A stretch of 60,095 bases of DNA from Candidatus Aenigmatarchaeota archaeon (GTDB taxonomy: Archaea; Aenigmatarchaeota; Aenigmatarchaeia; CG10238-14; SpSt-28). This document shows, in pieces, positions 1 through 60,095 of this stretch; positions within the stretch are counted from its first letter, which is position 1, and each line of letters starts with the position of its first letter. The notes beneath the pieces are model-generated. The model searched no databases. It was not told the DNA's origin and worked only from the letters and a program-made list of their open reading frames with translations. Where the stretch lies: assembly GCA_049976365.1 (NCBI GenBank), contig JBMFIJ010000001.1, positions 1 to 60,095 of the forward strand. Reading direction: 5' to 3'. The position numbers and the translations under genes are program-made.

Positions 1-952
1 GAGCTATGGCATCTATCTCATCAAAGAAAATTATAGAAGGAGCATTTTTTTCCGCCTCTTCAAAAATTTTTCTTAAGTTGGCTTCAGATTCTCCGTAAAA
101 TTTAGATAAAAATTCAGGACCATTAACTGAAATAAAGTATGCTCCACTTTCATTAGCAACCGCTTTAGCTAGTAAAGTTTTTCCTGTTCCAGGAGGACCA
201 TAAAGCAAAACCCCTTTTGGTGGTTCTATTCCAAGTCTTTCAAAAATTTCCGGGTGCCTTAAAGGCAATTCAATCATTTCTCTAACTTTTTCAACAACAG
301 GTTTTATACCACCAATATCTTCATAAGTAACAGCAGGAACAGATCTAGCTTCTAACTTCATACCTTCTGGCAATTTTTTCATAACTTCAACTTCAGTTAT
401 TTCTCCAACTCTTACAATTTTATTAGGAGGATCAGTATTTACAACAACAAATTTTGTTTCAGAAGGAAACGGTGTGAAGAAAAAGTCTTCGAAATCGCCA
501 CCGAAAAATTCTTCAAAAAAGGAAGAAGTCCCTCTCCTTTTATATGCAGGAGAAGGAACAATTATATCTCCCTTTACTAATGGTCTACCAAGAATATTTT
601 GTTTTACTAATTCAGGAGCAATATGAAGTATTACTCCAGGTTCAGCAGGAGCTAAAACTACTCTTTTTGCTTCAATTGGATCGGCTCTTCTCACAATAAC
701 GCTTTCTCCAACTCCAACTCCAGCATTCTTTCTTGTAATTCCATCCATTCTAATTATATTTAATCCGATATCAGCAGGATAAGCTCTTCTTACGATTGCT
801 GCAGTTTTTCTCGTTCCTTCTAACTCTACAATATCTCCTTCCTTCACTCCAATTTTTCTCATTACTTCGCTATCTATTCTTACAATTCCCCTACCAGCTT
901 CATCTTTAGCTGTCAATTCTCCTACTTTAAGTTTTATTTCATTGTTTGTCAT
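1..952 (-). CDS. cdc48: CDC48/VCP-like AAA+ ATPase, N-terminal part (gene runs off the window start)
   Basis: Absent from the ORF track because no stop lies in the window. The reverse strand from the ATG (complement of 950-952) reads [27 protein letters not shown] (CDC48 N domain). It continues to [35 protein letters not shown] (Walker A) and [11 protein letters not shown] (Walker B). Confidence 0.85.
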
Positions 953-1026
953 AATATCACTTTGCGTTTATTTTTAAACATTTTCTAATCCTAATTAATT
1001 ATAACTTTCGAAAATTAAAAATAGTT

Positions 1027-3519
1027 ATGAAAACATATATTACAAGGCTTACATTGCAAGGTTTTAAAAGTTTTAATAAAAAGATTTCCATACCTTTTAC
1101 TCCAGGCTTAACGGTTATAACTGGTCCTAATGGAAGTGGAAAAAGCAATATTATCGATGCTATTTCTTTTGTTCTGGGAAGAACATCAGCAAAGAGTATG
1201 AGAGCAGATAGATTAAGTGAATTAATTTTTAGGGGAACAGAAACTAAAAAGCCTGCAGAATATGCGAGTGTTACAATTTATTTTGATAATTCTAAGAAAA
1301 TTTTCCCTTTTGAAGAAAAAGAAATCTCTATAACAAGAAAAGTTAATAGAAAAGGATATGTAGTTTATAAGTTGAACGGTAAAACTGTAACAAGAGAAAA
1401 AATTCTGGAAGTCCTTTCTTTAGCTAACATAAGACCAGATGGCTATAATATAATTTTTCAGGGAGATGTTACTAGAGTTATTGAAATGAATCCTATAGAA
1501 AGGAGAGAAATAATAGATGAAATTTGTGGAATCGCGGAATATAATGAAAAGAAAGAAAAGGCAATGAAAGATTTAGAGATTGTTGATCAAAAGCTTAGAG
1601 AAGTGGAAATAATAGTAACTCAAAAATATGAAATATTCAAAAAGTTAGAAGAAGAAAGGAATGCTGCCTTAAGATATCAAGAGTTACAAAAGCAGTTATT
1701 AATATTGCAAGCATCATATTGGAAAAAGAAAGTAGAGGCGCTAGAAGAGAAATTAAATAAAATAGTTCAAGATATAAATCATATAAAGGAAAAAATCGAA
1801 AAAATCGATTCAGAGATTGTTGAAAAAGAAAAAAAACTTGAAGAGACCGAAAGAAACAACAGACAAATAATAGACAAAATAGTTGAACTTTCTAAAAGGA
1901 TAAGAATTGAAGAGGAAGCGAGTAGAATAAGATCAAGACTTATGTTAATAAAGGAGAAAATTGATATAGATAGAAGAGAAGCAGAGAGAATTCAAAATTT
2001 GATAGAAAAGTTAGAGGCGTTAGAAGTTAAAAAAGCAGAATTTAGTAGAGAGATGTCAAGGGCCACAAGAGAAATACTAAATTTAAAATTAAAGGGTGTT
2101 TATGGTACAGTTGCAGATCTAATTTCAGTTCCAGAAGAATATAAAATTGCTATAGAAGTAGCCGCAGCTCAACATTTGTATGATATTGTTGTAGAAAATG
2201 AAGATGTTGCTATAAATTGTATAAACTTTCTCAAAAGAGAAAAAATTGGAAGAGCTACTTTTCTGCCATTAAATAAAATAAAGCCTCAAGAGTTTAAAGA
2301 AAAAGATCTTTTGGATAAAGATGGAGTGATTGGTCTTGCTAGCAAATTAATAAGCTATGATAGAAAGTTTGAGCCTGCTATAGAATTTGTTTTTGGCAAT
2401 ACTTTAATAGTAGACAGTTTACAAACGGCTAAAGAAATAGGTATAGGAAAAGTAAGAATGGTAACTTTGGATGGAGATTTAGTTGAAAGAAGCGGTGCAA
2501 TAACAGGAGGTTTTCTTATAGTAGAGAGAAAAATGAAAGAAGAAAAAGAAGATATTGAGAAGTATAGAGAATTAAAGCTTCAACTTCTTAGGGAAATTGA
2601 AGAGCTAAAGAAAGAAGAGGAAGAATTGGAAAATAAGCTTAAAGAAATTGCTATTTCAGAAGAAAGTAAAGAAATGATAAATTTAGAAAAGCTAAAAATT
2701 TCTTCAGAGAGAGAAATTGAAAAGTTGAGAGAAGAAAGGAGAAAACTGCAAGATAGAAGAATAAACTTAGAAATTGAGATTAATAAACTAGCAATAGAAA
2801 AAGCAAAAATAGAAACAGAGTTAGAAAGTTCTAAAAAAGAGGCTGAAAAGTTTATAAATGTTGAAACATTAGATGAAAAACTTTCTGTTATAGAAGAGAA
2901 GTTAAGGAAAGTTGAAAGTGAGATTAAAAATATTGGAACAGTAAATTTGAAAGCAATAGAAGAGTATGAGATATTAAAAAAAGAGTTTGACGCACTTAAA
3001 GAAAAATATGAAAAAATTTTGGAAGAAAAGAAAGCTGTTATTAAAACAATTGAAGAAATAGAAAGTAAGAGAAGAGAGGTTTTCTTTTCAACTCTAGAGA
3101 AGATAAACAGTGAATTCAACAAAGTTTGTAGTGAAATGATGAATGGTAAAGGCCTATTGACTTTGGAAGATGTTAATAATTTAGATTCTGGCTTATTAAT
3201 ACAAATTACTCTTCCGGGAAAAAATGTCGATATAGATTCATTATCGGGAGGGGAAAAAACTTTAACAGCTTTAGCATTTCTATTCGCAATTCAGAGATAT
3301 AAGCCTTCAGACTTTTATTTGCTTGATGAAATAGATGCAGCATTGGACAAAGAAAATAGTTTAAAGGTCGCTCGATGGTTAAAGGAAATGTCAAAAGATT
3401 GTCAATTCATAACTATTTCTCACAATGATATAACAATAAGAGCTGCTGACAAACTTTATGGTTGCACGCTAGAAGACGGAGAAACAAAGATTTTATCTTT
3501 GGAGTTGCCAAAAGAATGA
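1027..3519 (+). CDS. smc: SMC chromosome-maintenance ATPase with unusually short coiled-coil arms (830 aa)
   Basis: Walker A GPNGSGKSN; central SMC hinge (GVYGTVADLISVPEEYKIAIEVAAAQHLYDIVVE...GRATFLPLNKI); signature LSGGEKTLTALAFLFAIQ; Walker B FYLLDEIDAALD. Confidence 0.85.
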   Translation: MKTYITRLTLQGFKSFNKKISIPFTPGLTVITGPNGSGKSNIIDAISFVLGRTSAKSMRADRLSELIFRGTETKKPAEYASVTIYFDNSKKIFPFEEKEISITRKVNRKGYVVYKLNGKTVTREKILEVLSLANIRPDGYNIIFQGDVTRVIEMNPIERREIIDEICGIAEYNEKKEKAMKDLEIVDQKLREVEIIVTQKYEIFKKLEEERNAALRYQELQKQLLILQASYWKKKVEALEEKLNKIVQDINHIKEKIEKIDSEIVEKEKKLEETERNNRQIIDKIVELSKRIRIEEEASRIRSRLMLIKEKIDIDRREAERIQNLIEKLEALEVKKAEFSREMSRATREILNLKLKGVYGTVADLISVPEEYKIAIEVAAAQHLYDIVVENEDVAINCINFLKREKIGRATFLPLNKIKPQEFKEKDLLDKDGVIGLASKLISYDRKFEPAIEFVFGNTLIVDSLQTAKEIGIGKVRMVTLDGDLVERSGAITGGFLIVERKMKEEKEDIEKYRELKLQLLREIEELKKEEEELENKLKEIAISEESKEMINLEKLKISSEREIEKLREERRKLQDRRINLEIEINKLAIEKAKIETELESSKKEAEKFINVETLDEKLSVIEEKLRKVESEIKNIGTVNLKAIEEYEILKKEFDALKEKYEKILEEKKAVIKTIEEIESKRREVFFSTLEKINSEFNKVCSEMMNGKGLLTLEDVNNLDSGLLIQITLPGKNVDIDSLSGGEKTLTALAFLFAIQRYKPSDFYLLDEIDAALDKENSLKVARWLKEMSKDCQFITISHNDITIRAADKLYGCTLEDGETKILSLELPKE

Positions 3520-3523
3520 AATT

Positions 3524-4156
3524 TTATTTTTTCAAATTCTTTTTTGAATATTTTAATATCAGTTTTTTGAATATTAGATAAGTTGCAATTGCTAAAAATA
3601 CTAAAATGCCAAAGAAAGATGACAAATCCCCTATTCCAAAATGTTTCCAATTTTCTCCGAAATAATATCCTACAGAAATCAAAAACGTCGACCATATTAT
3701 GGAGCCAGAAAATGTATAAATTATGTATTTTTCTAGTTTCATTTTTGTGAAACCGGCTGGAATAGAAATTAACTCTCTTATGCCAGGAACCATTCTTCCA
3801 AAGAAAACTGCTATGTTACCATAATTTTTAAACCAATTATCAGCAGCTCTAATTTTTTTCCTATCAATGAAAAAATATTTTCCATAATTTTCAATTAATC
3901 TTCTTCCAATTTTTAAGGCAAGATAATAGTAAACTAAAGAAGCAAGGGTTGAACCAAAAGCAGCTATTATTATACCTATAGCCAATCCAATAAAATTAAG
4001 ATTGTAGAATGAAATTAGATAACCTGATAAGGGTAAAATAATTTCACTAGGTATAGGAGGAAATATAGCCTCCAGAAATACTCCTATGAAAATTCCTAGA
4101 AACAAATTTTTCTGAATTGCCGTAATGATAAAATTTAGTAAGCTTTCTAGCATCAA
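3524..4156 (-). CDS. DedA/SNARE-associated family membrane protein
   Basis: 210 aa multi-TM protein with a DedA-like core (RMVPGIRELISIPAGFTKM, GYYFG). Confidence 0.65.
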   Translation of the reverse strand: MMLESLLNFIITAIQKNLFLGIFIGVFLEAIFPPIPSEIILPLSGYLISFYNLNFIGLAIGIIIAAFGSTLASLVYYYLALKIGRRLIENYGKYFFIDRKKIRAADNWFKNYGNIAVFFGRMVPGIRELISIPAGFTKMKLEKYIIYTFSGSIIWSTFLISVGYYFGENWKHFGIGDLSSFFGILVFLAIATYLIFKKLILKYSKKNLKK

Positions 4157-4192
4157 TTAATTGGTTAGATTAAAATAAAAGTTTCTAGATAA

Positions 4193-4214
4193 AGACTACC
4201 ATAGGATCTTTGGG
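4193..4214. repeat. 3' half of the 22-bp rRNA processing stem (pairs with 7868-7889)
   Basis: agactaccataggatctttggg is the exact reverse complement of cccaaagatcctatggtagtct at 7868-7889. Confidence 0.85.
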
Positions 4215-4547
4215 TTTGTTAGATTTCCGGCCACCCTTGGGCTGTTGGGAGTGGCAGGCTCGCAGCTCGCCCGAAGGCTCGCTGCATACACCTCCACCCC
4301 ATCAACGCCATCGTCTATGGCAGCCCTCGTCTCTCTACCGGGTTTCCCCAGTAGAGAGATTGGCCGTCTATTTTTCCGGGTGGTTTCCCCCTTAGATGCT
4401 TTCAGGGGTTATCCACTGGGGCGTGGCTGCCCGGCATGCCAAATGGACAACCGGTAAACCAGAGGCCCCGGAAGCGCGTTCCTTTCGTACTTGCGCTTCC
4501 TTCCGGTCAGACGGCTAGCACTCCCGGTAGATAGCGACCGAACTGTC

Positions 4548-4671
4548 TCTATCGCCGCATACAAGAGAATACTATCTATTAGATGTTTTCGACCCAGCAA
4601 CGATAGCTATTTCATCCTTTTGGCAAGATATAAATGCCAAAATGTCTATAGCAAGTGACCCTTGTATGCGG
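4548..4671 (-). other. About 124-nt insertion in 23S at the I-CreI/L2593 site (intron-like, no ORF)
   Basis: The canonical GUCGUGA|GACAGUUCGG is split. The insert ends pair perfectly: CCGCAUACAAG with CUUGUAUGCGG (11 bp). Confidence 0.8.
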
Positions 4672-4800
4672 TCACGACGTTCTGAACCCAGCTAGCGTCC
4701 CCCTTTAACCAGTGGACACCTGTACCCTTGGCCACTGCTGCATGGCCAGGAGGGGGGGAGCCGACAGCTACGCACCAACGCGCCGGGTCAATTTGCCTGT

Positions 4801-4900
4801 CACTATCTGCAGGAAACGAGACCCACGCAGATAGCTTTACTGTGGGCTTTCACCGGCCACGGGCCCATTCTGGAGGATAGGCAAAAATCAAAAGCCTATC
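4801..4900 (-). other. 57-100-nt insertion in 23S at the GGGGAUA|ACAG peptidyl-transferase site (I-SceI/L2449 position); boundary ambiguous
   Basis: GGGGAUA (4901-4907) is separated from ACAGGC (4795-4800) by 100 nt. A second ACAG at 4840-4843 gives an alternative 57-nt insert (4844-4900). The insert contains the hairpin GAUAGGC-UUUUGAUUUUU-GCCUAUC. Confidence 0.6.
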
Positions 4901-5044
4901 TATCCCCGAGGTAGCTTTTCTGATACCACCGGCCCCCATTAAGGGGTACCGATGTATCGCTAACCCACGCTTTCGCGGCTGGAACCCTCGCTTTGTGGGT
5001 TCCAGTCAGCCCACCTTTTGCGTTTGCACTCTACCCCGGATTTC

Positions 5045-5132
5045 TTTCGGGTGAAGATTCTCTTACTATCAAAAGCTACCCCGCTAATCATTTGGTCATT
5101 CGGGAGCGACCTTATCATCTAGAGAATCTTCA
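5045..5132 (-). other. About 88-nt insertion inside the conserved GGGUCA-GAAAUCC hairpin loop of 23S domain V
   Basis: A perfect 12-bp closing stem, UGAAGAUUCUCU/AGAGAAUCUUCA (5121-5132 with 5052-5063), interrupts CCCGGGUCA...GAAAUCCGGGG. Confidence 0.7.
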
Positions 5133-5360
5133 TGACCCGGGTGAGGTGAGCTTTGGGCCCCCTCGATATCTTTTCGAGGGGGTGCCGCCCCAGCCGAACT
5201 GCCCATCTAGCGCTGTCCCCTCTTCGGGTAAGCTGTAAAGTCCCAGAAGGCTGGTGTTACACTTGCCCCTCGGCTTCGGCCGAAGCCTACGCCTGATAGC
5301 GGGTCCCAGCTACTCTATGCAACCAGGACTTTACAGCAACGCCAGACTGCAGTAAAGCTC

Positions 5361-5398
5361 TCCGCTAGAAGGAATTAATGATTAATTCCTTCTATCTA
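5361..5398 (-). other. About 35-nt hairpin insertion in 23S after GACCCCGU (near E. coli 2068)
   Basis: The near-perfect palindrome AGAAGGAAUUAAUCAUUAAUUCCUUCU (5367-5393) sits between GACCCCGU and GAGCUUUACUGCAG, which are contiguous in canonical LSU rRNA. Confidence 0.65.
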
Positions 5399-5540
5399 CG
5401 GGGTCTACGTTTCCCACCGGGAGTCTCCGGCCTATTCACCGGAAAGCCGAGTTCGCTGGGTCCCTCCCCGGGACAGCGCCCAGGTCGTTAAGCTGTTCAA
5501 CCGGCCGCCATTTAAGCGGCAAGGGATTACGCTACTTCTG

Positions 5541-5618
5541 TCGCCCAAGGCGGCGTCTAGGCTTTCATAGCTATTTCTGTAAGTCAGAAGCTCTAGCTCA
5601 AATGACCGCCTGAGATAC
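5541..5618 (-). other. About 78-nt insertion in 23S at the I-CeuI/L1923 site (intron-like, no ORF)
   Basis: The canonical GUAACUCUGACCGUC|CUAAGGUAGCG reads GUAACUCUGACCGUC-[insert]-CAGAAGUAGCGUAAUCCCUUG. The insert ends (CAGGCGGUC ... GACGCCGCCUUG) can pair. Confidence 0.7.
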
Positions 5619-5746
5619 GACGGTCAGAGTTACCGCCGCCGCTCTGCGGGGCTTAGCCCGGTTGTAACCGGGTTTCACACACCGCAGCTGGGCAAACCTC
5701 AGGGACTGTACTCATCCTTTCGGACTAGCAGTCCCCTGCGTTTTTT

Positions 5747-5847
5747 AACCTGGGAAGAAAGGATATGATAGACTTTTTGGTAAGTTTGTAAATTGAACAT
5801 TTTTCCCAAACTATACCATTTAATACTTAAAATTTCCTCTCTTCCCG
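5747..5847 (-). other. About 100-nt AT-rich insertion in 23S after GACUGUUUAACAAAC (near E. coli 1785)
   Basis: Closing stem GGGAAGAGAGGA/UCCUUUCUUCCC (5835-5846 with 5752-5763). The canonical sequence continues AAAAACGCAGG immediately after the insert. Confidence 0.7.
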
Positions 5848-7243
5848 TTTGTTAAACAGTCGCCTGGGCCTTGTCACTGCGACCTGCAGTCCCTTCTATC
5901 CCTTGCCTTCTAAAGAAGGCTTAGGATAGTCAGGACTACAGGCACCCCTTCTAGCGAACATACGGGGCCAACTTGCCGATTTCCCTGGGGAGGGTTCTCC
6001 CAACACGCCGTTCCCTTCTCAGGAAGCCCACCTGTGCCGGTTCTCGGTACGGTCTAGGGGAATCCTTGTGGATTGCCTTTTCACGGGCTCCAAGAATCGG
6101 CCGAACTCCCTTACGGGAGCCCATCCTGCCTTCAGCTCCTTCTCCTCATTACGAGACTCCGGAGCCTTCGGCAGTTAGCTTGCGTCGGCCTATCTCGAAG
6201 CGTCGGCAATCCACCTTGCCTCGCGGCACGTATCCCCTAGGTTCCGGAATATTAACCGGATTCCCTTTCTCGGGTTCGCCGATTAAGGGAACCCTTAGGA
6301 CCGACTAACTGCCGGCTGACGAACATTGCCGGCAAACCCTTGGGCTTCAGGCGGCTGGGATTCTCACCCAGCTCGGCTGCTACTTTCGGCGGGATCTGCA
6401 TTACTGTGTGGTCCATGGGAGTTCACACCCCCACTTCTACCCACACAGTACGCCCCCCTACCATCTCTTATCGAGATCTGGGGTATCGGCAGTCGGCTTA
6501 GTCCCTTCCATCTTCAGGGCACAAACCCTCGGCGGGTAAGTTGTTGTACACTTCTTAGCTGATGGCTACTTTTAGGCCCACAGCCCCGCTGTCTAAGGGT
6601 TTGTACCCCTTCTTCGTTTAGCCGACATTTAGGGGCCTTAACCCCAGTCTGGGTTGTTCCCCTCACGAGTGCCGAGCTTACCCCAGCACTCATTTTCCCA
6701 CCTTCTACGAGGCTGGCGGATTCGGAGTTTGACAGAGTGGCTGAGCCTTTCGGCCCTTGACCACTCGATCAGTAACTCTACCCCACCAGCACTCTCAGGT
6801 GAGACTGCTCTGCGGAGCATATCGGGGGGAACCGGCTATGAGGCCGCTCGATTGGCTTTTCACCCCTAATCCTGGCTCACGAGAGGGATTGGCATCTCAC
6901 CACCTCTATCGGGCCTCCACCTCCCTTTCGGGAGGCTTCACCCTGGCCAGGATTAGATCGCGGCCCTTCCGGTTGTAGGCGAGTGACTTCAGGCGCTTTC
7001 ACACCCCGCGCCTCACTTGGTTTTAACCAAGTTGCGCGCGAGTCGCTTTCGCTACGGCTTCGGGGTTTAACCCCTTAACCTCGCCACTCACCTACACTCC
7101 CCGCCCCGTTTTTCCAAACGGACGTCAGGACGGTGTTAGTCGTCTCTCGCTTTTTAGCTTCAAGACGACATCTTTCCCGCCCTGACAGACTATAACCGCT
7201 TGGTTTCAGGCTCTTTTCACCCCGCTTTCGCGGTGCTTTTCAG

Positions 7244-7344
7244 CTTTCCAGGCGGTTAGCCGAGTAAAAGGATTAAGTTTAAATAAAAAATTCCAGCTTT
7301 TCCTGATTGAATCATTTTATTACATATATGCCTTCGACTAACCG
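7244..7344 (-). other. About 101-nt AT-rich insertion in 23S domain I (between GGAAAG and CUGAAAAGCACC)
   Basis: The canonical GUACCGUGAGGGAAAGCUGAAAAGCACC is split. The insert is bounded by the direct repeat GGAAAG and closed by GCGGUUAGUCGA/UCGGCUAACCGC. Confidence 0.7.
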
Positions 7345-7867
7345 CTTTCCGTCACCGTACTAGTACGCTATCGGACTCTGGGTGTGTTTAGGGTTGGATG
7401 TTAATGCCACCCAGCTTCCCACTCCCAAATCAGGGAATGGTACTCAGGAGACCTGGAATTTCCCTTCTCCCCTTCCCCTACGGGACTATCACCCTCTATG
7501 GTAGGGCATTCCAGCCCACTTCGGGTCGAGGAGTTAGGGAATACCCAGGTCCTACAACTCCACATTCCAGTTAGCTTTTCGCCAACCGGTTCGGTTTGCC
7601 CTTTGCCGGTTTCGGTCGCCCCTACTCCCGGCATCTCATTTGATTTCTCTTCCTGCGGGTACTGAGATGCTTCACTTCCCCGCGTCCCCCTTCCAGGTCT
7701 TTAAGACCTGGAATGCCTCTAAACGAGGCAGGATTCCCATTCGGAAATCCCGGGGTCTAAGGCCGCGTGCGCCTAACCCGGGCCTATCGTGGCTTGCCAC
7801 GTCCTTCTTCGGCCCCAGAGCCGAGCCATCCACCAAGCGGCGTAGCAGTGGCCGGAAACCCCTTAAC

Positions 7868-7889
7868 CCCAAAGATCCTATGGTAGTCT
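7868..7889. repeat. 5' half of the 22-bp rRNA processing stem (pairs with 4193-4214)
   Basis: Exact inverted repeat. An inner 11-bp helix, UUUCCGGCCAC/GUGGCCGGAAA, follows after a bulged region. Confidence 0.85.
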
Positions 7890-8115
7890 CATTTTTTATG
7901 CCTCTTAAAGACAGTTCGTTCTTCATTACTTCAGTAAACTTTTTAAATCATTGGCGTCGACCTTCACCTTTTAGCTTTTTGCTAAAAGGTTGCATTAATG
8001 CTAGCAAGGTGTCCTCTCTCATCATTAAATTTTCAGAAAGATTGGCAGCTAGCTCATCGCAACTTTAAAGGCTTAAGCTGCCATAATTGTCACTAAAATT
8101 TTTATGTATTTACAT

Positions 8116-8127
8116 GTTTATAAGCTT
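8116..8127 (-). promoter_or_regulatory. Candidate BRE/TATA promoter for the 23S rRNA
   Basis: The reverse strand reads AAGCTTATAAAC, matching the AAGCTTTATAA-type motif seen upstream of other genes here. It lies about 230 nt upstream of the processing stem. A second candidate, AAGCCTTTAAAGT, is at 8062-8074. Confidence 0.4.
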
Positions 8128-8178
8128 TTTGCTCTGATTATTTAAAATTCTTAGAAATAATTTAAATCGAACTATTTT

Positions 8179-8697
8179 TTATTCTTGAATCTCTATGCTA
8201 CACTTAGCTGGAATTTTATATCTGAATTTTTTTAGTGCTTGCTTTGCAATTTCTAAGAATTCCTTCTTAGTTTTAATTAGAACAATTTTTTCTCCAGGCT
8301 TTATTTGTAATGCAACGCCTGCAGGTCTCCCGAAAGCTAATCTCATTCCTTGTGAATATCTATCTGCTCCAGCACCAGTAGCAATTGGTTTCTCTCTAAT
8401 AACATGAAACGGATATTTTAAAATCATCATAAAATAGTTTTGGGGACCAATCTTTTTTTCAAGAAATTGATGTGCTACTACTCTTGCAGCTTCTAGTGCA
8501 TTATGTCTTATTTGTACACCATCTTTCGAAACTAAATATAGGGAAACATTTGCATCTAAATTTGGGTTACCCATTCTAAATTGATGAATTTTTGGAATTG
8601 GTACTCCAACGACATAACTTTTTCGAGGATTCTTTTGGCTAACTCTTGTATAAGGTCTTTCTAATCTTCTAACAGTTCTTCCAGGTCTTAGCGGCAT
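8179..8697 (-). CDS. rpl10e: 50S ribosomal protein L10e (uL16)
   Basis: MPLRPGRTVRRLERPYTRVS...GVPIPKIHQFRMGN is the typical L10e N-terminus; 172 aa. Confidence 0.9.
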   Translation of the reverse strand: MPLRPGRTVRRLERPYTRVSQKNPRKSYVVGVPIPKIHQFRMGNPNLDANVSLYLVSKDGVQIRHNALEAARVVAHQFLEKKIGPQNYFMMILKYPFHVIREKPIATGAGADRYSQGMRLAFGRPAGVALQIKPGEKIVLIKTKKEFLEIAKQALKKFRYKIPAKCSIEIQE

Positions 8698-8729
8698 TTT
8701 AAAAAATTGAAATATGGTTTTAAAAAAAT

Positions 8730-9656
8730 TTACTTATTCAGTCTTTCTAGAAGAGAAGAATATATAAAAGGTAATACAAGTGTAGCTTCAGCAAACAAAT
8801 TTACATTCTTTGCATTTTCTTTAATTTTCTTCCAACTTATTGCCTCTCTTGTTTGTGCTCCGCTTAAACTCCCATCTAATTCTGTTGCTGTTGTTATATA
8901 AACACAACAATCTAAACCATTTTTAAATTGATTCCACCAAATTGTATGATGTTTACTTATTCCACCGCCAATTATTAGAGCTCCTGTTTTTTCGGAATTC
9001 CAAATTAAATCACTTAAATACTGTTCGTCTTTCCATATATTAACATTAAAATCTTTATGGTCTTGCCAGAATTGCCATATTTGATAGCCAACAGCGCCAT
9101 CACTTATACCAGGTATAATTATTGGAATTTTATTTTTCCAAGACCAATAAAGTATAGAATCTTCTTTAAGTCTTCTGCCCAATTCCCAACAAAATTCGTA
9201 TGTAGCCAATTCTTTTTTTTCTGAATAAATTTCTTTAAGCCAACTCCTCATTTTTTCTTCAATTATTATTCCATAAGAATCAGTAGGTATTAATACATTC
9301 CCAAGCCTATTTATTTCTCTTTTTCTCAACTCTTTATCATTCATTAAAAAAGAACCTTGATAGTATTTTTTAAAGGATCTTGCTATATCATGATCTAAAG
9401 TTCCACAAGTTGTTATTATAACATCAAACCATTTGTTCTTTATCATATCTTTTATAATTCCTCTTGCTCCAGTAGAAATTATGTCAGCTGTAAATGAAAG
9501 AAACTTAACGCATTTTTTGTTCTTTATCATTTCTTCTAAAATATCTATAGCTTGTGAAAGATGGGGAGCCTGAAATCCTCCAGATTCTTTCATTTTTCTT
9601 ACAATAGAATCAACACTTTCATTTTTTTTAAAAGTTATATCTTTAACTTCTTTCAT
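8730..9656 (-). CDS. dys: Deoxyhypusine synthase
   Basis: 308 aa; DHS-like layout with GGGISKHH near the C-terminus and TTCGTLDHD. Confidence 0.8.
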   Translation of the reverse strand: MKEVKDITFKKNESVDSIVRKMKESGGFQAPHLSQAIDILEEMIKNKKCVKFLSFTADIISTGARGIIKDMIKNKWFDVIITTCGTLDHDIARSFKKYYQGSFLMNDKELRKREINRLGNVLIPTDSYGIIIEEKMRSWLKEIYSEKKELATYEFCWELGRRLKEDSILYWSWKNKIPIIIPGISDGAVGYQIWQFWQDHKDFNVNIWKDEQYLSDLIWNSEKTGALIIGGGISKHHTIWWNQFKNGLDCCVYITTATELDGSLSGAQTREAISWKKIKENAKNVNLFAEATLVLPFIYSSLLERLNK

Positions 9657-9705
9657 ATTGAATTTAGAAATTAAGTTTTTAAAATTGAAGAATAACTAAA
9701 ATTCT

Positions 9706-10098
9706 ATGGCAGTTTGGCAAAGAGGATTAAGAGGAAGAACTGAAACAGGAGCTAGAATGAAACCGGCTAGAAAAAAGAAGAAAAGAGAATTAGGTTCAGA
9801 ACCTACTAGAACAAAAATTGGAGAAGAAAAGAGAAAAATAGTAGATGCTTATGGTGGCAATAAAAAGATTAAATTGACAGCAGCAAGTTTTGCAAATGTT
9901 TTAGATCCAAAAGAAAAAAAGAGCTATAAGGTAAAAATATTAGATGTAGTTGAAAACCCATCTAATATAGATTATGCTAGAAGAAAAATTATAACAAAAG
10001 GCGCCATAATAAAGACTGAAATAGGTTTAGCAAAAGTCACCTCAAGACCAGGACAAGATGGTATAGTAAATGCTTTATTAATTGAAAGGAAATCTTAA
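9706..10098 (+). CDS. rps8e: 30S ribosomal protein S8e
   Basis: [30 protein letters not shown] is an S8e signature N-terminus; 130 aa. Confidence 0.85.
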
Positions 10099-10134
10099 TA
10101 AAATATTTTTTAAACTTTACAAAATATTTTTATT

Positions 10135-10857
10135 ATGAAGAGAGTTAAAACGGGAATTCCTGGATTAGATGAGATTATTAATGGAGGAATACCAGAAAGA
10201 AATGTTGTTTTATTAAGCGGCGGTCCAGGAACAGGTAAGACAATTCTCTCTCAACAGTTTATTTGGAATGGTTTACAACAAAATGAATCAGGAATATATG
10301 TAGCATTAGAAGAGCATCCAGTTCAAATAAGACAAAATATGTTACAGTTTGGTTGGAATGTAAAACCGTTTGAAGAAAAAGGAAAATTTGCTTTAGTTGA
10401 TGCATTCACAGCAGGCATAGGAAAATCAAAAGAATACGAAAAATATGTGGTTAGCGATTTGGGAGATGTTAGAGATTTAATAGATGTTCTAAGTTTGGCT
10501 GTTAAAGAAATAAATGCACAAAGAGTTGTAATTGATTCAGTAACGAGTTTATACATGAATAAGCCTGCAATGGCAAGAGGAATAATTTTACAATTGAAAA
10601 GAGTTTTAGCAGGCTTAGGCTGCACAACTATTTTTGTTAGTCAAATAAGCGTTGGAGAGATTGGATTTGGAGGACCAGGAGTAGAACATGGTGTAGATGG
10701 AATAATAAGATTGGATTTGGATGAAATCGATGGAGAACTAAAAAGAAGTTTGATTGTTTGGAAAATGAGAGGAACAAGTCATAGCATGAAAAGGCACCCA
10801 TTCGAAATAACTGATAAAGGAATTGTTGTTCATTCTAAGGAGGTTTTGAAATTATGA
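10135..10857 (+). CDS. KaiC/RadA-like single-domain RecA-superfamily ATPase
   Basis: [34 protein letters not shown] (Walker A), VVIDSVTSL (Walker B); 240 aa. Confidence 0.75.
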
Positions 10858-11315
10858 ATGAAATACCTTTAAATCCTCTCGGTAAAAAAGACATCCATCA
10901 GCTAGAAAGTTTACTTTTAACATTAACACTTTTTAGACCAGAAGTTATAGATACTATAAGAACTTCTAGCGAAAGATTAACTTGGGTCGATAGTTTAGCA
11001 GTTGCTGCAGGATCTTTAGCTAGAGAGAAAGCTAAAATGAGTGTTAGAGAAATAGCTGAAGAGTTAGGTAGAACAGAAGAAACTGTAAGAAAACATCTTA
11101 AAGGGGAAACAAAAGCAGGTAAATTAATTAATGAAACTTATGAAATGTTGAAAAAATATGTTAAAGAAGGTAAAACAGAAGAAATTCTATTTGCTTTATT
11201 TTCAGAAAGAGCAAAGGAAACAGAAGAAAGAATTAAGCAGCTAGAAAAGGAAAATGAAGAACTAAAAGCTAAATTAAGGAAAATTAAGCAAGAGCTAGAA
11301 GGATTAAACCTATAG
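10854..11315 (+). CDS. HTH plus coiled-coil protein, translationally coupled to the KaiC-like ATPase
   Basis: ATGA start/stop overlap with the upstream gene. HTH-like [23 protein letters not shown]; C-terminal heptad-rich [26 protein letters not shown]. Confidence 0.5.
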
Positions 11316-11347
11316 CTTTTTATTTTTCTTTTTTAAATTTTTTTCTC

Positions 11348-12652
11348 ATGAGAAATGAAAAAAGAATAAAATATTCAACATTCTTTTCGTCTTTAGCGGG
11401 AAGTCTATTTTCTCCATTTTTGACTTTATATGCTTTGTATTTAGGTGCATCAAATTTTCAAATAGGTTTGATATCTTCATTAACATCAATATTTGCAATA
11501 ATAGCTCAGTTATTAGGAACGCCTATAATAGAATCAACTAGGAAAAAAATTTTGCTGTATATTATTTTTAATTCAATTGGATATCTCTTTTTTATACCGA
11601 TATCTTTAATAAACAATTCTATCCACTTGCTATTTTTAATTTCCCTCCAAACCTTTTTCTTTTCTTTTCCTTTGCAAGTTTGGAATGAAACTTTAGTTAA
11701 AATTTTTCCAAAGTGGAGAAGAGGGAGAGATATAGGTCTTATTAATAAAATAGGTAGTTTGGGAAGTTTAATAGCTTACATTGCAGCTGGATATATTATA
11801 AGAAAATTTGGCTTTATTCCTTATTTGTTTTATGCAGCAACGTTCTTTGGCTTATTGAGCGACATAGTTCTAATTGGTATGAAAGAGGGAATTTCCAGGA
11901 ATAAGGAAATATTTTCATCTTTGAAAGAAACTTTTTCATTTAATATTTTAAGAGAAAAGAATTTCAAAAATCTAATACTGATAATCTTTATCTTTAATTT
12001 TTCTGTATCTATAGGTGCTCCTATGTTTTCTGTATATTTGATAAAAAATCTAAAGGCTGACAGTCTTCAACTTTCTTTGGTTTCAATAATAAGCTTAATA
12101 GTTACTCTGGTTTTTTCTGAGGCATGGGGTTTTGTTATAGATTTTGTTGGTAGAAAAAAGGCTATATTGGCAAGCCTTCCGCTAATTTCCTTTTATCCTT
12201 TATTTTATGTTTTTTCTGCTAAAATGTCAGAAATATACTTTTTTACAATTATTGGTCAAATGGGATGGGTAGCTTTCAATCTTGCTATATTTTCTTACCT
12301 AAGTGATATAAGCGAGGATTCAGTTAGTAGAAAATTTATGTTTTTTAACGTCTTTTCTTCCATTGCTTCATCTCTTGGGTCTTTTATCTCAGGTCTTTTA
12401 GCAGAAAAAATAGGAGTTATATCAGTATTAAAAATATCTTTTTTGATGAGATTGTTTTCTTCCTTCTTCTTTTTTAAATTGGGAGAAGAAAAAGGATATA
12501 TACCAAGAGGATTCTTCTCTTTTCTATCTCCATACACAATATCTTCTTATATAGAGTCATTCGTCTCTGTTTATTCTCTAGTTTTAAAGGAAACAAGAAA
12601 GACTGTTATAGATAGAATAGCTAAAAAACTTGAAGAAATGCTTATGAAATAA
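11348..12652 (+). CDS. MFS-type transporter
   Basis: 434 aa with about 12 predicted TM segments in two halves and a WRRGRD-like loop motif after TM2/3. Confidence 0.6.
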   Translation: MRNEKRIKYSTFFSSLAGSLFSPFLTLYALYLGASNFQIGLISSLTSIFAIIAQLLGTPIIESTRKKILLYIIFNSIGYLFFIPISLINNSIHLLFLISLQTFFFSFPLQVWNETLVKIFPKWRRGRDIGLINKIGSLGSLIAYIAAGYIIRKFGFIPYLFYAATFFGLLSDIVLIGMKEGISRNKEIFSSLKETFSFNILREKNFKNLILIIFIFNFSVSIGAPMFSVYLIKNLKADSLQLSLVSIISLIVTLVFSEAWGFVIDFVGRKKAILASLPLISFYPLFYVFSAKMSEIYFFTIIGQMGWVAFNLAIFSYLSDISEDSVSRKFMFFNVFSSIASSLGSFISGLLAEKIGVISVLKISFLMRLFSSFFFFKLGEEKGYIPRGFFSFLSPYTISSYIESFVSVYSLVLKETRKTVIDRIAKKLEEMLMK

Positions 12653-12682
12653 ACTTTATTAACTCTATTATCAAGTTATCGT

Positions 12683-13306
12683 ATGAATGAAACATTATTT
12701 TTGAACGAAATCTATACTTCATTTGTTAACTATATTCCAAACTTAATTGCTTTTTTTATTTTAATTTTTCTAGGTTGGGGAATAGGAAAAATTGTAGGAA
12801 AAATATTTGAAGAAATAATAAAACGATCTAAAATTGAAAAAATCATTTTTAGGGAAAAGAAGCCAATTATTTCCCTTACTTCCTTCTTCTCTTTATTGGC
12901 TTCTTGGAGCATTTATCTTATTTTCATTCAGGCTGCTGTAGAAGTTTTAGGAATTAAAGTAATATCTGATATAATTTCATCAATCGTTAATTACATACCA
13001 AGGATATTTCTTTTTTCTGTAGTAATGATAGTTGGTTATGTTTTTTCTGAGTACTTAAGAGTCGAAATAGAAAAAAACAAAATAAAATTTAAGGAATTGA
13101 TATCTAGAATAGTATTTTGGATAGGAATTTATGTGTCTCTTCTAATAGCTTTACCAATTCTAGGAATAAGAACTTTTATTCTAGAAATATTGCTTGTTAT
13201 TCTTGTGTTAAGTGTTAGCTTACCATTTTCGGTTGCCTTTACTCTAGTTTTAAAGGATGAATTAAAAAAGGATATAAAAAAGTGGATGAAAAAAGTTAGA
13301 ATTTAA
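12683..13306 (+). CDS. Membrane protein (conserved TM-helix repeat, MscS-related-like)
   Basis: 207 aa; repeated NYIPxxIxF TM-helix units (VNYIPNLIAFFIL, VNYIPRIFLFSVV). Confidence 0.45.
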   Translation: MNETLFLNEIYTSFVNYIPNLIAFFILIFLGWGIGKIVGKIFEEIIKRSKIEKIIFREKKPIISLTSFFSLLASWSIYLIFIQAAVEVLGIKVISDIISSIVNYIPRIFLFSVVMIVGYVFSEYLRVEIEKNKIKFKELISRIVFWIGIYVSLLIALPILGIRTFILEILLVILVLSVSLPFSVAFTLVLKDELKKDIKKWMKKVRI

Positions 13307-13328
13307 ACTTTGGTTAAAATTATAGTTA

Positions 13329-14057
13329 ATGAAAAGAGAACCAGCAATTAAGGTTAGAATAAAAGACATAGTTAGCGGAAAATTTTTTCAAGGAAATAAA
13401 GATGAAATGAAGCCGAGTTTTTTAATAACTCCGCTTGGGCAAAAAATCTCAAGAGTAAATGTTTTGGCAACAGTAACAGATAAGTTTTTAAGTGAAGATG
13501 AAAGTTATATTTCTTTTGTATTAGATGACGGAACATCATCTATAAGAGCTAAAGGTTTTAGAGAGAAAGTTGATTATATGAAAAAAATAGAAATTGGAGA
13601 TAGAGTTATAGTGATTGGAAAATTGAGGGAATGGAATGGTGAGATCTACATAAATGTTGAGATTATAAGAAAAGTTGATGATCCAAATTATGAAACTTAT
13701 AGAAAGTTGGAAATCCTTAAGGAAATAATTCCTTATAAAAAAATGATAACAGAATTAAAAAACATGAGAGAAAGAATGAGTGAGGAAGAATTTATTAATG
13801 AAGCAAAAAAAAGATTTGGGCTAGATGAAGAGATTATTTCTTTTGTTTTGGAAAAGAAGGTTGAAGAGAAAAAAGATTATAAAAGCGAGATAATAAAGCT
13901 GTTGAAAGAGCTAGATACTGGAGAAGGAGTAGAAATTTTTAAAATTTTCGAAATCGTAACAATTCCTTCTCAGGAAGTAGATTCAGTTTTAACAGAGCTT
14001 TTAAATGAAGGAAAGATTATTGAAATATCCCCAGGAAGAATAAAGGTGATAGCATGA
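13329..14057 (+). CDS. RPA32/Stn1-like OB-fold ssDNA-binding protein with C-terminal winged helix
   Basis: OB-fold core RVNVLATVTDKF...SFVLDDGTSSIRAKGF...GDRVIVIGKLREWNGEIYINVEII; C-terminal wHTH-like VDSVLTELLNEGKIIEISPGRIKV. Confidence 0.55.
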   Translation: MKREPAIKVRIKDIVSGKFFQGNKDEMKPSFLITPLGQKISRVNVLATVTDKFLSEDESYISFVLDDGTSSIRAKGFREKVDYMKKIEIGDRVIVIGKLREWNGEIYINVEIIRKVDDPNYETYRKLEILKEIIPYKKMITELKNMRERMSEEEFINEAKKRFGLDEEIISFVLEKKVEEKKDYKSEIIKLLKELDTGEGVEIFKIFEIVTIPSQEVDSVLTELLNEGKIIEISPGRIKVIA

Positions 14058-14452
14058 ATTACGAGGATATGCTCGAAGAAGCTTTTAAAAAGATTGTAAA
14101 GAAAGATTTTCAATCAAGATTTCAGATTCCTCAAATAGAGGCTGAAGTTCAACCTAATAGAATAATAATCAAAAATTTCAAAAAAATTGCTGAATATCTT
14201 AGAAGAGATGAAAAACATATAGCTAGATATCTGTTAAAAAATACGGCTTCTTCGGGTGAAATAAGCGGGGAATATCTTGTTATAAATAAAAAAATTAAAG
14301 TAGAGGTTGTGCAGAAAAAATTGGAAGATTATATAAAATTGTTTGTCATATGTAAAGTTTGTGGTCAACCAGATACACGATTAATAAAAGAAGGAAGAAC
14401 ATATATGATAAACTGTGATGCATGCGGTGCTAGGTATGCCATTAAAGAATGA
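14054..14452 (+). CDS. eif2b: Translation initiation factor aIF2 beta subunit
   Basis: 132 aa; C-terminal zinc ribbon CKVCGQPDT...CDACG and the N-terminal MNYEDMLEEAFKKI pattern. Confidence 0.85.
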   Translation: MNYEDMLEEAFKKIVKKDFQSRFQIPQIEAEVQPNRIIIKNFKKIAEYLRRDEKHIARYLLKNTASSGEISGEYLVINKKIKVEVVQKKLEDYIKLFVICKVCGQPDTRLIKEGRTYMINCDACGARYAIKE

Positions 14453-14747
14453 GTTTTGGTGTAAGGTAATTAAAACAAAGTTTGATTTTTTAGTGGCAAT
14501 TTGCGATAAGGATTTGCTCGGTAAATCTCTAGAAGTTGAAAAGGGCCTAAAGATTAAAATAAGCGAGAGGTTTTATAAGGAAAAGATTATTGATGAAAGA
14601 GAGGCAATAACTTTAATGAAGAAAGCAACCATTGGAAACCTTTTTGGAGAAAATATAGTAAAATTAGCGGTAGAGAATAACTTTATTTCTGAGGAAAATA
14701 TAATTTACATAGATGGGGTACCACATGCGCAATTTGTTAAAATATAA
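14415..14747 (+). CDS. DUF424-like protein; the start is probably internal, e.g. 14436
   Basis: VAICDKDLLGKSLE...ITLMKKATIGNLFGENIV resembles the DUF424 family, which commonly follows aIF2-beta in archaea. Confidence 0.5.
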   Translation: MMHAVLGMPLKNEFWCKVIKTKFDFLVAICDKDLLGKSLEVEKGLKIKISERFYKEKIIDEREAITLMKKATIGNLFGENIVKLAVENNFISEENIIYIDGVPHAQFVKI

Positions 14748-15126
14748 GAAGGGTCAGTTTTTCATAATTTCTATAGTTTCACTATCTATAGTTTTATACG
14801 CGATAAGCAAAATAATTTTTCCTCCAGTTATAATTGATACATCTTCTGTAGCTTTAAGGGACGATTTCTTCGTTTTTAACAATATAGTCGAAAAAAGCTT
14901 ACAAACCATAAACCTAAGTAAAAGCTGTGATGATCTGACTTACAATTTGCAAGAGTTAAAGGAAATAATTAAAAAAAGTTATGCACCAAGATTCAGAGTA
15001 GAATATGAGTATAATATAATAAGTTGTAATGATGTTAGTAGAACTGCAAATATAGGCTTTAATATTTCTCTCTATTCTCCAGACTCCTTTATACAAACTA
15101 ATTTTACAAAAATTGTAAATTGGTAG
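14713..15126 (+). CDS. Class III signal peptide (archaeal type IV pilin-like) protein; likely start 14725
   Basis: N-terminus MRNLLKYKKG/QFFIISIVSLSIVLYAI: a short basic leader, KG-Q junction and hydrophobic helix. Confidence 0.5.
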   Translation: MGYHMRNLLKYKKGQFFIISIVSLSIVLYAISKIIFPPVIIDTSSVALRDDFFVFNNIVEKSLQTINLSKSCDDLTYNLQELKEIIKKSYAPRFRVEYEYNIISCNDVSRTANIGFNISLYSPDSFIQTNFTKIVNW

Positions 15127-15378
15127 GGTGTGCCTGCCATAACCCACCTTCTGTTCAGGGCAGCATTCGTCTAAGCGCCTTAAAGGCTTGCATCTCATCG
15201 ATTGTGTAGGTCCGTTTCACCCTTTTGTAAGCAACTCATATTTTAATCATCGTTATCGCTTACAAAAGGTCTCGTTTCTGATACCTACACAGGGCTTCTC
15301 AGCCCTTTTAATCTCGATGGGTGGAATTTCCTCACCCTTGCTTTTGGGCAAGGGCGAAGCTGCCCAGCAGGCTCACCC
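15126..15378 (-). ncRNA. rnpB: RNase P RNA (compact, about 253 nt, type A-like)
   Basis: The reverse strand reads:
- P1: GGGUGAGCCUGC, pairing with GCAGGCACACCC at the 3' end.
- P2: GGGCAGC/GCUGCCC.
- CR-I: GAGGAAAUUCCACC.
- CR-II/III: AGGGUGAAACGGAC.
- CR-V: ACAGAAGGUGGGUUAUGG.
The region is a GC-rich island. Confidence 0.85.
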
Positions 15379-15397
15379 AAAAAAAGTAATTTTTTTA

Positions 15398-15412
15398 AAT
15401 ATTTAAGCTTTA
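15398..15412 (-). promoter_or_regulatory. BRE/TATA promoter of the RNase P RNA
   Basis: The reverse strand reads AAAGCTTAAATATTT, with the TATA centre about 25 nt upstream of the predicted 5' G at 15378. Confidence 0.5.
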
Positions 15413-15427
15413 ATTTCAATCTCTTTA

Positions 15428-16447
15428 ATGGCTGGAAAGGAAATAACCATAAAAATACCAAGTTTTAGCCTGAAAAACAACTTTTGGAAAATATTGTCTC
15501 TGTTATTATTAGTTGTTTTAATTGGAACGAATTATCAAATAATTTCAGGTAGATTTTTGAGTTCGTACTCATCTCCACAAGAAATAGGTAAAAAAGTTAT
15601 AGATTTTATAAACAACAATTTAGTACAACCTGGAACTTCAGCCGAATTAATTAATGTAAGTGATAAAGGAAGCTATTATGAAATTTGGACGAAGTATAGG
15701 GGCACAGAAATTCCAGTGTATGCAACAAAAGACGGTAAAACATTATTTTTACAGGCTATTGAGATTAAAGAAACTATAACTCAAGCAACAGAAACTCAAA
15801 CAAATAAAGCTCAATCGTCTCCAAACATTCCTAAAAGAGATATACCAGATGTAAAAGTATTTATAATGAGTTATTGTCCATTTGGTATTCAAGCTGTTAA
15901 AGCGTTATTACCAGTTATGAAACTTTTAGATGGAAAGGCAAATATTTCTATTCATTACGTTTATTATGTAATGCATGGAGAAAAAGAGGTATATGAGAAT
16001 TTGAGGCAGTATTGTATACAAAAGGATCAAAGAGAAAAGTTTTATGATTATATGTTATGCTTTGTTCAAAGCGGAGATTATCAAAAATGTATTAATGAAG
16101 CAAAAATAGATGTTAATAAGTTGAATCTTTGCATGAATGAAACCGATGCTAAGTTTAATGTAACAAAGAATTATAAAGACAAAAGTAGTTGGTTAAATGG
16201 ATACTATCCTTTATTCTTAGTTGAAAAGGATTTGAATGATAAATATAATGTTGGAGGATCACCAACGATAATAATTAATGATCAGGAAGTTAGTATAAAC
16301 AGATCACCAGAAGCATTTAAGGAAGCTATATGCAGCGCTTTCACTAATCCTCCAGCAGAGTGCAACGAAAAACTTTCTAGTGAAGTAGCATCTCCAGGAA
16401 TAGGTCCATTAACTGGCGGTTCTAGTTCGAGTGGCTCTTGTGGTTAA
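15428..16447 (+). CDS. Membrane-anchored extracytoplasmic DsbA/thioredoxin-fold protein (monothiol CPFG site)
   Basis: N-terminal TM anchor; thioredoxin-fold start VKVFIMSYCPFGIQAV; several further Cys; GGSPTIIIN (cis-Pro loop-like); Ser/Gly tail. Confidence 0.55.
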   Translation: MAGKEITIKIPSFSLKNNFWKILSLLLLVVLIGTNYQIISGRFLSSYSSPQEIGKKVIDFINNNLVQPGTSAELINVSDKGSYYEIWTKYRGTEIPVYATKDGKTLFLQAIEIKETITQATETQTNKAQSSPNIPKRDIPDVKVFIMSYCPFGIQAVKALLPVMKLLDGKANISIHYVYYVMHGEKEVYENLRQYCIQKDQREKFYDYMLCFVQSGDYQKCINEAKIDVNKLNLCMNETDAKFNVTKNYKDKSSWLNGYYPLFLVEKDLNDKYNVGGSPTIIINDQEVSINRSPEAFKEAICSAFTNPPAECNEKLSSEVASPGIGPLTGGSSSSGSCG

Positions 16448-16449
16448 AA

Positions 16450-16962
16450 TTAGCTAACTAATATCTTTCTAAATTCTTCTTTTAATTTTATAATGTTCGT
16501 CTTTCCGTATTTTTCCTTAGTAATTATCCCTCTTTTAATAAGTTTTTCTATTACTCTATATGAATTTACCTTTCCAATATTTCTAGAAATTTTTGATTGC
16601 GTTATTTTACCATCGTTTTCTATCAACATTTTTATTACCAGGCTTTCACTTGGTTCGAATATTTTTAGCAATAGACTAAAATCTTTATTTTCTCCTTTTG
16701 TAAAATGCTGTGAAAATATGTAAAAGGAAATCAAACCAATAAGTATACCAAAAGAAGAAAACATCGGTATTAAAAGAGGAATTGGTAGTGTGCAAGAACA
16801 AGCTTTACCTTCAATTATTTGAGTCTGCGCATATAATGTTGCAAAAGAAACTGCAAATATAAATCCAGAAAGAATAGCCCCAAAAACTAGAATTATTTTT
16901 CTACCCAGCTTCATATTTAGTATTTGGCCTTTATTTATATAGGTTTCACTTTTTGAAACCAA
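16450..16962 (-). CDS. Membrane-tethered winged-helix transcriptional regulator; likely start 16914
   Basis: Two TM helices bracket a loop with KACSC, followed by a MarR/TrmB-like wHTH: LVIKMLIENDGKITQSKISRNIGKVNSYRVIEKLIKRGIITKE. Confidence 0.55.
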   Translation of the reverse strand: MVSKSETYINKGQILNMKLGRKIILVFGAILSGFIFAVSFATLYAQTQIIEGKACSCTLPIPLLIPMFSSFGILIGLISFYIFSQHFTKGENKDFSLLLKIFEPSESLVIKMLIENDGKITQSKISRNIGKVNSYRVIEKLIKRGIITKEKYGKTNIIKLKEEFRKILVS

Positions 16963-16993
16963 ATTATATATATGGTTTCAGCTAATATTTTCA

Positions 16994-18268
16994 ATGAAAA
17001 AAATTGAAGAAATCTTAAAAGAAGATAGAATTAAGGAAGCTAAAAGATCTTTTCAGAAAGCATATTTTACGTATATAATAAATAGAGAAAAAGCAATGAA
17101 AGACGTAAAAGTTGAAGAGTTAAAAAAAGAGCTGAGAAAAATTAAGGAATATTCAATTGATAATATAGAAAATCTTAAGAGAGAAGCTATTAAAAATTTA
17201 GAAAGAAACGGAATAAAAGTTTATGAAGCTAAGAAAGCAAAAGACGCCGTTAGAATTTTTAAAAAAATTGTTAAAAAAAGAGAAAGAATTGTTAAATCTA
17301 AATCTAATGTGATTCATGAAATTGGTTTAATAGAAAAAATTGAAAATAGGAATGAAGTTATAGAGACTGATTGTGGAGATTTTCTAGTTCAAATTTGTAA
17401 TGAAAAACCTTCGCATCCTGTTACACCGGCTCTTCATATCCCTATTGAAAAAATGGTCAGTATAATAGAAAAAAGATTTAAAGTTAAATTAAAGCCGAAT
17501 GCAAAGGAGATAGCTAAGTGGGTTAGAGAATATTTAAGAGAAAAAATAAGAGAAGCTGATGTTGGTCTGACAGGAGCTAACGTTATTTCTTCTGATGGCT
17601 CTATTTTCATTTTAGAAAATGAAGGAAACATTTCTTTAGTTAGCAGAATACCAAGGAAACATGTTATAATAACCTCAATTGATAAAATTGTTCCCACTAT
17701 TAAAGATGCCATTTTGATTTGTAAAGCCTCTTCTATTTGGGGTACAGGTTCATCTATGCCAGCTTATGTAAATGTTATTTCCTCTCCTTCAAAAACTGCT
17801 GACATTCAAAAAGAAATTGTTTATGGAATGCATGGTGCTGAAGAAGTTTATTTAATTTTATTGGATAATAATAGGTCAGAAATTGCAAAGAGCGAGCTAA
17901 AAGAAATTTTATACTGTATAAATTGTGGTGCATGCTTGTATGTATGTCCAGTTTATAGGCAAATATTTGATTATTATGGGTTTAATTATTTTGGCGGAAG
18001 GGGGGTTGCTTTATCTTCTCTAATTTATGGATTAAAAAAAGGTTATGAAAATGGTTTGTATTATTGCACAACTTGTATGGCATGTAAAGAAATTTGTCCT
18101 TTAAGCATAGATGTACCAAAGCTAATTAGAAAAGTTAGAACTCTTGCTTTGAAGAATGATATAACTACTGAAAGCGTAAGGCAAATGCTAGAAAATATAG
18201 AAGTTTCAGGAAACCCATTCGGCGAGGAAAAAGAAGGTATAATTCCGGATAAACTTTATTGTTGTTAG
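16994..18268 (+). CDS. LutB/HdrC-like protein: LUD domain plus two 4Fe-4S motifs
   Basis: CINCGACLYVCPVY and CTTCMACKEICPLS (two CxxCxxCxxxCP motifs) follow an N-terminal LUD/DUF162-like domain; 424 aa. Confidence 0.65.
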   Translation: MKKIEEILKEDRIKEAKRSFQKAYFTYIINREKAMKDVKVEELKKELRKIKEYSIDNIENLKREAIKNLERNGIKVYEAKKAKDAVRIFKKIVKKRERIVKSKSNVIHEIGLIEKIENRNEVIETDCGDFLVQICNEKPSHPVTPALHIPIEKMVSIIEKRFKVKLKPNAKEIAKWVREYLREKIREADVGLTGANVISSDGSIFILENEGNISLVSRIPRKHVIITSIDKIVPTIKDAILICKASSIWGTGSSMPAYVNVISSPSKTADIQKEIVYGMHGAEEVYLILLDNNRSEIAKSELKEILYCINCGACLYVCPVYRQIFDYYGFNYFGGRGVALSSLIYGLKKGYENGLYYCTTCMACKEICPLSIDVPKLIRKVRTLALKNDITTESVRQMLENIEVSGNPFGEEKEGIIPDKLYCC

Positions 18269-18276
18269 GTGGTTTT

Positions 18277-19566
18277 ATGAGTTTCAAAAAAATATTAATT
18301 CTTCTTTTTGTTTTGAGTTTGTTTATTAATGTTGCTTTAGGAGAAAAAGTATGTGTTTACATTTTTTATGGAGAAGGTTGTCCACATTGTAAAGAAGCTA
18401 GAGAATTTTTAAGTGAGTTAAAAAATAAGTATGAGTTAGAAATTCATGAATTTGAAGTTTATTATAATAAGAGTAATCAAAAATTGTGGGAAGAGGTTTC
18501 AAAAGCTTACAATGTAAAACCAATAGCAGTTCCAGAAATGTTTATCGGAAACAAAGCTTTTGTTGGATTTGCTTATGGTTCTCAAGAAGTTTTTGATAAT
18601 AGTTATAATGCGTGGGTTGGATATAGTGACATAATAGAAAAAACGATTAAGGAGTACTCAGATAAAGGCGTTGCTTGTCCTTCAATTTCAGGCAATTTCT
18701 CTTTGGTTAATTCAAACAATTTTGGCAATCTTTTCATTTACTCATTATTAGCTATCTTACTAATGTTTATTTTCTATCTAGTTTTCAAAAAAGTTAAAAT
18801 AAGAGTTAAAGCACTGATTTTGTTAGTAGCGTTACTATTCTCTTTTTCTCAAGCTTTTGCTTTTGATGCTAATAGTTTACCAACAAATTTACCCTTACCT
18901 TTACTAGGTGTTATTTTAGGATTGCTAGATGGCATTTTCAATCCTTGCGCACTTTCTGTTCTTCTTTTTATGATAGCATATCTTTTGTCTATCAACCTTA
19001 GAAAGAGAATGTTAATAGTTGGCTTTGTCTTTTCAGTCATGATTTTTACAGTTTACTTTTCATTTATGGTTGGAGTTTTCACAGTACTTCAAATACTTCC
19101 ATATATGGAGTTAATTAGAAACGTCGTTGTTCTATTACTAATAATATTTGGAGCAATTGAGATAAAAGATTTCTTCTATTATGGTAAAGGTTTCTCTCTT
19201 TCCATACCTTCTTTTGCTCACAAAAAAATAGAAAAGCTGATTAAAGCAGGAACAATACCTGCTGCTCTTCTTTTAGGATTATTAGTTAGTTTAGTAGAAA
19301 TACCTTGTGCTGGTGCTTTTCCATTTGCTTATACTTTCATACTAGCATCTAAAGGTATTTCAAAAGAGTTATCAATACTGTATATAATTTGGTATAATAT
19401 CTTTTTTGTATTCCCCCTAATTGCACTGACTATTTTCTTCTATTTTAGTTTTAAGAAGATAGAAAAAGCTGAAAAAACTAGAAAAAAACTGAGAAGATAC
19501 ATGAGGCTTGTTGCAGGTTTGATTATGATATTGCTAGCAATATTAATGTACTTAAGGTGGTTATAA
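18277..19566 (+). CDS. Fusion of a secreted glutaredoxin/thioredoxin-like domain (CPHC) with a CcdA/DsbD-type transmembrane thiol-disulfide transporter
   Basis: SD AGGTGG (18267-18272) then ATG 18277; the ORF track starts at TTG 18259. Signal peptide, YGEGCPHCKEA, then a 6-TM core with the paired motifs FNPCALSVLLF and VEIPCAGAFP. Confidence 0.7.
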   Translation: MSFKKILILLFVLSLFINVALGEKVCVYIFYGEGCPHCKEAREFLSELKNKYELEIHEFEVYYNKSNQKLWEEVSKAYNVKPIAVPEMFIGNKAFVGFAYGSQEVFDNSYNAWVGYSDIIEKTIKEYSDKGVACPSISGNFSLVNSNNFGNLFIYSLLAILLMFIFYLVFKKVKIRVKALILLVALLFSFSQAFAFDANSLPTNLPLPLLGVILGLLDGIFNPCALSVLLFMIAYLLSINLRKRMLIVGFVFSVMIFTVYFSFMVGVFTVLQILPYMELIRNVVVLLLIIFGAIEIKDFFYYGKGFSLSIPSFAHKKIEKLIKAGTIPAALLLGLLVSLVEIPCAGAFPFAYTFILASKGISKELSILYIIWYNIFFVFPLIALTIFFYFSFKKIEKAEKTRKKLRRYMRLVAGLIMILLAILMYLRWL

Positions 19567-20310
19567 ATGTCATGGCTTGATAAATTATTAGGAGGAAACA
19601 TTCTTTATTATCCAGGATGCTTAACAAAATTTGTAGCTAAAGATTTGAAGAAAAACTATGAAAAAATTTTGGAATTGTGTGGAATAGAATTTATTGAATT
19701 GTCTGATAAAGAGGTTTGTTGTGGTTCTCCAGCTTTAAATGCAGGAGCTGAAGACACTTTTAAGATGCTTGCAAAAAAGAATTTTAAAGTTTTTAAAGAG
19801 CATGCTATAAAGAAAATTATATTTTCTTGCCCTGCTTGCTTTAAAACATTTTCACAAGATTATAGGGAATTGTTTGGAGAGGAATGGAAAATAGAATGCG
19901 AATATATTTTGATAACAATTATGAGGGCATTAAAAGAGGGTAAGATAAAAATTAAAAGAAAATTTAAGGAAAGAGTGACTTTTCACGATCCATGCTATTT
20001 AGCTAGATATTCAGAAATAATTAATGAACCTAGAGAAATTCTAAAAATGCTAGGCTTTAAAATAGTGGAAATGGAATTTTATGGCAAGAACACTTTTTGT
20101 TGTGGTGGTGGAGGAGGACTACAATCTAATTATCAAGCTCTGGCTAATGAAATAGCTGAAGAAAGAATAAGTCAAGCTAAAAAAATAAAAGTTAAAACAA
20201 TTATAACATCTTGCCCTTTATGTTATTTACACTTGAAAAGAAATTCTAAAGGAATAAAAGTCATGGAGATTTCTGATATAATTATTAGTGCTATTGAAGA
20301 AAAGAAATAA
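19567..20310 (+). CDS. LutA/HdrB-like (Fe-S) protein with two CCG domains
   Basis: EVCCGSPA...SCPAC and TFCCGGGGG...SCPLC, the two CX(n)CCGX(m)CXXC cysteine-rich domains; 247 aa. It starts one nt after the upstream stop. Confidence 0.7.
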   Translation: MSWLDKLLGGNILYYPGCLTKFVAKDLKKNYEKILELCGIEFIELSDKEVCCGSPALNAGAEDTFKMLAKKNFKVFKEHAIKKIIFSCPACFKTFSQDYRELFGEEWKIECEYILITIMRALKEGKIKIKRKFKERVTFHDPCYLARYSEIINEPREILKMLGFKIVEMEFYGKNTFCCGGGGGLQSNYQALANEIAEERISQAKKIKVKTIITSCPLCYLHLKRNSKGIKVMEISDIIISAIEEKK

Positions 20311-20318
20311 GTAGATAG

Positions 20319-20582
20319 TTAAATTTTAATTTTCTTTATAATTTTTAGCAATGATTCTCCTCTTCTTGTCAAGCTGTATATTTTTCTTTTATGAAAAGCT
20401 CTCTTTTTTATAACATTCTCTTTCAAAAGAATCTTTATAGAATAAGTTAAAGAAGGAGAACAAACTTTACATTCCTTCTTAATTTTATTAAATGATTTCT
20501 CTCCTTTTGATAGGCATAACATTACTTCTAAGTTTGTTTTATTTCCTAGTATTTTTGAAATTTTTTTGGTATCGAGCTTCAT
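20319..20582 (-). CDS. ArsR/HxlR-like small winged-helix regulator with CxxC
   Basis: 87 aa; NLEVMLCLSKGEKSFNKIKKECKVCSPSLTYSIKILLKENVIKK. Confidence 0.55.
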   Translation of the reverse strand: MKLDTKKISKILGNKTNLEVMLCLSKGEKSFNKIKKECKVCSPSLTYSIKILLKENVIKKRAFHKRKIYSLTRRGESLLKIIKKIKI

Positions 20583-20628
20583 AATAAATATTTATATTAA
20601 TAATTATGAAAAGTATAAAAATTATACT

Positions 20629-21057
20629 ATGAGCGAGGATAAGGAATTAGAAAAAATTAGAAGGAAAAAGTTGAATGAACTAATGAAAAGATATGGTTTA
20701 GAGAGCTCTTCAAAAAAAATACCAAGTATAATAGAGGTAAATGATAGTAATTTTAGAGAAAATGTAATAGAGTTGTCAAAAAAAATACCAGTATTAGTTG
20801 ATTTCTATGCAGATTGGTGTTACCCTTGTAAAATTTTATCACCAGTTTTAGAGAAAATTGTTAAAGAAAATAGCGGAAAAATTGTTTTAGCTAAAATTAA
20901 TGTTGATAAATCTCCAATTACAGCAGGTGAATTTGGTATAATGAGTGTACCTACAGTAATTCTTTTTAAAGATGGTGAAGCAATAGATAGATTTGTCGGA
21001 GCATTACCGGAACCATACATAAAAGAGTGGCTAAAAGAGGAGGTTATGATTGTATGA
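20629..21057 (+). CDS. trxA: Thioredoxin (WCYPC active site)
   Basis: VLVDFYADWCYPCKILSPVLEKI...VPTVILFKDGE. ATG 20629 is preferred over the upstream alternative start at 20566. Confidence 0.85.
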   Translation: MSEDKELEKIRRKKLNELMKRYGLESSSKKIPSIIEVNDSNFRENVIELSKKIPVLVDFYADWCYPCKILSPVLEKIVKENSGKIVLAKINVDKSPITAGEFGIMSVPTVILFKDGEAIDRFVGALPEPYIKEWLKEEVMIV

Positions 21058-22010
21058 ACGAAATGTATGATGTAATAATAGTTGGAGGAGGGGCAGCAGG
21101 ATTAACTGCTGCAATTTATGCAGCGAGAAGACTGTTGAAAACACTTATAATAACTTTAGATATAGGAGGGCAAGCATTGCTAACGGATCAAATAGAAAAT
21201 TATCCTGGTTATTTAGGAAAAAGTGGAATAAAGCTTATGAAAATATTTGAGGAACAAGCAAGGAGTTTTGGTGCAGAAATTTTAATAGGTTATGTTACAA
21301 AAATAGAAAAAGTAGATGATCATTTTAAAGTTATAAGTAATGTTGGAGAATATGAAACAAAAGCAGTTATAATTGCGGCAGGAAAAGTTCCAAGGAAACT
21401 GAATGTTCCAGGAGAAGATAAGTTTTTAGGAAGAGGAGTTAGTACATGTGTAACTTGTGATGCACCATTTGCAAAAAATAAAATAGTTGCTGTAGTAGGC
21501 GGGGGAAACTCCGCTTTAGAAGGAGCAGAAGTTTTGTCTAAATTTGCAACTAAAGTCTATTTAATTCATAGGAGAGATGAGTTTAGGGCAGATGAAATAA
21601 CTGTAGAAAAAGTTAAAAAGTTATCAAATGTTGAATTTGTTTTAAACACAATTGTTACAGAAATAAAAGGCGATAAAAAATTAGAGAGCATCATTATAAA
21701 GAATGTAAAGAGCGGAGAAGAAAGAGAACTTAAGGTTGATATGGTATTTCTAGAAATTGGTCATGAGACTAAAATAGATTTTGTAAAACATTTAGTAAAA
21801 GTAGATGAATATAATCAAATTATAACCAATAAATTAGCTGAAACAAGTTGCGAAGGAATTTTTGCTGCGGGTGATGTTACGGATTCTCCTTACAAGCAAC
21901 TAGTAATAGCTGCAGCAGAAGGAGCAATAGCGGCCTTATCAGCTTATAATTATATAGCAAAAAAAGAGGGAAAGACTGGAATTAAAGTTGACTGGAAAGG
22001 AGGTGGTTAA
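21054..22010 (+). CDS. trxB: Thioredoxin reductase
   Basis: YDVIIVGGGAAGLTAAIYAAR (FAD), CVTCDA redox centre, VVGGGNSALEGA and HRRDEFRA (NADPH), GDVTD. ATGA overlap with the trx stop. Confidence 0.9.
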   Translation: MNEMYDVIIVGGGAAGLTAAIYAARRLLKTLIITLDIGGQALLTDQIENYPGYLGKSGIKLMKIFEEQARSFGAEILIGYVTKIEKVDDHFKVISNVGEYETKAVIIAAGKVPRKLNVPGEDKFLGRGVSTCVTCDAPFAKNKIVAVVGGGNSALEGAEVLSKFATKVYLIHRRDEFRADEITVEKVKKLSNVEFVLNTIVTEIKGDKKLESIIIKNVKSGEERELKVDMVFLEIGHETKIDFVKHLVKVDEYNQIITNKLAETSCEGIFAAGDVTDSPYKQLVIAAAEGAIAALSAYNYIAKKEGKTGIKVDWKGGG

Positions 22011-23112
22011 AATTATAGAAAAATTTATGGATGAATTTGGTCCTGAAAAAATAATAGAGGTTTACGATCCAAGAGTTAAACTTCATGGCTTTGTTGTTAT
22101 TGATAATACTGTAAGAGGGCCAGGAAAAGGAGGAATAAGAATGACCCCAACAGTTACAATTGAAGAAGTTTTTAGATTAGCAAGAACAATGACTTGGAAG
22201 ACTGCTTTAGCGGACTTACCATTTGGAGGAGCAAAATCGGGAATTGTAGCAAAGGAAGAAGAAATTAAGAACAAGGAAAGAAAAAGAGAGCTTATGATTG
22301 CATTTGGAAGAGCTTTGAAAAATATTGCTCCAAAGATTTACATAGCAGCACCGGATATAAATACTGGGGAAGAAGAAATGAGATGGTTTGTTGAAGGTAA
22401 TGGTAATCCAAAATCTACTACAGGAAAACCTAAAGATTTAGGTGGTTTACCACACGAGCTAGGAAGTACAGGTTTTGGAGTTTATCATGCTACTTTAGTA
22501 GCAGCTAAATTTATGAAAATGGATATAAAGAATTCAACAATAGCAATAGAAGGCTTCGGAAACGTTGGTAATTTTGCAGCAAAGTTTTTGTATAAAGAGG
22601 GAGCAAAGATAGTTGCCATTAGTGATAGTAAAGGAGTTATTTATAACAAAGATGGAATAGATATAGAAAAATTATTAGAAGTTAAAAAACAAACGGGAAG
22701 TGTAATTAATTATAAACCAGGAGAAGTTTTACAAAATGAAAAGATTTTTGAGTTAGATGTAGATATTTTAATACCTGCAGCGATGCCAGATGTTATAAAT
22801 GAAAAAAATGTTGACAAAATTAAAGCAAAAATTATAGTAGAAGCTTCTAATATTCCAGCAAAACCAGAAATAGAGGATAAATTACATAATAGAGGAATTT
22901 TAGTTGTTCCTGATTTTGTTGCAAATGCAGGTGGAGTAATATCAAGTTATGCAGAATATAGAGGATATGATGAACAAAGAGCATTTTCTCTAATAGAGAA
23001 GAAAATTGTTAAAAACACAAAGCTAGTACTAAAAAGAGCGAAAAAAATGAATGTAAAGCCAAGAGATGCAGCAATGGAAATAGCCAAGGAAAGAGTTTTG
23101 AAAAAGATTTAA
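21988..23112 (+). CDS. Glu/Leu/Phe/Val dehydrogenase family protein (short, GDH-like active site); start uncertain (TTG 21988 or ATG 22027)
   Basis: GPGKGGIRM catalytic Lys motif, GFGNVG NAD(P) fold, PDFVANAGGV; 374 aa. Confidence 0.8.
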   Translation: MTGKEVVKIIEKFMDEFGPEKIIEVYDPRVKLHGFVVIDNTVRGPGKGGIRMTPTVTIEEVFRLARTMTWKTALADLPFGGAKSGIVAKEEEIKNKERKRELMIAFGRALKNIAPKIYIAAPDINTGEEEMRWFVEGNGNPKSTTGKPKDLGGLPHELGSTGFGVYHATLVAAKFMKMDIKNSTIAIEGFGNVGNFAAKFLYKEGAKIVAISDSKGVIYNKDGIDIEKLLEVKKQTGSVINYKPGEVLQNEKIFELDVDILIPAAMPDVINEKNVDKIKAKIIVEASNIPAKPEIEDKLHNRGILVVPDFVANAGGVISSYAEYRGYDEQRAFSLIEKKIVKNTKLVLKRAKKMNVKPRDAAMEIAKERVLKKI

Positions 23113-23133
23113 ATTATCTTTTTTTATTTTTTT

Positions 23134-23823
23134 ATGAGAGTTTATGTATTTTCGTTTCTTCCGACAAAAAAAATAAAAAAGATGCTTCTCAAAAATGGGT
23201 TTACAGTTTCAAGCTTCAAGCCAGATATTATCGTTAGTTATGGTGGAGATGGAACGTTTTTAACTGCAGAAAGAAGCTATCCATCAATACCAAAGCTTAT
23301 AGTAAAAAAAGAAAAAAAAGTAAAAGATTTTGAAATCCTAGAGGCAGAATTGGCAAAATACTTACCAAAACTGAAGAATGGTTTATTCAAGATTGTTGAA
23401 TTTGATAAAGTAGAAGCGATATTCAAAAACAAAAGATTAGTAGGTATTAATGAAGTTCAGATAAGGAACAAATTACCTATAGAAGCCTTAAGATTTAATG
23501 TTTCAATTAATGAAAAAAAGTTTGAAAATGTAATTGCAGATGGAATGATAGTTGCTACGCTATTTGGCTCTACCGGATATTATTCTTCAGCTGGTGGAAA
23601 GAAATTTAAAAGAGGATTAGGTTTGTGCTTTAACAACCCTCATAATATAAAAATAAAAAGTATCATTCTTAATGGAAATGAAGAAATTAAAGTTAAAATA
23701 TTGAGAGGCATGGCATACTTAGCTAGCGATAATAATCCTATGCTGTTAAATTTAAAGGAAGGAGATGAAGTTTTGATTAGAAAGAGTGAAGAAAAAGCTA
23801 AAATAATAAAATTTAGATCATAA
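23134..23823 (+). CDS. nadK: NAD kinase
   Basis: IIVSYGGDGTFLTA (GGDG motif), GMIVATLFGSTGYYSSAGG; 229 aa. Confidence 0.75.
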   Translation: MRVYVFSFLPTKKIKKMLLKNGFTVSSFKPDIIVSYGGDGTFLTAERSYPSIPKLIVKKEKKVKDFEILEAELAKYLPKLKNGLFKIVEFDKVEAIFKNKRLVGINEVQIRNKLPIEALRFNVSINEKKFENVIADGMIVATLFGSTGYYSSAGGKKFKRGLGLCFNNPHNIKIKSIILNGNEEIKVKILRGMAYLASDNNPMLLNLKEGDEVLIRKSEEKAKIIKFRS

Positions 23824-23969
23824 ATGACTTTAGTCTTATGACATTTCCTTTTCTCCTTTCAAAACCTTTTTTAAGCTTTCTGTATTTTTTCTTCTTCATT
23901 TCAGGCTCATAAGAGTAGATATCCATTATCTTTCTTAAATTTTTGATATTTATATATAGAAAGCAATAT

Positions 23970-24647
23970 ATGCAGATGCTAATAGATGAAGAATCAAGAA
24001 GAGTTTTAGAAGAAAAATTTGAGAAGGAAATGAAAAGAAATGTGGAGATTTATTATTTTGTAGAAAAGCATGAACATTCTCATGATGAACATTCTCATCA
24101 TGAACATATACACTTAGATGAGATAGTTGATCAGTTTTTGCAAGAGTTATCCGAACTTTCAAAAGGAAAGATAGAAATTAAAAAATTTGGATTAAATTCT
24201 AAAGAAGCCAAGGAATTTAGCGTAGATAGAAATTTAACAATACTTATCGATCCCAGAAACGGATACAGGATATTTTATATTGGCTCTCCTTTAGGCGAGG
24301 AAGCTTGGGCTTTTATAGATACAATAGTTCAAGTTTCGAAAGATGAAAGTAATATTTCAAAAAGATCTAAAGAAAAACTTAAAGATTTGAATAAAAACGT
24401 AGAAATTCAAGTTTTTGTAACTCCTCAATGTCCTTATTGTCCATATCAAGTACTTCTAGTTAACAACATAGCTATAGAAAAGAAAGGATTAGTTCATGCT
24501 AAATGTATAGAGTCGTTGGAAAATCCTGATCTTGCTGATAAATTTAATGTTCAAGCAGTACCCCACACTGTTATAAATGAAAAGCAAGAACTAATAGGTG
24601 TTCAACCAGAAGACAGAATGGTAGAAGCTATACTTAAAGAGGGATGA
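23970..24647 (+). CDS. Protein disulfide oxidoreductase (PfPDO-like, two thioredoxin-fold units) with a His-rich segment replacing the first CXXC
   Basis: The C-unit VFVTPQCPYCPYQV...VQAVPHTVIN is intact. In the N-unit, the position aligned to PfPDO DHCQYCDQLKQLVQELSEL reads KHEHSHDEHSHHEHIHLDEIVDQFLQELSEL. Confidence 0.7.
   Translation: MQMLIDEESRRVLEEKFEKEMKRNVEIYYFVEKHEHSHDEHSHHEHIHLDEIVDQFLQELSELSKGKIEIKKFGLNSKEAKEFSVDRNLTILIDPRNGYRIFYIGSPLGEEAWAFIDTIVQVSKDESNISKRSKEKLKDLNKNVEIQVFVTPQCPYCPYQVLLVNNIAIEKKGLVHAKCIESLENPDLADKFNVQAVPHTVINEKQELIGVQPEDRMVEAILKEG
24069..24113 (+). repeat. Imperfect 15-nt tandem repeat encoding HEHSH-DEHSH-HEH
   Basis: catgaacattctcat gatgaacattctcat catgaacat, read directly. 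Confidence 0.8.
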
Positions 24648-24925
24648 AAATTAACTTACTTATGCTTTTTCTTTCTACTATTGATATAACAGCAAGCATA
24701 TCCGTATTTCTTAATATAAACTTTTTCTTGCTTTTCCTACTGCTGCTTACTAAAGGAATTTGGAGTTTGATATTAGGCTCTTTAACTAAAGACCTTTTTA
24801 CAATTACCTTGTCTCTGATTGATATTTCTACATCTCTAGTAGGAATATTTTCCATCTATCAGTTTAAAATAATTGCAACCTTATGTTTTATAAAGGGTAT
24901 TTATTCTTTACTATTTTCCTTCTAG
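24644..24925 (+). CDS. Small membrane protein (3 TM)
   Basis: 93 aa and hydrophobic; ATGA overlap with the PDO stop suggests coupling. Confidence 0.4.
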   Translation: MKINLLMLFLSTIDITASISVFLNINFFLLFLLLLTKGIWSLILGSLTKDLFTITLSLIDISTSLVGIFSIYQFKIIATLCFIKGIYSLLFSF

Positions 24926-24961
24926 AGTTTGAGAAATTCAAAATAGTTTATAATAAAAAAA

Positions 24962-25354
24962 CTACTTTAAAGGCTTTAACGTTTTTATATTTAGTATTTC
25001 ATAGTATTCGACTTCGCTCCCTTCTTTTATTTCCTCTTTTCTTTCTTCAGGAATTTCTAACTGCAATTCTTCAAAAGTTTGAGAATCCATTAAATGAGCA
25101 ACATTTCCTTCTATTGCCAAAACTTGAGCTTTCTTTTTTTGAAGAATCGGTACTTCGACTTCTTCATCAGATGGTTTAACTATACTTCTCCTAGTTCCAT
25201 CTAATAAACCAATAGCGTCCACCCTTGTTTTAGCAGCTCCATGTTTTCCGCTAGTTGATGTCGTCACTTTTTCAACTTTACATGGGGCGCCATCAATTAT
25301 TATGTAATTACCTGGTTTAAGGTTTTTAATTACTTGTGTAGTTTTTTCTACCAT
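24962..25354 (-). CDS. eif5a: Translation initiation factor 5A (aIF5A)
   Basis: Hypusine loop TSTSGKHGAAKTRV; 130 aa. Confidence 0.9.
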   Translation of the reverse strand: MVEKTTQVIKNLKPGNYIIIDGAPCKVEKVTTSTSGKHGAAKTRVDAIGLLDGTRRSIVKPSDEEVEVPILQKKKAQVLAIEGNVAHLMDSQTFEELQLEIPEERKEEIKEGSEVEYYEILNIKTLKPLK

Positions 25355-25359
25355 TTAAT

Positions 25360-25566
25360 TCACCTCGAAGCTAATTCAATATCTTCTTTTTTTACAGTTA
25401 ACCTTTTTGCATGATTTGCTAATTCTATAGCTCTTTTACTAATTTTTTCGCTTAAATCTATCATTGCTTTCTCTATTTCTATCAATGCTTCTTTTGAAAC
25501 TCTTTTTACATTATTAGCCTTAGCAAGCTTTAACAATGTGTTTTTTCTAAATTTTATGTCGTTCAT
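25360..25566 (-). CDS. Archaeal histone (HMf family)
   Basis: 68 aa histone fold: RVSKEALIEIEKAMIDLSEKISKRAIELANHAKRLTVKKEDIELA. Confidence 0.8.
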   Translation of the reverse strand: MNDIKFRKNTLLKLAKANNVKRVSKEALIEIEKAMIDLSEKISKRAIELANHAKRLTVKKEDIELASR

Positions 25567-25597
25567 TTATATTAATGTTGCTCAGAAATATAAATTT

Positions 25598-27517
25598 ATG
25601 GAAATAGAATCTACTTGCATTTATTGTGCTGTTGGATGCAAACTGAAATATGAGGTTGAAAGCAATAGAATTATCAGAGTTTTGCCATTAAAAGATGATC
25701 CAGTTTCGAAGGGAAGACCATGTATAAAAGGACTTTTAATAAATGAAGTAGTTGATTATGGAAGGATTTTAAAACCGATGATAAGAGAAGGTAAAAGGTT
25801 CAGAGAGATATCTTGGGATAAAGCGTTTTTAACGTTGTATAAAATTTTAAATAAATATTCTGGTGAGGAAATTTTCTTCTCCGCTTCAGGAAAAATAACT
25901 AATGAAGATAACTTTGTTATTCAAAAATTTGTTAGAATTGTAATGGATTCAAACAATATAGATAATTGTTGTTCAAGACTTTGTCATATGCCAACCCTCT
26001 TAGCGTTTAAAGACGCTTTCGGTATTGGCGCATCTCCAGGCTATCTAGATGAAATAGAAAATTTAGATTGTTTGCTTATAGTTGGATCCAATCCGGCTTC
26101 TAACCATCCTGTTATCTTTAATAGAATTTTAGAAATGAAAGAAAAAGGAGGTAAAATAATTTTAATTTCTCCTATAATTTCAGAAACAGCAGATTATTCT
26201 GATTTACATCTAAAAGTAAATCCTGGAACAGAACTATTATTTTTTAACTGTTTAATTAACCTTCTGATAGAAAGAAGAGAAATAAAAAAACAATGTAAAG
26301 GATTTGAGGAACTGAAAGAAATTGTAAAAGATTATACTCCAGAAATGTTAGAGGAATTTTGTGGAATAAAAAAAGAAGAATTTTATGAGGCAGTTAACAT
26401 CATAGCTAATTCAAAAAATTTTGGTATAATACATGGTATGGGTCTCACGCAACATACTAATGCTGTAGAAACTTTGCATGGGCTAACTAATTTAGCTATT
26501 ATAACTAATGCTAAAATTTTAACTAATAGGGGAGAGATAAATGTACAAGGAAGCGGTGATATGTTAACTTTTCCTTATCCACTACAATTTAGTGAAGATG
26601 TAAATCAAAAATACTTAAGAAAAATTTGGAAAAAAGAACTTTCATCAAAAAAAGGAACGAATCTTATAGAAGCAATTGGTTTTGGGAATTCTAAAGTATC
26701 TTTTATAACTTCTTTTAACCCTGCTCAGTCGATGCCAGACCTTAATAGAATTCATAAAAATTTAAGAAAGATGTATATAGTTCAATTGGAATCTTATTTC
26801 AACTTAACCTCTTATTTTTCTAAGCTGATCTTACCAACACCTCTCTTAATTGAAAGAAAAGGAACTATAACTACCGGAGAAAGAAGAGTAAGATTAGTAA
26901 GAAAGGTTAGAGATCCTCCAGGAGAATGTATGAATGAGTGGAAAATATTCTCAAGATTGGCAAGGATGTTCGATATCAAAGGATTTGAATATAAGGATGA
27001 AATAGAAATTTTTGAAGAAGCAACAAAAATTGTAAAGGCATACAATAAAGTAGATGCAAAAAAGGTTTATTCTGGAAAAGACGCTTTTGCAGACAAGAAA
27101 ATAAAGTTTTTGAAAATAATACCAGAAAAGTTTCTGGGTTTAGAAGAAATTAGAAGCAGAAAATATCCATTCATTCTATTTACATTTAGGTCCAAGTTTC
27201 ACTTTTTAACTAATGAAGCTACTGGAAAATCAAAAATTTTAAATAAGTCTCAAGAAGGGCCTTATTTTTACTTAAATGAGGAAGATGCAAAAATGTTGAA
27301 AATAAAGAATTTTGATGAAATTGTTGTTAAAAGTAAAGTTGGTAGCTTAAGAGGATATGCCTTTATAAGCAAAAGAATTTTAAAGGGATATGTTGGGGCG
27401 CACTTTCATTTCGAAAACCTTCTTGTTAACAAACTCTATCCTTTAGATTTTGATAAAAGAAGCTTCACACCAAACTTTAAGAATGTTGCTGTTAAAATAG
27501 TAAAAGTAAGGAAGTAG
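25598..27517 (+). CDS. Molybdopterin oxidoreductase, formate dehydrogenase alpha-like (Cys type)
   Basis: N-terminal 4Fe-4S motif CIYCAVGCKL...CIKG; active-site region NCCSRLCHMPT (Cys-His, no in-frame TGA); MGD-binding domain layout. ATG 25598 is preferred over 25538. Confidence 0.7.
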   Translation: MEIESTCIYCAVGCKLKYEVESNRIIRVLPLKDDPVSKGRPCIKGLLINEVVDYGRILKPMIREGKRFREISWDKAFLTLYKILNKYSGEEIFFSASGKITNEDNFVIQKFVRIVMDSNNIDNCCSRLCHMPTLLAFKDAFGIGASPGYLDEIENLDCLLIVGSNPASNHPVIFNRILEMKEKGGKIILISPIISETADYSDLHLKVNPGTELLFFNCLINLLIERREIKKQCKGFEELKEIVKDYTPEMLEEFCGIKKEEFYEAVNIIANSKNFGIIHGMGLTQHTNAVETLHGLTNLAIITNAKILTNRGEINVQGSGDMLTFPYPLQFSEDVNQKYLRKIWKKELSSKKGTNLIEAIGFGNSKVSFITSFNPAQSMPDLNRIHKNLRKMYIVQLESYFNLTSYFSKLILPTPLLIERKGTITTGERRVRLVRKVRDPPGECMNEWKIFSRLARMFDIKGFEYKDEIEIFEEATKIVKAYNKVDAKKVYSGKDAFADKKIKFLKIIPEKFLGLEEIRSRKYPFILFTFRSKFHFLTNEATGKSKILNKSQEGPYFYLNEEDAKMLKIKNFDEIVVKSKVGSLRGYAFISKRILKGYVGAHFHFENLLVNKLYPLDFDKRSFTPNFKNVAVKIVKVRK

Positions 27518-27527
27518 AAAATTAGAT

Positions 27528-27710
27528 ATGATTAGAGGAACACTAAGAGACATACTCATCATATATCTATGCTTTTCTATTTTCTCAAACATTCTTTCTG
27601 GAAATTTCAAGGCAGACAGCACGTTTATAGTTTCAACTTTAATCGTATTTTTTCTAACTATATGGTTTATTTTGGAAAAAATTGGTATTCTACCTAAATT
27701 TACAGGATAA
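27528..27710 (+). CDS. Possible small membrane protein
   Basis: 60 aa with two hydrophobic helices. It overlaps the convergent OFOR-beta 3' end by 11 nt. Confidence 0.25.
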   Translation: MIRGTLRDILIIYLCFSIFSNILSGNFKADSTFIVSTLIVFFLTIWFILEKIGILPKFTG

Positions 27711-28560
27711 TTCCCTTTATCAAATTTGCAAAGTTAACATCTTTTTTTCTTTTGTAAAATATCTCATTTATTTCTTCCTTTTCCTCAAAAGTTTCTTTTG
27801 TTTCTTTCCAAAATATCCCTATTGGTATTTTTGATTTTTCTTCAAGATTATAATTCCATTCCAAGGAAAGTTTCATCGCCTCTTCAAAACTTTTTGGTAT
27901 TTCAATTTTGTAGATTCTTTCTTTTAGAAAATTGGTTGTATTGTGAAATACTATGCAAGGTTGTAAAATATCAACAAAAGAAAAACCTTTGTGTAATATA
28001 GCTTCTCTCATAACATTTTCTAAATGCTCTTTCTCTAGTACAAAGCTTCTAGCAACGAACGATGCTTTACTAGCTAACATAAGAAATACAGGATTTATTG
28101 GTTCTTGTTTTTCTCCTTCAGGTCTAACTTTAGATTTATAGTTCCTTTCGCTAGTTGGAGTAGATTGACCAACAGTTAATGCAAAGTTTTGATTGTTATG
28201 TACAAAAACTTTAATATCTACATTATATCTAGCAGCGTGAATTAAATGGTCTAGACCTTCAGCGTAAATATCGCCATCTCCAACAAAAGAAATTACCTTT
28301 AAATCTTTATTAGCAACTTTAATACCTAAAGCTGTTGGTATTGCTCTTCCATGCAAAGCATTAAAGCTAGAGAGATTTAAATAATCGGAAATTTTTCCAT
28401 GGCAACCTATTCCAGCAACAACAACTACTTTTTTCAAGTCTATTTTACCCTCTTTTTCCAGTTCACTCAAAACTTTTGCAAAAGAGTGTAAAATTATGTT
28501 GTTTAAACAACCGGGACACCAGCTTATTTTATAATTGCTTATTATTTTATTGTTTTCCAC
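27700..28560 (-). CDS. 2-oxoacid:ferredoxin oxidoreductase beta subunit (TPP-binding)
   Basis: SWCPGCLN, AGIGCHGK, FVGDGDIYAEG (TPP motif); 286 aa. Confidence 0.85.
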   Translation of the reverse strand: MENNKIISNYKISWCPGCLNNIILHSFAKVLSELEKEGKIDLKKVVVVAGIGCHGKISDYLNLSSFNALHGRAIPTALGIKVANKDLKVISFVGDGDIYAEGLDHLIHAARYNVDIKVFVHNNQNFALTVGQSTPTSERNYKSKVRPEGEKQEPINPVFLMLASKASFVARSFVLEKEHLENVMREAILHKGFSFVDILQPCIVFHNTTNFLKERIYKIEIPKSFEEAMKLSLEWNYNLEEKSKIPIGIFWKETKETFEEKEEINEIFYKRKKDVNFANLIKGIIL

Positions 28561-30196
28561 TTAACCACCTTTTTACATTCAATATAATTTCTTCGCTTGT
28601 AAATGGTCTACCATCATATTTTAATATCTCATCTAACTCAAAACCGGTATTTTCTCTTATAACGCTTCCTAACTGACCGCCAACATTATTTTCTATAATA
28701 ACTTTCCTTTTTGATTTTTCAATTTCTCCCTTTACAATTTCTTTTGGAAATGGAGAAATGTAAATTATATGAAGGAATCTAAAATCTTTTAAAGTAGATA
28801 AAGCATCTAATATTGCTCCTTTTGTAGAACCGAAGCTTATTATGAGATTTTTCCCATTTCCATAAACTTTTGCCATTTCAAATTTTCCCTCAACTTCTTT
28901 CTTTAATGTCTCAAATTTTCTCATTCTTTTTTCTTGCATGGCTTTTGCTGTTTTTGCATCTTCTGTTGTAAATCCATATTCATCATGCTCATAGCTATTT
29001 ACTTTTACAATTGCTTCACCAGGAACGCTTCTTGGAGATATGCCATCCTTTGTTAGAGAATAAGTTTTAAATTTCTTTTGATCTTTCAGTATTATGTTTT
29101 CAACTTTTATCTTAGGTTCTTCTATGCTGTCAAAAGTGTAAAAACTTTCTGCCAGATGTTTGTCAGAAAGAATTATTGAAAGAACATTGTATTTGTAAGC
29201 CAAATAAAATGCTTCGATTGTTTTGTAAAAAGCTTCTTTTGCATCTCCGGGCGCAATAACGACTCTAGGAAAATCACCATGGCCACAATTTAATGCTAAT
29301 TTTAAATCGCCTTGCATGGTATAAGTTGGCATACCAGTCGAAGGTGATGCTCTTTGAGCTAAATATACTACTAAAGGAATTTCTGTCATTCCTTGTAAAC
29401 TCATAGCTTCACACATCAAATCAAATCCGCCACCAGAAGTTCCTACCATAGAAATAGCGCCAGCATAGCTTGCCCCTAATGCAGCATTTGCTACAGCAAT
29501 TTCATTTTCAAGCTGAAGGGTTTTCATTTTATATTCTTCTCTTTTGCTAGAAAGAAAATGCAATAATGGGGTTGCTGGTGTCATTGGATAAGCAAAGTAT
29601 ATATCTAATCCAGAATAAATTGCTCCTAAGCCTACAGCTGTTGTACCGTCTATAAATACTTTTTTGTTTCTTCTCTCAGGTATCTCAATTTTTTTTAGCT
29701 TTCTTGAATATTCATAACCTAATTTCGCTGCCTCTAAATTTTTTTCATCTTTTAATCTTTCCTTTATAGATTCTAAAAGCGTTTCTAAAGGAAGATCTAA
29801 CGCTTTAAACAAGGCACCTAGAAATATAGAATTTCTTACTAAAGGTTTTGCATTTATTTTCTCTATTATTTCTTGAGTATTTACTTTAACATGTTTCTTG
29901 TAAGAGACGCTTAAGTCAGAAATTAGTATACAATCTGGCTTGAATTCATTTCTATGTATTTTAAAGCTATTTTCATCTAAAGCTATAGCTAAATCGAATG
30001 CTAGTTCATGAGAATGTATCGGTTTTTCTGATATACTAATTACATTAAAATTATGACCGCCTGTAATGAATGAGCCATAGTCTCTATAAACAAAAGAATA
30101 AAATCCCAATTTTATAAATGATTTTGCTAGAATTTCAGAAGAGGCTTCTATTCCTTGCCCAGCTTGCCCACCAATGAGAATGTTTATTTTCATCAT
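28547..30196 (-). CDS. 2-oxoacid:ferredoxin oxidoreductase alpha subunit (gamma-alpha fusion)
   Basis: N-terminal gamma-like IGGQAGQGI followed by an alpha domain (YPMTPATPLL, GTSGGGFDLM); 549 aa. It overlaps the beta subunit start. Confidence 0.85.
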   Translation of the reverse strand: MMKINILIGGQAGQGIEASSEILAKSFIKLGFYSFVYRDYGSFITGGHNFNVISISEKPIHSHELAFDLAIALDENSFKIHRNEFKPDCILISDLSVSYKKHVKVNTQEIIEKINAKPLVRNSIFLGALFKALDLPLETLLESIKERLKDEKNLEAAKLGYEYSRKLKKIEIPERRNKKVFIDGTTAVGLGAIYSGLDIYFAYPMTPATPLLHFLSSKREEYKMKTLQLENEIAVANAALGASYAGAISMVGTSGGGFDLMCEAMSLQGMTEIPLVVYLAQRASPSTGMPTYTMQGDLKLALNCGHGDFPRVVIAPGDAKEAFYKTIEAFYLAYKYNVLSIILSDKHLAESFYTFDSIEEPKIKVENIILKDQKKFKTYSLTKDGISPRSVPGEAIVKVNSYEHDEYGFTTEDAKTAKAMQEKRMRKFETLKKEVEGKFEMAKVYGNGKNLIISFGSTKGAILDALSTLKDFRFLHIIYISPFPKEIVKGEIEKSKRKVIIENNVGGQLGSVIRENTGFELDEILKYDGRPFTSEEIILNVKRWLSGKQ

Positions 30197-30223
30197 ATTT
30201 TTTTATGTGTCAGAATAAAAATT

Positions 30224-30703
30224 TTAAATTTTCTTTATGCTTGTCATTATTCTTCTTCCTTTAGGTACATAATTTTCTATAAAATCTTCTCTCAGTATTC
30301 CCGAACCAAAAAAATCATTATTATTTTTTATTAAAACAAAATTGTTTTTTTCACAATTAATTAATTCTTTCCATTTGGCAGGTAAACCTTCCATGAATTT
30401 GAATATATTTTCATCATCGAGAATAGCAATATTTTTATTCGCCTGCTTACCAACAATTTGGCTTCCTTCTACTGAAAGCTGAATCTTTTGATTTCTCTTT
30501 AATTTACCAATATATAATCCAAAATAGCTCGACTTTTCTATTAAATTTTCTACAGTAGAAATAGATTTAGAGGCTAGGAATATTTCCCCTCTTTTGTTAA
30601 TATAAACCTCATAATTTGATAAATCTAGCTTTGCACCATAATTTTTTTCAATAATTTTTTCTATATCTTCTATCTCTTTTAAACTTGCTTTTTTAGCTTG
30701 CAT
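30224..30703 (-). CDS. Nip7/UPF0113-like PUA-domain RNA-binding protein
   Basis: 159 aa; N-terminal alpha/beta part plus a C-terminal PUA-like part (NFVLIKNNNDFFGSGIL). It overlaps the upstream m5C methyltransferase by 25 nt. Confidence 0.45.
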   Translation of the reverse strand: MQAKKASLKEIEDIEKIIEKNYGAKLDLSNYEVYINKRGEIFLASKSISTVENLIEKSSYFGLYIGKLKRNQKIQLSVEGSQIVGKQANKNIAILDDENIFKFMEGLPAKWKELINCEKNNFVLIKNNNDFFGSGILREDFIENYVPKGRRIMTSIKKI

Positions 30704-31602
30704 ATAAAAAATCCCTCCGTTAAGTTGTCAAATGGATAAAATCTGATTGCATATTTTGCGTGTTCAAACTTCTTATTTCTATACTGCTCTATCCCCTGTC
30801 TATACTTTAGTCCCTTTAATTCTATCTTTTCTGGAATTAGATTCAATTTTTTAACAGCATATTCTAAATTTTCTTCATTTTCTTCAGGATCTAGAGAACA
30901 AGTTGAATAAACTATAGTGCCATTATCATCTAGAACTTTTACAGCTTCTTTTAATATCTGTTTTTGAAGATTACTCAATCTTTCTACAATATGTTGACTC
31001 CAAAATTCCAAAACTCTATAATTGCTAATAAAAGTTCCACTAGAACTACAAGGTACGTCCAAAAGTATTTTATTAAATTTTACTCCCATCTTAGAAATTT
31101 TTCTAGCATCAATCATAGTAACAATGACATTTGTAGCTCCTATTTTTTGTAAGTTAAAAGAAAGGGCTTTTATTCTCTTAGGATTTACATCATTTGCAAT
31201 TATTATACCTTCATTTTTCATAAGTTCAGCAATAAAAGTAGTTTTGGAGCCAGGAGAAGCACAAGCATCTAATACTATATCTCCCGGTTTTGGATCCAAA
31301 ACTAAGACAGGAACTAAGCTAGAAGCATCCTGAATATAATAGTATCCTAAAAAATATTCCTTTGTTTTAGCCAAGCTATCCGCATTTTCTACAAAAAAAG
31401 CATTTTCATACCAAGCAACTTCTTCTAATTTCCAACCTTTTTCTATCAATCGTTTCTTTAGTTCTTCTTTTGATATCTTAAGAGTGTTTACTCTTATACA
31501 ATCTCTTGCTCTATATTGCAATGCTGCTTCTAAATTTTTAAATTCTTCCTTTAGGATTTCCCTAAATTTTTTCTCAAAACCAATCGGGAATTTTATGCTC
31601 AT
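30679..31602 (-). CDS. NOL1/NOP2/Sun-family RNA cytosine-C5 methyltransferase
   Basis: SAM motif VLDACASPGSKT, catalytic LLDVPCSSSGT and VYSTCSL. Confidence 0.85.
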   Translation of the reverse strand: MSIKFPIGFEKKFREILKEEFKNLEAALQYRARDCIRVNTLKISKEELKKRLIEKGWKLEEVAWYENAFFVENADSLAKTKEYFLGYYYIQDASSLVPVLVLDPKPGDIVLDACASPGSKTTFIAELMKNEGIIIANDVNPKRIKALSFNLQKIGATNVIVTMIDARKISKMGVKFNKILLDVPCSSSGTFISNYRVLEFWSQHIVERLSNLQKQILKEAVKVLDDNGTIVYSTCSLDPEENEENLEYAVKKLNLIPEKIELKGLKYRQGIEQYRNKKFEHAKYAIRFYPFDNLTEGFFICKLKKQV

Positions 31603-32549
31603 TTTAAATCCTCTTTTCTAACTATTACTCTATCAATCCTTACTGCAACTCCTTTTTTTGATTCAAACATTTTCTTGCTGTTCATTTTAGCAATACCAAT
31701 TGCAATCAACTCGTTTTTCAAGCTCATAACTGCAACATTTTCGCCCTCTACTATTCCTTCCTGAATTCTAACTATTCCTATTGGGTAAAGAGGTGCCCCA
31801 TTAGAAATAGCTTCTATTGCTGTATCTTTTATGAAAACCTTTTTTACATGATCTATTGCCAATTCTATTGGAATTAAAATCTTTCTCAAGTATTTTTCAT
31901 CTCCTTCCTTCCAAAATTCAAAAGCGTCTCTTATTTCTACAAGTGAATGAGCTTGATCTTCTGTAAAATTGCCAGCTCTAATTCTTCTTAATTCTACCAT
32001 ATGTGCTCCTATTCCAGCTTCTACTCCAATATCCCAAACCAACTTTCTAATATATGTACCAGCTTCAACTCTTGTTCTAAATAGTATATCTTTGCCATTT
32101 GCTTCTAAAATTTCAAAAGATTTTATTTCTCTTATTCTTGGTTTTCTTGATACTGCAGATTTTTTTGGCGGAACTTGGACTATTTTTCCTATGAATTTTT
32201 CTGCAATCAATTTTTTCAATTTTTCTATATCATAATCTTTATGCAAATGCATTATTCCAACATATTCTTTTTCTAATCTTGAAAATAGAGGGGCTGTTTT
32301 AACAGCATCATTTAACAAAACTGGCAAAACTCCTGTGACCTTTGGATCTAAAGTTCCTATATGCCCAACCTTTTTAGCATTGAAAATTTCCTTTATCCAT
32401 AAGCTTACTTGATGACTAGTTGGGCCCTCATTTTTATCAACTATAATGATGCATTTATTAACTAATTCTTCAATGCTTCTTTCTTCTGGGCCTTTTCCTA
32501 AATTTCCATACAATTCTTCATAATCTTTTATTAGCCACATAATAATCAT
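31599..32549 (-). CDS. cbf5: Cbf5 / tRNA pseudouridine synthase B (H/ACA RNP catalytic subunit) with PUA domain
   Basis: GPTSHQVSLWIK, HIGTLDPKVTGVLPV (TruB catalytic Asp), C-terminal PUA. Confidence 0.9.
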   Translation of the reverse strand: MIIMWLIKDYEELYGNLGKGPEERSIEELVNKCIIIVDKNEGPTSHQVSLWIKEIFNAKKVGHIGTLDPKVTGVLPVLLNDAVKTAPLFSRLEKEYVGIMHLHKDYDIEKLKKLIAEKFIGKIVQVPPKKSAVSRKPRIREIKSFEILEANGKDILFRTRVEAGTYIRKLVWDIGVEAGIGAHMVELRRIRAGNFTEDQAHSLVEIRDAFEFWKEGDEKYLRKILIPIELAIDHVKKVFIKDTAIEAISNGAPLYPIGIVRIQEGIVEGENVAVMSLKNELIAIGIAKMNSKKMFESKKGVAVRIDRVIVRKEDLK

Positions 32550-32565
32550 TCTTTGTTAAAATGTT

Positions 32566-32580
32566 AAAGCTTTATAAATA
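32566..32580 (+). promoter_or_regulatory. BRE/TATA promoter of the SepF-like gene (leaderless geometry)
   Basis: aaagctttataaata ends 19 nt before ATG 32599. Confidence 0.5.
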
Positions 32581-32598
32581 TTTAAATTAATTTAAATC

Positions 32599-32931
32599 AT
32601 GGCAATCTCCGATTTTTTCCCAACGAGCAAAAAAGAAGAATTAAAAGAAGTTGAAGTTGAGGAAACAGAAGAAACACCAAAAGAAGAAAAAATAAAAATA
32701 AAAGTTGAAAAAATTTCTAAATCAGAAGATGTAGATAAGGTTGTTAGATTAGCAAGGCAAATGATTGTTATAGTTAAAACTCAAGAATTAATGAAAAGAG
32801 ATTATGGCTATATGCAAACCCTTCTTGCTAAATTGAAAAAAGCTTGTAAACAAAATAATATAGATTTGGTTGGCACTTCAGACGGCTATTTAATTCTTGC
32901 TCCCTCTTTTGTAGAAATTGTTAGAGAATAA
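32599..32931 (+). CDS. sepF: SepF-like (DUF552) cell-division protein
   Basis: 110 aa; acidic linker then the core IKVEKISKSEDVDKVVRLARQ..IVIV...LLAKLKKACKQNNIDLVGTSDGYLILAPSFVEI. Confidence 0.55.
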   Translation: MAISDFFPTSKKEELKEVEVEETEETPKEEKIKIKVEKISKSEDVDKVVRLARQMIVIVKTQELMKRDYGYMQTLLAKLKKACKQNNIDLVGTSDGYLILAPSFVEIVRE

Positions 32932-32984
32932 GGTGAATAGGATTTAGCAATCAGTATCTACAACTCAAAAGGCTAATTAAAGAA

Positions 32985-34553
32985 TTGGAAAAAATAAAAG
33001 GGAGACATACAGAGTTGGTTTCAGTCTATATTCCTGCTGGCTACAATTTGTATGAAATGATAAATCAGCTTATTCAGGAAAAGTCTACAGCAGAAAACAT
33101 AAAAAGCAAATCTACAAGAAAAAATGTAATTTCTGCTCTAGAAAAAATTATTCAATACTTAAGGTTATTCAAGCAAACTCCTCCAAACGGTTTAGCAGTT
33201 TTTGCTGGGAATGTTTCTGAATTCGAAGGAAAAGAAGATATAAGACTTTGGGCTATAGAGCCGCCAGAGAAACTCGAAACTAAAATTTATTGGTGCGATC
33301 AAGTTTTTGTTTTAGATCCGCTAAAAGAAATGGTAAAGGAAAAAGATGTTTATGGATTAATAGTTTTAGATGCTAGAGAGGCTACTATTGGACTTTTAAA
33401 AGGTAAGAAAATAATTGTTAAAAAAAGATTGGATTCTACAGTTCCAAGCAAAACAGTTAAAGGAGGAATGTGTTTACATAGATCAACCCTAATAACTTTA
33501 TCTAATGGCCAAAAAATACCAATAAATAAAATAAAGAAAGGAGATGAAGTTTTGTGTTTTGATTTTACTGAAAATAAAATAAAGACAGGAATAGTGAAGG
33601 AAATTTATAAGAGAAAGGTTGAAAAAGCTAAAAAAATATTTTATGAGAGAAACAGTTTGATAGTCAGTGAAGATCATTTACTGTTTGTTAAAGAAAATGA
33701 GATTAAAGAAAAGCCAGTTAGAGAAATCAAAAGACAAGAAGTGGTTTTTGTTTTGGATAATGAAGTAAAAGAAGTGCAAATTAAAAATTTGAGTGAGGTT
33801 TCTGTAGAAGCTTCTATATTCTTCTATGATTTAGAAGTCTATCCTTTTGGAAACTATTTCGCAAATGATTTGCTTGTGCATAATTCGCAAGGTAGATATG
33901 ATAGGCTTAGAGAAGATGCAATAAATGAATTTTTAACCAAAGTTGGAGAAGTAGCATCTAATATATTTCTAGAAGAAAACGTCCTAGGTGTTTTAATAGG
34001 AGGTCCAGGCCCAGTTAAAGAAAGACTAGCTAAGGAAGATTATCTTAACTATCAGATTAAAAAGAAAATACTCGGAATAAAAGATATAGGTTATGCAGAT
34101 GAATATGGGCTTGAAGAACTAGTAAAAAGGTCAGAGGATTTGTTACAACAAGCAGAGATATTTAGAGAGAAAAATTTGCTTAACAAATTTTTTGTAACTC
34201 TACGAGATAAAGGAAATGCAGTTGTAGGGTTAGATAATGTAATTAAGGCTTTAGAAATGGGGGCAGTAGAAGAAATTATTATTGTTGAAAACTTTGATTA
34301 TGTTAGAAAGTACTTGATTTGTGAAAATGGTCATACGAAAACTGTTATATCTAAAAGAGATGAAAAAATATTTTGTGATGTTTGCGGGAAAGAAATGAAA
34401 GTTGAAAAGGAAGAGGAAATTTACGATGAAATAATTGATAAAGCAGAAAGTATAGGAATAAAAGTGAATATAGTTTCTGATGAGACAGAAGAAGGTAAGG
34501 GACTTAAAAGTATGGGCGGGATAGGAGCATTTTTGCGTTTCAAGATAGATTAG
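32985..34553 (+). CDS. prf1: Peptide chain release factor aRF1, interrupted by a mini-intein; the true start is probably upstream of 32985
   Basis: NIKS motif (TAENIKSKSTRKNV), YxCxxxF (YWCDQVF), the GG..SQGRYDRLRED middle domain and a C-terminal zinc-ribbon mini-domain. 522 aa versus about 385 after intein removal. Confidence 0.9.
   Translation: MEKIKGRHTELVSVYIPAGYNLYEMINQLIQEKSTAENIKSKSTRKNVISALEKIIQYLRLFKQTPPNGLAVFAGNVSEFEGKEDIRLWAIEPPEKLETKIYWCDQVFVLDPLKEMVKEKDVYGLIVLDAREATIGLLKGKKIIVKKRLDSTVPSKTVKGGMCLHRSTLITLSNGQKIPINKIKKGDEVLCFDFTENKIKTGIVKEIYKRKVEKAKKIFYERNSLIVSEDHLLFVKENEIKEKPVREIKRQEVVFVLDNEVKEVQIKNLSEVSVEASIFFYDLEVYPFGNYFANDLLVHNSQGRYDRLREDAINEFLTKVGEVASNIFLEENVLGVLIGGPGPVKERLAKEDYLNYQIKKKILGIKDIGYADEYGLEELVKRSEDLLQQAEIFREKNLLNKFFVTLRDKGNAVVGLDNVIKALEMGAVEEIIIVENFDYVRKYLICENGHTKTVISKRDEKIFCDVCGKEMKVEKEEEIYDEIIDKAESIGIKVNIVSDETEEGKGLKSMGGIGAFLRFKID
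33471..33884 (+). mobile_element. Mini-intein (138 aa, no endonuclease domain) inserted at the GGQ loop of aRF1
   Basis: Block A CLHRSTLITLSNG, block B SEDHLLF, block F FFYDLEVYPFGNYFAN, block G DLLVHN followed by +1 Ser. The flanking exteins align contiguously to aRF1. Confidence 0.85.
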
Positions 34554-34750
34554 TCTTATAACTTTTTAGAAAAGAAATTTAATTATGGAGGAATATTTAA
34601 GGAATTATACGGTCGATTTTTTTGATGATCTCCTTTATTTTTTCTGTAGGCCTTCTTACAAAAATTTAGTTAAAGTCTTAAAGTATTTTAAATTCTCTCA
34701 TTTAAAAAGATATAAAGTTGAAAGCATGTACTGGAAAGATAAGGATATTA

Positions 34751-36199
34751 CTAAAACTCATGCTGACGATTTTTAAACTTTAATATTTTTATTACTTCTT
34801 GAATATTTGCTCTTCCTCTCACTTTTGATAATACAATGCTGTAAAGTTTTTCACTATCCTTAACTTCTTTTTTTGTTTCTTCTATAATTTTCAGGATTTC
34901 ACCCTCAGATAATGGTTTTAGGTTTAGTTTTTCTACTATTTGATCTATGGTTAAATTCCTATTAAAATACATTTCTTTTAGAATTTCATAAGCAGCCTCT
35001 TTAAAAATTTTCTGCTCTTCTAAAGCTTTAAAGAATTCAAAAATCTTTTCTTCTTCTAAATCGAAATCTATGTTTTCTTTCCTTTCCAAGTCTTTTATAA
35101 CAGATGAAAGAATATTTGCTACGACGCTTCCATCTATCTTAAATCTTTTCATAATTTCATCGAATAAAAAGAAATATTTTGATTTAAGTAAACTCTTAAC
35201 CAGTTGATCGTTTAATTTATATTCTTTTTTGTATCTTTCGATTATCTTTGTTAAAGGTTCAGGCATTTCCAGATTTTTTAGGTAAATCTCGGTTTTAATT
35301 GGTTTAATATCGGTTTCTGGATACATCCTTTCGCTTCCAGGTAAAGGTCTCATATAGATTGAGGTACCATCTTCTTTAGCAGCCCTAGTTTCTTTTTCAA
35401 CTTTTTTACCTTCTTTTATTAACAAAAGCTGTCTTTCTATTTCTTTTTCTATAACTTTGGAAATTAAACTTAATTTTTGTACTCCCTTTATTTCTACTCT
35501 TGCTCCACCTTCTATGGAAACATTAACATCTTGTCTTATTGCTCCTATGTTTTTTCTTATCTTTCTTGTGGATGAGGCTAATAGAAATATTTGATATGCT
35601 ATTTCTTCTATTTCCTTTGGCATAAATCCTTCTAAAATTCCAGTATCAATTTCAACCAAGGGAATACCAAGTCTGTTTAATTTATAGTACACTTTTCCAT
35701 TTTCTTCCTTATCTATAGCCGCGGAATCCTCTTCTAAGGAAATTTGAGTTATTGGTATTTTCTTTCCTTCAAAATCGAAATATCCGTCAAACCCAACAAT
35801 CATTGTTCTTTGAAAGCCGCTTGTATTACTACCATCAATAACAATTTTTCTCATTACATAAATTTCATCAGGTATTTTACAATTGAATAATTTTGCAATT
35901 TGAAGAGCAATTTTTAAAGCTTCTTCGTTTGGCTCATGAGGTGGTTCTTCATCCAACTCTACTAAACAGCATTCATTTTTAAAAACCTCATAATAAAATG
36001 TTCTATTTCTCAGATATTCAAATTGAGCAGCTCTATCTATTTCTCCTAATTCAGATTGAACGGGATGTAATTTTCTAACAACAATTTTAATTGGGTTTTT
36101 TCCTTTCATTGTTGTGAGACAGTTGCAAAATAGTTTTCTCTCTGTATCTAATTGAAAGTGTAATTCTAAACCAACTTTTAATCCAAAATAGCTAGACAT
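34751..36199 (-). CDS. gatE: Glu-tRNA(Gln) amidotransferase subunit E (short form, 482 aa)
   Basis: GLKVGLELHFQLDTERKLFCNC, RQDVNVSIEGGARVEIKGVQ, RMYPETDI. It lies directly downstream of gatD. Confidence 0.8.
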   Translation of the reverse strand: MSSYFGLKVGLELHFQLDTERKLFCNCLTTMKGKNPIKIVVRKLHPVQSELGEIDRAAQFEYLRNRTFYYEVFKNECCLVELDEEPPHEPNEEALKIALQIAKLFNCKIPDEIYVMRKIVIDGSNTSGFQRTMIVGFDGYFDFEGKKIPITQISLEEDSAAIDKEENGKVYYKLNRLGIPLVEIDTGILEGFMPKEIEEIAYQIFLLASSTRKIRKNIGAIRQDVNVSIEGGARVEIKGVQKLSLISKVIEKEIERQLLLIKEGKKVEKETRAAKEDGTSIYMRPLPGSERMYPETDIKPIKTEIYLKNLEMPEPLTKIIERYKKEYKLNDQLVKSLLKSKYFFLFDEIMKRFKIDGSVVANILSSVIKDLERKENIDFDLEEEKIFEFFKALEEQKIFKEAAYEILKEMYFNRNLTIDQIVEKLNLKPLSEGEILKIIEETKKEVKDSEKLYSIVLSKVRGRANIQEVIKILKFKNRQHEF

Positions 36200-36201
36200 T
36201 T

Positions 36202-37512
36202 TTATTCCTCTATGCTATAACTGATCTCATTTGCTATATTTGTTAGCATCATATTTTTAACTTCCTCCAGATTTTTTGTATGTCCCAAAACAAACATTAA
36301 TTTAACTAAAGCAGTTTCAATTGTCCAATCGCATCCATTTCCTATAACTCCTACTTTTTCTAAAATTCTACCAGTGGAATATACATTCAAATTCAATCTT
36401 CCAAAAATTGTTTGACTGGCAAAAACTATAGGCTTACCGCTTTTTATTATTTTTTCAACGACTGGAAGAAAGCTTTTGCCAAGCTCATCATTCTTGATAT
36501 TAACTGCTATATGTCCTAGACCAGTTGAAGCTATAATCAAACCATCATAGTATTTTGACATTTCTTCTAACACTTCTGGTTTTGCTCCAGGATGAAAATA
36601 GAAAATTCCAACATTAGGATCAATTTGCAAATCCAATGAGAGTTTTCTTTTTTTATCTCTTTTGATGTAATCTTCTCTCAAATACTCAATACTTTTTTCA
36701 AAATAATTAACTCTTGCTAAAGGAGAAATATTTATTGACTTAAATGCGTCTCTTCTGCTTGTATGCATTTTTCTAACTTTTGTTCCTCTATGAATTGAAC
36801 AATAATTATCGTTTAAATTTTCATGCATACAAACAACAACTTCTGCAACATCTCCTTTAGCGGCAAACAAAATAGCTGAAACCAAATTTATTTGATTGTC
36901 GCTGCTAGGTCTATCACTGCTTCTTTGAGCTCCAACTAGAACAACAGGCACAGGAAGATTTTGAAGCATAAAACTTAGAGCAGCGCTTGTGTAATGCATC
37001 GTATCAGTACCATGCATTAAAACTACTCCATCTACACCACTTTCAATTTCTTTAGCAACCTCTCTAGCTATAATTTTCCAATGTTCTGGTTGCATATCTT
37101 CGCTGAATAAATCGAAAAGTTTTCTAGCTTTTATATTTGCTATTTCTTTTATTTCAGGAAAAGCCTCTATTATTTCTTCTGGAGAAAAAGAGGGATAGAC
37201 AGCTCCAGTTTCATACTCTACTTTGCTTGCTATTGTTCCTCCACATGCCAAAATTGAAACAGTTGGTTTATTTGGGTCAAGAATTTCTTTTTCTAATTTA
37301 TTTTTAATTTTGGTACTTTTCTTTTTGAGCAACTCTACATTCATTTTTTCATTAAATTTTAAACCAATGTTATAACCATTTTCTAATTTTATTACAATAA
37401 CATCTTTTTCACTAAATTCAAATTTTGGCATAAGAATTCCGGTTAATGAATCAATTTTTATTTTATCCCCAATCTCTATTCCTTTTCTTTCTAAAAATTC
37501 GTAAGCATCCAT
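36202..37512 (-). CDS. gatD: Glu-tRNA(Gln) amidotransferase subunit D (asparaginase-like)
   Basis: ILACGGTIASKVEYETGAV, LMHGTDTMHYT. ATG 37512 (MDAYEFLERKGIEIGDKI) is preferred over the hydrophobic extension to 37572. Confidence 0.85.
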   Translation of the reverse strand: MDAYEFLERKGIEIGDKIKIDSLTGILMPKFEFSEKDVIVIKLENGYNIGLKFNEKMNVELLKKKSTKIKNKLEKEILDPNKPTVSILACGGTIASKVEYETGAVYPSFSPEEIIEAFPEIKEIANIKARKLFDLFSEDMQPEHWKIIAREVAKEIESGVDGVVLMHGTDTMHYTSAALSFMLQNLPVPVVLVGAQRSSDRPSSDNQINLVSAILFAAKGDVAEVVVCMHENLNDNYCSIHRGTKVRKMHTSRRDAFKSINISPLARVNYFEKSIEYLREDYIKRDKKRKLSLDLQIDPNVGIFYFHPGAKPEVLEEMSKYYDGLIIASTGLGHIAVNIKNDELGKSFLPVVEKIIKSGKPIVFASQTIFGRLNLNVYSTGRILEKVGVIGNGCDWTIETALVKLMFVLGHTKNLEEVKNMMLTNIANEISYSIEE

Positions 37513-37544
37513 AAAGTAAATTAAAAGAAAAAAATAAAAAAAGA

Positions 37545-38669
37545 TTAACCAAAAACGAGAAAGCTCCACCAAGGTTTAGCTACTGAAATTGTTGTACCAT
37601 TAGTTGCTGCTATTTCATAGTTTACACTGATATTTAATGGGATTATTCCTAGCAGTCTTCCAGATTTAACTGCAGCTACAGAATATACAGGAATTCCTGC
37701 CTTTCTCTCAAGTTTCATTTCCCTTATTCTTTCCCTTATTCTTTCCCTAACTTCTTCAGGAGTTTCTCTTATCGTTTCATTAGTTTCTGCATCTTCTAAT
37801 GTATTATTCTTGATTTTTAATGGAATTAGTGATTTAACAACTACTCCTTCAACGCTTATTGTTACATTATCCCCTGGATGAATTTCTATAGTTTTTCCAT
37901 TAACAGTTACAGTTATTTTTGTTACATTTGCTAGCTTTTCTCCTTCCCATTCTGCATGTTTACCAACAACAACTTCTTTGATTTCTTCCATTCTTTCCAT
38001 GTTAATTTCATGTATTTTTTCTACAAACTCTTTTACTAATTCTTTTCTTTTCTTGTTGTATTCGTGAATTACTTCTGCAAGTTGTCTACCAGTCAAATTT
38101 TGTGTTGTTATTTCATTTAACATTTCTTCATTAAGCTCTTCCATTTTTTGCCTAAATTCCTCTAAGTTTTCCATTTTTTCTATCGCATATTTCTTTGCTA
38201 TTATTGGGATTGGTGTTGGGACTGGCTGAGGAAAACAGTCTTTAAATTCTTCTCTCAATTTCAGAAATTCATCTATTTTTTCTTCTCTTTCAGTCTCGTT
38301 TTTAATTTCTCTTACGTCTTCTATTATTTCTTTCAATTTTTTCCTTATTTCAAGACAAGCACTTATTTTTGTTTCATTCAAAGTAATCGCTTTTATTCCT
38401 GGCCCACAAATGCATTTCCCTTCTTTACACATTGGTGTGTCCATTCCTATAACCATTGGACAAACTATTTGTGAACAATCTTCATCCTTAGAGCAGGGAA
38501 TTTTCCCAAACCATTCCATTCCTTTTTCTACTGTCTTTTCTGTACTTCCTGTAATTTCTGGAATAGCTGGAGGTAAGGTCTTTTCTTCCATTTTTTCAGC
38601 CATTACTGCAACTACTGAAAAGACTAATATGCTTATTATTAAGAAGGCAATGCTCTTCATACATATCAC
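37545..38669 (-). CDS. Secreted protein of unknown function: signal peptide, 6-Cys module, coiled coil, beta-rich C-terminal domain
   Basis: MKSIAFLIISILVFSVVAVMA signal; CSKDEDCSQIVCPMVIGMDTPMCKEGKCIC; long E/K-rich helices; C-terminus ...SVAKPWWSFLVFG. Confidence 0.5.
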   Translation of the reverse strand: MICMKSIAFLIISILVFSVVAVMAEKMEEKTLPPAIPEITGSTEKTVEKGMEWFGKIPCSKDEDCSQIVCPMVIGMDTPMCKEGKCICGPGIKAITLNETKISACLEIRKKLKEIIEDVREIKNETEREEKIDEFLKLREEFKDCFPQPVPTPIPIIAKKYAIEKMENLEEFRQKMEELNEEMLNEITTQNLTGRQLAEVIHEYNKKRKELVKEFVEKIHEINMERMEEIKEVVVGKHAEWEGEKLANVTKITVTVNGKTIEIHPGDNVTISVEGVVVKSLIPLKIKNNTLEDAETNETIRETPEEVRERIRERIREMKLERKAGIPVYSVAAVKSGRLLGIIPLNISVNYEIAATNGTTISVAKPWWSFLVFG

Positions 38670-38701
38670 TAAAATTAAATTTCTTTACTGTATTAATAAG
38701 T

Positions 38702-40711
38702 CTATATTCTGCTTATAAAACCAGGTCTAGGCGAATATATAATTCCTTCCTGTTGCATTTTTCTTAAAATCTCTTCTATATCCTCAATTCCACTAGCTTT
38801 ACCTCTTTTTACTATATCATCAAACGAGATTTCCTTTCCTTGCACTTTTTCCAAATCTTCAATAATTGTTAAAACAGTTCTTATTTTACTTCTTTGGACT
38901 GCAGTTGCTTTTGCACCTTCAGCTCTATCTATATCTAAGGTTCCAGTTTCTGGCTCAAAACCAAATTGTCTCAATGAATAGCTCATTAACTTTATTGCCC
39001 TTAAAGCATCTTCTTTATTAACTTCATTCCTTAATTGAATTTTTGCTGAAGCTTCCGCTAACCTTATTAAAGCTTCATATTGTCTTAGCGTTATTGCTAT
39101 TGGTGCGCCCTCCACAGATTTGCTTCTTAAATCCAAAAAGAACTTTTTAAGTTCTTCTCCAGCTTCGGGAGTTAATTTTGGATGACAATTTTTTCTAGCA
39201 TAAGCCACATATTTTCTAAAAAGCTCCGGGGGTATTACAGGTCCAACAACATCTTCACCATAATGTCTGGCTTTTAGAATATGAGAAACAATTTTTTCAT
39301 CTTTTTCAGGATTTGGTACATCTCTAATTGCAAATTTTAAATCAAACCTTGTTAAAATTGTCTCTGGAACGTCTATTTGCTCTTTTATAGGAATATAAGG
39401 ATCAAACCTTCCGAGTTTTGGATTTCCTCCAGCTAAAATAGATGTTTTAGCAGGTAAAGTGGCAACTATATTAGCTTTTGCAATAGATATTTGGCCCATT
39501 TCCATGGCTTCATGTAAAGCTATCATATCCTGCTTATCAATTTTTTCAAACTCATCTATACAAAGCAAGCTTTTATTACAAAGAACTAAAGCTCCAGCTT
39601 CCAGTACCCAACCACCAAAAAACTCTTCATCTCTAACAACTGTAGCTGTTATACCAACGCCTGTTATACCTTTCCCACTAACATACCTAGCTCTCGGAAT
39701 TAAAGTTGATGCAACTTTCATTATTGCACTTTTTCCTGAGCTTGGATCTCCAAGTAATAGAATGTGAATTTCCCCTCTAACTCTAGATTTATCCTTTTGT
39801 ATATGTTCTTCACCACCAAAAAGTTGTAGAGCAATAGCTAGTTTGATTTCTTCATAACCATAAATTGCTGGTGCAATAGATGCAACTATTTTATCGTATA
39901 TTTGGGGGTCTTTAGCCAATTCAAGAATTTTCTTCTCGTCTTCCTCTGTTATTTCTATTTCCTCCCATTCTGTTTCTACGCTTTCAACATGTATCGCATC
40001 TAAATATATTTCCATTTGTTTTGAAACACTGCCTTTAACTTTTCTTGGTAGTTGCTTTAAAATTCCTGTAACTTTAATTCTATTTCCAGGATCAGTTCTG
40101 TACTGCATTTTTGGTGTAACTAAATCTTCTTTAAGATAGATCATTAGATCTGAAGGCCTTTCTCCGCTAGTTATCTCAAAAGGTTCTTCTACTACAATCC
40201 ACCTAGAATCATAAAACTTTTCTGATACTTTATTAAATCCTCTTTTATTTCCACAGTTTGGGCATACTTCAGGAGCTTTAATTGATCTTTCTTCCTGTTT
40301 TACAGTTATTAGTTCTCCGCAAGCTTGGCATTGAAATGTTATCTCATAAACCTCAGGTCTTACTTCACTTGCTCTTTTAACAATTCCATCTATAACCAAA
40401 AGTTTCCCTATGTGTTCTGCTCTTAAATTCCTTATCCTTATGTTTCTATCTTCTGGTAAATTGAAAAATCTTAGATGAAATCTTCTTTCTACTAAAGAAG
40501 GATCTATTTCACTCAAAGATTTTTCAACTTCATTTATAGTTTCTTCTGGATTTTCAAGAAGATATTCTGCAGCTTCTATATCATATCTTTCTAATTCAGA
40601 AAAATCAATATCTATGGAAGATTTACCTTCCGCAACGCTAACTATAATCTTGTCTTTGTAAAAATCTTCTAGAAAAGATAAAATTTTCTCTATAACTTTT
40701 TCCCTTTCCAT
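38702..40711 (-). CDS. mcm: MCM replicative helicase
   Basis: Zn finger CQACGE...CPNCG, Walker A LLLGDPSSGKS, Walker B LCIDEFEK, arginine finger TRFDL; 669 aa. Confidence 0.95.
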   Translation of the reverse strand: MEREKVIEKILSFLEDFYKDKIIVSVAEGKSSIDIDFSELERYDIEAAEYLLENPEETINEVEKSLSEIDPSLVERRFHLRFFNLPEDRNIRIRNLRAEHIGKLLVIDGIVKRASEVRPEVYEITFQCQACGELITVKQEERSIKAPEVCPNCGNKRGFNKVSEKFYDSRWIVVEEPFEITSGERPSDLMIYLKEDLVTPKMQYRTDPGNRIKVTGILKQLPRKVKGSVSKQMEIYLDAIHVESVETEWEEIEITEEDEKKILELAKDPQIYDKIVASIAPAIYGYEEIKLAIALQLFGGEEHIQKDKSRVRGEIHILLLGDPSSGKSAIMKVASTLIPRARYVSGKGITGVGITATVVRDEEFFGGWVLEAGALVLCNKSLLCIDEFEKIDKQDMIALHEAMEMGQISIAKANIVATLPAKTSILAGGNPKLGRFDPYIPIKEQIDVPETILTRFDLKFAIRDVPNPEKDEKIVSHILKARHYGEDVVGPVIPPELFRKYVAYARKNCHPKLTPEAGEELKKFFLDLRSKSVEGAPIAITLRQYEALIRLAEASAKIQLRNEVNKEDALRAIKLMSYSLRQFGFEPETGTLDIDRAEGAKATAVQRSKIRTVLTIIEDLEKVQGKEISFDDIVKRGKASGIEDIEEILRKMQQEGIIYSPRPGFISRI

Positions 40712-40778
40712 GTTTTGAATTTGAAAGGGTATTTAAAGATTTTCTTTAAAATTGCGAAAATTTAGAAAAAAAGAAAAA

Positions 40779-41318
40779 TTACTCAAAAGCTTTTATTTTC
40801 TTGAGCTGTTTATATATCTCTTCTATTGCTTTTTTTACTTCTTCGACTTTTCTTGCTCCAGTACAAACTACCTTGCCTGAGCTAAAGAATAAAAATGCTG
40901 TTTTTGGTTCTTCCATTCTATAAACTACTCCAGGAAACTGTTCTGGCTCATATTCTGTGTTTTCTAGCTCGAAAGCTATCTTATCCAAGTTAAGCCTTTC
41001 CTTAAACCTAGCAGATGCTACTATGTTTTGTACTTCTAGCTTATAATTTGATGGAATTTTTACTCCAGCTTTTCTAATCTTCTTTAGGATTTTTTCTACA
41101 CTTTGCTTCAATTCGCTCATGTTTCTTGCTCCAGTACAAACTACCTTACCTGAGCCAAAAATTAGAGCTGCTGTTTTTGGTTCTTCCATTCTATAAACTA
41201 CTCCAGGAAACTGTTCTGGCTCATATTCTGTATCTTCATCTAAAAGCTTGTTTAGAGGAATTCTAACTCCAAGAGAAATAGACGCTACTATGTTCTCAAC
41301 TTTGATTTCAAACTCCAT
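40779..41318 (-). CDS. tbp: TATA-box binding protein
   Basis: Two TBP repeats, each with EYEPEQFPGVVYRMEEPKTA..F.SGKVVCTGAR; 179 aa. Confidence 0.95.
   Translation of the reverse strand: MEFEIKVENIVASISLGVRIPLNKLLDEDTEYEPEQFPGVVYRMEEPKTAALIFGSGKVVCTGARNMSELKQSVEKILKKIRKAGVKIPSNYKLEVQNIVASARFKERLNLDKIAFELENTEYEPEQFPGVVYRMEEPKTAFLFFSSGKVVCTGARKVEEVKKAIEEIYKQLKKIKAFE
40850..40958. repeat. Intragenic direct repeat (TBP C-terminal repeat copy), offset 273 nt from 41123-41231
   Basis: 62 consecutive identical nt (40897-40958 equals 41170-41231), plus a further near-identical block from 40850/41123. Confidence 0.9.
41123..41231. repeat. Intragenic direct repeat (TBP N-terminal repeat copy)
   Basis: See 40850-40958. 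The offset is exactly 91 codons. Confidence 0.9.
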
Positions 41319-41360
41319 AATTTCACCAAAAATAATATTGTTTTCAACTTTAAATTTTTG

Positions 41361-41789
41361 TTAATATTGAAGTAAGAAATTATTCAGCTTAAAGGACGGA
41401 ATTATTAGTGTTCCTTCAAATTCATTTATTCCCTCATCATAAAGAGTTAGTATTAATGGTATGACATCTTTTTCCGTTTTAAAGAAATTTTTCAATTCTA
41501 ATGCTCTTTCTTTCTGCTTTACAGCAAATTTTTTCAGTTCACTTATTTTATATCTTCCTCTGCTCCACTTTTTACAATCCACAGCAAATATTACATAATC
41601 TTTTTCTGCAACTAAATCTATCTCGTATCTTTTTTTCGTTTTAAACCTAAAGTTTCTGATTGTTTTGAAGCCATGGATCTTAAAAATTTCCTCTACTTTT
41701 TCTTCAAACTCTTTCCAGTCAATAAGCTTTAATATTTCTTCTAAAGTCTTTCCGCTTTTTATCAGTTGCTCAATTTCCTCCAACTTCAT
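41361..41789 (-). CDS. Stand-alone Mrr-cat / PD-(D/E)xK nuclease-fold protein
   Basis: IDWKEFEEKVEEIFKIHGF...YEIDLVAEKDYVIFAVDCKKW matches the Mrr catalytic-domain pattern (FE..v, D...D/E.K). Confidence 0.5.
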   Translation of the reverse strand: MKLEEIEQLIKSGKTLEEILKLIDWKEFEEKVEEIFKIHGFKTIRNFRFKTKKRYEIDLVAEKDYVIFAVDCKKWSRGRYKISELKKFAVKQKERALELKNFFKTEKDVIPLILTLYDEGINEFEGTLIIPSFKLNNFLLQY

Positions 41790-41879
41790 TTAATTATTAT
41801 TAGCAAAAATATTTTATGAATGTTCATTTCAAGAAAGAATTCAATTGTTTCTTTTAAATCTATTTTTTAACAAAACACA

Positions 41880-42635
41880 ATGATAAAAATGATAATTGCA
41901 GGAATAGATGAAGCAGGAAGGGGTGCTGTTATAGGTCCAATGGTGTTAGCAGGAGTTAGTATAGATACTAAAGATACTAAAAGATTAAAAGCGATTGGAG
42001 TTAAAGATTCAAAGGATCTATCTTCCAAAAGAAGAGAAGAATTAGCAAAAGAAATAGAAAGTATTGCAAAAAATATAGTAGTTATAAAAGTTCCTGCTTG
42101 TAAGATTTCTTCATTTAAGATGAAAGGGATAAATCTGGATAGAATAGAGGCAATGAAAATTGCTGATATTATAAGCATGATTGATGCAAAAAAGGTTTAT
42201 GTAGATTCTATAGAGCAAAACTCAGAAAAGTTTGAAGAAATGATTAAAGAATATCTTCCTAATAGCGACAAATATAAACTGATTGTTAAGAACTATCTCG
42301 ATGAAAGTATTCCAGTTGTTTCCGCAGCTTCAATAATTGCTAAGGTGGAAAGGGATAAAGAGATAGAAGAGATTAAGAAAAAGGTAAATGAGGATTTTGG
42401 TGTTGGATATTCTCATGATGAAAAAACTAGGAAGTTTATAGAAAAGATATTAATGAATGAAGAAAAGCCTCCAGATTATTTAAGAATTCATTGGGAAACA
42501 GTAGAAGATATAGCTAGAAAACTGTTAGAAGAAAATAAAAAAGTTAAAAAATGGGTTTTTGAACTTGTTTTGAAAGAAGGTTCATGGCAGAAAAAATTAA
42601 AAGATTTTTTCATAAAAAGGATTATGGGTGAGTAG
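41880..42635 (+). CDS. rnhB: Ribonuclease HII
   Basis: IAGIDEAGRGAVIGPMV, DSK, AASIIAKVERD; 251 aa. Confidence 0.9.
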   Translation: MIKMIIAGIDEAGRGAVIGPMVLAGVSIDTKDTKRLKAIGVKDSKDLSSKRREELAKEIESIAKNIVVIKVPACKISSFKMKGINLDRIEAMKIADIISMIDAKKVYVDSIEQNSEKFEEMIKEYLPNSDKYKLIVKNYLDESIPVVSAASIIAKVERDKEIEEIKKKVNEDFGVGYSHDEKTRKFIEKILMNEEKPPDYLRIHWETVEDIARKLLEENKKVKKWVFELVLKEGSWQKKLKDFFIKRIMGE

Positions 42636-42873
42636 TATGAATACAAAAAAAGTTTTAGTTTTAATTACATTCTTCTTAGGTATTATAGCTGGATTAATTT
42701 CTTATCTATCAAAAAGCTATTTGTTAGCAATTGCTTTAACGATTAGTATTTATTTTTCTTCCTATCTTGCTTTCAGAAAATTTTTTGATATAAAAGAATT
42801 TATAAAAGAAACGTTGATAGGATATTTTGGTTTATGGATTATAGTTTGGATAATTCTGTTTAACTTACTTTAG
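42628..42873 (+). CDS. Small membrane protein (3 TM)
   Basis: 81 aa and hydrophobic; overlaps the rnhB stop by 8 nt. Confidence 0.4.
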   Translation: MSSMNTKKVLVLITFFLGIIAGLISYLSKSYLLAIALTISIYFSSYLAFRKFFDIKEFIKETLIGYFGLWIIVWIILFNLL

Positions 42874-42902
42874 ATTTATTTTTCAGCTTGCATAAAATTT
42901 TT

Positions 42903-43619
42903 ATGAAGATTTTAGCCACTTCAGACATACATTCTCCAATCTTTTATTCAGAATTTCTTAACTCTTTGGAAAAAATTGATGAAAAAATAGACTTAATACT
43001 TTTAGCAGGAGATATTGTAGAGAGAGATTCTTTAGAAAAAGAAATAGAGGAATATAAAAAAGTGGCGAACAGTTTTTTTGGAAAGTTTTTTGTTCCTATA
43101 ATTGCTGTTTTTGGGAATACTGAATTTGATGAATACAGAGAAAAAATAAAGGAAGAGATAAAAGGAGTAAGATTTTTAGATGACGAATACATTGAGCTAC
43201 AAATAGGAGAAAATAAAATTTTGATTTTTGGAAGCACAGGTAGTTTAGATGAACCAACAAGATGGCAGTCAGCAAATATACCTAATATAAGACAAATTTA
43301 CAGCTATAGAATAGAAAAGGCTAGGACTGTTTTAAAAAATTACACTGGCTATAAAATTTTATTAACTCATTATGCAACAACTTTTAAGACTTTAGAAGGA
43401 GAAAATCCGCTCTTTTATTCAAATTTAGGAAGTAAGGATTTTGAAAAAGTTATAGAAGAAGTTAAACCTAATCTAGTAATTCATGGTCATTCTCATAAAG
43501 GAAGTAAGTTTGCTTGGGTAGATACTGTTCCAATTTTTAATGTCGCATTTCCATTAAACAAAGAAGTTGTTATTATAGATACGGAAAAAATAAAGCCAGG
43601 ATTACAGAAGTTTCTATAA
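42903..43619 (+). CDS. Calcineurin-like metallophosphoesterase
   Basis: MKILATSDIHSP, LLAGDIV, GNTEFD, THY, HGHSH. ATG 42903 is preferred over TTG 42888. Confidence 0.75.
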   Translation: MKILATSDIHSPIFYSEFLNSLEKIDEKIDLILLAGDIVERDSLEKEIEEYKKVANSFFGKFFVPIIAVFGNTEFDEYREKIKEEIKGVRFLDDEYIELQIGENKILIFGSTGSLDEPTRWQSANIPNIRQIYSYRIEKARTVLKNYTGYKILLTHYATTFKTLEGENPLFYSNLGSKDFEKVIEEVKPNLVIHGHSHKGSKFAWVDTVPIFNVAFPLNKEVVIIDTEKIKPGLQKFL

Positions 43620-43621
43620 GT

Positions 43622-44311
43622 TTAAACTCTTTTCTTTGACTTAGGTGAAATGTTTCCAACTTTTGCTCCAGGAGGCGCATGCCTACTAACGGTTTTACTT
43701 GGTCTTGGCCTATGTCTCTTTCCACCCCAAGGATGATCAACTGGATTCATAACAACTGCCGCTGTTCTTGGAAATAGCTTTCCTCTTGTATGCAATGCAA
43801 TATACTTTTTACCAGCCTTTACCCACGGCTTTTCAACTCTACCTGAATTAGAGGGTATTCCTATTGTAGCTCTGCATCTAGCATCTAAAACCTTTTGTTT
43901 ACCAGAGGAAAATTGAACGACTACTTTATCTTCAGTTTTTCCAACTACAATCGCAAAACTACCACTGGATCTACAATATTTTGGTCCAGAACCAGGGTAA
44001 CTTTCTATTCCAAAAATCTTTGTTCCTTCAGGAATTTTCCCAATTTCTACTACATTACCATTAGCAATCTCCCCATCATACTTTATTACTTGTCCAACAT
44101 AGGCTCCTTCTGGAGCTATCTGTAGTATTTCTTTTCCACCAATCTTTACAAGCATAACTAAAGCGGATCTTCCAGGATCATGTAATATATCTTTAACTAT
44201 ACCTTCTCCTTTACCGTCAAAATATTCTACTTTACCTAAATATCTATGGCTGGGCGCTCTATATCTTGGGCCACCTTTTCCTCTAGCTCTAGCAATTATA
44301 CGCTTTCCCAT
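43622..44311 (-). CDS. rpl2: 50S ribosomal protein L2 (uL2)
   Basis: GKRIIARARGKGGPRYRAPSHRY...MNPVDHPWGGKRHRPRPSKTVSRHAPPG. Confidence 0.95.
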   Translation of the reverse strand: MGKRIIARARGKGGPRYRAPSHRYLGKVEYFDGKGEGIVKDILHDPGRSALVMLVKIGGKEILQIAPEGAYVGQVIKYDGEIANGNVVEIGKIPEGTKIFGIESYPGSGPKYCRSSGSFAIVVGKTEDKVVVQFSSGKQKVLDARCRATIGIPSNSGRVEKPWVKAGKKYIALHTRGKLFPRTAAVVMNPVDHPWGGKRHRPRPSKTVSRHAPPGAKVGNISPKSKKRV

Positions 44312-44319
44312 TTAACCAC

Positions 44320-44580
44320 CTATAATATTCCAAGCTTAACAGCAACATCACTTGCTTTAAATTCTTTTTTTAACTTAATAAAAGCTTTCTTTTTTCCATC
44401 TTTTGTTATCATTGTATTAACTTTCTCAACTTTAACTCCAAAAAGTTTTTCAAAGGCATCTTTTATCTGCTTCTTATTTGCCTTTCTGTCAACAATAAAA
44501 ACTATCTTATTTTCTCTTTCAATCATGTTTACTGCCTTTTCCGTAACTAAAGGATATAGTAAAATCTTAAATGGTTCCAT
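44320..44580 (-). CDS. rpl23: 50S ribosomal protein L23 (uL23)
   Basis: ILLYPLVTEKAVNMIERENKIVFIVDRKANKKQIKDAFEKLFGVKV. Confidence 0.9.
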   Translation of the reverse strand: MEPFKILLYPLVTEKAVNMIERENKIVFIVDRKANKKQIKDAFEKLFGVKVEKVNTMITKDGKKKAFIKLKKEFKASDVAVKLGIL

Positions 44581-44581
44581 A

Positions 44582-45379
44582 TTATTTCACCTTTTCTAAA
44601 AATTCAATTGCTTTTTTACTAAAAATTGTTAGCCTTCCTGGCTTTCCACCAGGGGCTAGATGTTTAACTGATAAATCTTTAACTTTTACTACTTCACAAC
44701 CTGGCAAATTTTTAACAGCTTTTAATAATTTTTTATCGTCCATAACCACAAAAAGAATTCCAATTTTTTTCTTATACCTTCTTCCTCTCATTTTTCCTTT
44801 ACCAGCCCTAACTTTTTTCCCCTTTACTCTTTCTAACTCTTCTTCTAATCCTATCTTTTTTAGAAAATCAACTATTTCCTTGGTTTTTGAAATTTCCTCT
44901 ATCTTATCCTCAACGATAATAGGCAATTCTTTTATATTTTCAACTTTATGTCCTCTTTTGATAACTAAATCTTTTATAGAAGTTGCAGCTATTGCAGATT
45001 TGATTGCTTTCTTCCTCTCTTTCTCATTTATTTTCTGATACCAATCTTTTTCTGGTAATGGTGGGTGAGCTGGCCTACCCCCTTTAGTTTGAGGAGCTAT
45101 CCTAGCTTGCCAATGTAAAAAGGGAACAGTTTTTCCATGCAACCTTTGATGTCTAGCCATCTCCACGTTCATCATGGTATATCTAGTATGTCTTTCGCCA
45201 TGATAATGAGCTGATGTTCTTAATCCGGAAAGTTTATTAGGTCCATAAGGCTGTCTCTCATGACTCTTTATTGCTAAAAATGTTCTCAATATTAAATCTT
45301 CTCTTATTGGCTCTCTAAAAACGTTTGGTAATTCAATTTTTTCTATTTCTTTTCCATTTAAATCAATAACTGATACCAT
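44582..45379 (-). CDS. rpl4: 50S ribosomal protein L4 (uL4)
   Basis: 265 aa; SAHYHGERH...GGRPAHPP...RAGKGKMRGRRYKKK. Confidence 0.9.
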   Translation of the reverse strand: MVSVIDLNGKEIEKIELPNVFREPIREDLILRTFLAIKSHERQPYGPNKLSGLRTSAHYHGERHTRYTMMNVEMARHQRLHGKTVPFLHWQARIAPQTKGGRPAHPPLPEKDWYQKINEKERKKAIKSAIAATSIKDLVIKRGHKVENIKELPIIVEDKIEEISKTKEIVDFLKKIGLEEELERVKGKKVRAGKGKMRGRRYKKKIGILFVVMDDKKLLKAVKNLPGCEVVKVKDLSVKHLAPGGKPGRLTIFSKKAIEFLEKVK

Positions 45380-46357
45380 CTAGCTCACCACTATATTTTT
45401 TATTTCATAAGGAAGGAAAGGCGGTTCATTAGACCTTATAGCTTTTCTAATTAAAATTAGTCTCTTTTTACTTCCAGGAACAGAACCTTCAATAAGCAAA
45501 TAGTTAGATCTTAAAATTCCATATCTTTTAAATCCACCCTTCGGATTAATTTCTTTTCCATCTCCAATTTTCAAAATCCTTTTGTTTAATTCAGTTCTAA
45601 CTTGAAATCCCATTTGGCCAGCCATAGGAACAGTCCATCTTACTTTTCCAGGTCTTTCTTGACCCAAGCTACCAACATGTCTTCTTTTTTCTTTTGCTTT
45701 TCTTCCTTGTATTTTTATTCCAAATCTTTTAACTGGACCTTGAGTTCCTTTACCTTTTGTTACAGCTATAACATCAACTATTTCTCCTTCTTTAAAAATT
45801 TCACTTGCAGATAAATCTTTGCCTAAAATAGAGATTGCATAATTTATTTTTTCTTTGTTATCTTTTCCACCTATTTCAATTTCAAAAATTTCTGGCTTCT
45901 TCTTTCCAATTCCGCTTCTTTTAGGTTGAGTAGCAACAATTATTCTAACATTGCTAATTCTTTGCTCATTATTTTTTATCTCTTCTATTTTCTCTTGAGA
46001 GAAGTTTGATTTTATTTTAACTTTCCTTTCAATTTCTTTAGGTAGCTCTTTAGCATAGATTTCAGTTAATACTTTAAGTCCTTTTACAGTCTTTTGATAA
46101 AATCTCACACCAATTACTTTTAAAGGCGGTATTTCAAGAATTGTTGCTGGAATTGAAATTGTTTGGCCAAATGTTGGAGAATTTTTCCTATTATCTAAAG
46201 CCATTATATGAGCCATTCCAACTTTGTAGCCAGCAAAAGCTAATGGGATTAATTTTTCTACAGAAGGATAAGTAGTTATTCTTGGATAAATTCTTTTAGC
46301 CCTCTTTCTAGGATAAAATGCTAAGCTTCCTCTTCTCGATTTTTTTACTTCTGGCAT
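45380..46357 (-). CDS. rpl3: 50S ribosomal protein L3 (uL3)
   Basis: SRRGSLAFYPRKRA, GYKVGMAHI, VTKGKGTQGPVKRFG. Confidence 0.95.
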   Translation of the reverse strand: MPEVKKSRRGSLAFYPRKRAKRIYPRITTYPSVEKLIPLAFAGYKVGMAHIMALDNRKNSPTFGQTISIPATILEIPPLKVIGVRFYQKTVKGLKVLTEIYAKELPKEIERKVKIKSNFSQEKIEEIKNNEQRISNVRIIVATQPKRSGIGKKKPEIFEIEIGGKDNKEKINYAISILGKDLSASEIFKEGEIVDVIAVTKGKGTQGPVKRFGIKIQGRKAKEKRRHVGSLGQERPGKVRWTVPMAGQMGFQVRTELNKRILKIGDGKEINPKGGFKRYGILRSNYLLIEGSVPGSKKRLILIRKAIRSNEPPFLPYEIKNIVVS

Positions 46358-46403
46358 ATTTTCACCTTATTAAATCATTATAATTTAAGTTTTAAAATGA
46401 TTT

Positions 46404-46898
46404 ATGGATTGTGTTTTTTGTAAGATTGCTAGAAAAGAATTACCTAGTGAAATAGTCTATGAGGATGAAAAATTCGTAGCTTTCCTGGATATACATCCAA
46501 GAAGCAAAGGCATGACAATAATAGCTCCAAAAGAACATTTAACAAAAATAGATGAAATTCCAAAAGAAATTTTTGAGATCGCTATTAAGATTTCTGTTGC
46601 AATTCAAAAGGCTCTTTCTCCAAAAGCTATAAGCATAGCTTTAATGCCTTCCCAAATTGACCATATACATTTAAGAATTTATCCATATTTTGAGAACGAA
46701 ATACCTCTTATAGAAAACAAACCAATAGAGGTTACTAATGAAGAGTTAAAAGATATTGGCGAAAAAATTAGAGAAAACCTTCAAATTAAAAAGGAAGAAA
46801 TTACTGAAATTAAAAAGGAAGAGATAAAGGAAGATAAAAAAAGAGAAAGAAGCGAGGAAGAAACTTTTTGGATTAAGAGGGATTGGATGATAGCATAA
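46404..46898 (+). CDS. HIT-family (histidine triad) protein with a K/E-rich C-terminal tail
   Basis: CVFCKIARKELPSEIVYEDEKFVAFLDIHP...DHIHLRIYP. Confidence 0.8.
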   Translation: MDCVFCKIARKELPSEIVYEDEKFVAFLDIHPRSKGMTIIAPKEHLTKIDEIPKEIFEIAIKISVAIQKALSPKAISIALMPSQIDHIHLRIYPYFENEIPLIENKPIEVTNEELKDIGEKIRENLQIKKEEITEIKKEEIKEDKKRERSEEETFWIKRDWMIA

Positions 46899-46972
46899 AA
46901 ATTTTTTAAGAGGCAAATAAATATTAAATTAGTGAGTAAAAATTCTTTAATTACGAAATACTTGGGGGCAAT

Positions 46973-47086
46973 ATGGCTAAGGAGAAATTACCAGAACCAG
47001 AAGGAGTTTGTCCCTATTGCAACAAGCCTGTTTATGTTCATCTTTCTGAACATATTTTAATTTGCAAGATGGAAAGGTCTAAATAA
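46973..47086 (+). CDS. Candidate 37-aa zinc-finger miniprotein (below the ORF-track cutoff)
   Basis: MAKEKLPEPEGVCPYCNKPVYVHLSEHILICKMERSK: CxxC...H...H...C. A G-rich stretch precedes the ATG, and the ORF fills an otherwise empty 188-nt gap. Confidence 0.3.
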   Translation: MAKEKLPEPEGVCPYCNKPVYVHLSEHILICKMERSK

Positions 47087-47845
47087 TCATTCACTAACTC
47101 TGGGAGCTACTATCATAGAAATTCTAACTTTCCCCTCATACTTAAAATCTAATCTCATAGGATAATCTTGTGCAAACCTTATAACTACTTCATCTGAAAT
47201 TTTTGCAGATTTTAGCATTTTCTCAAGATAATCGAGCGGATATTTCGCCTTACTAGCTTCTTTAATTTGTAAATCTATTAAACCTTCATCTCCAGGTCTT
47301 AACTCTAATTCAGTTTGACTGACATCACCTTCTGCAGTTATTTTAAAAACATCTTTATCAGCAAAAAATGTTACAGCATCTGTTATTATGCTCGCATCTT
47401 TTATCGCATCTTCTAAGACATCAGGTTTCAAAACAACCTGAGCCTTAAATTCCAACTGTTCTATTGGCGGAATTTCCTCTCTTGATAATTCTAACAAAGG
47501 AACAGAAAATCTTCTTTTTGTTCCATCATGAATTGTAATTAAAATTTTATTATCTGCTAATTCTAATGAAAGCTTGTCAGAACCTCTTGCTCTCTTTAAC
47601 AAAGAGAGAAAGTTTGTTGTATTCAAACCAATTTCTTTTTCTTCCTTTACCTCATATTCTTCAAAAGCGTCTTTTGAAATTAAGAAATCTATAACAGCTA
47701 CCATTGCTCTATCCGCTGCAGTTAAACTTATTCCTTCTTTTCCAAACTTAAATATACCCTCATCAATAATTTCCGCTGTTGTTTCAATTGTTGTTATTAA
47801 AATTTCAGGTTCAGTTGTAGTAACTCTTATTGACATAAATATCAC
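47087..47845 (-). CDS. pcn: PCNA sliding clamp; start possibly 47836
   Basis: About 250 aa with a two-domain clamp pattern: FKFGKEGISLTAADRAMVAVIDF...LELADNKILI...DYPMRLDF. Confidence 0.8.
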   Translation of the reverse strand: MIFMSIRVTTTEPEILITTIETTAEIIDEGIFKFGKEGISLTAADRAMVAVIDFLISKDAFEEYEVKEEKEIGLNTTNFLSLLKRARGSDKLSLELADNKILITIHDGTKRRFSVPLLELSREEIPPIEQLEFKAQVVLKPDVLEDAIKDASIITDAVTFFADKDVFKITAEGDVSQTELELRPGDEGLIDLQIKEASKAKYPLDYLEKMLKSAKISDEVVIRFAQDYPMRLDFKYEGKVRISMIVAPRVSE

Positions 47846-47855
47846 TAATTAATAT

Positions 47856-48140
47856 TTAAGACAATCTTAAATATAAACTTTCTGTCTTTTTCCAAAGTTC
47901 TAAGTCTAAACCTTCCATATCTTGTATAAAATCTACAGTTAGTTCATCATCTATTTTACTACAAAAAACTTTTATTAAAGAGCCTTTTTCTATCTTAAAG
48001 TTGTTATTTATTTTTATTTTTCCTGTTTCGTCTGATAAAACTAAAAAGCCATTTCCTATATCCTCAACTTTCCCGATTAAGCATATTTTCTCATCATTTT
48101 CTTCTATGGATGCAACTTTTCTTGGTTGATAAAAATTCAT
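47856..48140 (-). CDS. Small OB-fold protein (possible RPA-associated subunit)
   Basis: 94 aa; KICLIGKVEDIGNGFLVLSDETGKIKI...GSLIKVFCSKIDD beta-barrel pattern. Adjacent to and co-oriented with pcna. Confidence 0.4.
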   Translation of the reverse strand: MNFYQPRKVASIEENDEKICLIGKVEDIGNGFLVLSDETGKIKINNNFKIEKGSLIKVFCSKIDDELTVDFIQDMEGLDLELWKKTESLYLRLS

Positions 48141-48155
48141 AAATTATTTTATGGT

Positions 48156-48167
48156 AAGCTTTATAAG
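48156..48167 (+). promoter_or_regulatory. BRE/TATA promoter of the thermosome gene; SD GGTGA at 48223-48227
   Basis: aagctttataag lies about 65 nt upstream of ATG 48232. GGTGA sits 4 nt before the ATG. Confidence 0.5.
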
Positions 48168-48231
48168 TTTTTAGTCTTAATATTTAATAGTTGTAATAAA
48201 AATAACTAATCAAACTTTTATAGGTGATAAT

Positions 48232-49881
48232 ATGCCACAACAAGCTTATGTAGCCCAAATAGGAGGTCAGCCAGTATTGATATTGCCAGAAGGTACTTTA
48301 AGATCTACAGGAAGAGATGCTCAAAAGAATAATATAGCTGCAGCCAAGGCAGTTGCTGATATAGTAAGAAGTACATTAGGACCAAAAGGAATGGATAAAA
48401 TGCTAGTAGATTCTATTGGAGACATAACAATAACTAATGATGGAGTAACAATCCTTGAAGAAATGGAAGTAGAGCATCCAGCTGCAAAAATGATGGTAGA
48501 AGTTGCTAAGACACAAAACGAAGAGGTTGGAGATGGAACAACAACAGCAGTAATATTGGCAGGAGAACTTTTGAAAAGAGCAGAAATTTTGTTAGATCAA
48601 GAAATACATCCAACAATAATAACAAAAGGTTACAAGCTTGCTAAGGAAGAGGCATTGAGAATTTTAGAAGAAATTGCAATTCCAATAGATATAAAAGATA
48701 CAGAAACTTTGAAAAAGATTGTTATAACAGCTATGTCGGGAAAAAGCGGAAAAGAAGCAGCACCAAAGTTAGCAGAAGTGATAATAGAAGCAGTAAGAAG
48801 TGTGGTAGAAGAAAAAAATGGAAAATTAAAGATAGATAAGGATAACATAAAAAGAGTTAAAAAACATGGCGCAGCTGTGGAAGAAACTCAATTGATTAAA
48901 GGAGTAATAGTAGATAAAGAAATAGTTCATCCTCAAATGCCAAAGAGCATAAAGAATGCAAAAATTGCTTTGCTTGACTGTCCATTAGAAATAGAAAAGA
49001 CAGAAACTGATGCACAAATAAGAATAACTTCCCCTGAGCAATTGCAAGCTTTTCTTGAACAAGAGCAAAAAATGCTAAAAGAAATGGTTAATAAGATTGC
49101 AAGCGTAGGAGCTAATGTTGTTTTTTGTGAGAAAGGAATTGATGATTTAGCTCAGCATTACTTAGCTAAGAAAGGAATAGCTGCTTGTAGAAGAATTAAG
49201 CGTTCAGATTTAGAAGCTTTAGCAAAAGCTACTGGAGCAAGAATTGTTAGCAATTTAGATGACCTTACAGAAAAAGATTTAGGGTATGCAGAATTAGTAG
49301 AAGAAAGAAAAATTGCAGGAGAAGCAATGACTTTTGTAACTGGTTGTAAGAATCCAAAATCAGTTACTATACTAGTAAGAGGTAGTACAGAACATGTAGT
49401 TGATGAAATAGATAGGAATATAGAAGACGGAATAGGTGCTTTAATTTCAGCCTTAGAAGTAGGAAAAGTTGTACCAGGTGCAGGGGCAATAGAAGCAGAA
49501 TTAGCAAAAAGAATAAGGGAGTTTGCAGAAAAGTTTTCAGGTAGAGAACAATTAGCAATTCAAGAATTTGCTAATTCGTTAGAAATAATTCCGAGGACAT
49601 TGGCAGAAAATGCTGGTCTAGATCCAATTGACATCTTAGTAGAATTAAGGGCAGCTCATGAGCATGGTAAAACCAATTATGGAGTAGATGTTTTCTCAGG
49701 AAAGATAGTAGACTCTCTAGAATTAGGAGTAGTAGAGCCATTGAAAGTAAAAACACAAGCTATAAAGACTGCTGCAGAAGCCGCAGAGATGATTTTAAGA
49801 ATAGATGACGTAATAGCAGCAAGTAAAATCGGTAAAGAAGAAAAAAGTAAAAAGTCAGAAAGTCCAAGCGAAGAATACTAA
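48232..49881 (+). CDS. ths: Thermosome (group II chaperonin) subunit
   Basis: [34 protein letters not shown]; 549 aa. Confidence 0.95.
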
Positions 49882-49884
49882 TCG

Positions 49885-49906
49885 TTTTTCTTCTTTTTTA
49901 TTTTTT
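49885..49906 (+). terminator. Oligo-T terminator after the thermosome gene
   Basis: Three T-runs (ttttt, tttttt, tttttt) within 25 nt of the stop. Confidence 0.35.
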
Positions 49907-49966
49907 GAAGAATACTTTTTCCATATTTTTAAACTCACATTTAAATAAGAAAAGCAATATAAAGTT

Positions 49967-50434
49967 ATGGAGGAAGAAAAGAAACAAGAAGAATATGAAT
50001 TAGTTCCCGTAACACCTTTGAGAAAATTAGAAAAAAGGATTGAGCAGCTAGAATCAAAGGTTGGAATTAATGAAAAGGAATTATACAAAGAAATAATTCA
50101 GATTGTTAGGATGAATCAAGAAATTGTAGATGCTTTAATTAAGGCAAATGATTCTCTAAGAATAGAACTTTCAAAATTGCCTTTAAAGATTGAAGAATTG
50201 ACTAATAAAATAAATGAACTTATAGAGCTTATAAAGGCTGCCGGAGAAGAGGAAGTAAAGCCAATTGCGGATAATAAACCTTTAATAGAGAAAATAGAGA
50301 AGTTAACTGAAATAAACAATAAGATTTTACAGAACAATGAAGCATTAATATCTTTGCTTGAAGATATATCGAGAAAATTAGCTAAGCCAACTTTGCCTGC
50401 ATTACCACCAAAGGTGCCTTTTCAAAAAGTATAG
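49967..50434 (+). CDS. Coiled-coil protein, first gene of the pilus locus
   Basis: 155 aa; heptad-rich with no TM. It ends 11 nt before the first pilin gene. Confidence 0.45.
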   Translation: MEEEKKQEEYELVPVTPLRKLEKRIEQLESKVGINEKELYKEIIQIVRMNQEIVDALIKANDSLRIELSKLPLKIEELTNKINELIELIKAAGEEEVKPIADNKPLIEKIEKLTEINNKILQNNEALISLLEDISRKLAKPTLPALPPKVPFQKV

Positions 50435-50445
50435 CGAAGAATTAG

Positions 50446-51078
50446 GTGGTTAAAATAAAGGCAGTTTCAGAAATAATTTCTGTAGTTATGATTGTAGTTA
50501 TTTCTATAGGTTTAATATCAGCAGCATATATGTATGGCTATCCTCTAATTCAGAAATCTCAGGATAAACCAGCATTAGAAAAAGCAATATCTTTTTTCGA
50601 TATTTACAATCCCTCTTCTTTACCAAAAAGAATAGAATTTATTGCTAATAATGGTGGAGAAGATTCTTTAACTCTAGATACCCAAGGAATTTGGGAAGTT
50701 CATCCTTATGATGAAAACAGCAATTTAAATAACTCAATAATTTTTTACTTTTTCACAAAAGTGACAAATATAAAGAGTAATCAGTTCATTTCTCTAACTC
50801 CTGGAGGAGAATGTCCACCAAAAGAAGGAATTGTTGGTTCAGACACATCTTATGTTGTTTGTATAAAGGGAGAACCAATTTTTGATGGAATAAACATAAC
50901 TTATGCCGTTTTCTTTAGAGGATTAAAAGCTCCAAGCGGAGAAACATATAAAATAGCTTTAACAACGCAAGATGGCGTTTTAAAGAGAAGTACAGGGAAA
51001 ACTTTAAGAATCATAAGAGATTCTATAGATAAGCTGGATAATCAAATAATTACAAAAATAAAAATTATTTTATCATGA
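50446..51078 (+). CDS. Archaeal type IV pilin-like protein (Pilin_N / DUF1628-type N-terminus)
   Basis: GTG start; MVKIKA/VSEIISVVMIVVISIGLISAAY class III signal. Confidence 0.65.
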   Translation: MVKIKAVSEIISVVMIVVISIGLISAAYMYGYPLIQKSQDKPALEKAISFFDIYNPSSLPKRIEFIANNGGEDSLTLDTQGIWEVHPYDENSNLNNSIIFYFFTKVTNIKSNQFISLTPGGECPPKEGIVGSDTSYVVCIKGEPIFDGINITYAVFFRGLKAPSGETYKIALTTQDGVLKRSTGKTLRIIRDSIDKLDNQIITKIKIILS

Positions 51079-51536
51079 AAGCCCAAACTCAAGTTATTCA
51101 ATTTGTCCTTTTTTTCATTTTGAGCTTTTCAATATTTTCTTTAATTTTAAATTTCTTCTATTCAAGTTCATTTTCATTTCAAGATAGAGTTTTAACTTTT
51201 CAAAGGGAAACACTAGCTTCTTACGTTTCAAGCTATGTTACTTATATTTGGGAGAATTGTCGATATTGTAACTCCTCTTTTTTTAAAATTGCCATACCTT
51301 CAAAACTTTCTGAAAATTATCATGATGTCTATTTTTCTAACAATATACTTTACATAAAAAGTCAACCTTTAGGTAAAGATTTTTCATCTTCATTGCACAA
51401 CATTAATCAAAGTGCAAGTTTTTCAGGCTATTTTTCTTCAGCTAATGTTTTTTCTTACGAAGGTTTAAACAAAACTTTTGCATTGACAAACCTTTCTTTT
51501 AATAAAATTCAAAATAAATTTAATATTGGTGGATAG
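51075..51536 (+). CDS. Pilin-like protein (class III signal peptide)
   Basis: MKA/QTQVIQFVLFFILSFSIFSLIL; overlaps the neighbouring genes by 4 and 11 nt. Confidence 0.5.
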   Translation: MKAQTQVIQFVLFFILSFSIFSLILNFFYSSSFSFQDRVLTFQRETLASYVSSYVTYIWENCRYCNSSFFKIAIPSKLSENYHDVYFSNNILYIKSQPLGKDFSSSLHNINQSASFSGYFSSANVFSYEGLNKTFALTNLSFNKIQNKFNIGG

Positions 51537-53310
51537 CTTGGTTTTAGGTAGAAAAATTTTCAATAAAATGGTAAAGGGGTATAAAAAAGTTAGTCAAAAA
51601 GAGGTTAAAGAAGTTGAAGGAATTGAAAAAGAGGCTAAAGAGTTGGAAGTTCCTATTAAAATAAAAACAGAGCCAATAATTCCAAAAGTAATTCCAATTC
51701 AAATTCCAGTAAGCATAGAAAGTAAAGAAGAAAAGACTAAAGAAGAGATAAAAATAGAGGGTTTGCCTTTGCCCAAATCTTTAAGAGTAGTTCCAGCAAA
51801 GGTAGAAATCGTAGAGAAAGAATTTACATTGACTTATCCATTAATTCCAAGAGAGCCTAAGAAAGAAGAGAAAATTTTTGCTTATGCAAAAATTTATTGG
51901 AGCAAAGAAAGACAAAGCTACTTTTATGAAGTTGTAGAGCCGAAGATTGACGAAAAGTTAAAAACAGTAATAAAAAATATAAAAGAGCTTTTAGAACAAA
52001 GGCTTGATGTAGATCTTTCTAAGCTTAACATTCTAAAAGCCAAAGAGTATCTATCTTACCATATAAATGACATAATAAAATATTTTAAATTTAGGCTCTC
52101 TGAAGAAGAAGTAGAAATTTTGAAGTATTACATAGAAAGAGATTTTCTTGGATTGGGAAAAATAGAACCATTGATGAAAGATCCAAACATAGAAGATATA
52201 AGTTGCGATGGAGTTAATATACCAATTTATGTTTTTCATAGAGATCCTAGGCTTGGTTCAATTCCAACAAACATAATTTTTGAAGATCCAGAAGAGCTAG
52301 ATTCTTTTATAATAAAGCTTGCCCAAATTGCTGGAAAATCCATTTCTGTAGCGGAGCCGCTCGTTAACGGCACTCTACCTGATGGCTCAAGATTACAAGC
52401 AACTTTAGGGACTGATATAGCAAGAAGAGGAAGCAATTTTACTTTAAGAAAATTCATGGAAGAACCCTTAACTCCAATACATTTACTAAAATATGGGACT
52501 GTTGATGAAAGAGTTTTAGCATATCTTTGGATGGCCGTTGATTTTGGTAGAAGTATGTTAATTTCTGGTGGAACCGCGAGTGGTAAAACAACAATGCTAA
52601 ACGTTCTTTCTTTGTTCATAAGGCCAGATAAAAAAATAATTTCAATAGAAGATACAGCGGAAATAATGTTGCCGCATCCTCATTGGGTTTCCACAGTAGC
52701 TAGAACACCAATTTCTACGGGAAAGCAAGGAGAGATAGATTTATTTCAATTATTGAAGGAAAGCTTAAGGCAAAGACCAGATTATATTATTGTGGGAGAA
52801 GTAAGAGGACCAGAGGCCTATGTCTTATTCCAACAAATAGCTACTGGACATCCTTCATTAGCGACAATTCATTCTGAAAATCTAAGCAAGCTTATAGATA
52901 GGCTAACTACTCCACCAATTTCTTTACCAGAAGGTTTGATAGGAAATTTGGATTTAGTAGTTTTCATGCAAAGAATGAAATACAGAGAAAAATTTGTAAG
53001 AAGAGTAACAGAAGTTATAGAGATAGTTGGTTTTCCTAAAGGAGAAAAAATGCCAATAATTAATCAAATTTTTAAATGGGATCCATTTAGAGACGTTTTT
53101 GAAATAGGAGAGAAAAGTGTAGTCCTTAAAAGAATTTCTCAAACAACGGGTTTGAGCGAAAAAGAAGTTATAGAAGAGTTTCAAAGAAGAGTTGCAATTC
53201 TAAGGTGGATGAAAGAAAAAAATATAATTAACTATAAAGATGTTTTTACCATTTTTTCCGCCTACTACACAATGCCAAATAGAGTTTTAGCTTTAATAGA
53301 AAGTGGATGA
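51526..53310 (+). CDS. Type IV pilus/archaellum assembly ATPase (FlaI/ArlI-PilB, VirB11 superfamily)
   Basis: Walker A ISGGTASGKTT, Walker B PDYIIVGEVRG, His box SLATIHS, N-terminal FlaI-like YFYEVVEP. Confidence 0.9.
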   Translation: MVDSLVLGRKIFNKMVKGYKKVSQKEVKEVEGIEKEAKELEVPIKIKTEPIIPKVIPIQIPVSIESKEEKTKEEIKIEGLPLPKSLRVVPAKVEIVEKEFTLTYPLIPREPKKEEKIFAYAKIYWSKERQSYFYEVVEPKIDEKLKTVIKNIKELLEQRLDVDLSKLNILKAKEYLSYHINDIIKYFKFRLSEEEVEILKYYIERDFLGLGKIEPLMKDPNIEDISCDGVNIPIYVFHRDPRLGSIPTNIIFEDPEELDSFIIKLAQIAGKSISVAEPLVNGTLPDGSRLQATLGTDIARRGSNFTLRKFMEEPLTPIHLLKYGTVDERVLAYLWMAVDFGRSMLISGGTASGKTTMLNVLSLFIRPDKKIISIEDTAEIMLPHPHWVSTVARTPISTGKQGEIDLFQLLKESLRQRPDYIIVGEVRGPEAYVLFQQIATGHPSLATIHSENLSKLIDRLTTPPISLPEGLIGNLDLVVFMQRMKYREKFVRRVTEVIEIVGFPKGEKMPIINQIFKWDPFRDVFEIGEKSVVLKRISQTTGLSEKEVIEEFQRRVAILRWMKEKNIINYKDVFTIFSAYYTMPNRVLALIESG

Positions 53311-54176
53311 AAATGATATCAAAATATGCTTTTAGACTTTTTGGTGATTTTGCGAAAAACCTTGAACCTTATTTTCCGGAGCTAAAAGAAGAATTAAAGA
53401 AGGCAGATTTAAAATTTTCCGCTCAAGAATACATAGCAAACACTCTCTTTGTTTCCTTTCTGTCTTTTTTGGTTTGTTTACCATTTCTAGCTTTATCCTT
53501 TTCTGTAGCTTCAGGAAATTTTCTTTTAGCTTATACTTCTTCAATAACTGTTGCAATTATTTTGCCTATTAGCGTTTTTTTTATTTATCTAAATTATCCA
53601 AAATCAATAATAAAAGACAGAGAAAAGAAAATAGATCAATATTTGCCCTTTTCAACTTTATATCTTTCTTCCATTTTAAGCTCTGGCATACCACTTTCTA
53701 AAGCTTTCAAAATATTTGTTGAATTCAGCACCCACGAAAGCATTGTTAATGAAATTAAAAAAATAATTAACGACATAGAATTTTTTGGCTTAGATATTGT
53801 TACAGCTTTAGAAAGGGCTATAGTTAGAACCCCTTCAAGAAAATTCAGAGAGTTTCTTTATGGTATGCTAGCAACAATAAGAGCCGGTGGAAACTTACAT
53901 GTTTTTGTTAAAGAGAGAAGCAGCGAATATATGCTTGATTATAAGAGAAAACTTTCAGAATTTTCTCACAGTATGACAATTTATACTGAAATTTACTTAA
54001 TTTCAATTGTCTTAGGAACAGTATTTTTCGTCATTCTAACTTCAGTAATTTCTGCCATAGGAGGAGCAACTCAAAGCATTATTCCAATGCAAATTTTTAT
54101 GATTTTTGTTTTCTTACCAGTTATCTCTTCTCTTTTTCTTTTTCTAGTAAAAAGAGCTACACCAGCCTGGGACTAA
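53307..54176 (+). CDS. T2SSF-domain platform protein, first half (TadB/FlaJ-like)
   Basis: 289 aa; a cytoplasmic helical domain flanked by TM helices (LPFSTLYLSSILSSGIPLSKAFKIF). ATGA overlap with the ATPase gene. Confidence 0.7.
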   Translation: MKMISKYAFRLFGDFAKNLEPYFPELKEELKKADLKFSAQEYIANTLFVSFLSFLVCLPFLALSFSVASGNFLLAYTSSITVAIILPISVFFIYLNYPKSIIKDREKKIDQYLPFSTLYLSSILSSGIPLSKAFKIFVEFSTHESIVNEIKKIINDIEFFGLDIVTALERAIVRTPSRKFREFLYGMLATIRAGGNLHVFVKERSSEYMLDYKRKLSEFSHSMTIYTEIYLISIVLGTVFFVILTSVISAIGGATQSIIPMQIFMIFVFLPVISSLFLFLVKRATPAWD

Positions 54177-54208
54177 TTCAATTTTAATTATTAAGCTAAA
54201 ATAATTTC

Positions 54209-55141
54209 ATGGATAACGAGAAGAAAATTAAAATAATAGCTTTAACAATTTCTATTGTTTTGGCATTTTTTGGCTATATTTCTAGAGATCCTGGAATTTT
54301 TGGTAACTTGCTTTTAATTTCATTCTTTGTATCCTTTTCCACATTTGCGGCATTTGAATACAAACATTATAGAGAGTTCAAAGAAATGGAGGAAAAATTT
54401 CCCGTTTTTCTAAGGGATTTAACTGAAGCAATAAACGCTGGTATGACATTACCAAAAGCGATAAAGGCAGTCAGTAAGTATGATTATGGAGTTTTAAGCA
54501 AAGAAATAAAAAAACTTTCGAATCAACTAAGCTGGAATGTACCAATACATAAAGCCTTAGATAGATTTGCAGAAAGGATGAAAAGAAGTAAAAGAATTTC
54601 TACAGGAATAAAAATAATAAAGGAAGCTTATTTGAGTGGAGGAAATACAGTAGCCATATTAACAAGTTTGTCCGAGGCCTTAGAAATTTTAGAACAAAGT
54701 GAAAAAGAAAGAAAATCAATTTTAAATCAGTATACTTTAATGATATACGCAATTTCTCTAATATTCTTAGCTATAGTTGTAGCAATAGTTAGATTAATAA
54801 TTCCAATATTTTCTAATCCTATGATGGGTGTTGCTGGTATATCAGATCCTTGTCTTTCTTGTTCAGGAGGAATATGCTCAGTTTGCGATTTCTTTTATTT
54901 AACTTCTAAGGCTCTTTTTGTTTCAGAAAGTTATGCTAAAACAGGAAAGCTATTCCCATTTTATTACGTTTCATTGTTTTTCTATCTTTCTCTAATTCAA
55001 GCTATTTTTGCTGGCTTAGTAGCTGGAGAAATTTCTGAAGGTTCAATTAGAGCCGGAGTAAAGCACAGTTTAATACTAGCTTGTATAATAACTTCTGCTT
55101 ACCTTTTACTTTTTAGATTTGGCTTAATAGGTGTGTTATGA
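54209..55141 (+). CDS. T2SSF-domain platform protein, second half (TadC/FlaJ-like) with a Cys-cluster loop
   Basis: FPVFLRDLTEAINAGMTLPKAIKAV T2SSF core; DPCLSCSGGICSVCDFF insert. Confidence 0.7.
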   Translation: MDNEKKIKIIALTISIVLAFFGYISRDPGIFGNLLLISFFVSFSTFAAFEYKHYREFKEMEEKFPVFLRDLTEAINAGMTLPKAIKAVSKYDYGVLSKEIKKLSNQLSWNVPIHKALDRFAERMKRSKRISTGIKIIKEAYLSGGNTVAILTSLSEALEILEQSEKERKSILNQYTLMIYAISLIFLAIVVAIVRLIIPIFSNPMMGVAGISDPCLSCSGGICSVCDFFYLTSKALFVSESYAKTGKLFPFYYVSLFFYLSLIQAIFAGLVAGEISEGSIRAGVKHSLILACIITSAYLLLFRFGLIGVL

Positions 55142-55626
55142 TGAAAGGTCAAGCTGGCTTTGAGTTTTATGCAGCAATTCTTCTTTTTGTAATAGCTATA
55201 ACTTATGTTTTTTTTCAAATTGTCACAGCTTTTCCAAAAGGATTGGAAGAAATAAGGAGACAAACTTTGCTTTCTGAAGCATTTCAAATATCGGAAATTT
55301 TAATTAAAGATGTAGGAGAACCAAACGATTGGTATTTAGACGTTTTGAATGCAAAAAGAATAGGTTTAGCAAATGAATCTTTTAGTCAGTTAGGTATTAT
55401 TTCTTTTAGAAAATCTAAGGTTGCAAACGACACATGCAATTTGAATTATAATCTTTTCAAAAAACTTTTAGGATTAAACTACGATGTAGGAATTCTTTTA
55501 AAGCATGAAAATGTTCCAATAATAAACTGTACTAGACCATATAGCGGCATTTACGTCGCTAAAATATCTAGAATAGTTTCTTTTGAAAATAGAAGTTATG
55601 GGGAGTTGACAGTATGGGTTTATTAG
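55138..55626 (+). CDS. Pilin-like protein (KG/Q class III signal, Epd/DUF361-like)
   Basis: MMKG/QAGFEFYAAILLFVIAITYVFF, with Gln at +1 and Glu at +5. Confidence 0.6.
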   Translation: MMKGQAGFEFYAAILLFVIAITYVFFQIVTAFPKGLEEIRRQTLLSEAFQISEILIKDVGEPNDWYLDVLNAKRIGLANESFSQLGIISFRKSKVANDTCNLNYNLFKKLLGLNYDVGILLKHENVPIINCTRPYSGIYVAKISRIVSFENRSYGELTVWVY

Positions 55627-56861
55627 CGCAAGCAACAATGCTAGAAGTAATAACTTCTCTAGTTTTAATTTTAGCAGCTTTTGCAATTTTTTTTAAATAT
55701 CCTTCATATAAAACAGAATGGCAATCGGCAACGCTTAGCATTTTAGTAAAAGACATACTATCAAGCTTGGATTTTACTGGAAAATTGTATAATACTTCTT
55801 TTTATGCAGATTATTTAACAAATTTCACAAGCAAAACATTTTTAGCCAATGAAAGTTATATTTTCAGCTTGATAACTGAAAATACATTCAAGCCAAATAT
55901 TATAATTGCGGCCAATTGTTCATCTTCACAAATAAATGAATTTATTAAATGGTACAACAAGCTTATTGTAAATAAAAGAAAAATCAATATTTTTTTCATT
56001 GAAGCTAATCTAACAAACATTCCTTTTTACTCAGATGTTCTTTTAATTTGTGATTACAAAAATTTAACAGATTATAGACAGCAGCTTTTGGATTATATTT
56101 CAAAAGGAAGGGGAATAGTAGAAATTTCTGATATTTCCTCATTAGATAGCGTAACAAAGGAAATTTTTGGAATAGATCTTTCTTCTAACGTTATTGGAAC
56201 ATCTACAATAGCTCAATTTACTGATGTTAGTATTTACAATTCTTCAAATTATTTACCATATAAATTCTTCTACAATTTTCCAATTGTTTTGAATGCAAGC
56301 AGCATAAATTCGACAACTGGAAATTACATAGGAAATTTCACTTTTAGGAATTTTTCTGTGCCTTTTGAGATAAATTTCACTTCTAAAATTGTTTACTTTT
56401 ACAATGGAACTAAATTTTCTGTTAGCGAAAGATCATCTTTCTACCTTTATGGCTACAATTTCTTTCTTTCATACATTTTGGACAATACAAGCATTGCTAT
56501 TTCTTTCAAGAAAAATTACAATTTTACTGATTTTTTGGGAAACAATAGAGTTTATCCAGTAGATAAAGATGTTTCAAAAATATTTCTTTATGAAGGCTAT
56601 TATTCTGGAACAAACTATCCTGTACCACTTTCTACTATAAATTCTTCTAAAGCTGCATGGATTGCTAATTTTAACAGATATAATAATGCAACAGATGATC
56701 AAAAATTGGCTCTTTTAGCTTTAATTCTTTCCGTTTCTAATAAAGAAAATATAGTATTTCCAATGCAAAAGAAATCAATGGTTTTGCCTTACATAAATGT
56801 TGAAAGCTATGACATTTATGAACCCTACTTAATTTACTTTGGAGTTTCTTATCCATATTAA
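55614..56861 (+). CDS. Large pilin-like / pilus-associated surface protein rich in N-glycosylation sequons
   Basis: MGLLA/QATMLEVITSLVLILAAFAIFF N-terminus. I count 17 N-x-S/T sequons in 415 aa. Confidence 0.55.
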   Translation: MGLLAQATMLEVITSLVLILAAFAIFFKYPSYKTEWQSATLSILVKDILSSLDFTGKLYNTSFYADYLTNFTSKTFLANESYIFSLITENTFKPNIIIAANCSSSQINEFIKWYNKLIVNKRKINIFFIEANLTNIPFYSDVLLICDYKNLTDYRQQLLDYISKGRGIVEISDISSLDSVTKEIFGIDLSSNVIGTSTIAQFTDVSIYNSSNYLPYKFFYNFPIVLNASSINSTTGNYIGNFTFRNFSVPFEINFTSKIVYFYNGTKFSVSERSSFYLYGYNFFLSYILDNTSIAISFKKNYNFTDFLGNNRVYPVDKDVSKIFLYEGYYSGTNYPVPLSTINSSKAAWIANFNRYNNATDDQKLALLALILSVSNKENIVFPMQKKSMVLPYINVESYDIYEPYLIYFGVSYPY

Positions 56862-56893
56862 CCTTTTATATTAGAAATTTCAAAAAAATAGTT

Positions 56894-57166
56894 ATGGAGA
56901 TTGTAAAAATTAAAGAAGATGAAAAAAGTTTGCTTTTGGAAGTTAAAGGAGAAAGCTATACTTTAACAAGTTCTCTAGAAGAAGCTTTATGGAAAAATAA
57001 TAATGTTTCTGAGGCAGCTACTTTTAGAGAACATCCATATTTATCTGAACCTAAAATTTGGGTTATGGTTAAGAAAGGAAAACCAAAAGATGCATTAAAA
57101 GAAGCAGCAGAGGAATTAATTAAGGAGGTTAAGGAGTTCAAGGAAAAATTTAAGAAATCCCTATAG
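56894..57166 (+). CDS. rpoL: DNA-directed RNA polymerase subunit L (Rpo11)
   Basis: 90 aa; LLLEVKGESYTLTSSLEEALWKNNNVSEAATFREHPYLSEPKIWV fits the RpoL pattern (E.HTL.N.L...L....V..A.Y...HP). Confidence 0.65.
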   Translation: MEIVKIKEDEKSLLLEVKGESYTLTSSLEEALWKNNNVSEAATFREHPYLSEPKIWVMVKKGKPKDALKEAAEELIKEVKEFKEKFKKSL

Positions 57167-57168
57167 GC

Positions 57169-57606
57169 TTATTTTATTTCAACTATATCTGCAATTCTCA
57201 GACTTTCTTTCTTTTCTTCTTTTTTTGAAATTTTATATTCTACTTTTTCTCTCAATTTTATTTTTAAGAACTTTTCCAACTTTTCAATTATTCTATCGCT
57301 TGGAATTATTTCTTCATTTTCTATTTTTCTCAACAGATTTTCTTTTTCTCCAATTCTTTTTGCCAGTTCTTGTATGCTAATCTTAATTTTTTCTCTTGCA
57401 TTCCTTATAACTTCTCCATAATTTTCTATTAATTCTAATTCATCTTCTATATCTTTCTCTCTTTTCCTCTTTTCAAAAATTTTCTTATTCTTTATGCTTA
57501 TTATTCTTCCATTTTTTGCACAATTTTCACAAACTTCTAAAATAGCGCCTTCTATTTCTACAACAAAAATTTTATTTGTTTCTTTTCCGCAAAGTTCGCA
57601 TTCCAT
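57169..57606 (-). CDS. mbf1: Archaeal MBF1 (zinc ribbon plus XRE-type HTH)
   Basis: MECELCGKE...CENCAK then ISIQELAKRIGEKENLLRKIENEEIIPSDRIIEKLEKFL. Confidence 0.8.
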   Translation of the reverse strand: MECELCGKETNKIFVVEIEGAILEVCENCAKNGRIISIKNKKIFEKRKREKDIEDELELIENYGEVIRNAREKIKISIQELAKRIGEKENLLRKIENEEIIPSDRIIEKLEKFLKIKLREKVEYKISKKEEKKESLRIADIVEIK

Positions 57607-57615
57607 TGAAAATAT

Positions 57616-58236
57616 TTATTTCCAATCTTTATAGAATTTTTTAAGCCATTTCATTCCTTTTTCAGAAGAAGTTGCAATGCTTATTTCTTCTCCATAAATT
57701 GAAAAGGAATATACAATTTTAGCAGCATTTCTTAATTTTTCTCTAACTAACTCATTCCACTCTATTTCTTCTGTGCTTCCGTGCCAAACAACAAAAAGAT
57801 GAGAATTTTCAACAAATTCTTTAAACTTGTTGAAAATCTTAGGGAGAATTTTTAAAGGAGCATCTAAAACTATTAAGTCGTAGAATTTTTCAATTTTAAG
57901 CTTTGTAACATCTTTCCTTATAAAATTCACCTTTTTTGTTTTAACGTTAGCTTTTGCTATTTTTATGTTTAAATCCAAGCAATCTATAAGTTTAACTTTA
58001 TTTTTAAGCGCAATTTTTGTTAAAGCTCCAGTTCCACAGCATAAATCTAGCATGCTTTTTATTGGTAAAGATTTTGTTAGCTTATCTATTAATATTGACA
58101 AACCAACAGCAGGCCCAGTAATTTGGTTTTTTTCCTTTATTAAAAATTTAAGTTTTAGCTTTTCTGCTATAAGAATTAAAGGAGAATAACTAGATAGAAT
58201 CTTTTTTGCTTCTTTTAGTCTTATTGAGGATTTCAT
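57616..58236 (-). CDS. Class I SAM-dependent methyltransferase
   Basis: Motif I MLDLCCGTGALT, motif IV-like VLDAPL; 206 aa. Confidence 0.6.
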   Translation of the reverse strand: MKSSIRLKEAKKILSSYSPLILIAEKLKLKFLIKEKNQITGPAVGLSILIDKLTKSLPIKSMLDLCCGTGALTKIALKNKVKLIDCLDLNIKIAKANVKTKKVNFIRKDVTKLKIEKFYDLIVLDAPLKILPKIFNKFKEFVENSHLFVVWHGSTEEIEWNELVREKLRNAAKIVYSFSIYGEEISIATSSEKGMKWLKKFYKDWK

Positions 58237-58402
58237 TTATTTTCTTTTAAAATTGAGTTAAAAAATTAGAACTTTTTTAAAGACAATTTTTTAGCTTACG
58301 ATTTGTAGTTATATTGAATTGTTATTTATCAAGCTCATGATTGGAAAGTCCATAAAATTGTAACTTTAAAAGTTTTTATCGAAAATATTTAATTAGTTAT
58401 AT

Positions 58403-58852
58403 ATGATTCGAAAAGATTGTATCTTTTGTAAAATTGTTAGAGGAGAATTACCTTCTTATAAAATTTATGAAGATGAGAATCATCTAGCTATTTTAGATAT
58501 TTATCCGCAAACAAAAGGTCAAACATTAATCATAACAAAAAAACATTATCCAAGTGATCCATTTAAATTGCCAGATAAAGTTTTATCTAATTTAATTTTA
58601 ACATCTAAAAAAGTTGCAAAGATGATAGAAAAAAGCTTAAAACCAAAAAGAATTTTTTTAGTTATAGAAGGAATGGAAATTGATCATATTCATGTCAAAT
58701 TATACCCAAAATACAAAATCGAAAGAAGTATCGAAAACAAAAATTTTGTTTATGATGAAGCCTATCATGGCTATTTAACAACTTTGCATGGACCTAAAGC
58801 TAAAGATGAAGAGCTGAAAAAAATTGTGGAAAAGATTAAAAAACGTAAATAA
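58403..58852 (+). CDS. HIT-family protein (second paralog)
   Basis: CIFCKIVRGELPSYKIYEDENHLAILDIYP...IDHIHVKLYP. Confidence 0.8.
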   Translation: MIRKDCIFCKIVRGELPSYKIYEDENHLAILDIYPQTKGQTLIITKKHYPSDPFKLPDKVLSNLILTSKKVAKMIEKSLKPKRIFLVIEGMEIDHIHVKLYPKYKIERSIENKNFVYDEAYHGYLTTLHGPKAKDEELKKIVEKIKKRK

Positions 58853-59067
58853 TATCCTCTTTAGCTTTAACTTTTCAAATATATGTCTTTTTTTATCGAA
58901 AACCAAAGGCTGAGAAAAGAAGAGCTCTCAGAAAAACTTAAAAATCTTCTATGTAAGCTCTATATTCTTACTCAGTTTTGGAAGCCACAATGTTTGAAAA
59001 TGTAATAAATAAAATTTTACTGCAATTCTCCATTTTTTATTTTTCTATTTAAAGGCTCTATTAAAAA

Positions 59068-59152
59068 CGCTGGGGGCGGGATTTGAACCCGCAAGGGGAT
59101 AAACCCCACAGGCTTAGCAGACCTGCGCCCTACCAGGTTAGGCGACCCCAGC
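59068..59152 (-). tRNA. tRNA-Ser (anticodon GCU), class II with a long variable arm; no encoded CCA
   Basis: The reverse strand folds as follows:
- Acceptor: GCTGGGG/CCCCAGC.
- D arm: GCCT-AACCTGGTA-GGGC.
- Anticodon arm: CAGGT-CTGCTAA-GCCTG.
- Variable arm: TGGGGTTTATCCCCTT.
- T arm: GCGGG-TTCAAAT-CCCGC. Confidence 0.9.
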
Positions 59153-59216
59153 ATCCAATTAAAATTTACTTTTAGAATTCTTTAAATATTAGAAAAATAA
59201 AGTTAAAAATGGAGGA

Positions 59217-59519
59217 TTGGTGATTATGGTTAGTGTTAAAGAAGTTACAGAAATGATAGAAAAGGATGTTTTCACAAACAAAGGATATTATCTAGGAAGA
59301 CTAAAGGATTTAGACATAGATATTTCAAGTTTTAGAATAAGATCAATAGTTGTAGAAACTTCAAGCAACTCAGAAATGGGAAAGCTTTTGGGAGCTAAGA
59401 GAGTTATAATTCCATATTCAGTAGTTCAAGCTGTTGGTGATGTAGTAATAACAAAACATATAGTTGCATCAGCTCCTCAAGAGGGAGAAGTTTCTAGGGA
59501 AGAAGTCCAGAAGATCTAG
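59217..59519 (+). CDS. PRC-barrel domain protein
   Basis: DVFTNKGYYLGRLKDLDIDISSFRIRSIVVE...VIIPYSVVQAVGDVVITK. SD GGAGG lies upstream. Confidence 0.65.
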   Translation: MVIMVSVKEVTEMIEKDVFTNKGYYLGRLKDLDIDISSFRIRSIVVETSSNSEMGKLLGAKRVIIPYSVVQAVGDVVITKHIVASAPQEGEVSREEVQKI

Positions 59520-59536
59520 CTTTTTATTTTTTATTT

Positions 59537-59626
59537 TTATATCAATTCTTCTCCTACTTCCTTTAGTTCTCTAATTACTGTTCCATCTTCTTCTACTATT
59601 TCTCCTTTCGAATAATCATACTTCAT
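59537..59626 (-). CDS. Candidate 29-aa acidic miniprotein with consensus promoter and leaderless geometry
   Basis: MKYDYSKGEIVEEDGTVIRELKEVGEELI. The reverse strand reads AAAGCTTTTAAATAC at 59645-59658, about 25 nt upstream of the ATG. Confidence 0.3.
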   Translation of the reverse strand: MKYDYSKGEIVEEDGTVIRELKEVGEELI

Positions 59627-59680
59627 AAAAGAAGCAAAAAAGTGTATTTAAAAGCTTTCCTATACTTCAAAAAATTCAAT

Positions 59681-60095
59681 TTAAAAAATTCTTCTCGTTT
59701 TATATATCATAAAATATCTTTTTCTTTCTTTTCTTTTTAGAAAATATCCTATTATATAACCAGTTAGCAATCCAGAAAGATGAGCAGCATGAGCTATACT
59801 GCTTGGAATAAAAATTCCGAGAAAAGAAATTAAGGCCCAAAGGAATGCGGCTACGATTAATGGAAGAGGTGTAAAGTATATGTAAACTATTGCATAAGGT
59901 CTCAAAGCTGCTAAAGCTCCTATTATTCCATAAATTGCTCCAGAAGCTCCTACAGCTGGGATATTAGGATTAAAAGTTGTTAGCATGAAGAAAATGTTTC
60001 CAAAAATTCCAGAAATTAAAAAAATCAAAAAATAAGTTTTTCTGTCAACTATTCTTTCTAAATATAACCCAAAGAAAAACAAAGCAAGCATGTTG
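59681..60095 (-). CDS. Rhomboid-family intramembrane serine protease; the N-terminus probably lies beyond the window
   Basis: GASGAIYGIIGA (catalytic GxSG) and AHAAHLSGLLTG (catalytic His) in TM helices. Confidence 0.8.
   Translation of the reverse strand, partial: NMLALFFFGLYLERIVDRKTYFLIFLISGIFGNIFFMLTTFNPNIPAVGASGAIYGIIGALAALRPYAIVYIYFTPLPLIVAAFLWALISFLGIFIPSSIAHAAHLSGLLTGYIIGYFLKRKERKRYFMIYKTRRIF

Follow-up and report, generated by a model that had tools for sequence, protein, structure and literature searches.

Conserved linkage of a thioredoxin-fold/CcdA-like membrane protein gene to LUD-iron-sulfur and CCG subunit genes in Aenigmatarchaeota

Why should a gene for a membrane thiol relay lie between the genes for the two subunits of a soluble iron-sulfur enzyme? 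The question is raised by a three-gene locus in a stretch of 60,095 nucleotides (the window) from an Aenigmatarchaeota archaeon, a tiny-genome organism whose assembly is 88.6% complete. The features of this locus described earlier were confirmed in the sequence.

Anatomy of the three-gene locus

All three genes are on the forward strand. The gene at 16994..18268 encodes a LutB/HdrC-like subunit of 424 aa with a LUD domain, two [4Fe-4S] motifs and a C-terminal Cys-Cys tail, and the gene at 19567..20310 encodes an HdrB/LutA-like subunit of 247 aa with two complete CCG motifs. Tightly packed between them, where the preliminary description had placed a Trx-CcdA fusion gene, is a gene (18277..19566; 429 aa from the ATG) for a protein in which a TM hairpin joins an exported thioredoxin-fold (CPHC) domain to a six-helix CcdA-like core. 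The first junction reads TGT TGT TAG GTGG TTTT ATG; the LUD gene stops at 18266-18268 and a Shine-Dalgarno-like GGTGG run (18268-18272) precedes the membrane-gene ATG at 18277. An alternative TTG start at 18259 would give a protein of 435 aa and overlap the gene upstream. The second junction, AAGGTGGTTA TAA ATG, has a spacer of zero, with the membrane-gene stop at 19564-19566 and the CCG-gene ATG at 19567. Junctions of 0 to 8 nt, together with the position of the CcdA-like gene between both enzyme subunits, suggest co-assembly.

The LUD domain (17183..17863; PF02589, 147.9 bits, E 6.5e-43), the putative 2-hydroxyacid-binding/dehydrogenase part, is followed by two CX2CX2CX3CP ferredoxin-type motifs (C308-P319 and C358-P369; 17915..18100; Fer4_8, E 2e-13) whose eight cysteines (C308/311/314/318 and C358/361/364/368) were all invariant in two alignments (A3 and A4). 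The CCG domains of the third protein (19600-19851 and 19975-20238; PF02754, E 9.3e-37) each carry the full five-Cys motif, and these cysteines are kept across 21 homologues. The HdrBC/LutAB-like character claimed for the soluble proteins held up: each of them aligns to one half of the fused LdhH model (Desulfovibrio Ldh, NF045670, 706 positions), and together they span it end to end, the Fe-S subunit covering positions 4-389 and the CCG protein 468-705. Many fused-length proteins (650-720 aa) were also present among the representatives. Unlike in LutABC and LdhH, there is no DUF3390 domain in the Fe-S subunit, and the scores are far under the equivalog cut-offs (278 vs 444.8 bits for the Fe-S subunit against LutB TIGR00273; 300 vs 800). 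The absence of LutC noted earlier was borne out by the 88.6%-complete assembly, in which the only LUD match was the operon protein itself. No LutC, lactate permease or Ldh-family gene was found in that assembly, and lactate as the substrate is therefore unsupported. The top NCBIfam match of the CCG protein was TfrB (7.4e-45, below cut-off; TfrB positions 263-485), while scores against NCBIfam HdrB and HdrC were far under their cut-offs.

The membrane protein begins with an N-terminal hydrophobic leader. The domain that carries the CPHC motif (residues 35-38; 18379..18390) was modeled as a thioredoxin fold with pLDDT > 95, and Foldseek matched it to thioredoxins and glutaredoxins with a probability of 1.0. 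The core (18895..19551; AF2, pLDDT 85.5) has six predicted TM helices in a 3+3 repeat, with Pro223-Cys224 in TM1 (FNPCAL, residues 221-226; 18943-18948) and Pro343-Cys344 in TM4 (EIPCAG, residues 341-346; 19303-19308). Cys224 and Cys344 were invariant across 71 homologues, and an alignment of the two halves placed NPC over IPC (hhalign E 0.0033). Two extra TM helices (residues ~149-193, AF2 helices 149-170 and 177-193; 18721..18855) join the thioredoxin-fold domain to the core. In many relatives these two parts are adjacent genes, one TM ending the Grx gene and one beginning the CcdA gene; the linking helices are a relic of a two-gene fusion.

The earlier claim of a CcdA core stood in part. 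The FNPCAL and EIPCAG motifs are present, but the core falls below the Pfam DsbD_TM/CcdA model and its sole Pfam match was SfLAP (30 bits, below cut-off), so the name CcdA is valid only at the superfamily level. The core had no Foldseek or PDB match, including the solved CcdA structures; a homologue of the protein (P0086) cleared the DsbD_TM cut-off. This is the single CcdA-like gene in the genome, and cytochrome c assembly proteins were not found in the 88.6%-complete assembly, which argues that it does not serve cytochrome c maturation.

The C-terminal tail of the Fe-S subunit, GNPFGEEKEGIIPDKLYCC (18209..18265), ends in Cys423-Cys424 (codons 18260-18265), a feature missed in the first reading of the sequence. 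A GNPFG-x(8-14)-[YFH]CC tail is invariant at the end of every Fe-S subunit in the clade. All 19 genome-locus homologues and all 77 metagenome loci carried the terminal CC, as did CPR, Diapherotrites and Micrarchaeota homologues. It is absent from canonical LutB and from Methanobacterium-like and Helarchaeota relatives, the latter two terminating at, or a few residues past, a G[NST]PF motif in what is a plain CCG-LUD pair. The CCG partners of tailed enzymes were 43-51% identical to the CCG protein of the window, compared to 30-31% for those of untailed enzymes, while the LUD proteins of the two groups were about equally distant from that of the window. Judged from its sequence, the vicinal pair is a candidate swinging arm, and it is a more plausible contact for the membrane cysteines than the CCG protein is.

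Conservation of the linkage

In a sample of 301 Aenigmatarchaeota genomes, LUD and CCG genes lay beside a CcdA-like gene in 28 of the 30 best loci; all 32 complete LUD genes adjoined a CCG gene and 31 of the 32 also adjoined a CcdA-like gene, counts drawn from related genomes, so that their independence is overstated. Each of the 53 evaluable metagenome loci contained all three genes. The linkage spans several Aenigmatarchaeota families, and a Diapherotrites MAG carries the order LUD-Grx(CPHC)CcdA-CCG. The preliminary description had proposed a search for the arrangement in other archaea and in CPR/DPANN bins, and had counted uniqueness to this contig against its idea; the arrangement clearly is not unique. 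The three-gene linkage exceeds chance, recurring in dozens of independent loci.

At least six gene orders were seen (LUD-GrxCcdA-CCG, LUD-Grx-CcdA-CCG, LUD-CCG-CcdA-Grx, LUD-CcdA-Grx-CCG, GrxCcdA-CCG-LUD and LUD-NUDIX-HAD-GrxCcdA-CCG), and the linkage was kept despite these, despite fission and fusion of Grx and CcdA, and despite replacement of the dehydrogenase domain. The replacement occurs in two genomes. In G261 the cluster is GrxCcdA-CCG followed by a GlcD-type FAD oxidase (PF01565 + PF02913) and a Fer4-only protein ending in LYCC, and G009 has the same CCG-GlcD-Fer4 trio. The GlcD-like oxidase, Fer4 and CCG proteins of this variant correspond to GlcDEF, or an FAD-type D-lactate dehydrogenase, with GlcF (Fer4+CCG) split in two; unlike in GlcDEF, the Fer4 piece bears the CC tail, the G261 cluster also holds a Grx-CcdA gene, and GlcE was not identified in it. 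That a different substrate-oxidizing dehydrogenase accompanies the same Fe-S/CCG/CcdA set argues that the module is the electron donor.

The genes for the tailed enzyme and the CcdA-like protein were on separate contigs in one Aenigmatarchaeota genome (G008), and the CcdA subtype was present without LUD/CCG in another (G050). Of the 266 Aenigmatarchaeota genomes that lack LUD, only one had this subtype. In an order-level CPR sample (151 genomes), a CC-tailed LUD gene was found in 11 genomes and a top CcdA-like group, sharply set apart from the rest (E <= 1e-68; next best 2e-56), also in 11; the two coincided in 9 genomes, on different contigs. No CcdA-like gene lay within 5 kb of the tailed enzyme in five of five CPR loci. 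The tail thus belongs to the enzyme and does not itself prove contact with CcdA.

Thioredoxin (WCYPC; E 1.9e-27) and thioredoxin reductase (Pyr_redox_2, E 3.5e-49) genes (20626..22010, forward strand) begin 300 bp downstream of the CCG gene in the window and directly follow it in three other loci (L048, L054 and L071); most loci lack them. They are the conventional CcdA donor system and, given this variable linkage, lie outside the conserved core. An exported DsbA/GILT-like protein is encoded 0.5 kb upstream of the operon and recurs near it in relatives. The window as a whole forms a thiol-redox island that also includes an HxlR regulator, a PDO-like protein, an NAD kinase and a GDH.

A putative electron-transfer unit and its alternatives

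It seems somewhat probable to us that a 2-hydroxyacid-oxidizing HdrBC-like module reduces the cysteines of the CcdA-like core, which in turn reduce the exported CPHC domain. The three genes would then specify one membrane-associated electron-transfer unit. The LUD-2x[4Fe-4S] protein and the two-CCG protein would form a cytoplasmic HdrBC/LutAB-like heterodimer that oxidizes a 2-hydroxyacid, with lactate, the family default, as the putative substrate. The two ferredoxin-type clusters would carry the electrons to the CCG subunit, at whose noncubane-cluster site a disulfide would be reduced, most plausibly that of the vicinal Cys423-Cys424 pair on the flexible tail of the Fe-S subunit. Acting as a swinging arm, the tail would deliver the electron pair to Cys224/Cys344 from the cytoplasmic side, and the core would pass it to the exported CPHC domain for the reduction of cell-surface targets. 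We infer complex formation, substrate, outward electron flow, the part played by the tail and thioredoxin independence from the genes and their neighbors. Lactate/pyruvate (~-190 mV) is able to reduce a DsbA-like CPHC disulfide (~-120 mV), and to our knowledge every characterized DsbD/CcdA/ScsB protein moves electrons outward. The conserved linkage points to an undescribed, quinone-free route of electrons across the membrane; no paper was found that describes an Fe-S dehydrogenase/CcdA-like/CCG system.

Parts of this unit resemble known systems. In CcdA, DsbD and ScsB, thioredoxin reduces a membrane Cys pair that reduces a periplasmic thioredoxin-fold partner (ResA, CcmG, DsbC or ScsC). The window protein shares the six-helix 3+3 core, in each half of which the first helix bears one Pro-Cys, and an exported CxxC partner that is fused as in DsbD or ScsB; a homologue of it reaches Pfam DsbD_TM. 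It differs in its own sub-threshold score and lack of structural matches, in the DsbA-type exported motif, in an organism in which no cytochrome c maturation genes were found, and in being encoded between Fe-S dehydrogenase subunits instead of relying solely on a distant trxA. Compared to LutABC/LldEFG/YkgEFG, which likewise pair a LutB-like LUD + Fer4 protein with a LutA-like two-CCG protein, the operon adds the invariant GNPFG...CC tail and a membrane thiol-relay gene. In HdrBC, HdrD and DsrK (DsrMKJOP), too, electrons from a Fer4 subunit reach a CCG subunit that carries out thiol/disulfide chemistry at its noncubane cluster site, and CCG proteins are docked on membrane partners (HdrD/HdrE, DsrK/DsrM). 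DsrK likewise acts on a cysteine-bearing protein, reducing the protein-borne Cys-S-Cys of DsrC (PMC10861901). The known membrane partners, however, are heme-b/quinone proteins and none is a cysteine relay, the window cluster lacks HdrA, and its Cys pair is vicinal and forms the extreme C-terminus of an Fe-S subunit that belongs to the enzyme itself. For the tail itself we can offer only a functional analogy with unrelated flavoenzymes, in which a flexible tail with adjacent redox-active cysteines likewise connects a buried site and an external partner (for electrons or ligand). Examples are the C-terminal Cys-Cys of MerA and the redox arm at the C-terminus of high-Mr thioredoxin reductase (GCUG or, in Drosophila, SCCS).

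The same complex might instead run in reverse, as an oxidative pathway that makes disulfides in a quinone-free cell. The CPHC domain would oxidize surface thiols like DsbA, the core would carry electrons inward, and the CCG site would oxidize the Cys-Cys arm; at the LUD site a 2-oxoacid, for instance pyruvate, would accept the electrons. Among linked thioredoxin-fold partners the motif seen most often is CPHC, which is shared by the Diapherotrites and CPR fusions and is identical to the active site of the oxidase DsbA of E. coli; since the 88.6%-complete assembly yielded neither DsbB nor VKOR, the reverse direction fits these features equally well. The recurrent DsbA/GILT-like neighbor and the sub-threshold best match to TfrB, which oxidizes CoM-SH and CoB-SH, point the same way. 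Nevertheless, no inward-working member of the DsbD/CcdA superfamily is known, a CPHC dithiol would be a poor reductant for pyruvate at the potentials given above, and the enzyme that replaces LUD is of a GlcD-type FAD family known as substrate oxidizers; we regard reverse flow as unlikely. Rather improbable, too, is an indirect coupling in which the LUD-Fe-S/CCG enzyme, itself soluble, passes electrons from a 2-hydroxyacid to thioredoxin or another soluble disulfide, with logic like that of ferredoxin:thioredoxin reductase, and thioredoxin reduces CcdA as usual, the genes being co-located as one thiol-redox regulon. With thioredoxin and its reductase encoded next door, the Fe-S module is unnecessary to explain CcdA reduction, and both the thiol-redox setting and the tailed CPR enzymes lacking a neighboring CcdA are consistent with this. 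Yet CcdA linkage is the rule and Trx/TrxR linkage the exception, the tight junctions suggest co-assembly, the CPR enzyme still co-occurs with a specific CcdA subfamily, and lactate is too weak a reductant for normal thioredoxin (~-270 mV).

Two further readings would dispense with the relay. An ordinary LutAB-type dehydrogenase and an ordinary CcdA might have been co-inherited in one lineage and have no functional coupling, as the origin of most of the evidence in related genomes and the plain CCG-LUD pair of the untailed outgroups would allow. We disfavor this as very improbable, because the linkage outlasts the rearrangements, fissions, fusions and domain replacement described above and reaches a second DPANN phylum (Diapherotrites), because the genes co-occur unlinked in CPR bacteria, and because the CcdA subtype is so rare in LUD-less Aenigmatarchaeota. 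Finally, the tail might bear a persulfide or trisulfide, as DsrC does, that is reduced at the CCG site, with the membrane protein moving sulfur species and not electrons. DsrK, in its action on DsrC, is a known example of a CCG protein that works on a Cys-S-Cys arm, and SfLAP, the only Pfam match of the core, is a non-redox LysE-clan family, but the conserved cluster holds no sulfur-transferase, rhodanese, TusA or DsrE genes, and one Cys per half at the CcdA positions with a fused CxxC thioredoxin fold is the signature of a dithiol-disulfide relay. Sulfur trafficking is thus hardly credible.

A divergent membrane-anchored regulator

Divergent from the operon is a gene (16450..16962, reverse strand) for a membrane-anchored winged-helix regulator (Pfam DUF7343, E 1.8e-8) whose two TM helices are joined by a loop bearing a C-S-C motif. 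Of 60 evaluable metagenome loci, 46 had a homologue of this gene divergent from the LUD gene and immediately upstream of it, as had most of the genome loci, and the ACSCTLPIP motif was kept in 10 of 13 homologues.

Composition of the three-gene operon

The window comes from a DPANN archaeon: its 23S rRNA gene and its RNase P RNA are both archaeal, and the proteins closest to its own come from organisms named Aenigmatarchaeota. The assembly spans 571 kb at 88.6% completeness. The ORF listing and the junction sequences bore out the three co-directional, tightly packed genes of the preliminary description, all on the + strand. Protein 1 (16994-18268) has 424 aa; protein 2 (18277-19566, 429 aa) is preceded by GGTGG eight bases 5' of its ATG; and the ATG of protein 3 (19567-20310, 247 aa) abuts the TAA of the protein 2 gene.

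Proteins 1 and 3 are the soluble pair. Protein 1 contains a LUD domain (LUD_dom, E 6.5e-43) and a Fer4_8 dicluster domain, and protein 3 matched PF02754 (CCG) twice (E 9.3e-37), as a LutA-type two-CCG protein does. Both five-Cys CCG motifs (noncubane clusters) and both CX2CX2CX3CP motifs, as in HdrB and HdrC, are intact and conserved. In the NCBIfam alignment protein 1 corresponded to positions 4-389 and protein 3 to positions 468-705 of LdhH (NF045670, quinone L-lactate dehydrogenase large subunit), which is a single LUD-Fer4-CCG-CCG polypeptide whereas its counterpart here is split over two genes; the scores, 299.6 and 134.7 bits, fall short of the cut-off (800). Protein 1 reached 278.3 bits against the LutB model TIGR00273 (cut-off 444.8) with no DUF3390 found, and the HdrB/HdrC equivalog models were not reached (TIGR03288, 55 against 345; TIGR03290, 34 against 160). 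Matches to the LutB, TfrB, GlpC and HdrB/C models of NCBIfam were all far under the curated cut-offs.

The system shares a two-CCG LutA and the LUD plus Fer4 combination with LutABC but is without LutC, DUF3390 or an equivalog score, and it shares its cysteine motifs with HdrBC but falls under the HdrB/HdrC cut-offs and has no HdrA-like gene, either in the window cluster or in any related cluster. The absence of LutC, the LUD-only subunit, had been claimed already and held: the 88.6%-complete assembly contains a single LUD match, related clusters have none extra, and no second CCG protein was found elsewhere in the assembly. Because the pair matches many models far under their cut-offs, we regard proteins 1 and 3 as a split LutAB/HdrBC-type Fe-S module and not as an equivalog of any named enzyme.

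Protein 2 begins with a hydrophobic leader followed by a domain whose CPHC motif occupies residues 35-38. AlphaFold2 gave this domain a Trx fold (pLDDT >95) for which Foldseek matched thioredoxins and glutaredoxins, so that an extracytoplasmic CxxC partner, exported by prediction, is fused here and encoded by a separate adjoining gene in many relatives. The membrane part consists of two extra TM helices and a six-helix core. The core model (pLDDT 85.5) consists of six long helices, of which TM1 and TM4 are interrupted at the Cys, the two halves align in register as a 3+3 repeat with NPC on IPC (hhalign E 0.0033, 81 columns), and an N-out/C-out orientation fits the loop charges. N222-P223-C224 and C344 are invariant among 71 homologues, as is P343 in a 41-sequence core alignment.

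Profile and structure searches were less clear. PF02683 (DsbD_TM/CcdA) did not match protein 2 at E <= 0.01, nor any of 11 core sequences at E <= 1 (SfLAP matched 7 and DsbD_2 matched 1), and the only Pfam profile match of the core itself was SfLAP, under the cut-off. P0086, a homologue of protein 2 (phmmer E 1.2e-42), scored 29.3 bits against the DsbD_TM cut-off of 27.1, a transitive link only. A PDB sequence-profile search of the core returned nothing at E <= 10. The best Foldseek match of the core model in the PDB had E 0.1 and was no CcdA, and the full-length model gave Trx-fold matches only; solved CcdA structures are NMR models and may be irretrievable in this way. The proposed CcdA core therefore stood in its architecture and not in its profile. 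It has the 3+3 repeat, the TM1/TM4 Pro-Cys pair and the exported CxxC partner of CcdA/DsbD but misses the DsbD_TM profile, and for this reason we term it CcdA-like, with membership at the superfamily level only. Genes 2 and 3 share a frame, and their read-through fusion was dropped as a stand-in for a model of the complex; because the core C-terminus is predicted to lie outside the cell, the one-residue linker to protein 3 would force the wrong topology.

Linkage in genomes and metagenomes

A single-protein search for related loci among genome contigs gave 3 loci, and a search of 301 Aenigmatarchaeota genomes was used instead. A CcdA-like match was present in 189 genomes, LUD-Fe-S in 37 and CCG in 39, the genomes with LUD and those with CCG being nearly identical sets. 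LUD and CCG genes lay in the same cluster at 28 of the 30 best CcdA-like loci. LUD was present in 28/29 genomes with the close CcdA subtype (E <= 1e-40), and among the 266 genomes that lack a strong LUD match (E <= 1e-50) only G050 has this subtype. Five of six genomes scored as LUD only have a more divergent CcdA-like gene within the cluster. Among metagenomes, the LUD profile yielded 80 loci, 53 of them long enough to judge, and CcdA-like and CCG genes adjoin LUD in all 53; the scan, made with a divergent LUD alignment, retrieved only relatives at least 50% identical, so these figures are counts and not breadth. Breadth of distribution was taken from the representative search and the profile search. 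The three-gene arrangement, which the preliminary description suggested looking for in other genomes, recurs in these loci and in a Diapherotrites MAG (LUD-Grx(CPHC)CcdA-CCG, where Grx is the exported Trx-fold partner). Another archaeal contig has wHTH-GrxCcdA-CCG-LUD.

Gene orders included LUD-Grx-CcdA-CCG, LUD-CCG-CcdA-Grx, LUD-CcdA-Grx-CCG and GrxCcdA-CCG-LUD, together with forms with NUDIX and HAD inserts. Many relatives encode the Trx-fold part and the core in two genes, so the fusion in the window is a derived state. One genus has a HAD-family hydrolase gene between LUD and the rest of the cluster (loci L042 3593-4668, L041 6894-7996 and L037 5713-6309), accompanied by a NUDIX hydrolase in genome G011 and, in G164, by a second short unannotated ORF; the HAD gene of G008 is flanked by LUD and CCG, with Grx-CcdA on a different contig. 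In G011 a 446-aa reading frame immediately upstream of LUD (L042 943-2283) looks by eye like a malic-enzyme gene, and its product might supply pyruvate or NAD(P)H. In rearranged clusters (L034 3822-4583, L035 3570-4334, L038 2121-2909) the exported CPHC partner is a larger protein of about 255 aa, which has an extra Cys-rich region and matches nothing in Pfam.

The C-terminal Cys-Cys tail and replacement of the dehydrogenase

Protein 1 ends in Cys423-Cys424. All LUD-Fe-S proteins of the clade share this end, GNPFG-x(8-14)-[YFH]CC (19/19 genome loci, 77/77 metagenome loci), which is also present in homologues named Diapherotrites, Micrarchaeota and several Patescibacteria. Methanobacterium-like and Helarchaeota relatives end at, or a few residues past, the G[NST]PF motif, and the CC end is missing from canonical 460-480-aa LutB and from fused 650-720-aa forms. 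Outgroups without the tail have just a CCG-LUD pair. CCG proteins paired with tailed enzymes are 43-51% identical to the window CCG protein, even across domains, and those paired with untailed enzymes 30-31%; the LUD proteins of the two groups are about equally distant. High-Mr thioredoxin reductases have C-terminal redox arms to which the tail can be likened. DsrK acting on DsrC offers an analogue for a CCG site and a Cys-bearing arm (PMC10861901), the tail being to the window CCG site what DsrC is to DsrK, and on this analogy the tail may be a mobile redox arm and a substrate of the CCG site.

Genomes G261 and G009, of another family, lack the LUD domain and have instead a GlcD-type FAD oxidase (PF01565 and PF02913; 411-414 aa), followed by a 122-aa Fer4-only protein that keeps a GNPFG...LYCC tail (L039, G261:C21, 1268-4745; L040, G009:C29, 2783-4997). 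In G261 the oxidase and Fer4-only genes adjoin CCG and Grx-CcdA. The system has here exchanged one substrate-oxidising dehydrogenase for a different one and kept its Fe-S, CCG and CcdA parts, and no other observation hints as strongly that the module serves as electron input. In place of CcdA, the genes next to the G009 cluster encode a DUF1573 protein and an exported Trx-like protein with three repeats.

The tail is not confined to loci with an adjacent CcdA. At five loci of CPR bacteria a tailed LUD and a CCG gene lie close together with no CcdA-like gene within 5 kb, and the genome of one of them has a CPHC-Trx-CcdA fusion on a different contig, which belongs to the same subfamily (E 1e-72). 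Among 151 CPR genomes from the order of this last genome, LUD was found in 11 and the top CcdA-like group, sharply set apart (E <= 1e-68; next best 2e-56), also in 11. Nine genomes have both, on different contigs every time (Fisher's test, p = 3e-11, a figure that overstates independence because the genomes are related). Several CPR contigs (L135 2297-6368, L138 1356-6263, L139 1-6260) have the same unrelated genes, YgjP-like and RNase_H_2/DNA_pol_B_exo2-like, between CCG and the tailed LUD, a conserved but interrupted arrangement.

Electron flow and neighbouring genes

A functional link of some kind among the parts of the operon is very likely. As to its nature, we lean towards outward flow, in which a 2-hydroxyacid would be oxidised by the Fe-S/CCG module, the electrons would pass to the C-terminal Cys-Cys arm and from there to the CcdA-like cysteine pair, and the pair would reduce the exported CPHC domain. 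This direction is preferred because both alternative dehydrogenase modules come from substrate-oxidising families, because the CcdA/DsbD relay superfamily is, to our knowledge, known only to run outward, and because the lactate couple is reducing enough for a DsbA-like disulfide. The assembly encodes one NAD-type 2-hydroxyacid dehydrogenase elsewhere; searches of it for a lactate permease and for Ldh-family genes found none.

The same parts could run in reverse and form disulfides, and neither DsbB nor VKOR was found in the assembly; the operon would then be the missing disulfide-forming pathway of such cells. Given the outward operation of the relay superfamily, we think this unlikely. Coupling might instead be indirect, through a soluble thioredoxin: Trx (WCYPC) and TrxR genes lie 300 bp downstream of the operon, behind a divergent HxlR gene. 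We think this route rather improbable. Mere co-inheritance would also place the genes together, and has to be weighed against their recurrence in several orders and their co-occurrence on separate contigs in CPR genomes; we give it very little credence, and still less to a role in sulfur trafficking. A role in cytochrome c maturation was rejected, since Cytochrom_C_asm has no match in the assembly, whose only CcdA-like gene is thus not there for that purpose.

Full-text literature searches, which covered DPANN, Patescibacteria, lactate-utilisation and Hdr contexts, turned up no account of a LUD/CCG enzyme tied to a relay of the CcdA/DsbD type. The transmembrane thiol relays that we know of (DsbD, CcdA, ScsB) are all fed by thioredoxin and NADPH, and the membrane partners of CCG/Hdr-type Fe-S enzymes known to us are all haem- or quinone-based. 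A direct connection from Fe-S module to cysteine relay, the thioredoxin-independent reduction first proposed for this operon, would be a third way of moving electrons over a membrane. It would tie a hydroxyacid of central carbon metabolism to cell-surface thiol chemistry in organisms without electron transport chains, and would bear on the redox balance of DPANN/CPR ultra-small episymbionts, on protection or folding of their surface proteins and perhaps on host interaction. DPANN archaea and some CPR bacteria have, as far as we know, neither quinones nor a respiratory chain. A bolder and doubtful extension is that the operon forms a minimal electron-export chain in these organisms, from 2-hydroxyacid through two [4Fe-4S] clusters, a noncubane CCG site, a Cys-Cys swinging arm, the CcdA-like pair and the exported CPHC to an external or host-derived oxidant. 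Such a chain would be an electron sink enabling hydroxyacid oxidation, beyond envelope repair, and would have passed between Archaea and Bacteria as one functional unit. The invariant terminal Cys-Cys offers a simple mutational handle on the direct connection.

Divergent and upstream of the operon is a gene for a membrane-anchored DUF7343 winged-helix protein (16450-16962, - strand) with ACSCTLPIP in the loop between two TM helices. Such a gene, with the CxC loop, lies divergently upstream at 46/60 metagenome loci and is kept in this position by most relatives; its product is a candidate for a thiol sensor that regulates the operon. In the three genomes with the LUD-CCG-CcdA order the loop retains a single Cys. 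The neighbouring thioredoxin (20626-21057, +) has WCYPC where WCGPC is canonical, and about 30 nt of its gene overlap the start of TrxR. Further upstream, 15428-16447 (+) encodes an exported DsbA/GILT-like protein with CPFG, and so one Cys, at the active-site position and a Ser/Gly-rich C-terminus ending in SCG. Several relatives have homologues no more than a few kb from the operon (L046, L047, L049, L050, L070, L072, L074 and others).

Follow-up and report, generated by a model that had tools for sequence, protein, structure and literature searches.

In the 60,095-nt stretch of DNA analysed here (the window), which comes from an archaeon of the DPANN lineage Aenigmatarchaeota, the gene of the archaeal class I release factor aRF1 is about 138 codons too long, and the extra block lies in the peptide-release loop. 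The locus raises two questions, namely what this block is and what kind of loop surrounds it. Concerning the first, the insert is very likely a canonical class 1 mini-intein that self-excises from aRF1 and that derives from an intein with a LAGLIDADG endonuclease. Inteins of this kind are ordinary, being common at the same site in related archaea. The loss of the glutamine of the GGQ motif from the host protein is the more novel and the more consequential lead of the two.

The open reading frame is intact and encodes 522 aa. It scores 418.9 bits against the NCBIfam equivalog TIGR03676 (aRF1_eRF1; cutoff 234.7), and Pfam detects eRF1_1 (56.6 bits), eRF1_3 (84.5 bits) and eRF1_2, the last being split into two stretches by the insert. 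The three eRF1 domains, the NIKS motif and the YxCxxxF motif are therefore all present in this member of the aRF1 equivalog, and the GGQ tripeptide is absent. The coordinates that the initial annotation had given for the supernumerary block proved exact. Once the block is removed, the 384-aa protein aligns end to end with solved aRF1 and eRF1 (4af1, E 6e-70; human eRF1, E 3e-58), and the HMMER alignments with both show no gap across the junction. The listed start codon is TTG while a near-identical NCBI homologue, annotated merely as 'hypothetical protein', begins at ATT 32976; the true start is probably upstream of the TTG. The closest homologue comes from a near-identical strain (L081) that differs by 3 nt in the aRF1 gene and by none in the intein, too little to reveal selection. 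No second aRF1 gene was found in the window, the rest of the genome (a MAG) being able to hold another release factor, and no species genome supplied two of the best 80 aRF1 loci. The features of the locus are collected in Table 1.

Table 1. Coordinates of the aRF1 gene of the window, of its mini-intein and of their motifs (positions in the 60,095-nt window)
Feature	Position	Strand	Basis or remark
aRF1 precursor gene (N-extein, mini-intein, C-extein)	32985..34553	+	TAG stop 34551-34553; TIGR03676, Pfam eRF1_1/2/3
N-extein: aRF1 domain N and first half of domain M, ending ...KGGM	32985..33470	+	
NIKS stop-codon recognition motif	33096..33107	+	Aligned with NIKS of 4af1 and human eRF1
YxCxxxF motif (YWCDQVF)	33288..33308	+	Second intein insertion site in other archaeal aRF1s
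Gly-Gly-Met, positional equivalent of GGQ	33462..33470	+	Ungapped alignment with 4af1 and human eRF1; Met is intein position -1
Class 1 mini-intein, 138 aa, HINT domain only	33471..33884	+	Motifs, profiles, fold
Block A (CLHRSTLITLSNG)	33471..33509	+	Cys1 (33471-33473), first nucleophile
Block B (NSLIVSEDHLLFV)	33651..33689	+	[T/S]xxH is SEDH (33666-33677); His69 33675-33677
Endonuclease-domain position, intein residues 111/112	33801..33806	+	354-column insertion here in the MAFFT alignment of 88 inteins
Block F (IFFYDLEVYPFGNYFAN)	33816..33866	+	Asp120 33828-33830
Block G (DLLVHN)	33867..33884	+	His137-Asn138 33879-33884
Ser+1, then Gln+2	33885..33890	+	Ser+1 (33885-33887), second nucleophile, native aRF1 residue
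C-extein: second part of domain M, then domain C with a Cys4 zinc-ribbon insert	33885..34550	+	

The insert (CLHRS...LLVHN, residues 163-300 of the ORF) comprises 414 nt, i.e., 138 codons in frame, and directly follows the residue homologous to eRF1 Gln185, at the tip of the peptide-release loop. All the motifs by which it had been recognized from the sequence, namely Cys1, SEDH, FFYDLEVYPFGNYFAN and LLVHN/S (the slash marking the junction), were found again. Although the 88 inteins compared are just 30-73% identical, Cys1, His69, Phe118, Asp120, His137 and Asn138 are invariant among them. Cys1 is found in 88/88 sequences of the MAFFT alignment and in 156/156 aligned homologues, His137 and Asn138 in 88/88, and Ser+1 in 158/158 inteins inserted at the same site. 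In block B, Phe72 is near-invariant and position 66 is either Thr (48 sequences), as is usual in inteins, or Ser (40), as in the window copy, whereas in block F, Ala131 and Asn132 are near-invariant. The conservation of blocks F and G relies on the MAFFT alignment of the 88 inteins, hmmalign of full-length inteins to the mini-intein HMM having aligned the C-terminal blocks in only about 70 sequences. The agreement of the insert with intein motifs is far above chance. Its 138 aa match neither PF14528 nor any other nuclease of Pfam, and LAGLIDADG motifs are absent from them. Thus the earlier description as a class 1 intein without endonuclease domain is borne out by the invariant residues, by the lack of a nuclease match and by the HINT fold of the AF2 model described below.

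The initial annotation had proposed to search the insert with intein profiles, and this search gave a mixed answer. Pfam Hint reaches 30.2 bits on the whole protein (GA 29.7) and 28.3 on the insert alone. Pfam Intein_splicing gives an E-value of 1e-8 on the insert but, at 35.6 for a cutoff of 35.8, falls 0.2 bits short. The NCBIfam models intein_Nterm TIGR01445 (20.1 versus 24.5) and intein_Cterm TIGR01443 (13.6 versus 15.6) also remain under their cutoffs. Since the curated profiles are borderline or sub-threshold, profile searches by themselves would leave the identity of the insert inconclusive. Using phmmer, the insert alone matches solved inteins and Hint domains, including Pho RadA, PolB, CDC21 and gp41-1, with E-values from 2e-8 to 5e-4. 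Its AF2 model (pLDDT 97.1, pTM 0.90) retrieves solved mini-inteins by Foldseek (E 2e-11, TM 0.87), NpuDnaB, the Ssp DnaB mini-intein, PhoCDC21-1, TvoVMA and a hedgehog Hint domain all lying at TM 0.86-0.88. The best PDB match in both sequence and fold is not a classical intein; it is the BIL2 domain of Tetrahymena BUBL (6y75/6tmm, E 2e-8, TM 0.87). A mini-intein HMM run against all six-frame ORFs of the window detects the aRF1 copy only. In the same way, Pfam reveals no Hint domain in the ten ORFs that are largest or lie close by (among them SMC, MCM, thermosome, GatD/E and Cbf5), and the over-long 23S rRNA of the window has no Rfam match to a group I intron.

The survey of relatives, which had been suggested as a search for intein-free alleles, did recover them. 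Among the best 120 homologues, 33 are intein-free at the identical site, 50 carry a mini-intein, four an intermediate form and 33 a full-length intein; the 33 intein-free alleles are contiguous at the junction (...KGGMSQ.RYDR...). The 138 residues are thus not a conserved non-splicing domain of aRF1, the alternative contemplated at first: orthologues are patchy for them, and intein-free, mini and LAGLIDADG-bearing alleles share one junction. Altogether, 158 inteins were gathered at this site, of which 83 have a LAGLIDADG endonuclease, 69 are minis and 6 are intermediate in form. The labels of their hosts are Aenigmatarchaeota, Micrarchaeota, Woese-, Pace- and Nanoarchaeota. In full-length relatives, a LAGLIDADG homing-endonuclease domain of about 270-350 aa lies between residues 111 and 112, and the alignment marks the corresponding position of the window intein as a putative endonuclease deletion scar. 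Full-length relatives carry PF14528, and in P0053 and P0085 both LAGLIDADG motifs are present with their acidic residues. The window intein falls in a cluster of 33 sequences, all minis, 62-73% identical, which tracks the hosts, whereas the remaining clusters mix mini and full-length inteins. It is at most 47% identical to any sequence outside its own cluster.

In public DPANN genomes and metagenomes, proteins labelled 'peptide subunit release factor 1 (eRF1)/intein/homing endonuclease' by JGI, such as P0039 and P0056, have their intein at the GGx/S site, like the window copy, and so does Ca. Fermentimicrarchaeum limneticum (CP058998.1, locus L049), whose intein reaches 577 aa. The public DPANN inteins of this site and the window copy alike show Cys1...His-Asn/Ser and homologous splicing blocks. 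However, many of the public inteins are endonuclease-bearing (LAGLIDADG, 408-627 aa), and canonical GGQ hosts harbour the majority of the public ones, whereas the window copy is a 138-aa mini-intein in a GGM host.

Given its residues and its modelled fold, the mini-intein is probably active in splicing. Translation would yield a precursor of 522-525 aa in which the 138-aa HINT domain occupies the tip of domain M's peptide-release loop. Splicing would begin by an N-S acyl shift at Cys1, assisted by Ser66 and His69 of block B, after which the hydroxyl of Ser+1 would receive the N-extein. Cyclisation of Asn138, assisted by His137 and Asp120, would then release the intein, and an O-N shift would restore a normal Met-Ser peptide bond. 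The outcome would be a scarless aRF1 of about 384 aa with the loop KGGMSQGRYDRL. The proposed ancestor is an intein with a LAGLIDADG endonuclease that would have homed into the DNA encoding GGx/S of aRF1 and whose endonuclease domain would since have been lost. The present persistence of the mini-intein would reflect vertical descent, because its imprecise loss would wreck an essential gene. We infer that splicing happens and that the unspliced precursor is inactive; since splicing would then be needed for an active release factor, every termination event should depend on it.

The loop that receives the intein is itself unusual. The initial annotation had placed the insertion in the catalytic GGQ loop. 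The junction (KGGM/SQGRYDRL as encoded) and the peptide-release loop were correctly identified but Met stands opposite the catalytic Gln, and the loop reads GGM-SQ. Met occupies this position in 117 relatives forming one clade, intein-free alleles included. This loss of Gln, being common to intein-free alleles, is therefore not a decay of the window copy. Other sampled aRF1s, from DPANN-labelled and from unlabelled MAGs, have Trp, Phe, Ser or Ala instead, and these replacements would have arisen independently. The dipeptide SQ follows the M, W, F or A residue in 137/144 loops (95%; GGxSQ) versus 24/150 GGQ loops, while the three Ser forms of the loop have Ala downstream and no GGxSQ. In the window gene, the intein separates the x of this remodelled motif from its SQ.

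This pattern makes Gln+2 a candidate relocated catalytic Gln of the GGxSQ loop. That the only canonical class I release factor of the lineage functions in the absence of the GGQ glutamine, which either moved along the loop or has a dispensable side chain, is a tentative proposal to which we give slightly less than an even chance. The remodelling of GGQ may be partly due to the pressure of the intein and its endonuclease on the coding DNA, or to effects of the -1 residue on splicing. Catalytic loops of the GGxSQ or GxuQ type are known from Vms1-like release factors, aVLRF-1 and acVLRF-1 (Burroughs & Aravind 2019, PMC6514570). The spliced loop, GG-M-S-Q, agrees with both patterns, GGxSQ as well as GxuQ, in which Ser takes the place of u (PMC6514570). 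However, the window protein is, unlike these factors, a classical three-domain aRF1 with NIKS, YxCxxxF and a C-terminal domain, and its loop has the canonical aRF1 length whereas those of VLRF-1 are longer (PMC6514570). An aVLRF-1 identity was rejected, since the protein has NIKS, the C-terminal domain and an aRF1 equivalog score, and acVLRF1 remains sub-threshold (23.7 bits with Pfam, 13.3 with NCBIfam). Stop-codon reassignment was also discarded as a cause of the odd loop: TAA, TGA and TAG all end long ORFs (22, 11 and 7, respectively). The Gln of GGQ is methylated by Mtq2-Trm112. Canonical aRF1s that lack it in whole lineages provide a natural experiment on the need for this Gln and for its methylation.

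Three other readings of the insert have to be weighed. The first extends the self-excising mini-intein rather than replacing it: splicing could be tuned by temperature, redox or substrate, so that the intein would set post-translationally how much active release factor is available, with consequences for termination or readthrough. Such conditional behaviour is unlikely here, even if archaeal RadA inteins splice conditionally according to passages of three papers (PMC5790916, PMC5238726, PMC11409957). The mini form has been kept without endonuclease throughout the divergence of its 33-member cluster, in the catalytic loop of what is apparently the only aRF1, which would suit a regulatory role; the impossibility of an imprecise deletion in an essential loop explains this long retention equally well. 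Furthermore, no second Cys suited to a redox trap is conserved (just 17/88 inteins have one at position 29), and intein-free alleles are tolerated in the same lineages, which gives no evident sign of a dependence on the intein.

It is much less probable that the insert is a splicing-dead relic, i.e., a decayed intein that would leave either a pseudogene or a release factor from which the 138 aa are never removed. The sub-threshold intein HMMs, the bare NCBI label of the near-identical protein and the missing GGQ glutamine could be taken as signs of decay, but intein-free alleles also lack this Gln. The ORF is undamaged, the exteins retain NIKS, YxCxxxF and a 419-bit equivalog score, and the catalytic intein residues are all invariant in 88-158 diverged copies. 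Neither the window nor the sampled genomes show a second aRF1. Moreover, by the established structures of eRF1 on the ribosome, the loop must enter the peptidyl-transferase centre, and a 16-kDa domain on it is incompatible with function.

That the insert is a BIL or another Hint domain, which would only cleave or cross-link without ligating its flanks, is scarcely credible: BIL2 is indeed the closest PDB match in sequence and structure, but classical inteins rank narrowly behind it in the Foldseek search, the insert has the complete intein set with His-Asn and a Ser+1 native to the host, it interrupts a conserved catalytic-loop site of an essential protein (BIL domains are typically found in variable regions of non-essential proteins, usually without +1 nucleophile or ligation), and it has precise intein-free alleles as well as homologues with nested LAGLIDADG endonucleases (BIL domains are not known to carry a homing endonuclease).

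The self-excising mini-intein can be compared with known archaeal mini or minimised inteins, such as those of Pho RadA (4e2u/2lqm), Pho/Pab CDC21-1 (6rpq/6rpp), Mja/Mvu TFIIB (5o9i/5o9j) and TvoVMA (4o1s), which have the same HINT fold (TM 0.78-0.87). Like it, they have class 1 residues and lie within conserved functional sites of essential hosts that serve information processing. However, they are only 17-23% identical to it, and their hosts are replication, recombination or transcription proteins whereas that of the window is a translation termination factor. Among translation factors, the survey of Novikova et al. (2016) lists inteins in aIF2/IF2 (COG0532), an archaeal translation factor like aRF1, with a different host and a different site; its main text names no release factor among the hosts and reports that core transcription and translation components hold few inteins (PMC4760082). 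Full-text searches on release-factor inteins, DPANN/Aenigmarchaeota and GGQ variants gave no pertinent result on any of these subjects, and no publication on an aRF1 or eRF1 intein was found. The suggestion that the insertion site might be new thus holds for the literature searched but not for sequence databases, where such inteins are abundant and partly auto-annotated.

A class I release factor joins the list of intein hosts. Its inteins occupy two sites, GGx/S and a position inside YxCxxxF, both in a catalytic or decoding motif. Every stage of the homing cycle is present across several DPANN lineages, which makes aRF1 a natural system for the study of intein gain, endonuclease decay and fixation. 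The cutoffs of curated intein HMMs can miss this aRF1 intein family.

The aRF1 gene is one unbroken ORF of 522 aa in the ORF listing of the window, and its translation places the CLHRS...LLVHN block at residues 163-300, i.e., 414 nt or 138 codons, exactly at the coordinates proposed by the initial annotation. The listing contains no ORF of at least 80 aa on the strand opposite the insert. Pfam recognizes eRF1_1, eRF1_3 and an eRF1_2 domain cut into two stretches by the insert, and the protein reaches 418.9 bits with the NCBIfam aRF-1 equivalog (cutoff 234.7). In silico excision of the insert gives a product of 384 aa that aligns end to end with Halobacterium aRF1 (4af1, E 6e-70) and over its full length with human eRF1 (E 3e-58), the junction being ungapped in both alignments. 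The intein is slightly richer in AT than its exteins (27% versus 32% GC). At the 5' end, no ATG, GTG or TTG lies between the upstream in-frame TGA and the TTG that opens the ORF, and a conserved N-terminal helix (..LQLKRLIKELE..) is coded 5' of this first canonical start codon; for P0001 (NCBI ACP5H3_00095), the protein of a near-identical strain, NCBI places the start at an ATT. Gene callers disagree in this aRF1 clade, in which non-canonical starts or shortened N-termini seem to be common. TAA, TGA and TAG each close long ORFs in the window.

Coordinates of the aRF1 features and RNA genes in the window
Feature	Position	Strand	Remark
Archaeal 23S rRNA	4225-7857	-	3633 nt vs 2987-nt Rfam model
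Archaeal RNase P RNA	15128-15376	-	137.8 bits
In-frame TGA upstream of the ORF	32934-32936	+
Region 5' of and including first canonical start codon	32934-32987		codes conserved N-terminal helix
ATT start of P0001 (NCBI)	32976
aRF1 ORF	32985-34553	+	opens with TTG
YxCxxxF counterpart	33288-33308	+
GGM	33462-33470	+
Intein	33471-33884	+
Ser+1 codon	33885-33887
Ser+1-Gln	33885-33890	+
tRNA-Ser(GCT)	59067-59153	-	single

Taken on its sequence and predicted structure, the insert is best read as an ordinary class 1 mini-intein. Profile searches, proposed initially as a check, give a divided answer: the Pfam Hint match passes on the whole protein (30.2 bits, GA 29.7), whereas Intein_splicing on the insert alone falls 0.2 bits short (35.6, GA 35.8) and the NCBIfam models intein_Nterm (TIGR01445; 20.1, cutoff 24.5) and intein_Cterm (TIGR01443; 13.6, cutoff 15.6) also stay below threshold. 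Curated intein profiles thus miss the aRF1 intein family. Several aRF1 precursors are named ‘hypothetical protein’ or ‘LAGLIDADG family homing endonuclease’ by NCBI, and the sub-cutoff scores of the two NCBIfam models probably explain why P0001, which is 99% identical, bears the former name. The AlphaFold2 model of the insert, made with 24 homologues, is all-beta (mean pLDDT 97.1, pTM 0.90), and Foldseek retrieves HINT domains and nothing else from the PDB, among them NpuDnaB, PhoCDC21-1 and TvoVMA (TM 0.87 each), the Ssp DnaB mini-intein (0.85-0.88) and hedgehog Hint (0.87-0.88).

When 88 inserts at this site, which share only about 30-73% identity with the window copy, are aligned with MAFFT, Cys1, His69 (block B), Phe118 and Asp120 (block F), and His137 and Asn138 (block G) are invariant; at position 66 of block B, 48 inserts have Thr and 40 have Ser. 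The residue that follows the insert is Ser in every same-site case. The splicing motifs listed in the initial annotation are all present, and its class assignment holds since residue 1 is Cys; neither the Ala1 of class 2 nor the block F Cys of class 3 is present in the insert, which, as had also been proposed, has no nuclease-like sequence.

By sequence, the insert also matches solved Hint domains and inteins, namely Tetrahymena thermophila BIL2 from the BUBL1 locus (6y75, E 2e-8, 24% identity), Pho RadA (5e-4) and, more weakly, the PolB, CDC21 and gp41-1 inteins. BIL2 is the top solved structure by both sequence and fold and outranks every archaeal intein; this likeness may reflect either a shared AT-rich, Lys-Ile-Asn-rich composition or real relatedness.

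The window belongs to a Candidatus Aenigmatarchaeota MAG, and the near-identical strain GCA_049972275.1 differs at 3 nt in the gene and at none in the intein. Exactly the same junction holds an intein in 87 of the 120 best homologues: 50 are mini forms (133-161 aa), 4 are intermediate (303-384 aa) and 33 are full-length forms that contain a LAGLIDADG domain (PF14528; 408-493 aa). The other 33 homologues are intein-free (...KGGMSQxRYDR...), so that the intein-free alleles sought in related genomes do exist. MAFFT places the endonuclease domain found in the long forms between mini-intein residues 111 and 112, and these forms retain both LAGLIDADG motifs (e.g., LLGYIIGDA and FIRGLFDAEG in the homologue P0053). 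Furthermore, when 1.84 billion cluster representatives are searched exhaustively by HMMER, an intein-free allele being the query, about 60 of the best 150 bear an intein at this site, mostly in hosts with a canonical GGQ/C...HN/S junction. A scan of GTDB species genomes shows inteins at this site under the labels Aenigmatarchaeota, Micrarchaeota, Woesearchaeota, Pacearchaeota and Nanoarchaeota, as well as in Asbonarchaeaceae and the complete genome of Ca. Fermentimicrarchaeum limneticum.

The 158 pooled same-site inteins comprise 83 full-length, 69 mini and 6 intermediate forms. At 45% identity, the window intein falls in a 33-member cluster made only of mini forms, all in GGM hosts, while other clusters hold mini and full-length forms together, which points to repeated endonuclease loss. 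The allele spectrum is the classic picture of a homing cycle, the opposite of the conserved non-splicing domain that was the alternative initially considered.

In GGM alleles, the Ser+1 codon is TCN in 5/5 intein-bearing loci (the window, L001, L008, L009 and L017) versus AGC in 3/4 intein-free ones (L010, L014-L016), a very small sample. This split could reflect immunity of the homing-endonuclease target site; the pattern fails to hold in the GGW group.

From motifs, fold, junction and conservation, we infer that the window intein splices. An N-S shift at Cys1 would be followed by trans-esterification onto Ser+1, cyclisation of Asn138 and an O-N shift restoring the Met-Ser bond, leaving aRF1 scarless. 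The release loop has to reach the peptidyl-transferase centre, as known from eRF1-ribosome structures; the precursor is probably inactive because this loop carries a 16-kDa domain. No second aRF1 is found in the window, and no species genome has two aRF1 loci among the best 80 of at least 578 loci, so that translation termination probably depends on splicing. Conditional splicing, which would make the intein regulatory, is conceivable yet unsupported. Two further readings, a relic that no longer splices and a BIL-type domain, conflict both with the way the inserts are conserved and with the range of alleles observed.

The insertion does lie in the release loop, as initially proposed, but this loop is GGM-SQ and not GGQ. 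HMMER aligns ‘sktvkggMsqgrydrlr’ without gap to ‘gkqrkggQsaqrfarlr’ (4af1) and ‘kkhgrggQsalrfarlr’ (human eRF1), so that Met holds the Gln185 position. The GGM state extends beyond the intein-bearing copy, since 33/33 intein-free close homologues have it too. A rough NJ tree built from 297 exteins groups the 117 Met sequences in a single GGM clade, within which 3 Trp and 1 Phe are nested. The GGW sequences make up a main cluster, with other tips scattered, and GGF, GGS and GGA turn up sporadically amid the GGQ forms. The sampled Trp, Phe, Ser and Ala forms come mostly from DPANN-labelled MAGs (examples of GGQ loss: proteins P0074-P0120, P0123, P0151, P0161, P0172 and P0251; loci L010, L014-L016, L018, L020, L024, L026 and L028-L029). 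S-Q follows x in 137/144 M/W/F/A loops versus 24/150 GGQ loops, and S-A in the three GGS loops. Seven M/W sequences (GGMSA, GGMSS, GGWSA) have no Gln anywhere in the loop, and a simple displacement of Gln by two positions is thus an incomplete model.

The window loop shares the GG-x-S-Q motif of aVLRF-1/acVLRF-1, G-x-u-Q being the Vms1-type motif (Burroughs and Aravind, PMC6514570). Despite its non-GGQ loop, the window protein is a classical aRF1, in which the C-terminal domain is present as well as NIKS and YxCxxxF. The literature searched holds no account of Gln loss from GGQ in aRF1, and passages of current papers (e.g., PMC5799190, PMC7708063) still term GGQ universally conserved. Such a loss beside an intein would surprise a translation specialist and merits follow-up.

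Inteins, mini-inteins and their bias toward catalytic sites are well known. No intein in aRF1/eRF1 is described in the literature searched; the main text of the survey of Novikova et al. lists aIF2 and no release factor, and says that translation components hold few inteins. The aRF1 GGx/S site, initially suggested as new, is thus undescribed in that literature, yet not undiscovered, because the allele is abundant in sequence databases and partly labelled: the JGI pipeline tags some same-site copies ‘eRF1/intein/homing endonuclease’.

In some other archaeal aRF1s, a second intein splits YxCxxxF, the stop-codon recognition motif, between x and Cys; its junction is Y-x-(R or M)/C...HN/C-D-D-H-F, and a LAGLIDADG domain may be present or absent. 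This intein occurs alone in the proteins P0222, P0225 and P0232, and together with the GGQ-site intein in P0253 (1452 aa) and P0220 (1187 aa).

Elsewhere in the window, the 23S rRNA is about 650 nt longer than its Rfam model, with at least one insertion, of 102 nt, near model position 497; it has no group I intron match and no large ORF on the same strand. The only further RNA genes found across the 60 kb are those of RNase P RNA and tRNA-Ser(GCT).
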